In this document: in pieces, positions 1-20,000 of the stretch | Layout: every line of letters begins with the position of its first letter | How positions within the stretch are numbered: position 1 is the stretch's first letter | Origin: an uncultured virus (IMG/VR IMGVR_UViG_3300046532_001410) | Taxonomy: Duplodnaviria > Heunggongvirae > Uroviricota > Caudoviricetes | Length of the DNA: 20,000 bases | Direction: 5' to 3' (one strand) | IMG/VR virus record: IMGVR_UViG_3300046532_001410 | The notes under the pieces: model-generated | Database searches by the model: none | What the model saw: the letters and a program-made list of their open reading frames with translations, nothing else | Told to the model about the DNA's origin: nothing | Position numbers and translations under genes: made by a program

Positions 1-1
1 T

Positions 2-613
2 AATATGTTAGATGGATTTGGGTTTGGTGGTAAATCACCAGCAATATCGTTTGTATTACAACCAGTATTTGCGGATTTACTTAGAGTACAAGCAATTGAA
101 TTTAATGACCAAATTAGAAAATCTGGACATTCATTTGAAATAGTTAATAACAAATTACGAATATTCCCACGATGGACAAGTACCGCAACAGGTTCACTAT
201 GGTTAGAGTGGAGTAAGGTAACTGATAGAGATAACGCATTACGAACACGATATAGTGGTTCTTATGATACCATATCAGATATTAGTAATGCACCATATGA
301 TAATATGCAATATTCTAATATCAACGATGTTGGTAAACAATGGATTAGAAAGTATGGAATGGCATTATCAAAAGAGTTATTGGGTATGATTAGGGGCAAA
401 TATGGGAGTATTCCTATACCAGGTTCAGAAGTTAGTTTAGATGGTGATACACTACGGGCAGAAGCAACTGCAGAAAAAGAACAATTGATAGAACAATTGA
501 GGGAAATGTTAGACCAAACAAGTAATAGGGCTCTTATGGAAGCTGATAGAGAAGTTTCCGACAACTTACAAGAGAAGTTAAAGAAAGTTCCTTACCCAAT
601 TTATATAGGATAA
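2..613 (+). CDS. Neck protein (T4 gp13-like head-tail adaptor), C-terminal part, 5'-truncated
   Basis: Frame is open from the window edge. The segment WIRKYGMALSKELLGMIRGKYGSIPIPGSEVSLDGDTLRAEATAEKEQL resembles the gp13-like neck C-terminus. Lies upstream of head-closure and terminator genes. Confidence 0.75.
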   Translation, partial: NMLDGFGFGGKSPAISFVLQPVFADLLRVQAIEFNDQIRKSGHSFEIVNNKLRIFPRWTSTATGSLWLEWSKVTDRDNALRTRYSGSYDTISDISNAPYDNMQYSNINDVGKQWIRKYGMALSKELLGMIRGKYGSIPIPGSEVSLDGDTLRAEATAEKEQLIEQLREMLDQTSNRALMEADREVSDNLQEKLKKVPYPIYIG

Positions 614-617
614 TCAA

Positions 618-1103
618 ATGGCAAGTAGATATTGGCCAACAAGAGACACAAACTTAGCTAAACGATTCAACGATGAACTCGTGGGAAATCTCAAAGATGG
701 AACAGAGGGAATCATTGGTCAAGATGTGATACTTTACAGAGTTTCATTATATGATACAACAACAAATATGTATGGTGAAGCAGGTGAGGGTAAAACTTAT
801 GAATCAGGAATTAAGTTATCGTGTATCATAGAGGCAGAAGATTTCAATTGGGAATCAAATGAGTTTGGACCTGATGCAGGACAAAATATAACAATACATT
901 TTCAACGAGATATGTTAATTGATGTTAGTTTCAGACCTGATATTGGTGATGTTATCAGTTGGAACTTAGGTTATTTTGAAATAAATAGTACGAATGAGAA
1001 CCAATTAGTTGCAGGAGATTTTAATAAAAATTGGACAATCTCATGTACAGCAAACTTAACAAGAATAAGTACACTAAATATTGAACAAACAAGGGCGTTT
1101 TAA
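618..1103 (+). CDS. Head closure/neck protein (T4 gp14-like)
   Basis: 161 aa with motifs NMYGEA, EFGPD, RPDIGDVISWN..YFEI typical of gp14-like proteins; syntenic between neck and terminator. Confidence 0.65.
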   Translation: MASRYWPTRDTNLAKRFNDELVGNLKDGTEGIIGQDVILYRVSLYDTTTNMYGEAGEGKTYESGIKLSCIIEAEDFNWESNEFGPDAGQNITIHFQRDMLIDVSFRPDIGDVISWNLGYFEINSTNENQLVAGDFNKNWTISCTANLTRISTLNIEQTRAF

Positions 1104-2794
1104 TGGCACGAAGTAAACCTATACCAAGAAGAGTTCGTAGAGATTTAAACTCGGTTGCAATCCGTGATGATTATAATAGAGGTAATGAGATACGAAGAGA
1201 TAATGATAAGGTACAAAACATATCAAATACCATTATGGATATGGATGGTGCAATTATGTACTATTTTAATGAAGTAATTAAACCTAATGTCGTAGAAAAT
1301 AAAGAAACAATTAAAGTTCCAGTTATGTATGCATCACCAGAGAGGTGGTTTTCTATACAAAAACAGGGATTTATGAGAGATAAACGACAACAATTAATTA
1401 CACCAGCAATTGTATTTCGTAGAACTGGTATGGAGAGAAATGAAAATATACCTATCGATAAGATGGATGCAAACAAACCACACAATTTTCAAACATTCCA
1501 ACAGAAATATTCACAGAATAATCGTTATGACCAATTTTCAAAAACTGTCGGTGAAACCCCGAATAAAGAATATTACAATGTAGTTATACCAGATTATATG
1601 ATATTGAATTACGAGTTTACTATTTGGACTTCATATATAGAACAGATGAATGCAATTGTAGAAAAGATAAATTATACGGATGGTGCTTATTGGGGTGAAC
1701 CTGGTAAGATGAAATTCAAAAGTAGAATAGAAACCTTTACAGATGCAAGTGAATTGGATGCTGGTGAACGAATAGTAAAGACTAATTTTAGTGTTCAATT
1801 AATGGGGTATATTATACCCAAAGAATTTAATAGTTTAATAACTACAAGAAAACAACTCACACCAAAAAAGATTATATTCAATATGGATGTTGAGAAGAGT
1901 TCAGCAGAAATCTCTGCAGTTGGACCAGGTGGTGGGGTATCCATTTCAACACCAGTACAAGATATATTTTCTATAGCGGTATCAAATGGATTAACATTTC
2001 AAGCAGGAACAGGTGTTACATTAAGTAATAATGGTGCAACATTTGATGGTTCACAAGCAGTAGCACAAACAATTTCAATAGGTCAAGATGTTAGTACTAC
2101 ATCAAATGTAACCTTTAATCAGATAACTGCTGGTTCATTAATATTTGGTAATCCGACAGTCTATTCCTACACTGGTATTAGTGGTAGTGTAAATATAACA
2201 GGTTCATTAACTACAAGTGGAGACATGACTGTACAAGGTGATACCACAATATTAGGTACACTAACTGCAAAAGAATTTAAAACAACCTATGTTTCTTCGA
2301 GTATATTATTTGAAAGTGGTTCTACTAAGTTGGGAGATACCATCGATGATAATCATCACAGAACTGGTAGTGTAAACATAACTGGTTCGTTTAGTTTAAA
2401 TGGATATAGTATTAATGAACTATCTAATGATAATACATTAGGAGACCAAAGTACAACTACATTAGTAACTGAAGCAGCATTAAAAGCATTTTCTACAAGT
2501 AATATTGAGGATACACAAACCTATTTGAGAAAACAATATTATAAATCTACTACTTCAATCTTGAATACTGCTACTGCAAGTTTCACAGCAGTAACGGCAT
2601 CTGCACCTGCAGGTGTAACTGCAACAGATGAAAACGATTTCTTATTCTTTATCAACGGACAATATATGGAACATGATGCTATAACAATTCAACAGAGTGG
2701 TTCATCATTTTTACTACAAGTAGATACCGATGGAATTGGATATGAATTAGAAAGTGATGATGAGATTATATCGGTAGGTAAATTTAACTCATAA
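1103..2794 (+). CDS. Tail terminator/sheath stabiliser (T4 gp15-like) with C-terminal fibre-like extension
   Basis: N-terminal ~260 aa has KVPVMYASPERW, PDYMILNYEFTIWTSYIEQMNAIVE and FSVQLMGYI (gp15-like). C-terminal ~270 aa is Ser/Thr/Gly-rich and paralogous to the next ORF. TAATG stop/start coupling at 1101-1105. Confidence 0.7.
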   Translation: MARSKPIPRRVRRDLNSVAIRDDYNRGNEIRRDNDKVQNISNTIMDMDGAIMYYFNEVIKPNVVENKETIKVPVMYASPERWFSIQKQGFMRDKRQQLITPAIVFRRTGMERNENIPIDKMDANKPHNFQTFQQKYSQNNRYDQFSKTVGETPNKEYYNVVIPDYMILNYEFTIWTSYIEQMNAIVEKINYTDGAYWGEPGKMKFKSRIETFTDASELDAGERIVKTNFSVQLMGYIIPKEFNSLITTRKQLTPKKIIFNMDVEKSSAEISAVGPGGGVSISTPVQDIFSIAVSNGLTFQAGTGVTLSNNGATFDGSQAVAQTISIGQDVSTTSNVTFNQITAGSLIFGNPTVYSYTGISGSVNITGSLTTSGDMTVQGDTTILGTLTAKEFKTTYVSSSILFESGSTKLGDTIDDNHHRTGSVNITGSFSLNGYSINELSNDNTLGDQSTTTLVTEAALKAFSTSNIEDTQTYLRKQYYKSTTSILNTATASFTAVTASAPAGVTATDENDFLFFINGQYMEHDAITIQQSGSSFLLQVDTDGIGYELESDDEIISVGKFNS

Positions 2795-2802
2795 GGTAAT
2801 AG

Positions 2803-3648
2803 ATGCCATTATTTACATTTAAAAACCCATTAACAATATCAGATGGAACAGGTTTCACATCATCCTTTGATGGTGAGATGGATGGGTTATTGCCGGCAAT
2901 AAACGAATTAAGTATAGGGCAGACTGTTGCCACAAGTTCCAATGTAACTTTTAACGAAACCAATCTTGATGAAACTCAAACATTTATTATTCCTAATAAC
3001 GCCGGTACTCAAAATATGGTATTGGGATATGGGTTTATATCAGGTTCAACAATAGCATTTACAAATGACCTTGTTGTTAGTGAGAATTATACACATGAAG
3101 ATGATGTAACAATATTGGGTTCAGTATCATATGAAGCTTCAAATTTTAGTGGTTCATCAGTAACCACAATACATCAAAGTGGTAGTACAACTTTCGGTAA
3201 TACACTCGATGATGTACATAATATAACTGGTAGTTATTCTATTAGTGGTTCAATCAATATTAATGGTGTAGAAATAAATGAAATAAGTAATAATTCAGAT
3301 TTTAGTGATGGGAGTAGTACTACACTCGTAACAGAAGCAGCAGCATACACAGGGGTGTTAGGTGATTCAGGGCCTAATAGTGTTTTCCTTAGAAAGAATT
3401 TTGCAAAATCGGGAACGATGACAAATTCAACTGCCTCATTTACTGCAGTTACCGCATCAGTAAGTACATTAACAACTACAACAAAAAATGATTTTCAATT
3501 CTTTTTAAATGGTATGTTAATGGAACCAGATGCATTAACAATAGAACAAAGTGGTTCTAAATTTTTAACCCATATAAATACTACATCGTTAGGATTTAAT
3601 TTGGTAAGTGGTGATGAAGTGGTTGCTTGGGGAAAATTTAATTCATAA
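2803..3648 (+). CDS. Virion structural protein, paralog of the C-terminal domain of 1103..2794
   Basis: Shares SIGQ.V.T.SNVTFN, SGST..G.T.DD.H..TGS, INE.SN, TTLVTEAA, TASFTAVTAS, NDF.FF.NG..ME.DA.TI.QSGS.FL and the terminal GKFNS with the upstream protein. Confidence 0.7.
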   Translation: MPLFTFKNPLTISDGTGFTSSFDGEMDGLLPAINELSIGQTVATSSNVTFNETNLDETQTFIIPNNAGTQNMVLGYGFISGSTIAFTNDLVVSENYTHEDDVTILGSVSYEASNFSGSSVTTIHQSGSTTFGNTLDDVHNITGSYSISGSININGVEINEISNNSDFSDGSSTTLVTEAAAYTGVLGDSGPNSVFLRKNFAKSGTMTNSTASFTAVTASVSTLTTTTKNDFQFFLNGMLMEPDALTIEQSGSKFLTHINTTSLGFNLVSGDEVVAWGKFNS

Positions 3649-3685
3649 ATATAGAGATTCCCACATTGGTTTTACCATTGTTTGA

Positions 3686-3693
3686 TATTTATA
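3686..3693 (+). promoter_or_regulatory. Putative late promoter motif TATTTATA
   Basis: Recurrent intergenic motif. Confidence 0.55.
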
Positions 3694-3696
3694 AGT

Positions 3697-3972
3697 ATGA
3701 GAAAAAGAAGTTGGAAAGATAGAAAAAATAGAAAATGTCCATCTTGTACTAAGATGTTAACATATTCAAGAAAAGATGCTTTTGATAGAGCAGTTGGTAA
3801 TAATAGTGTGTGTAAATCGTGTGCACAATCTGATAGAAAGTTAACATTGGATACGATTGAAAAGATGAAACAACCAAAGACTATCCAACATAAGAAAAAG
3901 ATTTCTAATTCAATACAGAATTGGTGGGAAGAACGTAAACAAGAAGAGATAAGACATGGCATTAATAGATAG
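3697..3972 (+). CDS. Small basic Zn-ribbon/NUMOD3-like DNA-binding protein
   Basis: CPSC...CKSC pair followed by LTLDTIEKMKQPKTIQHKKKISNS (NUMOD3-like). ATG 3697 preferred over TTG 3682. Overlaps the next gene by 17 nt. Confidence 0.6.
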   Translation: MRKRSWKDRKNRKCPSCTKMLTYSRKDAFDRAVGNNSVCKSCAQSDRKLTLDTIEKMKQPKTIQHKKKISNSIQNWWEERKQEEIRHGINR

Positions 3973-6388
3973 TAAACAACTGAATCCACGATTGACTGGT
4001 TCATTTACTCTAAGTGGTTCACTTACGGGTACTGCAATTATTCCACCAGAAGCTATTGATGGACAACTTGGTATATTTGCTTCGACTGGTTCTTATCAAT
4101 CCACACATAATAGTTTAGTAATAACGGGTTCAATAACATCAAGTGCTGGATTTGAAGGTGATGGTAGTGGATTGACTGGAATATTACCAAGTGGTATAAA
4201 TGGACAACTTGGAATCTTTTCATCAACAGGTTCAATACAATCCACACACAATGATTTAGTTGTTACTGGTTCAATGAGTGTAAACACTGCAGTAACTACA
4301 TCAACTGCAATAACTACAAACAATATAACAACTGGGTATCCTACTTCTAATAATTGGGGTACAAGTTTAGATGGAAGTTACTTTAATAACTTTGATAATA
4401 CAACCCACGTGAGTGAAATATTAAGATTTATGGCTGGAATAATTAGTCATTCAATAGATACATCATCCCCAACACCAAACACAAAGACATTTGCAAGTAT
4501 AGATACAATTGAAAATAGTTTAGGTAACACAGATACTGTCGATGGATATTTACCACAGAGTTACGATAGTTCAAATGCAACTATGAAATATCTTTATACA
4601 AAAAGGTGGGTAATAGATGGTGGTACAATATTTAGTGGGGTTAGTTCATATCACGATAATGGTAATACATATAAAATAGATTTTGATTCTAATAGTGGTG
4701 GTTCAACGAGTATTAATTCCACATCCGATACCGAGTTATTTGGGTTGGGAAGTTTAACAAGTGGTGGAGTAACAGATTTTAAAGTTAGAGTATATGCAAC
4801 ACAATCGTTTAGTGATACGGGTAGTATTTCTACACCAACAAATACATCTAACAAATACACAACCCAATCAATATATGATATAACACAGGATTCATTTGGA
4901 ACAACAAGTGGTGTGACTTTAGCAAAAATTGATTCTGCTAATCCCGCAGTTATACCTGCTGCATATCAAGATGGTAAGTTTGTAGATGTAGGTGGTACAA
5001 GTATGAAAACTTTGTTGAGAAAATATCACGCAACTGAAACAAGTTTTACAAGTGTATCATCAAGTGGATACTATAATTTTTATGGGTTAAAGGTTGGAAT
5101 TGCAACTGGTTCAGGTGATTATACTTTCAAAGCTGGTTCATCTAAAAATAGATTTTGGGCACCAATAGACCAGATAAGTACAGATATCGGAACTAATTCA
5201 TTAACAATATCACATGCAACTCAGAGTTATGTAAGTGCTACATCAAGAAGTTTGAGTGGAGCACCATATTTAATTAACTCAACATATCATTTAAGTGCAT
5301 CGGTGAGTGGATTATTTAACCCAATGTACGCAGCATCAACCACGATAGTTGATGATAATATAAGTTCAGTAGGTGTTGGTTCAGTAAGTTCAACATCTGG
5401 TGTAGATGATTTAAGTACGAATGGGGGAACAATTCAAACTGCAAATGCAGTATTTAGTGATACAAGTCATTCACCAACAGTCAGAGGTACGAGTGTAGTA
5501 CCAACAAGAACAGATGTTTATAAACATAATTCAATTTATACTTTAGCTGGTTCTACAGGAGAAAATATAAATCAGACTGGTGTAAGTGATTCTACATTTA
5601 CAATCGGAGTTAGAGCAAGAAATCGTGCATCATCTCAATCTACATTAGCAACCTATACATACAATTACCACAACGCTGGAACATTCGGACAACCCGCAGG
5701 TAGTGGTTCTTTGGGAGTCTATCAGAGAGCACAAGGATATGATGGTGGAAGTTTGACTGGAACGAGTGAAACATTTACAGGAGAAGATTTTAGAATACAA
5801 TTATTAGATAATGTTACAGCATTTAATGGTACTGCTTGGGTTACTACATATGCAATCAATCAGTTGGGTTCTTATGATTTACAAGTGAAACCGGGATATT
5901 TGGTAGACCCAGGTGGAGATTATAGATATTGGTATTATGAGGATTATAATGACCATGGAACATACAAATATTATATACGAAGATTCCAAGATGGAAGTGC
6001 AAGAACAAGTATGACCATCAATACAGGTAAAACATTAGTGAATTGGAACTCTACATCAACAGGTACGGCAGTTGGATTGATATTAAAGAGTGGTACAAGT
6101 GCAGGAAGTAATACATCAATTACAAATTGTAGACTATATGACCCAAGTGCAACTACAAGTAACTTGATATCTGCAGGAGTATCAACGGATAACCATATTA
6201 ATCCATTCAGTTCTGATATAGATTTGTATGGGAACACTGGTGGTAGTATATCCACAACCACTTATACTGTCCCAATGAGAAATGCGGATGGAATGTACTT
6301 AGATTCAAGTGATAATGAACTTTATGTAATAGTTAGATATAAAGGTGATGAAACACCAGTAACTTCAATAGCAGTGACATTTAGTTAA
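3956..6388 (+). CDS. Large Ser/Thr/Gly-rich virion structural (fibre/collar-like) protein
   Basis: 810-aa ORF with beta-rich composition and an N-terminal tandem repeat; located in the structural cluster. Confidence 0.6.
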   Translation: MALIDSKQLNPRLTGSFTLSGSLTGTAIIPPEAIDGQLGIFASTGSYQSTHNSLVITGSITSSAGFEGDGSGLTGILPSGINGQLGIFSSTGSIQSTHNDLVVTGSMSVNTAVTTSTAITTNNITTGYPTSNNWGTSLDGSYFNNFDNTTHVSEILRFMAGIISHSIDTSSPTPNTKTFASIDTIENSLGNTDTVDGYLPQSYDSSNATMKYLYTKRWVIDGGTIFSGVSSYHDNGNTYKIDFDSNSGGSTSINSTSDTELFGLGSLTSGGVTDFKVRVYATQSFSDTGSISTPTNTSNKYTTQSIYDITQDSFGTTSGVTLAKIDSANPAVIPAAYQDGKFVDVGGTSMKTLLRKYHATETSFTSVSSSGYYNFYGLKVGIATGSGDYTFKAGSSKNRFWAPIDQISTDIGTNSLTISHATQSYVSATSRSLSGAPYLINSTYHLSASVSGLFNPMYAASTTIVDDNISSVGVGSVSSTSGVDDLSTNGGTIQTANAVFSDTSHSPTVRGTSVVPTRTDVYKHNSIYTLAGSTGENINQTGVSDSTFTIGVRARNRASSQSTLATYTYNYHNAGTFGQPAGSGSLGVYQRAQGYDGGSLTGTSETFTGEDFRIQLLDNVTAFNGTAWVTTYAINQLGSYDLQVKPGYLVDPGGDYRYWYYEDYNDHGTYKYYIRRFQDGSARTSMTINTGKTLVNWNSTSTGTAVGLILKSGTSAGSNTSITNCRLYDPSATTSNLISAGVSTDNHINPFSSDIDLYGNTGGSISTTTYTVPMRNADGMYLDSSDNELYVIVRYKGDETPVTSIAVTFS
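4040..4272 (+). repeat. Intragenic repeat, 141-nt period (GQLGIF.STGS.QSTHN.LV.TGS x2)
   Basis: GGACAACTTGG occurs at 4061 and 4202; the peptide repeat is visible in the translation. Confidence 0.85.
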
Positions 6389-6398
6389 GAGATAAATT

Positions 6399-7526
6399 AT
6401 GGCAATTAATAACGAAAAAAAATCAAATAGATTACTCGGTGGTAGAAGATTTACGAGTGCTGATTTAAATACTTCACAAGAAGCATTTACAGAGGTATTG
6501 GATTTAGGTGCATCCGAGATTTATACTCAAGCCAATTTAATACCATCAAGTGGATTACCATTTAGTGGAAGTTCTCAGAGTGGAACTACGTTTCAAGTTA
6601 ATAGTAATGATGTATTAAAATATTGGTATAGGTTTAGGTTAACTAAATCTAATGTTGATGAGGATGCTTGGTTCTTTATTTCACCGACAGGTAGTGCAAG
6701 TGGGGTAACCCCGCAGTTAATACAAACTGGCCAACAAACAAATTTCATATCACCAAAATATTCAATTGCTTCATTAGCAAATGCTAATACAGAAGATACA
6801 ACACCTGGATATGGAGTTAGAGTATATTCATCAACAGGAACTAATAGTGGTTCATTAGATGGGGATGATGTTATATCAGGTAATGATTATCAGTTTGATT
6901 ATAAAACTGGTGTATTACAATTTGATACTGCAAGAAGTTCAAATGCTATAGTTTATATGAGTGTTTGTCAATATGTTGGTACAACACTTGCAACTGGATT
7001 AAACATACAAGGTGATATAACTGCAAATAATTTTATAGTAAGTTCATCGGTTACGAATATAACCACGCAGGAGATAAGTGGTTCAACAAGGTTCGGTGAT
7101 AGTTTAGATGATACACATCAATTTACAGGTAGTGTTAGTATTAGTGGTTCACTTACACCTACCGCAGATGATATTATGGATTTGGGGAGTGCAACCTTCC
7201 AATGGAAAGATTTACACTTAGATGGTACAGCAAATATAGATACATTAAGTTTATCCGATGGGTTTACTTATAATGGGGTATCATTAAATACGAGTGGTAG
7301 TGGAGCAGCAACAGGTTTACAAGTTACTGGTTCTAACTTCGAGTTTAGGGCTAACAACCCAGACAATTTATTCACACTAAAAAATAGTAGTGATGAAATA
7401 TCTATACAGATAGATAATAAAGTAATAATATTGGGGGAATCTACTTCAACACCGACACCACAAAAGGGTGGAATGTATTATAGTAGTTCAGTATGGTATT
7501 TAGGGTACGAAAACTCACCAATCTAA
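6399..7526 (+). CDS. Virion structural/fibre-associated protein
   Basis: 375 aa; DYQFDYKTGVLQF motif and the shared SGSTRFGDSLDDTHQFTGS module. Confidence 0.6.
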   Translation: MAINNEKKSNRLLGGRRFTSADLNTSQEAFTEVLDLGASEIYTQANLIPSSGLPFSGSSQSGTTFQVNSNDVLKYWYRFRLTKSNVDEDAWFFISPTGSASGVTPQLIQTGQQTNFISPKYSIASLANANTEDTTPGYGVRVYSSTGTNSGSLDGDDVISGNDYQFDYKTGVLQFDTARSSNAIVYMSVCQYVGTTLATGLNIQGDITANNFIVSSSVTNITTQEISGSTRFGDSLDDTHQFTGSVSISGSLTPTADDIMDLGSATFQWKDLHLDGTANIDTLSLSDGFTYNGVSLNTSGSGAATGLQVTGSNFEFRANNPDNLFTLKNSSDEISIQIDNKVIILGESTSTPTPQKGGMYYSSSVWYLGYENSPI

Positions 7527-7534
7527 TATTTATA
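7527..7534 (+). promoter_or_regulatory. Putative late promoter motif TATTTATA
   Basis: Directly after a stop codon, upstream of the fibre gene. Confidence 0.55.
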
Positions 7535-7567
7535 ATTGATAATTAAAAGTCCAATTAGGAGAACAAC

Positions 7568-9409
7568 ATGGCACAATGGAGAAAAGTAGTAGTATCAGGT
7601 TCATCACCAGAATTTTCGGTGGTGAGTGCATCATCTGATATATATGCTACAGGGAACGTAAAAACAATCGGTGATTTAACAGTCGCTGGTGGAGATATTG
7701 TACTCGGAACAACGAGTATATTTTCTGGTGGTAATACCACTTCCTTGAATAATATAGATGCAATTGACGCAACAACGGAAGCAACTATAGAATCCGCTAT
7801 TGATACATTAAGTAACCTAACTACAGTCGGAGCTTTGGATGCGGGTAGCATTACAAGTGGATTCACTTCCATTGATGTTGGTAGTGGAGCAATAACTACG
7901 ACTGGAACTATTAGTGGTGCTACGGGAACATATACAGGAACAATTAGTGGTTCTGCAGTTTATGGTACTACGATTGGACAGAACAGAGTTGATGGTGTGA
8001 AAACAATAACCATTGAAGCAAATTCTACAATTAACCAAGATGTTACAAGTGATGCTTCCCCCCAATTTACAGGTATAGAATTAGGACATGGTAGTGATAC
8101 AACAATTACAAGAGCAAGTGCAGGAAATTTAAATATTGAGGGTAATGTTGTTTATCGTGCTGGTGGAACTGATGTCCCAGTGGCAGATGGTGGAACAGGT
8201 GCCTCAACATTAACAGATGGTGGAGTTCTATTAGGTAGTGGAACTGGTGCAATCACAGCAATGGGCGTTCTTTCAGATTCCCAAATGATTGTTGGTGATG
8301 GTAGTGGTGACCCAGTAGCAGAAAGTGGAGCAACATTAAGAACTTCAATCGGAGTTGGAACTACAGATGCTGTAAGTTTCGGTTCATTGATTAGTGGTTC
8401 TGCAGATTTATGGGTAGGAGATACTACAAGCTATATAAGTGGTAGTGGTGGTAACTTTAAAGTTACTGGTAATATAAACGGAACTATCGCAACAGCAACG
8501 CAAGGAACTATTGACCACGATAGTTTAGCAAATTTTGTAGCAAATGAACATATAGACCATAGTTCAGTAAGTGTTGTAGCAGGTGCCGGATTAACAGGTG
8601 GTGGAACAATCGCAGCTAACAGAACTATCAATGTTGTTGGTGGAACAGGTATAACTGCAAACGCCGATGAAATAACAACCACAGATGGTGAGATTGTTCA
8701 CGATAATTTAAGTGGATTTGTAGCAAACGAACACATAGACCATAGTGGAGTAACGATAACTGCAGGAACTGGATTAACTGGTGGTGGAACAATAGCCGCA
8801 ACAAGAACTTTAAACGTAGCTGGTGGAGATGGTATAACTGCAAATGCAAATGATATTGCAATCACTGCAGCACAAACAACGATTACTTCGATATACAATA
8901 CGGCTTTAAAAGTTGGTTCAGCAGCATCACAAGAGTATGTTGATTTCTCAACTGCTAATGAGGTTAATACTAAGATTAATAATTCAGAAATTCATAGTGT
9001 AACTGCGACGGGTGTAGATATAACTGGTGCAGTTACTATTAGTGGTAACTTGGATGTTAATGGAGATTTAACAACAATCGATAGTACAAACTTGAGAGTT
9101 GCAGATAGATTTATCTACGCTTCAAGTGGTTCAACAAGTGGAGATGGTGGTTTAATAATTGGAACTGGTGCAAATGGTATCGGTACTGCACTTGGATATG
9201 ATGATAGTGTTAAGAGATGGGGATTAACCAAAGAAGATGATACTGCTCACGATGCTACAGCAATCGTACCAAGACAATATGTTGTTTCGGTTAGTGGTTC
9301 TGCAACATCACCAGGTGCTACTCCATCAGATTTTGGAACAGCAGCAGGAGATAGAATTGGAATGATGCATGTCAACACTAATGATGGTGAGATTTGGATT
9401 TATAGTTAA
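7568..9409 (+). CDS. Tail fibre protein
   Basis: 613 aa, Gly/Thr/Ser-rich, with fibre motifs VPVADGGTGASTLTDGGVLLGSGT and AGTGLTGGG; AGGAG RBS upstream. Confidence 0.7.
   Translation: MAQWRKVVVSGSSPEFSVVSASSDIYATGNVKTIGDLTVAGGDIVLGTTSIFSGGNTTSLNNIDAIDATTEATIESAIDTLSNLTTVGALDAGSITSGFTSIDVGSGAITTTGTISGATGTYTGTISGSAVYGTTIGQNRVDGVKTITIEANSTINQDVTSDASPQFTGIELGHGSDTTITRASAGNLNIEGNVVYRAGGTDVPVADGGTGASTLTDGGVLLGSGTGAITAMGVLSDSQMIVGDGSGDPVAESGATLRTSIGVGTTDAVSFGSLISGSADLWVGDTTSYISGSGGNFKVTGNINGTIATATQGTIDHDSLANFVANEHIDHSSVSVVAGAGLTGGGTIAANRTINVVGGTGITANADEITTTDGEIVHDNLSGFVANEHIDHSGVTITAGTGLTGGGTIAATRTLNVAGGDGITANANDIAITAAQTTITSIYNTALKVGSAASQEYVDFSTANEVNTKINNSEIHSVTATGVDITGAVTISGNLDVNGDLTTIDSTNLRVADRFIYASSGSTSGDGGLIIGTGANGIGTALGYDDSVKRWGLTKEDDTAHDATAIVPRQYVVSVSGSATSPGATPSDFGTAAGDRIGMMHVNTNDGEIWIYS
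8510..8858 (+). repeat. Intragenic tandem repeat, 183-nt (61-aa) period, His-containing fibre repeat
   Basis: HD.L..FVANEHIDHS.V...AG.GLTGGGTIAA.RT.NV.GG.GITANA..I occurs twice; TTTGTAGCAAA at 8534 and 8717. Confidence 0.9.
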
Positions 9410-9433
9410 TAAATAATAAATAAAAGAGGTTAT

Positions 9434-9724
9434 ATGGCGATAAGAGCGAAAGAAGTAAAAACTATTGTTAATGAAGTAGCAAAGTTTAAAAAGGATGAAA
9501 TTGAATTTTTATTCGAATTGATTAAAAATGGAATGATTCCAGGTAAACATATTGGTCTTGCAATGGATGTGATTAATAAATTAAAATCACAATACCAATT
9601 GTTAGATAGAAAAGGTGCTGTAGTTAAGACAACTAAAAGTACTAAAGATGTAGTAAGAGAGAATATAGAAAGAGTTCAACACGAAATTAAAGAGCAAGAT
9701 GGTGAACTTTTTATTGAAGAATAA
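9434..9724 (+). CDS. Hypothetical small helical protein (possible fibre assembly factor)
   Basis: 96 aa, GAGG RBS, directly follows the fibre gene. Confidence 0.6.
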   Translation: MAIRAKEVKTIVNEVAKFKKDEIEFLFELIKNGMIPGKHIGLAMDVINKLKSQYQLLDRKGAVVKTTKSTKDVVRENIERVQHEIKEQDGELFIEE

Positions 9725-9726
9725 CT

Positions 9727-9783
9727 TTATTGGCCTGATGTTTGGCGACATTGGGAAGTGGGCCGAAAGGTAACCAACCATAA
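9727..9783 (+). ncRNA. Candidate structured cis-regulatory RNA (three-way junction with GAAA tetraloop)
   Basis: GC-rich patch in an AT-rich intergenic region. Pairings: CCTGATGT/ACATTGGG hairpin, TGG-GCC-GAAA-GGT-AA-CCA hairpin, closing TTA(T)TGG/CCATAA next to the RBS. Confidence 0.5.
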
Positions 9784-9797
9784 GGAGAATGAATTAA

Positions 9798-10250
9798 ATG
9801 CCAAATTGGAAAAAAGTAGTAGTATCGGGTTCAAGTGCCCACCTAAATGAAGTAACTGCATCTGGAGTTATATGGACTGAATCTGATATAAGTGGTTCAA
9901 CCATACGAGCTAGTGGTGATATCATTGCTTACAATTCATCCGACAAAAATTTAAAAGATAATATAACATATATAGGTAACTCATTAGAGAAGTTGCAGAA
10001 AATTGGTGGTTATGAATTTGACTGGAATAAAAAACAAGATATTTATTCAGGTCACGATGTTGGAGTTATTGCTCAAGAAATTGAGGCCATTTTACCATCT
10101 GCAGTCAATGACCGAGATACTGGTTACAAGGGTGTTCAGTATCATAAGATAATTCCATTATTAGTTGAGGGAATCAAGGAATTAAACCAAAAGGTCGACC
10201 ATCTCCAAAATCTCTTGGAAGAAAAAAATAGCTCTATAGAAAAAATTTAA
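9798..10250 (+). CDS. Peptidase S74 intramolecular chaperone domain protein (minimal fibre)
   Basis: SSDKNLKDNI..I...LEKLQKI.GYEFDWN...DVGVIAQEIE.ILP.AV...Y.GV.Y.KIIPLLVEGIKEL plus a C-terminal coiled coil. Confidence 0.9.
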   Translation: MPNWKKVVVSGSSAHLNEVTASGVIWTESDISGSTIRASGDIIAYNSSDKNLKDNITYIGNSLEKLQKIGGYEFDWNKKQDIYSGHDVGVIAQEIEAILPSAVNDRDTGYKGVQYHKIIPLLVEGIKELNQKVDHLQNLLEEKNSSIEKI

Positions 10251-10294
10251 TTAAAATGAGCGAATAAATAAATCGTTTTCAAGTTATACAATTA

Positions 10295-10302
10295 TATTTA
10301 TA
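10295..10302 (+). promoter_or_regulatory. Putative late promoter motif TATTTATA
   Basis: Intergenic, upstream of ORF 10340. Confidence 0.55.
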
Positions 10303-10339
10303 TACAACCGAATAAACATTATTATAAAGGAGTTATGAT

Positions 10340-10639
10340 ATGGCTGAAAAGCAAACAAAAGTGGATAAAACAAAAATAGTATTTTCAGAGGATGAGTTAA
10401 AATCCCTTGAAACTTTACGTACTTCATACAATACCATACAAAGTGATTTTGGTGTTATTAAAGTTCGTAAAATATTATTACAGCAACAACTGGATGGTTT
10501 AGAACAAACTGAAATAGAATTAGAAACCAGATATGCTGAAAATCAACAAAATGAACAAAAGTTAGTAAAAGAACTTAACGACAAGTATGGTGCTGGTAAT
10601 TTAGATATTGGTACTGGTGAATTTACACCGAATAGTTAA
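10340..10639 (+). CDS. Small coiled-coil protein upstream of sheath
   Basis: 99 aa heptad-rich sequence ending LNDKYGAGNLDIGTGEFTP; AAGGAG RBS. Confidence 0.7.
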   Translation: MAEKQTKVDKTKIVFSEDELKSLETLRTSYNTIQSDFGVIKVRKILLQQQLDGLEQTEIELETRYAENQQNEQKLVKELNDKYGAGNLDIGTGEFTPNS

Positions 10640-10680
10640 GAAATTTCTCTAAGCTGATATCGTTTGGTGATTTAGCTTTA

Positions 10681-10688
10681 TACTTATA
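10681..10688 (+). promoter_or_regulatory. Putative late promoter motif TACTTATA
   Basis: Upstream of the sheath gene. Confidence 0.5.
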
Positions 10689-10738
10689 TAGTGTATAGTT
10701 TTATCTATGACAAATAATCAATAAATAGGAGAATAACA

Positions 10739-13078
10739 ATGGCCGAGAGAATAGTCTCACCAGGTGTATTTACAAGAGAAAAAGATTTATCTTTCCTACC
10801 ACAAGGTATTGCTGATATTGGAGCTGCAATCATTGGACCGACAGTTAAAGGTCCGGCGTTTGTACCAACACAAGTAACAAGTTTTTCGGAATTTGAAAAT
10901 ATCTTTGGTGGTTTAGATACTCGATTTTATGTACCATATACCGTCCAAGAATATATAAAGAATGCTCCGACCGTCACCATAGTTCGTGTATTAGGAATCG
11001 GTGGATATAAACATTCTGCAGTTAGAGTTAACTTATCAAGTTCACTCGGAACATATACTGCAGCAGTTTTAAAACCATCAAGACTAAGTAATACGTTGGA
11101 TTTAGGTGGTGTAACGAGTGCATCTTTAGCAGCGGGAGCTGATTTTGCTGGAGGCTCTATCACAATAGGTAGTGTATCTGCAAAAACAATAAGTTTTGAT
11201 ACAGGTTCGGATGATTACATCGAAAAAGTATTCGGAACAGACCCACAAACAACTAACACAAATGTATATGTGTATAAATCATTTAAAAAATTCCATTCAA
11301 GTAATGGATTTGATGCTAATGTAAGTATGAGTTTAGTCTCAGCTTCAACTGCAACTGGTGATGATTTTACACACGATTACAAAGTAGCAACAACACCTTA
11401 TATTGTATCACAATTAAGTGGTGGAGCTAGAAAAAATTTATTTAAAGTTAATACTCGTTCGCATGGTACGAATGTAAATGATGATTTCAAGATTGCAGTA
11501 GCAGATTTGACAACAGCAGCTAATGTACCAGGTTCTGATTATGGTTCTTTTGCACTCCGTGTATTAAGAAACAATCCAGGCGAAAACAATGATGGTGAAG
11601 TTCTTGAAGAGTTCACCAACCTTAGCTTTGACCCTGATTCAGTAAACTTTGTACCAAGAGCAATTGGTGATAGATATGTAACAATTGATACAGAAGGCAA
11701 ACTTACCTACAATGGTGATTGGCCAAATCAATCAGTTCATGTATATCTAAGTGATTACTCTTCAAATCTTGAGGGAATAGCATCAGATTTATTACCACAT
11801 GGATTTGCAGCAGCATCTAACCCAGTTCTCGGTACTACACAAATCCCAAGTGCAAGTTTTGTTTCACAACAAACTAACACACTCGGTGTATTTGACCAAA
11901 ATGTGTACTATGGTTGGGATTTCTCAAATACTGACAATAAAGCATTCACATCACCAATACCTGCAAGTGCTGGTACTGGTAATAATGCAGTATTCAGTTT
12001 AGAGAATATGTTAGGACACGCGGATGCAACTACAATAGGGGATACCCAAGAATCAGTAGCAGCAGAGGCAATTACATTAGCTCTTTCAGCGAAAGCTCAA
12101 AGAAAATTTATAATTCCTTTTCAGCATGGATTTGATGGAGATGACCCGACTGTATTGAAAGCAACTGGTAATGATATTTCTGCAACAAACCAACAAGGTT
12201 TAGATTGTAGTGGTACTACTGCTAGTGGTTCAATCGCGTACAAACGAGCAATTAATGCTGTATCAAACCCAGATGAGTTTGATATTAACTTACTTGTAAC
12301 ACCTGGTATTATACACGAATATCACAATTCCGTTTCAAACCACGCTATATCAAAAGTAGAAGCTCGTGCAGATGCTTTTTATGTAATGGATGGTTCAAGA
12401 TGGGGTAGAAGTGTAGCTAATTCAATCAATGATATTAAAACATTGGATACGAATTATGCTGGTGTATATTATCCTTGGGTCAAGATACTTGATTCAGTAA
12501 AGAATAAACCAATGTGGGTTCCGCCTTCCGTAGTGATACCTGGTGTGATTAGTTTCACAGATAGTGTAGCACACGAATGGTTTGCTCCTGCTGGTTTAAA
12601 CAGAGGTGGATTGAGTTCAGTATTGGAAGCAAAAACACGACTAACACATACAGAACGAGATGATTTGTATGAAGGTCGTTTGAATCCAATCGCTTCATTC
12701 CCAGGTCAAGGTGTTGTAGTTTTCGGACAGAAAACACTACAAGGTAAACCAAGTGCACTTGATAGAATCAATGTACGAAGATTGTTAATCAGACTTCGTA
12801 AGTTCATTGCTTCTTCATCAAGATACTTAGTATTTGAACAAAACACATCCGCAACAAGAAATAGATTCTTAGGAATCGTTAATCCTTTCTTAGCGAGTGT
12901 TCAATCAAATAGTGGTTTAAGTGCATTTAAAGTAGTAATGGATGATTCTAACAACACACCAGATGTTGTTGATAGAAACCAGTTAGTAGGACAGATATTT
13001 ATCCAACCTACACGAACTGCTGAGTTCATTGTACTTGACTTTGTAATTCAACCAACAGGTGCAGCATTTCCTGAATAA
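10739..13078 (+). CDS. Contractile tail sheath protein
   Basis: N-terminal SPGVFTREKDLS; C-terminal YYPWV, VPPS, WFAPAGLNRG, FGQKTLQ..SALDRINVRRL, FEQN and IQPTRTAEFI, all hallmark sheath motifs. Confidence 0.97.
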   Translation: MAERIVSPGVFTREKDLSFLPQGIADIGAAIIGPTVKGPAFVPTQVTSFSEFENIFGGLDTRFYVPYTVQEYIKNAPTVTIVRVLGIGGYKHSAVRVNLSSSLGTYTAAVLKPSRLSNTLDLGGVTSASLAAGADFAGGSITIGSVSAKTISFDTGSDDYIEKVFGTDPQTTNTNVYVYKSFKKFHSSNGFDANVSMSLVSASTATGDDFTHDYKVATTPYIVSQLSGGARKNLFKVNTRSHGTNVNDDFKIAVADLTTAANVPGSDYGSFALRVLRNNPGENNDGEVLEEFTNLSFDPDSVNFVPRAIGDRYVTIDTEGKLTYNGDWPNQSVHVYLSDYSSNLEGIASDLLPHGFAAASNPVLGTTQIPSASFVSQQTNTLGVFDQNVYYGWDFSNTDNKAFTSPIPASAGTGNNAVFSLENMLGHADATTIGDTQESVAAEAITLALSAKAQRKFIIPFQHGFDGDDPTVLKATGNDISATNQQGLDCSGTTASGSIAYKRAINAVSNPDEFDINLLVTPGIIHEYHNSVSNHAISKVEARADAFYVMDGSRWGRSVANSINDIKTLDTNYAGVYYPWVKILDSVKNKPMWVPPSVVIPGVISFTDSVAHEWFAPAGLNRGGLSSVLEAKTRLTHTERDDLYEGRLNPIASFPGQGVVVFGQKTLQGKPSALDRINVRRLLIRLRKFIASSSRYLVFEQNTSATRNRFLGIVNPFLASVQSNSGLSAFKVVMDDSNNTPDVVDRNQLVGQIFIQPTRTAEFIVLDFVIQPTGAAFPE

Positions 13079-13103
13079 GTTTAACTTATAAAATAGCTTA
13101 TAC

Positions 13104-13144
13104 GAAAAACCCACAATCTTAAATGACTGTGGGTTTTTCTTTTT
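13104..13144. terminator. Bidirectional rho-independent terminator
   Basis: Perfect 12-bp inverted repeat GAAAAACCCACA (13104-13115)/TGTGGGTTTTTC (13128-13139), giving a T-tract on each strand; sits between convergent units. Confidence 0.85.
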
Positions 13145-13275
13145 AGGAGGTCACAATGAATAAATTTTGAGAGTTTAACCACCTAACTCACAAGGGTTGT
13201 TTCTAATTTCGTGAAACACTACATAACCCAAACCGATTCCAAATTATCGTAGTATATCGGCAACCCACGAATCTA
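13145..13275 (-). ncRNA. Candidate multi-pseudoknot non-coding RNA
   Basis: Five complementary segment pairs in the order a-b-c-d-c'-d'-a'-b'-e-e'. G-U pairs favour the minus strand. The 3' tail contains ACCUCCU. Confidence 0.55.
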
Positions 13276-13281
13276 ATATAA

Positions 13282-13530
13282 TTACATTAGTTCTAACATA
13301 GCAAAAGGAACATTATACAACCTACCATTCATATCAACAATAGCCTTTTTAATATTCATCTTAGTGATGACACCAGGAGTTTTCTTTGTCTTTTGAACAA
13401 CATAAACCTTAGCTCCAACACATAACGATGATTTTCCCAACATAGTCTTACAATCATTAATATAGGAAGATAATTCATTCAGTTCTGACAGTGAATTTAA
13501 TCCCCTAATTTGTTGTTTTATCTTAATCAT
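13282..13530 (-). CDS. Small protein: N-terminal helix plus SH3/KOW/Tudor-like barrel
   Basis: 82 aa; pattern LCVGAKVYV...TPGVITKMNIKKAIVDMNGRLYNVPFAML; AAGGA RBS and its own promoter. Confidence 0.7.
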   Translation of the reverse strand: MIKIKQQIRGLNSLSELNELSSYINDCKTMLGKSSLCVGAKVYVVQKTKKTPGVITKMNIKKAIVDMNGRLYNVPFAMLELM

Positions 13531-13550
13531 ATTTTATTTCCTTTATTTGT

Positions 13551-13586
13551 TACCTTAATATAAGGCCATTTCGCCATATAAGTCAA
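13551..13586 (-). promoter_or_regulatory. Sigma70-type promoter P1 (TTGACT-N18-TATATT)
   Basis: -35 at 13581-13586, -10 at 13557-13562, A-rich upstream tract; ~25 nt before the 82-aa ORF. Confidence 0.75.
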
Positions 13587-13594
13587 GTGTTTTT

Positions 13595-13684
13595 TTATTT
13601 TTTTTTCGCACAATACCAATTACAATATTTATTACCCTTATACACTACTACTGCTTTTATTTTTTTACATTTATTACAACTCAT
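13595..13684 (-). CDS. 29-aa four-Cys zinc-finger microprotein MSCNKCKKIKAVVVYKGNKYCNWYCAKKK
   Basis: Translated by hand; not in the ORF track. CxxC...CxxxC, GGAAG RBS-like sequence, directly downstream of promoter P2. Confidence 0.65.
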   Translation of the reverse strand: MSCNKCKKIKAVVVYKGNKYCNWYCAKKK

Positions 13685-13704
13685 TATTTATCTTCCATTT
13701 CTTA

Positions 13705-13740
13705 TACCTTAATATACAACATAAATACTATACAAGTCAA
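13705..13740 (-). promoter_or_regulatory. Sigma70-type promoter P2 (TTGACT-N18-TATATT)
   Basis: -35 at 13735-13740, -10 at 13711-13716; same hexamers, spacing and downstream AAGGTA as P1. Confidence 0.75.
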
Positions 13741-13813
13741 GGATTATTTTCAAAAAACTTCAATAAAACTTCAAAGAATGATGTAAGAAATTACACATTT
13801 TTTAAGAACCTGA

Positions 13814-13821
13814 TATTTATT
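13814..13821 (+). promoter_or_regulatory. Putative late promoter motif TATTTATT (context CTGATATTTATTA)
   Basis: Upstream of the tube gene, which needs its own promoter after the sheath terminator; identical 13-mer at 15631. Confidence 0.6.
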
Positions 13822-13862
13822 ATCGAAGAAAAAAACAGCATTAATTTAAACGGAGATAGGCA

Positions 13863-14354
13863 ATGGCCGACATACTAACAACAGATGAAATCTTTTTTAA
13901 AGCATTTGAACCGAAAACAAAGAATAGGTTCATTATGTATATTGATGGGATACCATCTTATTTCGTAAAGACAGCTAATAGACCACAGATTACTTTTGAA
14001 GAAATCGAACTTAACCATATCAATGTAAAACGATATGTTAAGGGTAAAGGTACGTGGGAGCCATTAGAGATAACTCTATATGACCCAATCGTTCCAAGTG
14101 GTGCACAAGCAGTAATGGAATGGGTAAGATTACATCACGAATCAGTAACAGGTCGCGATGGATATGCAGACTTTTATAAAAAAGAAGTTCGTTTCAATCT
14201 TTTAGGACCAGTCGGTGATAAGGTTGAAGAATGGGTACTACATGGTGCTTTCATTCAAACTGCAAACTTCAATGATTTAGATTTTGCTAATGGAACAGAT
14301 GTTGCTGATATATCGTTAACACTACGTTACGATTACGCAGTACTCTCGTTCTAA
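13863..14354 (+). CDS. Tail tube protein (T4 gp19-like)
   Basis: 163 aa; FEPKTKNRF, VKGKGTWEPLEITLYDPI, DFYKK, VEEWVLHGAF, LTLRYDYA; follows the sheath. Confidence 0.92.
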   Translation: MADILTTDEIFFKAFEPKTKNRFIMYIDGIPSYFVKTANRPQITFEEIELNHINVKRYVKGKGTWEPLEITLYDPIVPSGAQAVMEWVRLHHESVTGRDGYADFYKKEVRFNLLGPVGDKVEEWVLHGAFIQTANFNDLDFANGTDVADISLTLRYDYAVLSF

Positions 14355-14372
14355 AACCATAAGGAAAATACA

Positions 14373-14597
14373 ATGGCTTTTAAAGACATTTTTAAAGATG
14401 ATAACTCATATAACGAGAAATCAATCATAGGGTTTGGTGCGTTTGCTGTAATGGTATTATTTGCAGGTGCAGATGTTGTAACTGGTATTATGGGTAAAGA
14501 TTTAGTAATCAACGATGTTGTTTACAATTCATTCCTATTCACCACTTTAGGTTCATTTGGAATCGCAGGAGCTGAAAAAGTATTAGGAAAAAAATAA
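14373..14597 (+). CDS. Small two-TM membrane protein (holin-like)
   Basis: 74 aa; hydrophobic segments IIGFGAFAVMVLFAGADVV and VVYNSFLFTTLGSFGIAGA; basic C-terminus. Confidence 0.55.
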   Translation: MAFKDIFKDDNSYNEKSIIGFGAFAVMVLFAGADVVTGIMGKDLVINDVVYNSFLFTTLGSFGIAGAEKVLGKK

Positions 14598-14622
14598 ATT
14601 TGATTTTACGAAAGTAAATTAA

Positions 14623-14630
14623 TAGTTATA
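14623..14630 (+). promoter_or_regulatory. Putative late promoter motif TAGTTATA
   Basis: Upstream of the chaperone gene; followed by AGTAT, as at 3686. Confidence 0.45.
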
Positions 14631-14670
14631 AGTATAATGGTTTTAAACACATTTCATAGGAGAAATAATA

Positions 14671-15447
14671 ATGGCTGATAATCAGTTCACGTTTCCTACT
14701 GAAGTTCTATCATTACCTTCAAAGGGTAAACTTTATTCAGAAGATAGTCCATTAAGTAGCGGAACAATCGAAGTCAAGTATATGACTGCAAAAGAGGAAG
14801 ATATCTTAACTTCCACAAATCTAATAGAAAAGGGATTAGTAATTGATAAATTATTATCAAGTGTTATTGTCGACCCGAAAGTTAAATTAGATGATTTATT
14901 AATTGGTGATAAAAATGCACTAATGTTAGGTACTCGTGTATTAGGATATGGCCCTAATTATGATGTACAAATAACTGACCCAGATACAGGTTTAGAAGTT
15001 GAACATACTTTTGATTTAACAAAATTATCAACAAAAGAAGTAGATGAAAAATTATTCGAATCCGGTAAAAATAAATTCAAATTTACATTACCACACTCTA
15101 AACGAGTTATTGAATTTAAACTAATGACTCATAAAGATGAGCGAGAAGTTGAAAAGGAAATAGAGGGTTATAAGAAAATAACTCAAGCAACGGGTGTTTC
15201 AAATGAGTTAACTACACGATTGAAGAAACAAATCATTTCAATAGATGGTGAAGTCGATAGATTAAAGGTTAATGATTTTGTAGAGAATCAGTTTCTTGCT
15301 AGGGATACACGAGAGTTTCGTAAGTATTTAATAAAAGTAACTCCAGATATTACATTTGAAGCAGAATACCTTAGTCAAATAGGAGAATCCCATATGGTAA
15401 ATATACCAGTAGGGGTACGATTTTTTTGGCCTGAATCCCAAGTATAA
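14671..15447 (+). CDS. Tail assembly chaperone/baseplate hub assembly protein (T4 gp26-like)
   Basis: LPSKGKLY, VKYMTAKEEDILT, LLIGDKNALMLGTRVLGYG, terminal FFWP; between tube and tape measure. Confidence 0.8.
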   Translation: MADNQFTFPTEVLSLPSKGKLYSEDSPLSSGTIEVKYMTAKEEDILTSTNLIEKGLVIDKLLSSVIVDPKVKLDDLLIGDKNALMLGTRVLGYGPNYDVQITDPDTGLEVEHTFDLTKLSTKEVDEKLFESGKNKFKFTLPHSKRVIEFKLMTHKDEREVEKEIEGYKKITQATGVSNELTTRLKKQIISIDGEVDRLKVNDFVENQFLARDTREFRKYLIKVTPDITFEAEYLSQIGESHMVNIPVGVRFFWPESQV

Positions 15448-15619
15448 AGTTCAACTACACGAGGAAATCTTCTCGGTAGTTTATCACGATTCAAAATTCA
15501 CTTTCACCGAATTATATACTATGCCAGTATATTTAAGAAGATTCTATGTCGATAGGTTAGTAGAAGTCCGCGGAAAAGAAGTAGAAGAACAGAAAAAAAG
15601 AAATCAAAGAAAAAAGTAA
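15422..15619 (+). CDS. Start-less overlapping frame: probable frameshift extension of the tail assembly chaperone
   Basis: 65-codon +1 frame FFGLNPKYKVQLHEEIFSVVYHDSKFTFTELYTMPVYLRRFYVDRLVEVRGKEVEEQKKRNQRKK beginning at a T7 run; in-frame TAG at 15410-15412. Confidence 0.7.
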   Translation, partial: FFGLNPKYKVQLHEEIFSVVYHDSKFTFTELYTMPVYLRRFYVDRLVEVRGKEVEEQKKRNQRKK

Positions 15620-15634
15620 AATCTAATAATCTGA

Positions 15635-15642
15635 TATTTATT
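15635..15642 (+). promoter_or_regulatory. Putative late promoter motif TATTTATT (context CTGATATTTATTA)
   Basis: Upstream of the tape measure unit. Confidence 0.55.
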
Positions 15643-15673
15643 AATGGTTAAACTTATTCATAGGGAATCCATA

Positions 15674-15865
15674 ATGAAAATAAACGAAATACAAAAACAA
15701 AAACTTAAAGAAGCAGGACTTTGGGAAGGCTTCTTTGACTCGTTAAAAAAGAGTATCAAAAAGTTAACTGATAGAGATATACAAAAGATAGCTAATAAGG
15801 GTAATAAAGAAATGGCTAATTTTTTAAAAGACTTCAAATCAGACCCAGAAAAATATGGTTATTAA
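15674..15865 (+). CDS. Hypothetical small protein upstream of tape measure
   Basis: ATG 15674 follows AGGGA; alternative start at 15644. Confidence 0.55.
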   Translation: MKINEIQKQKLKEAGLWEGFFDSLKKSIKKLTDRDIQKIANKGNKEMANFLKDFKSDPEKYGY

Positions 15866-15878
15866 TACGGGATAAATT

Positions 15879-18212
15879 GTGGCAATTAATCCAGAAACAA
15901 AACAAGCTGTTTACTTAGCAAATCAAGAAAAAATAATTAAACTCACCGAAAAAGAGGCTGAGATTAAGAAAGAGATTGCCGCTGAAACAAAGAAAATTAA
16001 TGAGTTACAGAGTAAAGGTGAAAAAATTAGTACAAATGAGTTAAATAAACTTAAACTAAAACTAAAAATAAATCAAGAAAATAGCAAGGTAACCCAGAAG
16101 ATTGGTGTTATCCAATCCGAAATTGTCGGCGATATGGATAAAGAACAATTACTTGCGTTCGATATCAAAAAGAACTTAGCTGCTCAAAAAAACATCGAAG
16201 AAACCATTTTGAAGTTAAAAAGTACAGGTGTTAACATGAGTAGTAAACAACTTAGTTCATTAACTAAGCGAAAAGCTACAATGGATAAAATGTTAAATGT
16301 TCAAGTAGATGCTGCATCATCGGCTCAAGCATCCAATCAAATACAAGAAAAATTATTAGGTACACTTGGTATGAGTGTATCAGCATTAGGAGCAATGAAA
16401 GACCAAGCAGTATTATTTGGAAGGGCATTACTTACTAATCCGATTATTGCGGTAGGAGCAGCAATTGCTGCAATTGTTATGTACACTATCGATATGGCTA
16501 AGAATACAATGACTCTCTCAAAAGAGTTGGGTATATCAGCATCACAGGCATCAAAACTTAATAAAGAAATGGGATTTCTTGAACGAAAATTCTTAGGATT
16601 TTTAGGACAAGATGCAAATGCCATTACAAAAGCAATCGCAGATAATTTTGGAGATTTAAATAGATTTACTGAAATGAGTGTTAAGGATATTGCATTCTTT
16701 AGTATGGGATTGGGTACTTCTGGTGAGAATGTTGTTAAATTAGCAAAAGGAATGGAATCGGTATTACCGAGTATTTCTAATGGTGCTGAAGCAATGGATA
16801 AAATGCAATACTATGCTGGGTTAGCAAAAGAAAATGGTGTAGGGACTGGAGTAGTACTTGAAGATTTAGCTAGCAATACAGAATTATTTGCAGAGTTCGG
16901 AAAAGATGGCGGAGATAATTTAGCAAAAGCAGCAGTTCAAGCAAGAAAGTTAGGATTAAGTTTAGAAACAACTGGTAAGATTGCTAATTCATTATTAGAT
17001 TTTGAATCAAGTATAGAAAAGGAAATGGAAGCTTCCCTAATGATAGGGAAACAATTAAATTATAATAAAGCAAGAGAATTAGCACTTGAGGGTGATTTAG
17101 CAGGTGCAGCAGCAGATGTAGTAAGACAGATTGGTGGTAAGGCCGAACTTAGTAAAATGAATGTTCTTCAGAGGAGAGCATTAGCAGATTCTATTGGTGT
17201 ATCAGTAGAGGAAATGAGTAAATTAGCAAGTGGTAAGTTAGATATCAAGAGTGATAATGTAAGCCCAATTGATGCTCAAACTGAAGCAACTAAGATGTTG
17301 CAACAAACTACTGAAGATTTGAGAATGACTCTACTCAAGATTATTACACCACTTGCAATATTAGCAGATGTAATAACTGCTCTTGCTAAAAAAATGGGTA
17401 TTAAATTACCAAAAATTATGGGTGGACCTGGTAAAGTACCAAAGACACCAAATGTTAAAGGACCAAAAACTGGTGGTCTGGATAAAGCAAAAGCGATAAA
17501 AGATTCAGTTATTAAAACCGAAACTGGTAGATTTAAACCACAAGGAGCAAAAGGGCCTGGTTTTTTAAAAGAAGCTGATGCTCTTAAAAAGGTAGATGAT
17601 TTAGCTAAGACTGCAGGTGATGATTTACTTAAAGTTGGTGGTAAAGCTAGTAAATTTGTTAAAAGGGTAGCAGTACCACTCGGAGTAATATTAGATGCAG
17701 TAGAAATTGGGACTGTAATGATGGATAAAACTAAATCCAAAACTGATGTTGCTAAGACGGTAACTGAAAAAGCAGGTGGTTGGGCTGGAGCCGCAGGTGG
17801 AGCTTCTGCAGGAGCTGGACTTGGTGCAGCATTAGGAAGTGTTGTTCCAATATTAGGAACTGCAGTTGGTGGAGCAATTGGTGGTTTAGTTGGTGGTATT
17901 GGTGGATACTTTGCTGGAGAGTGGGCTACTGGAGAAGTTCTTGATAACACAGTCGGAATGTCAAGTGGTGGAGAATCCGATAAAGGTGTGAGTAAAGTAT
18001 TAGAAGAATTTTCTGATTTAGATAAAGAAGAAAGACAAGAACTTTATACTGCAATGGCTGGTAGTCAAGCACAAATTCAAGATTTCCTTAAAGCAAATAG
18101 TGGAATGTTTTCTGGGTTCACCGAAATGGGCGAAATGGTACAGATAATGCAAGAAGTTGCTAAAAATACTGGTAAGAGTGTAACCGAAATTGCTAATATG
18201 ACAAGAGAATAA
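15879..18212 (+). CDS. Tape measure protein
   Basis: 777 aa, helical and Ala/Lys/Glu-rich; LLDFESSIEKEMEASLMIGKQLN..KARELALEGDL; hydrophobic and Gly-zipper segments; GTG start; canonical position. Confidence 0.85.
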   Translation: MAINPETKQAVYLANQEKIIKLTEKEAEIKKEIAAETKKINELQSKGEKISTNELNKLKLKLKINQENSKVTQKIGVIQSEIVGDMDKEQLLAFDIKKNLAAQKNIEETILKLKSTGVNMSSKQLSSLTKRKATMDKMLNVQVDAASSAQASNQIQEKLLGTLGMSVSALGAMKDQAVLFGRALLTNPIIAVGAAIAAIVMYTIDMAKNTMTLSKELGISASQASKLNKEMGFLERKFLGFLGQDANAITKAIADNFGDLNRFTEMSVKDIAFFSMGLGTSGENVVKLAKGMESVLPSISNGAEAMDKMQYYAGLAKENGVGTGVVLEDLASNTELFAEFGKDGGDNLAKAAVQARKLGLSLETTGKIANSLLDFESSIEKEMEASLMIGKQLNYNKARELALEGDLAGAAADVVRQIGGKAELSKMNVLQRRALADSIGVSVEEMSKLASGKLDIKSDNVSPIDAQTEATKMLQQTTEDLRMTLLKIITPLAILADVITALAKKMGIKLPKIMGGPGKVPKTPNVKGPKTGGLDKAKAIKDSVIKTETGRFKPQGAKGPGFLKEADALKKVDDLAKTAGDDLLKVGGKASKFVKRVAVPLGVILDAVEIGTVMMDKTKSKTDVAKTVTEKAGGWAGAAGGASAGAGLGAALGSVVPILGTAVGGAIGGLVGGIGGYFAGEWATGEVLDNTVGMSSGGESDKGVSKVLEEFSDLDKEERQELYTAMAGSQAQIQDFLKANSGMFSGFTEMGEMVQIMQEVAKNTGKSVTEIANMTRE

Positions 18213-18213
18213 A

Positions 18214-19644
18214 ATGGGATTATTTGAAAAATTAAAAAACGATAAACTACAAAGTTTCGATTGGGATAAATCACAGATATCAGATTCCAATCAGAGTAAT
18301 TTGCCAGTAGGTGATATTACAATTACACCACCTATACCTGAATTGGGAGATAGGGGTTCAGAGATTGATGCACAATATAAAAAACTCGGTGGTAATAATT
18401 CATTACGAGGAGATGGTTTAGGATTTGATGAACCATTTATTATACGAGATATAGGTGATAGTTATGCTCATACAGGAATATGGGCAATTGATTTACCATT
18501 ACAAGTACAAAGAACTGCAGAAGATGTTATTAGAATAGCAAAGTTTGCAGCATCACCAAGAGGTGTTATCTTTGGATTAAAACAAGCATTATTACAAAAT
18601 CAAAACCCAAGAAAAGAAACGAGAAAATATAATCCACTAAGACAAATGTTATCTGTCGCACCATTAGTACACGCAGAAAGACATAACAAAACATTTCTTA
18701 ATCCTTTAGGTACACCACCAAGATATCAAGATGAAGTAGAGAATAGTGAAACTATTGATGCAACAAATGTTTCTAATGTAAAGGGAGATGGGTTAGCAGG
18801 AATTGGACAAAATATCGCAGCAGCACTTGGGTTTGGTGATGATGGGTTGAGTGGAGAAGTAGATGCTAAAGAATTTAATTTGGGGACTGGTAAAATAAAA
18901 AAAGGTACAGGTATTTACGAAGTGGGTACAAGCAATACCCTACAAGTTCCATATGGCGGGCAATACGGAAAGTTAAGTTATGCATCAGGTACTAAGGGGA
19001 ATAAACTACCTAAAGATTTTATAAAGTTTAGAATTAGAGATGCAGTGAATGGAAAGTGGTTAATCTTTCCTGCTCATCTTGGTTCAATAACAGATACTGT
19101 CACTCCAGAATATTCTACAGAAAGATATATCGGTAGACCTGATAGTGTACATATCTATACAGGTACTAATCGTAGTGTTTCATTTGATTTTAAAGTAGCA
19201 GCATTTACCAAACAAGAAATACCAATTATACAAGAGAAAATGAATTATTTAATGGGATTGGGATATCCAACATTCAAACCAATGTTTGATGGAGATGGTG
19301 AGGGTAGACCAGTATCACCTTATATTTATTTAACTATTGGTGATTTATTCAACAATACACCTGGTTACTTCGATAATATTACAATCACTATGGAAGAGAA
19401 TGCTACTTGGGAACTTGATGAGGGATTACAAATTCCTATGTTTTTTAATGTTAGTGTTAATTTTGTTTATATCGGTAAATACTTACCTACAACCTTGAGT
19501 AAACATTATGAAGTGCCTTGGTTAGAGGATAGTGGTCATGGTGATGGTAAATATCAGACATTTGGTGACCAAGACCCAACAAGTCTTGGTAGAGTTCCAA
19601 CCAGAAAAAAGGTCAAAACCGGCTGGTCAGATGGACTTAACTAA
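18214..19644 (+). CDS. Baseplate/tail tube initiator-like protein
   Basis: C-terminal FPAHLGSITD...YIGRPDSVHIYTGTNRSVSFDF...YLTIGDLF..TPGYF pattern suggests a tube-like fold; directly follows the tape measure gene. Confidence 0.65.
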   Translation: MGLFEKLKNDKLQSFDWDKSQISDSNQSNLPVGDITITPPIPELGDRGSEIDAQYKKLGGNNSLRGDGLGFDEPFIIRDIGDSYAHTGIWAIDLPLQVQRTAEDVIRIAKFAASPRGVIFGLKQALLQNQNPRKETRKYNPLRQMLSVAPLVHAERHNKTFLNPLGTPPRYQDEVENSETIDATNVSNVKGDGLAGIGQNIAAALGFGDDGLSGEVDAKEFNLGTGKIKKGTGIYEVGTSNTLQVPYGGQYGKLSYASGTKGNKLPKDFIKFRIRDAVNGKWLIFPAHLGSITDTVTPEYSTERYIGRPDSVHIYTGTNRSVSFDFKVAAFTKQEIPIIQEKMNYLMGLGYPTFKPMFDGDGEGRPVSPYIYLTIGDLFNNTPGYFDNITITMEENATWELDEGLQIPMFFNVSVNFVYIGKYLPTTLSKHYEVPWLEDSGHGDGKYQTFGDQDPTSLGRVPTRKKVKTGWSDGLN

Positions 19645-19952
19645 TGAATAGATATAAATTTACACGAGTTAAAAAAGATAACGTAGAGGGTGTACGATAT
19701 AAATCCACTACTCTTTATCCAAAGATAACTCGAAAAAATAGTGATATTACATATTATACAAAGTTTGCGGATTCTTATGGTTCACTGGCACATAGATTTT
19801 ATAATGACCAATCTTTATGGTGGATTATAGCAAAAGCAAATGAGGGTTTTAAGGGTAATATTAAGTTTAAAGTAGGTGAAAAAATAATCATACCTATGGA
19901 CCTTGGTGAAATAATATCGGAGTTAGAACGATTGAACAATAGAGTGGATTAA
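19644..19952 (+). CDS. Baseplate wedge LysM-like protein (T4 gp53/P2 gpX-like)
   Basis: DSYGSLAHRFYNDQSLWWIIAKAN...GEKIIIP; TAATG coupling to the previous gene. Confidence 0.8.
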   Translation: MNRYKFTRVKKDNVEGVRYKSTTLYPKITRKNSDITYYTKFADSYGSLAHRFYNDQSLWWIIAKANEGFKGNIKFKVGEKIIIPMDLGEIISELERLNNRVD

Positions 19953-19953
19953 A

Positions 19954-20000
19954 ATGTTTCAATTTAACAATATTCCACCAAATATACAGAAAAACTTGTT
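19954..20000 (+). CDS. Start of next gene (MFQFNNIPPNIQKNL...), 3'-truncated, likely baseplate
   Basis: ATG 1 nt after the previous stop; frame open to the window edge. Confidence 0.5.
   Translation, partial: MFQFNNIPPNIQKNL

What the first reader, a model, noticed from the sequence alone, without database searches (positions are those of the whole stretch)
13104..13740. Self-contained antisense island between sheath and tube: twin promoters, Zn microprotein, SH3/Tudor-like protein and pseudoknot RNA
Seen: sheath and tube, normally adjacent, are split by a minus-strand unit reading P2, 29-aa Cys4 ORF, P1, 82-aa ORF, ~110-nt highly paired region, terminator. Established: TTGACT/TATATT is near the sigma70 consensus, so host RNA polymerase could fire it early, unlike the surrounding late genes. 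Inference: a compact early-expressed protein-plus-ncRNA module for host takeover, anti-defence, toxin-antitoxin-like function or translational control. I do not recognise it as a named system.
Basis: partly seen in the sequence, partly recalled or inferred. Interest (0 to 1): 0.85.

Follow-up and report, generated by a model that had tools for sequence, protein, structure and literature searches.

The report
Early-gene cassette slot with pseudoknot RNA
The gap between the tail sheath and tail tube genes of this marine phage is a swappable slot for small early genes, and it ends in a conserved folded RNA whose first part resembles a pseudoknot of phage tmRNAs.

Summary
The window is a marine myovirus tail module. 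Sheath and tube lie 45-94 nt apart in the nearest isolates, but here a 784-nt minus-strand unit separates them.

The two promoters (TTGACT-N18-TATATTAAGGTA, each 56 nt from ATG) belong to a family-wide motif. It occurs 65 times in 49 related loci, always on the gene strand, against 2 expected.

Both ORFs are real genes:
- The 82-aa protein has dN/dS 0.08-0.23, 356 relative clusters and a helical hairpin plus SH3/Tudor/KOW-like barrel.
- The 29-aa protein keeps its CxxC...CxxxC cysteines in all 8 versions.

The downstream RNA starts with an H-type pseudoknot supported by covariation. That pseudoknot matches PK4 of phage-encoded tmRNAs and has no Rfam match.

The unit is not a co-inherited module:
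- Of 67 distinct sheath-adjacent copies of the RNA, 11 have the 82-aa gene upstream.
- Of 80 loci with the 82-aa gene, 14 lie between sheath and tube.
- Two complete phage genomes with the gene show no pseudoknot match.

Best reading: a moron-like, hyperplastic early-gene slot capped by a conserved structured 3'UTR and a bidirectional terminator. The RNA's function is inferred, not shown.

The parts
10739..13078 (+). Tail sheath gene (779 aa), the left border of the slot.
   Evidence: phrog_23 at 2.2e-70; PF04984 at 2.4e-11.
13105..13144 (.). Bidirectional intrinsic terminator: A-run, 9-bp stem (13110-13118 with 13125-13133), 6-nt loop, T-runs. It is shared by the sheath gene and the minus-strand unit.
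   Evidence: Folds at -19.8 kcal/mol (+, z -6.05) and -23.1 kcal/mol (-, z -9.01). Stem changes on both sides occur in relatives (helix 6).
13145..13166 (-). Pyrimidine-rich single-stranded linker of the RNA (CAUUGUGACCUCCU). On the plus strand it is the complement of AGGAGG-N5-ATG.
   Evidence: Read from the sequence. The stretch varies but stays CU-rich in the 50 aligned relatives.
13167..13229 (-). Two hairpins of the RNA. Hairpin B, 13229-13194, has GGGUU/AACCC enclosing GUUUC/GAAAC. Hairpin C, 13193-13167, is UUGUGAGUU/AACUCUCAA.
   Evidence: Hairpin B is nearly invariant, so it is uninformative. In 16 of 50 relatives hairpin C is replaced by a different hairpin. That hairpin shows a G-C to A-U double change in L200, L215 and L220.
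13229..13271 (-). H-type pseudoknot module. S1 pairs 13269-13265 with 13252-13248. S2 pairs 13261-13256 with 13237-13232. It starts 11 nt after the stop codon of the 82-aa ORF.
   Evidence: Covariation over 63 sequences: 94.2% of cells paired against 76.4% in shuffles (0 of 500 reach it) and 35-47% when slid. S2 has 5 of 6 pairs with changes on both sides. Model R1 scores 44 bits here. The same module is PK4 of phage tmRNAs.
13275..13304 (-). Weak promoter-like site (TTGCTA-N18-TATATT) overlapping the 3' end of the 82-aa ORF. It could start the RNA on its own.
   Evidence: 9 of 12 matches. Only 1 of 50 relatives has a full consensus promoter at this place.
13282..13530 (-). 82-aa gene: two N-terminal helices plus a five-stranded SH3/Tudor/KOW-like barrel with an invariant VVQKTK.T motif.
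   Evidence: dN/dS 0.08-0.23. 356 clusters at E<=1e-3. Model pLDDT 88.1. Z 8.8-7.9 to Tudor, PWWP and KOW barrels. Metatranscriptome contigs cover 13266-13519 and 13406-13564 at 100% identity.
13557..13586 (-). Promoter P1 (TTGACT-N18-TATATT), followed by AAGGTA. The ATG lies 26 nt after the -10 hexamer.
13595..13684 (-). 29-aa Cys4 gene (CxxC-N14-CxxxC).
   Evidence: 8 distinct versions including the window's, with all four Cys invariant. Lengths are 28-33 aa, or 64-66 aa with an added tail. dN/dS 0.15-0.82.
13711..13740 (-). Promoter P2 (TTGACT-N18-TATATT), followed by AAGGTA. The ATG lies 26 nt after the -10 hexamer.
13863..14354 (+). Tail tube gene (163 aa), the right border of the slot.
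   Evidence: phrog_4542 at 7.1e-29.

Best explanation
The sheath-tube gap of this marine myovirus lineage is a hyperplastic, moron-like slot for small early genes.

Host RNA polymerase would start at the sigma-70-like promoters P2 and P1. These are copies of the promoter used throughout the early regions of related phages. Transcription then runs through the Cys4 gene and the 82-aa gene and ends at a terminator shared with the convergent sheath gene.

The protein-coding content of the slot is exchanged between phages, probably by recombination between the repeated promoter copies and the conserved ends. The constant part is the structured 3'UTR: a tmRNA-PK4-type pseudoknot, two hairpins, a CU-rich linker and the terminator. 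It most likely stabilises and insulates whatever early mRNA lies upstream, and it may yield a stable 3'-derived RNA.

The 82-aa protein is a small nucleic-acid-binding barrel protein that acts independently of this RNA.

Shown here: the anatomy, conservation, covariation, purifying selection, independent assortment of the parts, and presence of the 82-aa gene in RNA libraries.

Inferred: early timing, the recombination route, the role of the RNA, and nucleic-acid binding by the 82-aa protein.
For: Insertion:
- The sheath-tube gap is 45 nt in Flavobacterium phage immuto and 94 nt in Microcystis phage Mel-JY01, with the same gene order. Here it is 784 nt.

Variable content. P marks a promoter copy in each architecture below:
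- Window: P, 29-aa ORF, P, 82-aa ORF.
- L005: P, 64-aa ORF, P, 82-aa ORF.
- L007: P, 114-aa ORF, P, 81-aa ORF, 74-aa ORF, P, 82-aa ORF.
- L004: P, 81-aa ORF, P, 82-aa ORF.
- L029: P, 74-aa ORF, P, 139-aa ORF, 82-aa ORF, P, RNA.

Mosaic pattern against L005:
- Sheath 97% and tube 100% amino-acid identity.
- Non-coding flanks 94-100% nucleotide identity.
- The 82-aa protein only 84% identical, with dS 0.44.

Promoters:
- The strict motif occurs 65 times in 49 distinct loci (318 kb), all 65 on the gene strand. Shuffles give 2.15 +/- 1.42.
- 51 of 65 are followed by an ATG ORF of 20 aa or more within 15-60 nt. The commonest spacing is 26 nt, in 21 cases.

RNA:
- 67 of 105 distinct loci carrying the pseudoknot are convergent with a sheath 3' end. 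Only 11 of the 67 have the 82-aa gene upstream.
- In 47 of 50 distinct upstream contexts no promoter scoring 10 of 12 or better precedes the RNA. In the contexts read by eye it starts within about 15 nt of the upstream stop codon. This is what a 3'UTR looks like.
- Covariation supports the pseudoknot.

Transcription:
- RNA-library contigs cover the 82-aa gene as separate pieces.
- Sheath contigs stop at 13074 or 13094, and tube contigs start at 13738-13867. None bridges the gap.

Independence of the parts.
Against: - No strand-specific or end-mapped RNA data exist. The RNA runs were kept only as contigs, which show neither strand nor ends, and DNA carry-over cannot be excluded.
- L029/L117 has a full consensus promoter directly before the RNA. 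The window and the L005 type have a 10/12 site's scoring (TTTGCT-N19-TATATT; one search scores the window's site as TTGCTA-N18-TATATT, 9/12). The RNA may therefore be an independent gene in some phages.
- In 9 loci outside the sheath context a pseudoknot lies 178-280 nt downstream of the 82-aa gene. Some linkage between the two therefore exists.
- No experiment bears on stabilisation. Hairpin B is invariant, so its pairing is untested.
- RNAalifold prefers to pair the first GGGUU with AACCC, which competes with the pseudoknot stem S1.
Confidence: 0.68

Rival explanations
1. The RNA is an independent trans-acting small RNA. It would be made from its own promoter or cut from the 3'UTR. Its CU-rich, anti-Shine-Dalgarno stretch (CAUUGUGACCUCCU in the window) would pair with ribosome-binding sites of host or phage mRNAs.
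For: - The layout is that of a typical sRNA: a structured 5' domain, a single-stranded pyrimidine-rich stretch and an intrinsic terminator.
- L029/L117 has a consensus promoter 15 nt before the pseudoknot.
- There is a weak resemblance to csRNA, which carries an anti-SD motif: 22.5 bits against a gathering score of 57.
Against: - The linker sequence is not conserved among the 50 relatives; only its pyrimidine bias is.
- 47 of 50 upstream contexts lack a good promoter.
- No target was sought or found.
- In the window the anti-SD stretch is simply the complement of a plus-strand AGGAGG-N5-ATG.
- This rival overlaps with the best explanation, which allows a 3'-derived RNA.
Confidence: 0.2
2. One reading: the Cys4 protein, the 82-aa protein and the RNA form one functional module. 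Examples would be a protein-RNA complex for host takeover, anti-defence or toxin-antitoxin-like control.
For: - A pseudoknot lies within 300 nt downstream of the 82-aa gene in 14 sheath-context loci and 9 other loci.
- 12 of 31 members of the 82-aa family give consistent sub-threshold matches to PF24203, the phage ProQ C-terminal-like domain: 12-17 bits against a cut-off of 27. ProQ is an RNA chaperone; that statement rests on recall.
Against: - 56 of 67 sheath-adjacent RNAs lack the 82-aa gene.
- 48 of 80 loci with the 82-aa gene have no pseudoknot within the fetched flanks.
- HTVC008M and Melnitz, both complete genomes with the gene, give no match.
- The Cys4 ORF is found in only 14 of 80 loci.
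- PADLOC gave 0 families.
Confidence: 0.1
3. The conserved element acts at the DNA level only. It would serve as a recombination anchor or a transcription insulator at the end of the slot, and its RNA structure would be irrelevant.
For: - A 46-nt core is 96-98% identical between phages whose sheath proteins are only 60-68% identical. This fits recent exchange.
- The element marks one boundary of the variable region.
Against: - Changes on both sides keep S2 paired in 5 of 6 pairs and keep the terminal S1 pair (GC 19, UA 13, CG 8, AU 6 of 63). That pattern is expected for selection on RNA or single-strand structure.
- G-U pairs on the minus strand become A-C mismatches on the plus strand.
- The same module is part of tmRNAs, which are functional RNAs.
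Confidence: 0.08

Closest known systems
Hyperplastic regions with PeSL cassettes (promoter-early stem-loop) of T4-type phages. Sources: Arbiol et al. 2010, PMC2839356, and Comeau et al. 2014, PMC4122927; abstracts read.
   Same: - Small ORFan genes each have their own strong sigma-70-like promoter copy.
- Content differs between close relatives by insertion, deletion and replacement bounded by the repeated regulatory sequence.
- The region lies between blocks of conserved core genes.
   Different: - P1 and P2 have no stem-loop beside them, so they are promoter cassettes rather than composite promoter-terminator units.
- The slot sits inside the tail module, between sheath and tube.
- The tail gene order is that of immuto and Mel-JY01, not T4.
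- Mini-circles and recombination were not tested.
Morons of lambdoid and other phages: an autonomous promoter-gene-terminator unit inserted between two late genes that are adjacent in relatives. The concept is recalled, not read here.
   Same: - A unit with its own promoters and terminator is inserted between two genes that are adjacent in the nearest isolates.
- It is transcribed independently of the late operon.
   Different: - It lies antisense to the late genes.
- It holds several promoters and exchangeable genes.
- It ends in a conserved structured RNA.
- This is a lytic-type marine myovirus, not a prophage.
Pseudoknot PK4 of tmRNA (Rfam RF00023), as found in phage-encoded tmRNAs of marine myoviruses.
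   Same: The same sequence and structure module (NGUGG-GUU-stem-ACUACN-AUUUGGA-stem) sits directly before the ACUAAGC helix-2 strand of tmRNAs in L155, L161, L176 and L203.
   Different: - The window's RNA has no tRNA-like domain and no tag reading frame. ARAGORN found 0 genes and Rfam gave no tmRNA match at E<=10.
- The module stands alone, followed by two hairpins and a terminator, as a 3'UTR.
Small SH3-like barrels that bind nucleic acids: Tudor, PWWP and KOW domains, the N-terminal domain of Hpy99I, and the barrel repeats of viral SprT-like proteins.
   Same: - Five-stranded barrel in residues 36-82: Z 8.8 to the PHF19 Tudor, 8.2 to Hpy99I (30% identity), 8.1 to 6kco PWWP with ssDNA (30% identity), 8.0-7.9 to KOW domains.
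- BFVD hits to SprT-like proteins of giant viruses, up to 43% identity over 51 columns, E 1.2e-4.
   Different: - It stands alone at 82 aa with its own N-terminal helical hairpin and an invariant QKTK.T loop.
- No Pfam or PHROG family reaches threshold.
- Z values near 8 are common for small barrels (note).

Membership tests
PeSL cassette (T4-type hyperplastic regions) | Strong sigma-70-like early promoter, repeated in the genome. | tested here: met
   Two copies with 10 of 12 hexamer matches and identical extended sequence. 65 co-oriented copies in 49 related loci against 2.15 expected. Activity was not measured.
PeSL cassette (T4-type hyperplastic regions) | A stem-loop terminator joined to the promoter. 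| tested here: not met
   No short-range inverted repeat lies next to P1 or P2. The stop codon of the 29-aa ORF is 8 nt (13594-13587) from the -35 hexamer of P1, and the intervening bases are A-rich.
PeSL cassette (T4-type hyperplastic regions) | Flanks ORFan genes whose presence differs between close relatives. | tested here: met
   Five different slot architectures occur among phages with sheath identity of 60-97%. None of the ORFs has a Pfam or PADLOC family below E 0.01.
tmRNA (RF00023) | tRNA-like domain (acceptor stem and T-arm). | tested here: not met
   ARAGORN found 0 genes in the window. No tmRNA or tRNA match at E<=10 in 12900-14000.
tmRNA (RF00023) | Tag-peptide reading frame. | tested here: not met
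   ARAGORN reported no tag. Indels of 1 and 2 nt among relatives rule out a conserved frame.
tmRNA (RF00023) | A pseudoknot of the PK4 type. | tested here: met
   The module aligns with PK4 of four Rfam-confirmed phage tmRNAs (82.5-109.8 bits against a gathering score of 47).
Intrinsic (Rho-independent) terminator, bidirectional | A GC-rich hairpin flanked by an A-run and a T-run. | tested here: met
   -19.8 and -23.1 kcal/mol on the two strands, z -6.05 and -9.01. Termination itself was not measured.
Phage ProQ C-terminal-like domain (PF24203) | A match above Pfam's gathering score. | tested here: inconclusive
   12 of 31 family members match in one register (protein 35-78 to profile 5-50 of 112), but at 12-17 bits against a cut-off of 27. 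The window's own protein does not match.
SH3-like small beta-barrel (Tudor / KOW / PWWP class) | A five-stranded barrel fold. | tested here: met
   Model pLDDT 88.1, strands at 41-46, 49-58, 62-67, 70-75 and 79-81. Z 8.8-7.0 over 46-48 residues at rmsd 1.3-2.0. The fold alone does not give a function.
Zinc ribbon or Cys4 microprotein | Four conserved Cys in a CxxC...CxxxC pattern. | tested here: met
   Cys 3, 6, 21 and 25 are invariant in 8 distinct versions. Metal binding cannot be tested with these tools.
Known anti-phage defence or toxin-antitoxin proteins (PADLOC) | A match to any PADLOC model. | tested here: not met
   0 families at E<=0.1 for the two window proteins and six alternative cassette proteins.

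The most novel reading that the evidence does not exclude
The pseudoknot RNA is a stand-alone functional RNA taken over from tmRNA. In this reading, phages of this lineage copied the PK4 module out of their tmRNA gene. They placed it at the 3' end of early transcripts and beside tRNA genes. There it would act as an exonuclease-resistant cap, or as a decoy for a tmRNA-binding host factor such as ribosomal protein S1, SmpB or RNase R. The 82-aa ProQ-CTD/Tudor-like protein, which lies next to such modules in 23 loci, would be a phage RNA-binding partner in part of the lineage.
Probability: 0.15. Interest if true: 0.75.

Novelty: new variant of a known kind. Interest (0 to 1): 0.5.

Why it matters
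The cassette slot itself is ordinary phage genome plasticity, though it is a clean example inside a tail module of uncultured marine myoviruses.

The RNA is the new part. It is a covariation-supported pseudoknot motif with no Rfam match. It was found in more than 119 viral contig stretches and in only 1 convincing place among 185,579 prokaryote species genomes. It occurs in three settings: inside phage tmRNAs, alone beside tRNA genes, and as the constant end of the sheath-tube slot.

This points to modular reuse of a tmRNA pseudoknot by phages. It also gives a defined RNA of about 40 nt whose effect on mRNA stability or on trans-translation factors can be tested directly.

The 82-aa family (356 clusters) is a widespread, strongly conserved early protein with no assigned function.

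Tried and rejected
- **Whole genome:** none is held for this window. Genome-wide promoter and pseudoknot counts for this phage itself were therefore impossible. The nearest held record, G001, is a 25-kb fragment.
- **tRNA or tmRNA reading of the RNA:** rejected.
- **Sequence search of solved structures with the 82-aa profile:** only noise, best E 0.32 to beta-arrestin. Foldseek against the PDB gave 0 matches at E<=0.001.
- **Single-sequence folding as evidence for the pseudoknot and hairpins:** not significant.
- **RNAalifold on the 50-sequence alignment:** it gave a partly different nested structure with a covariation term of only -0.8 kcal/mol. The alignment mixes two non-homologous versions of hairpin C, so the counts for helix 5 (74% paired) understate it.
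- **Metatranscriptome contigs:** none covers 13147-13223. X15 record 7 reaches only to 13266, which covers just the first few bases of the RNA. Contigs drop small structured RNAs, so this says nothing about whether the RNA is made.
- **Host inference from the pseudoknot:** 32 pattern matches in prokaryote genomes. Only L282, a 4.7-kb contig, scored like a true copy at 53.1 bits. Eight others scored 18-28 bits; of the two shown as alignments, one (L255) had a broken stem. No host can be named.
- **tmRNA search in G001, G002 and G004:** no match, but all three are fragments at 12-63% completeness.
- **Earlier findings of this scan:** nothing was on record by place or by sequence.
- **Programmed stop-codon readthrough driven by the pseudoknot:** rejected, because a second in-frame stop follows two codons after the TAA.
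- **Not used:** Complex prediction, which does not take RNA.
Full report
**Setting.** The window is a plus-strand tail module of a myovirus.
- Sheath, 10739..13078: phrog_23 at 2.2e-70.
- Tube, 13863..14354: phrog_4542 at 7.1e-29.
- A baseplate-hub-like gene, 14671..15447, and a tape-measure-like gene, 15879..18212.

The nearest isolates by DNA are Microcystis phage Mel-JY01 and Flavobacterium phage immuto, at 68-69% identity over the sheath and tube parts only. They share the gene order sheath, tube, hub, small ORF, tape measure. Their sheath-tube gaps are 94 nt and 45 nt. Here the gap is 784 nt, so it is an insertion.

**The observation.**
- The two promoter sites score 10 of 12 hexamer matches with an 18-nt spacer.
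- They share an extended sequence, TTGACT-N18-TATATTAAGGTA. It has 2 exact matches in the window against 0.10 expected, and 0 of 200 shuffles reach the observed 3 matches within three mismatches.
- Each lies 56 nt from TTGACT to ATG, and the two units are in register 154 nt apart.
- Generic sigma-70-like sites are not enriched in the window: 75 found against 94.6 +/- 10.4.
- The terminator at 13105-13144 folds on both strands, at -19.8 and -23.1 kcal/mol with z -6.05 and -9.01. It can therefore end both the sheath transcript and the minus-strand unit.
- The paired region is not exceptional on energy once the terminator is removed: z 0.01 and -0.94 for the parts, against -4.27 for the whole.

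**The promoters are a family-wide early-type promoter.** I examined 49 distinct IMG/VR loci that encode relatives of the 82-aa protein, 318 kb in all.
- The strict motif TTGAC[AT]-N17/18-TATA[AT]T occurs 65 times, all on the strand of the gene. Block shuffles give 2.15 +/- 1.42 for both strands together.
- 51 of the 65 are followed within 15-60 nt by an ATG ORF of at least 20 aa. The commonest distance from the -10 hexamer to ATG is 26 nt (21 cases), the same as in the window.
- Only 14 of the 49 relatives of the 82-aa gene have the strict motif within 70 nt upstream.
- One copy also lies upstream of the HTVC008M homolog.

Promoter activity and early timing are inferred from sequence. The Melnitz paper likewise treated predicted sigma-70 promoters as early promoters (PMC9004378, methods passage read).

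**Both ORFs are genes.**
- The 82-aa protein has no Pfam or PHROG family.
- It has 182 confirmed relatives in IMG/VR, of which 80 loci were kept.
- A profile search found 356 clusters at E<=1e-3, 87 at 1e-10 and 4 at 1e-30.
- It has homologs in Pelagibacter phage HTVC008M (64% identity) and in the four Methylophilales phage Melnitz records (55%).
- dN/dS against ten relatives is 0.08-0.23.
- G39, V42, V45-K49, T51, G53, Y72, V74, P75, M78 and E80 are invariant in 31 sequences.
- The 29-aa ORF has seven further distinct versions. Five are 28-33 aa long, and two are 64-66 aa with an added tail carrying an HDFDxAMNG motif. All four Cys are invariant, and dN/dS is 0.15-0.82 over few sites.
- It is therefore not a truncated pseudogene, as I first suspected from L005.

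**What the 82-aa protein looks like.**
- The AlphaFold model (pLDDT 88.1, pTM 0.59) has two N-terminal helices and a five-stranded barrel in residues 36-82.
- The barrel matches Tudor, PWWP and KOW domains: Z 8.8 to PHF19, 8.2 to the Hpy99I N-terminal domain at 30% identity, 8.1 to 6kco 'PWWP in complex with ssDNA' at 30% identity, and 8.0-7.9 to DSIF and NusG KOW domains. The tool's own note says Z values near 8 are common for such small folds.
- Among viral models the best named hits are SprT-like proteins of giant viruses, up to 43% identity over 51 columns at E 1.2e-4.
- Distant sequence relatives include proteins with SprT-like matches. P0129 scores 29.3 bits, above the 25.6 cut-off. P0087, P0143 and P0146 fall below it.
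- 12 of 31 family members give sub-threshold matches in one register to the phage ProQ C-terminal-like domain.
- I read this as a small nucleic-acid-binding protein. Whether it binds DNA or RNA is open.

**The RNA.** Five slot variants share a conserved core directly after the last stop codon. A strict pattern scan found 53 stretches, 37 of them true-looking.

The core is an H-type pseudoknot with this layout:
- S1 is NGUGG paired with CUACN.
- Loop 1 is GUU.
- S2 is a 6-bp stem of free sequence.
- Loop 3 contains AUUUGGA.

Results on 63 distinct copies:
- 94.2% of cells pair, against 76.4 +/- 1.0% in shuffles (0 of 500 reach it) and 35-47% when partners are slid.
- 5 of 6 S2 pairs change on both sides.
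- Four S1 pairs are fixed by the search pattern and so are uninformative.
- The fifth, unconstrained S1 pair is GC 19, UA 13, CG 8, AU 6, GU 2 and unpaired 15. This supports the pseudoknot.

Relatedness of the sequences inflates the shuffle control, as the tool warns. The slide control does not suffer from this.

Hairpin B is invariant. Hairpin C exists in two unrelated sequence versions, one with a G-C to A-U double change. Indels of 1 and 2 nt argue against coding.

**Identity of the pseudoknot.**
- In other contigs the same module lies just before the ACUAAGC strand and T-arm of phage-encoded tmRNAs.
- Rfam RF00023 matched 4 of 12 sources at 82.5-109.8 bits. ARAGORN found tmRNAs in 5 of 23 loci. 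The module is therefore PK4 of those tmRNAs.
- It also stands alone beside tRNA genes and near manA RNAs.
- The window's RNA is not a tmRNA and matches no Rfam family; the best hit is 24.6 bits against a gathering score of 50.
- In 185,579 prokaryote species genomes the pattern hit 32 places. Only one, a 4.7-kb contig, scored as a true copy.
- Marine phage tmRNAs are known (PMC9004378, passages read). I found no description of this module outside tmRNA, but I ran no literature search aimed at it.

**Linkage test.**
- Of 105 distinct pseudoknot-bearing loci, 67 have a convergent sheath 3' end next to the RNA. The 105 include some chance pattern hits. Of the 67, 11 have the 82-aa gene directly upstream and 56 do not.
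- Other last genes include a 139-aa family and an 81-aa family.
- In 47 of 50 distinct upstream contexts no promoter scoring 10 of 12 or better precedes the RNA. One (L117) has a perfect promoter. The window and the L005 type score 10/12's scoring.
- Conversely, only 14 of 80 loci with the 82-aa gene have sheath and tube flanks.
- A covariance model of the pseudoknot found 34 hits in the window plus 82 loci, all on the strand of the 82-aa gene.
  - Besides the sheath context, 9 loci have a pseudoknot 178-280 nt downstream: L017-L020, L027, L028, L034, L051 and L052.
  - One locus (L041) has it at 515 nt. Eight have it 1.4-2.1 kb away. 48 have none within the fetched flanks.
  - In three of the nearby cases read (L018, L051, L027), a promoter or promoter-like TTGACT site and other structured RNA lie in between.
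- The complete genomes of HTVC008M and Melnitz give no match.
- The parts therefore assort independently, with some tendency for the 82-aa gene to sit at the edge of RNA-gene clusters.

**Mosaic evolution.** Against the closest relative type (L005):
- The sheath is 97% and the tube 100% identical in protein.
- The RNA is 97.9%, the terminator 100%, the P1 region 93.8% and the P2-to-tube spacer 96.1% identical in DNA.
- The 82-aa protein is only 84% identical, with dS 0.44.
- The Cys4 ORF is 66% identical, and it is 64 aa there against 29 aa here.

This is the pattern expected if cassettes are exchanged by recombination in the conserved non-coding flanks. PeSL-mediated shuffling in T4-type phages works this way (abstracts of PMC2839356 and PMC4122927). 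Here the promoter copies lack the stem-loop half of a PeSL.

**Expression.** Six metatranscriptomic runs hold 31-54% of the sampled words of 12800-14100. Four were laid; all are kept as contigs only.
- The 82-aa gene is covered by separate contigs at 100% identity: 13266-13519 in X15 and 13406-13564 in X16. A variant contig in X18 continues into the upstream gene of the L005 type.
- Sheath contigs stop at 13074 (X15, X17) or 13094 (X16, X18).
- Tube contigs start at 13738, 13842, 13851 or 13867. No listed contig bridges sheath, island and tube.
- This fits separate transcripts rather than DNA carry-over, but contigs give neither strand nor true ends.
- The X16 contig runs about 14 nt beyond the predicted P1 start. 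This would fit read-through from P2.

**Verdict.** The anatomy is confirmed. The reading 'early-expressed unit with host-type promoters' is well supported by comparison. The reading 'self-contained protein-RNA module' is not supported.

The most interesting element is the conserved tmRNA-PK4-like pseudoknot RNA that caps the slot. Its role as a 3' stabiliser and insulator, or as a source of a stable RNA, is my inference.

Noticed in passing
window 13145-13170 (+): Directly after the sheath terminator the plus strand carries a perfect AGGAGG, 5 nt, then ATG AAT AAA TTT TGA (MNKF-stop). Relatives that keep the CCUCCU stretch keep a strong SD plus an ORF of 3-9 codons: MDKF in L004, MNK in L006, MNIEKILRV in L177. 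Either a mini-ORF or the antisense RNA stretch could be the selected feature.
   Followed up: partly
L027 2620-2790, L051 4400-4560, L140, L174, L190, L245: Outside the sheath context the pseudoknot occurs in tandem with a second, related pseudoknot (CGUGG-UUU-stem-CUACG-AUAAUUUGA-stem). An element of about 60 nt follows, closed by a GGGGAAU/AUUCCCC stem. It looks like a tRNA-like mini-helix, but ARAGORN does not call it.
   Followed up: no
L113 874-1072, L090 819-1019, L137 808-980: manA RNA motifs (RF01745; 62.7 and 59.3 bits against a gathering score of 55.2; the third is cut off) lie a few hundred nt from pseudoknot modules. This suggests clusters of structured RNA genes in these phages.
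   Followed up: no
L005 3732-3926, L024 3716-3916, L027 about 1730-1889, L041, L046, L047: The Cys4 unit and an HDF[DN]EAMNG motif occur in both orders. They form one 64-66-aa ORF (Cys4 first). Alternatively, an upstream ORF ends in the motif and a separate, overlapping 28-33-aa Cys4 ORF follows.
   Followed up: partly
L282 398-437 (4.7-kb contig in a MAG labelled Nitrosopelagicus): This is the only convincing pseudoknot copy (53.1 bits) among 185,579 prokaryote species genomes. A short contig like this is probably phage DNA binned into the MAG.
   Followed up: no
window 9798-10250 (+): A 150-aa ORF consists essentially of the C-terminal intramolecular chaperone domain of tail fibres and endosialidases (PF13884 at 2.9e-15; phrog_8215 at 6.2e-35). 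It stands as a separate small gene.
   Followed up: no
window 13738-13867 (+): RNA-library contigs for the tube gene begin at 13738, 13842, 13851 (with adapter sequence at the end) and 13867. This hints at a tube mRNA 5' end close to the ATG at 13863 and at a late promoter inside the P2-to-tube spacer.
   Followed up: no
L001 4929-5446 (HTVC008M gp047-gp046): The HTVC008M homolog of the 82-aa gene is itself the first gene of a two-gene unit antisense to its neighbours, next to baseplate wedge genes. A copy of the promoter motif lies upstream at 4860-4890.
   Followed up: partly

Follow-up and report, generated by a model that had tools for sequence, protein, structure and literature searches.

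Pseudoknots 2 to 4 of tmRNA (PK2-4) are usually viewed as interchangeable folding spacers. They are described as aiding mainly folding and maturation, and ribosomal protein S1 is described as contacting the pseudoknot ring, with the strongest binding reported at PK2 and not at PK4 (PMC3968760). A second group of small H-type pseudoknots is formed by the type III repeats of the ToxI type; the toxin ToxN requires the single-stranded tails of ToxI, and the core alone did not bind (PMC8860590). The manA RNAs (RF01745) are non-coding RNAs of marine phages and were proposed as cis-regulatory leaders (PMC2864571). Phage RNA mimicry through repeat expansion has a precedent (PMC3475682).

The RNA studied here is a row of three separable modules over 109 bases on the minus strand of an uncultured virus (IMG/VR record IMGVR_UViG_3300046532_001410), the window being the whole stretch of 20,000 nucleotides that was analysed. 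Compared with its relatives, the first module is a knot of the tmRNA PK4 type (RF00023). In phage tmRNAs members of the same sequence family lie directly 5' of the helix 2 3' strand and the T-arm, whereas the knot of the window lies outside tmRNA and lacks a tRNA-like domain or tag frame, and the free family comes in one to three copies. With the manA RNAs it has the phage group and often the locus in common, but the fold is unrelated and the knot is about five times smaller. Nested double-pseudoknot ribozymes (HDV-like, pistol, twister) have only the general presence of pseudoknots in common with the motif; its nested topology is not conserved, and the 201-nt region gave no Rfam match at E up to 10. 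At gathering level, no Rfam family was found for the window, the 201-nt region or the two-unit array. In the literature searched no description of the motif was found. Four supplementary files of an 8,495-motif IMG/VR catalogue (PMC10690425) contain no match, and the motif may be one of the unnamed entries of that catalogue. The use of a tmRNA pseudoknot domain as a free module, without an Rfam family, appears to be new.

The window represents the structural region of a large marine myophage with tail sheath and tail tube genes; the nearest GenBank sheaths are just 42-51% identical to the sheath of the window. The RNA is the non-coding 3' part of an antisense cassette, presumably early, which consists of a promoter, a small ORF, the RNA modules and a terminator and occupies the gap between these two genes:

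10739..13078, plus strand: tail sheath gene, left neighbour of the cassette
13104..13139, strand not assigned: 15-bp hairpin from folding, with T/A runs on both sides, a putative bidirectional terminator for sheath gene and cassette
13140..13166, minus strand: variable pyrimidine-rich tail 3' of module 3, with a CCUCC tract in the window
13167..13193, minus strand: module 3, a simple hairpin (helix e) with a GG-containing loop
13194..13229, minus strand: module 2, apparently a diverged paralogue of module 1, helices invariant and not covarying
13233..13270, minus strand: module 1, an H-type pseudoknot of about 38 nt by family comparison and covariation, 40.2 bits with model R1 (built including the window sequence)
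13282..13530, minus strand: ORF for an 82-aa hypothetical phage protein, the only ORF before the array
13557..13586, minus strand: sigma-70-like promoter directly 5' of the small ORF, 10/12 consensus matches, the putative early promoter of the cassette
13711..13740, minus strand: upstream sigma-70-like copy, 10/12 matches, a consensus match only
13863..14354, plus strand: tail tube gene, right neighbour of the cassette, one Pfam match below cut-off

Six sigma-70-like sites were found where shuffled sequences lead one to expect 5.1. A terminator scan of the window made no call, the hairpin at 13104-13139 included, and the RNA contigs covering the sheath stop at 13074-13094. The sheath-tube gap of the relative G002 lacks such a cassette, so the latter was inserted within a single clade of large marine myophages, all uncultured. 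The 82-aa protein belongs to a large family (648 matches) and yielded no Pfam family at cut-off, no PHROG match and no PADLOC match. DNA matches to its ORF comprise hypothetical genes of Pelagibacter phage HTVC008M and Methylophilales phage Melnitz; in both GenBank phages the match is to the ORF part, the RNA part not being included. Of 80 loci of relatives of this protein (the best 80 of 182), 28 have a match to R1 (E < 0.05) no more than 1.5 kb away. In relatives other ORFs take the place of this one, so the protein is not tied to the RNA. That the ORF encodes a cognate toxin or partner of the RNA was rejected, the ORF being exchangeable and without family.

The CCUCC tract occurs in 3 of 46 distinct array tails and is therefore not conserved; its pairing with the loop of module 3 was rejected on this count. 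On the plus strand, an AGGAGG ribosome-binding site at 13145-13170, the sole one of the window to have an ATG nearby, opens a 4-codon frame over the array tail. A function for this site and frame at 13145 was likewise rejected, conservation being absent from most relatives (3/46 tails). Elsewhere in the window, a small Cys-rich ORF (3682-3972, zinc-ribbon-like, below the Pfam cut-off) is located amid long tail-fibre-like genes.

Evidence from metatranscriptomes consists of contigs of four RNA runs (X1, X3, X4 and X6), from which strand, ends and level cannot be read and whose libraries possibly contained DNA. Runs labelled seawater or marine metagenome contain parts of the region. One X6 contig with 37 differing letters spans 13154-13515 and joins ORF and array, and X4 contigs cover parts of the ORF. 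Contigs of X1 and X3, from two studies, cover the ORF and share one end position, 13266, which lies five bases inside module 1; this common stop may reflect an assembly branch. In three of the four runs (X1, X3, X4) no contig covers most of the array.

Module 1 very probably is a self-contained H-type pseudoknot, with two interleaved stems that both covary within its family. It is built as follows:

13270-13267 with 13250-13247, minus strand: S1, in which the 5' CGU pairs with the module's own loop
13266-13261, minus strand: L1
13260-13256 with 13237-13233, minus strand: S2 (helix c), continued by an internal loop and then C13252-G13240
U13251 facing U13241, and 13246-13242, minus strand: junction and loop

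A recurring unit of the order N-GUGG, linker, stem, CUAC-N', AUUUG, stem was recognized in the loci fetched with the ORF (best 80 of 182). Pattern scans of viral contigs, metagenomes and genomes extended the family to at least 154 distinct units among the matches listed; a loose first version of the pattern was dropped, swamped by chance matches. Seventy units, chosen for diversity, were aligned and constitute the rows of R1; all had already passed a filter that required five or more Watson-Crick pairs in the stem, and counts for S2 are therefore biased in this alignment, whereas those for S1 are not. The outer S1 pair is kept in 64 of the 70 units, in 22 via change on both sides, and it is Watson-Crick in 94 of 102 distinct listed metagenome matches as compared with a shuffled mean of 46 and a maximum of 59. 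Compensatory changes occur at all three core S1 pairs, those at the two inner ones in the loci L203 and L281, L672 and L747, and L713 (neighbour units not selected by the pattern). For S2, a fairer test considers only positions left free by the scan pattern: among the matches listed, three consecutive free pairs are present in 95 of 102 distinct ones from metagenomes and in 58 of 66 from viruses, but in only 4 of 35 from cellular genomes, which served as controls. In long-loop units S1 is longer by one pair (7/7 and 10/10). The nature of L1 position 7 tracks the S2 junction type, G going with tandem G-A in 86/86 and U with U-A pairs in 40/43 cases, which hints at a base triple, though shared ancestry is also possible. 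The unit sequences are related, hence all these counts represent non-independent events.

The knot family of module 1 constitutes the last pseudoknot, at the PK4 position, of tmRNA genes in related marine phages. Among the matches listed, the unit is placed directly 5' of the tmRNA 3' strand and T-arm in 30 of 260 distinct contexts, ARAGORN calls a tmRNA in 12 of 46 loci given to it (27 of them picked as tmRNA-type), and in full tmRNA sequences the unit is the last knot. A scan on the tmRNA 3' signature alone returned at least 120 loci with 77 distinct sequences, 69 of them with a T-arm. Although the knot pattern was not used there, 29 of these 69 listed sequences carry the canonical knot just upstream; the other 40 carry variant last knots, many visibly homologous and some of clearly different fold. 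In the variants positions 5 and 6 change and the C-G closure is mostly kept, from which S1 was put, by eye, at 3-4 pairs. R1, with tmRNA copies among its 70 training rows, scores tmRNA knots at 36-44 bits. In L712 (624-745) a free-standing run of inner tmRNA domains lies 3' of a gene, lacks the tmRNA 3' end and terminates in a knot of the free type and a promoter, which we regard as a probable sign of exchange between tmRNA and free knots. The free copies may derive from the tmRNA knot or recombine with it.

The window itself has no RF00023 match, and its array is followed by tail and terminator hairpin in the place of a tRNA-like domain with T-arm and CCA end. Neither a tag frame nor PK1 was found in it: only the 82-aa ORF precedes the array, and a profile of the inner tmRNA has no match in the window. 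Searches of GenBank phages with a phage tmRNA query and a two-unit query returned only short chance or T-arm matches. The canonical motif was found in no cellular tmRNA of the samples searched (0/35 genome matches); R1 matched one of 121 Bacteroidota genomes, at a locus without tmRNA, and the motif is unlike the last knot of the three cellular tmRNAs compared. This counts against mimicry of a host RNA.

An earlier note on this DNA had proposed a pseudoknotted RNA on the minus strand. This much is borne out by the relatives, in which the RNA proves to be non-coding and conserved. The earlier note had drawn it as a single nested double pseudoknot made of helices a to d, followed by hairpin e; these helices, and two that belong to module 2, are:

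13271-13266/13213-13208, minus strand: helix a, complementarity
13265-13261/13199-13195, minus strand: helix b, complementarity
13260-13256/13237-13233, minus strand: helix c, complementarity, identical with S2 of module 1
13255-13244/13226-13216, minus strand: helix d, 11 pairs with one G-U and one bulge
13217-13213/13203-13199, minus strand: inner helix of module 2, absent from the earlier note
13229-13225/13198-13194, minus strand: outer helix of module 2, absent from the earlier note

On re-checking the sequence, all strands of a to e are in place and the four 5' strands of a to d abut without gaps; hairpin e (13193-13167) contains a U-U mismatch that had gone unmentioned. The complementarity exceeds that of shuffled controls, with 29 pairs in the 91-nt region as against a maximum of 28 for the same topology, 27 or more being reached once in 400 dinucleotide shuffles. 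The nested folding energy of the region is unremarkable (z -0.33 and -0.39), and the minimum-energy fold of the window sequence alone contains b and d. What had been missed is S1 inside module 1 and the two helices of module 2, which compete with the 3' strands of a, d and b. In 36 aligned arrays the single nested fold is only 85.9% paired, compared with 99.5% for the modular structure. Helices c and e are supported; a, b and d have hardly any covariation, one pair of a changing once, on both sides. The single double pseudoknot is accordingly not supported. As modules 1 and 2 are paralogous and both contain GGGUU, each 5' strand complements the loop of the other, so that a, b and d exist without a need to form; they look like cross-pairings between paralogous modules.

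Module 2, which seems to be a diverged duplicate of module 1, has a conserved 7-nt bulge and 9-nt loop that find a partner either in the module itself or in module 1. It resembles a subfamily of units with loops starting with CAACG and ending with UUAG. A scan for module 2 with changed stems returned one variant type only and no covariation of its helices, the GGG of the local outer helix being invariant at positions which the scan left free; its own knot and the outer helix are probably sterically exclusive. The stem of module 3 is common to the second canonical knot of sister arrays, and other relatives carry a different hairpin there.

Modules 1 and 2 probably fold independently of each other. 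In 39 distinct arrays of both modules, obtained from 255 loci in which the same contigs recur, c covaries, the fifth pair of b fails to form in 34 and the first pair of d holds in 14. In an alignment of 36 arrays, c alone has changes on both sides if one ill-aligned terminal column of a is set aside, and 30 rows break the fifth pair of b; gaps mis-register the short-loop rows of this alignment in the d extension and at the outer S1 pair, the latter falling into a gap column for 29 rows. Both modules also occur separately. The other arrangement, possible but in our judgement the less probable one, is an exchange of strands in which the 5' strand of module 1 pairs with the loop of module 2 (the core of a) and the loop of module 1 with the bulge of module 2 (the core of d), c and the inner helix staying in place. 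It would explain that the outer S1 pair is relaxed only when module 2 follows (15/27 paired, compared with 41/48, 41/42 and 21/22 elsewhere; 21/39 in a separate count of arrays with module 2), and that C-A is common (9) and U-G absent at this pair before module 2, a pattern expected if the bases pair across modules. The matching cross-module pairs hold in 37/39 and 31/39 arrays, bulge and loop of module 2 hardly vary and complement module 1 exactly, a b-like helix is what RNAalifold chooses to close the region, and in an ensemble limited to nested folds the window sequence alone has a P(d) of 0.99. A shortened form of a and d that spans the two modules may accordingly be real. Against the exchange stands a compensatory G-C to C-G swap of the inner S1 pair in 2 of the 39 arrays, which breaks the centre of both a and d and keeps the module 1 knot. 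Furthermore, module 2 occurs without module 1 in two contexts (L285 and L526; L302) and in altered form in seven contigs, identical module 1 sequences are found with and without module 2 (L027 and L205), and of 52 arrays just 5, the window among them, have P(d) above 0.5 and 4 have P(b) above it. Only a few genomes possess the long extension of d, and the invariant GGG belongs to the local outer helix. The exact fold of the earlier note corresponds to an extreme of strand exchange in which b replaces the local outer helix, and it takes up only a small share of the chance we allow to such exchange. Folds of any other kind are very improbable. Strand exchange would be compatible with either of the two leading functions discussed below.

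Free knots lie behind promoters, in RNA arrays and before terminators, and they are shuffled with other small RNA modules. Among the matches listed, tandem units are present in 121 of 260 distinct contexts, copies at most 16 nt from a promoter in 4 of 260, and 41 of 229 distinct motif loci are situated at the 3' end of the sheath gene. The tandem period is 31-43 nt, mostly 34-39, and in 51 of 62 tandem pairs the linker is zero or negative, that is the units abut or overlap. The neighbours are tRNAs, manA RNAs (above the Rfam cut-off in 6 of 20 loci) and T-arm-like hairpins, and in G002 a Ro60 gene. Among 35 matches listed from the cellular-genome scan only L654 and L655 look real, whereas L642 has the stem but was judged a chance match. 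L655 (a 928-bp contig of a Verrucomicrobia assembly) and L654 (a contig of a Nitrosopelagicus MAG) carry phage-type arrays inside cellular assemblies; they seem to be phage contigs binned there, either a possible hint at the host or contamination, and no tube gene was found in the two genomes (0/2).

The unit occurs at 5' ends, in arrays, inside tmRNA and before terminators, and a translation switch or terminator is therefore unlikely. Among the functions listed in the earlier note, protein decoy and nuclease-resistant RNA still lead, whereas a ribozyme has become unlikely and an antitoxin fails the comparison with ToxI. We put the decoy first, though tentatively and short of calling it probable. 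Free knots made early and in several copies would act in trans as a shape decoy or ligand. Their target would be an RNA-binding protein of the host whose usual partner is the tmRNA pseudoknot ring, ribosomal protein S1 being the known example, or alternatively an anti-phage ribonuclease; binding would titrate or redirect the target protein. Tandem copies (the 121 of 260 contexts), promoter-driven cassettes, shuffling and the neighbours (tRNA pieces, manA RNAs, the Ro60 gene in G002) favour such a trans-acting decoy. It is weakened since a purely structural cap would account just as well for the conserved core and the independence of position, and since the knot is variable in tmRNA (the 40 of 69 variants), PK2-4 serve mainly folding and maturation, and S1 prefers PK2.

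A nuclease-resistant cap or spacer, a compact and fast-folding knot that would protect or punctuate early transcripts in cis just as it would aid folding in tmRNA, ranks close behind the decoy, though on the unlikely side. Copies are found at transcript 5' ends (L027, L664, L684, L690) and between stop codon and terminator, as in the window and in the above-mentioned loci at the sheath 3' end. The flanks are enriched in an A/U-rich RNWUU word, in our view similar to an RNase E site, with 69/160 and 62/124 occurrences against a background of 17% and 23% in sequences that are non-independent. The service of PK2-4 in folding and maturation also fits a cap (PMC3968760). On the other hand, the 3' end in the window is already capped by the 15-bp terminator hairpin, a roadblock gains little from a second or third abutting copy, and no processed ends are seen in the RNA contigs, contigs being the only form of these data.

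The free copies might also be remains of lost tmRNA genes, or recombination hot spots at which shared sequence shuffles early cassettes, an explanation that we consider improbable. None of 14 partial genomes (28-79% complete) has a contig with both tmRNA and free copy, nine bearing tmRNA and five free copies; L712 looks like a tmRNA fragment, and the modules are clearly shuffled. However, both stems of the free copies go on acquiring compensatory changes, and this requires the RNA fold to be under selection.

Slightly less credit still is due to a pseudo-antitoxin, by which the units would mimic type III repeats of the ToxI type and neutralise a ToxN-like host RNase. In common with ToxI (RF02519) and the PhiTE pseudo-ToxI are the small H-type knot, a GGUG/UACC-like stem 1 of 3-4 bp, which by eye resembles that of the ToxI rows in its central G-C pairs and the U-U junction next to it, a tandem period of about 36 nt and phage-borne copies. 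The ToxI repeats compared have the GGUG ... UACC stem-1 core (PMC3401426, supplementary file 2), their mean period is 38 nt (PMC3401426), ToxI is described with a U-U pair at its junction (PMC8860590), and non-identical functional repeats exist in tenpI (PMC13682666). The differences weigh more. S2 has 7-12 pairs in 235 of 252 units, in place of 3-4 in ToxI, and the intercalated G of ToxI is U here, a position fixed by the scan patterns and also by the pattern for protein-anchored loci. As most tandem pairs abut or overlap, the single-stranded tails that ToxN needs are missing, and A-rich tails with a cleavage site were not found. ToxI consists of near-identical tandem repeats upstream of a terminator and the gene for the toxin, whereas the units here are non-identical and have an antisense sheath gene beyond the terminator. 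No toxN gene lies close by, and the neighbours include no toxin family. A search for RF02519 gave no match and detected no control either. The same knot, finally, has a second home inside tmRNA.

A self-cleaving ribozyme processing the arrays is highly improbable, for the common stop of the X1 and X3 contigs at 13266 is countered by the X6 contig that reads through and by a strain branch point four bases from where it would explain the contig end, no Rfam ribozyme matches, and the same knot sits in intact one-piece tmRNAs.

Taken to its full extent, the preferred decoy would mean that a group of marine myophages lifted one tmRNA knot into a free, amplifiable early small-RNA effector, with tandem and strand-swapped two-unit folds, such as that of the window, acting as a decoy for an anti-phage ribonuclease or a translation factor of the host in array carriers that perhaps lack tmRNA; as a whole this scenario is doubtful. 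Selection on a PK4-type knot that is copied and shuffled in early cassettes away from tmRNA implies an independent function, and the role of PK2-4 becomes testable with an RNA of 38 nt. If the knots are decoys, RNA-based counter-defence extends beyond pseudo-ToxI.

The loci also expose modular phage small-RNA arrays (knots, T-arm mimics and manA RNAs, near a Ro60 gene) that annotation misses. A recurring array module with a long closing stem, a conserved ACUG ... CUGG core, variable inner hairpins and no Rfam family is present in L025 (2066-2125), L026 (2040-2100) and L004 (about 1850-1920). Mini RNAs resembling the tRNA elbow, with a T-arm and a GGUUCGAAUC-type loop, occur in L023 (590-635), L026 (1975-2030) and, just after the ORF, L043; an anticodon arm is absent, and ARAGORN does not call them. 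Directly upstream of a Ro60/TROVE gene, which is Pfam-confirmed in G002, two conserved RNAs starting with GGGUCGGA are found in L023 (1069-1320), L039 (2640-2890) and L049 (2250-2500); by resemblance, we presume them to be candidate Y RNAs. The manA RNAs of L015 (1640-2017), L025, L026, L045, L046 and L050 are above the Rfam cut-off and have a second manA-like stretch upstream (18.8 bits in L015). A UUGACCGAA-type word is present in the manA RNA, in this upstream stretch and in the candidate Y RNAs. L661 (382-800), L710 and L737 hold phage tmRNAs, about 410-420 nt in length, in which a long insert precedes the tag frame and the pseudoknot-like domains seem to number five. In L015 (1190-1215), L668, L671 and L696 other small modules capable of forming pseudoknots abut the unit upstream, which suggests a kit of interchangeable knots.
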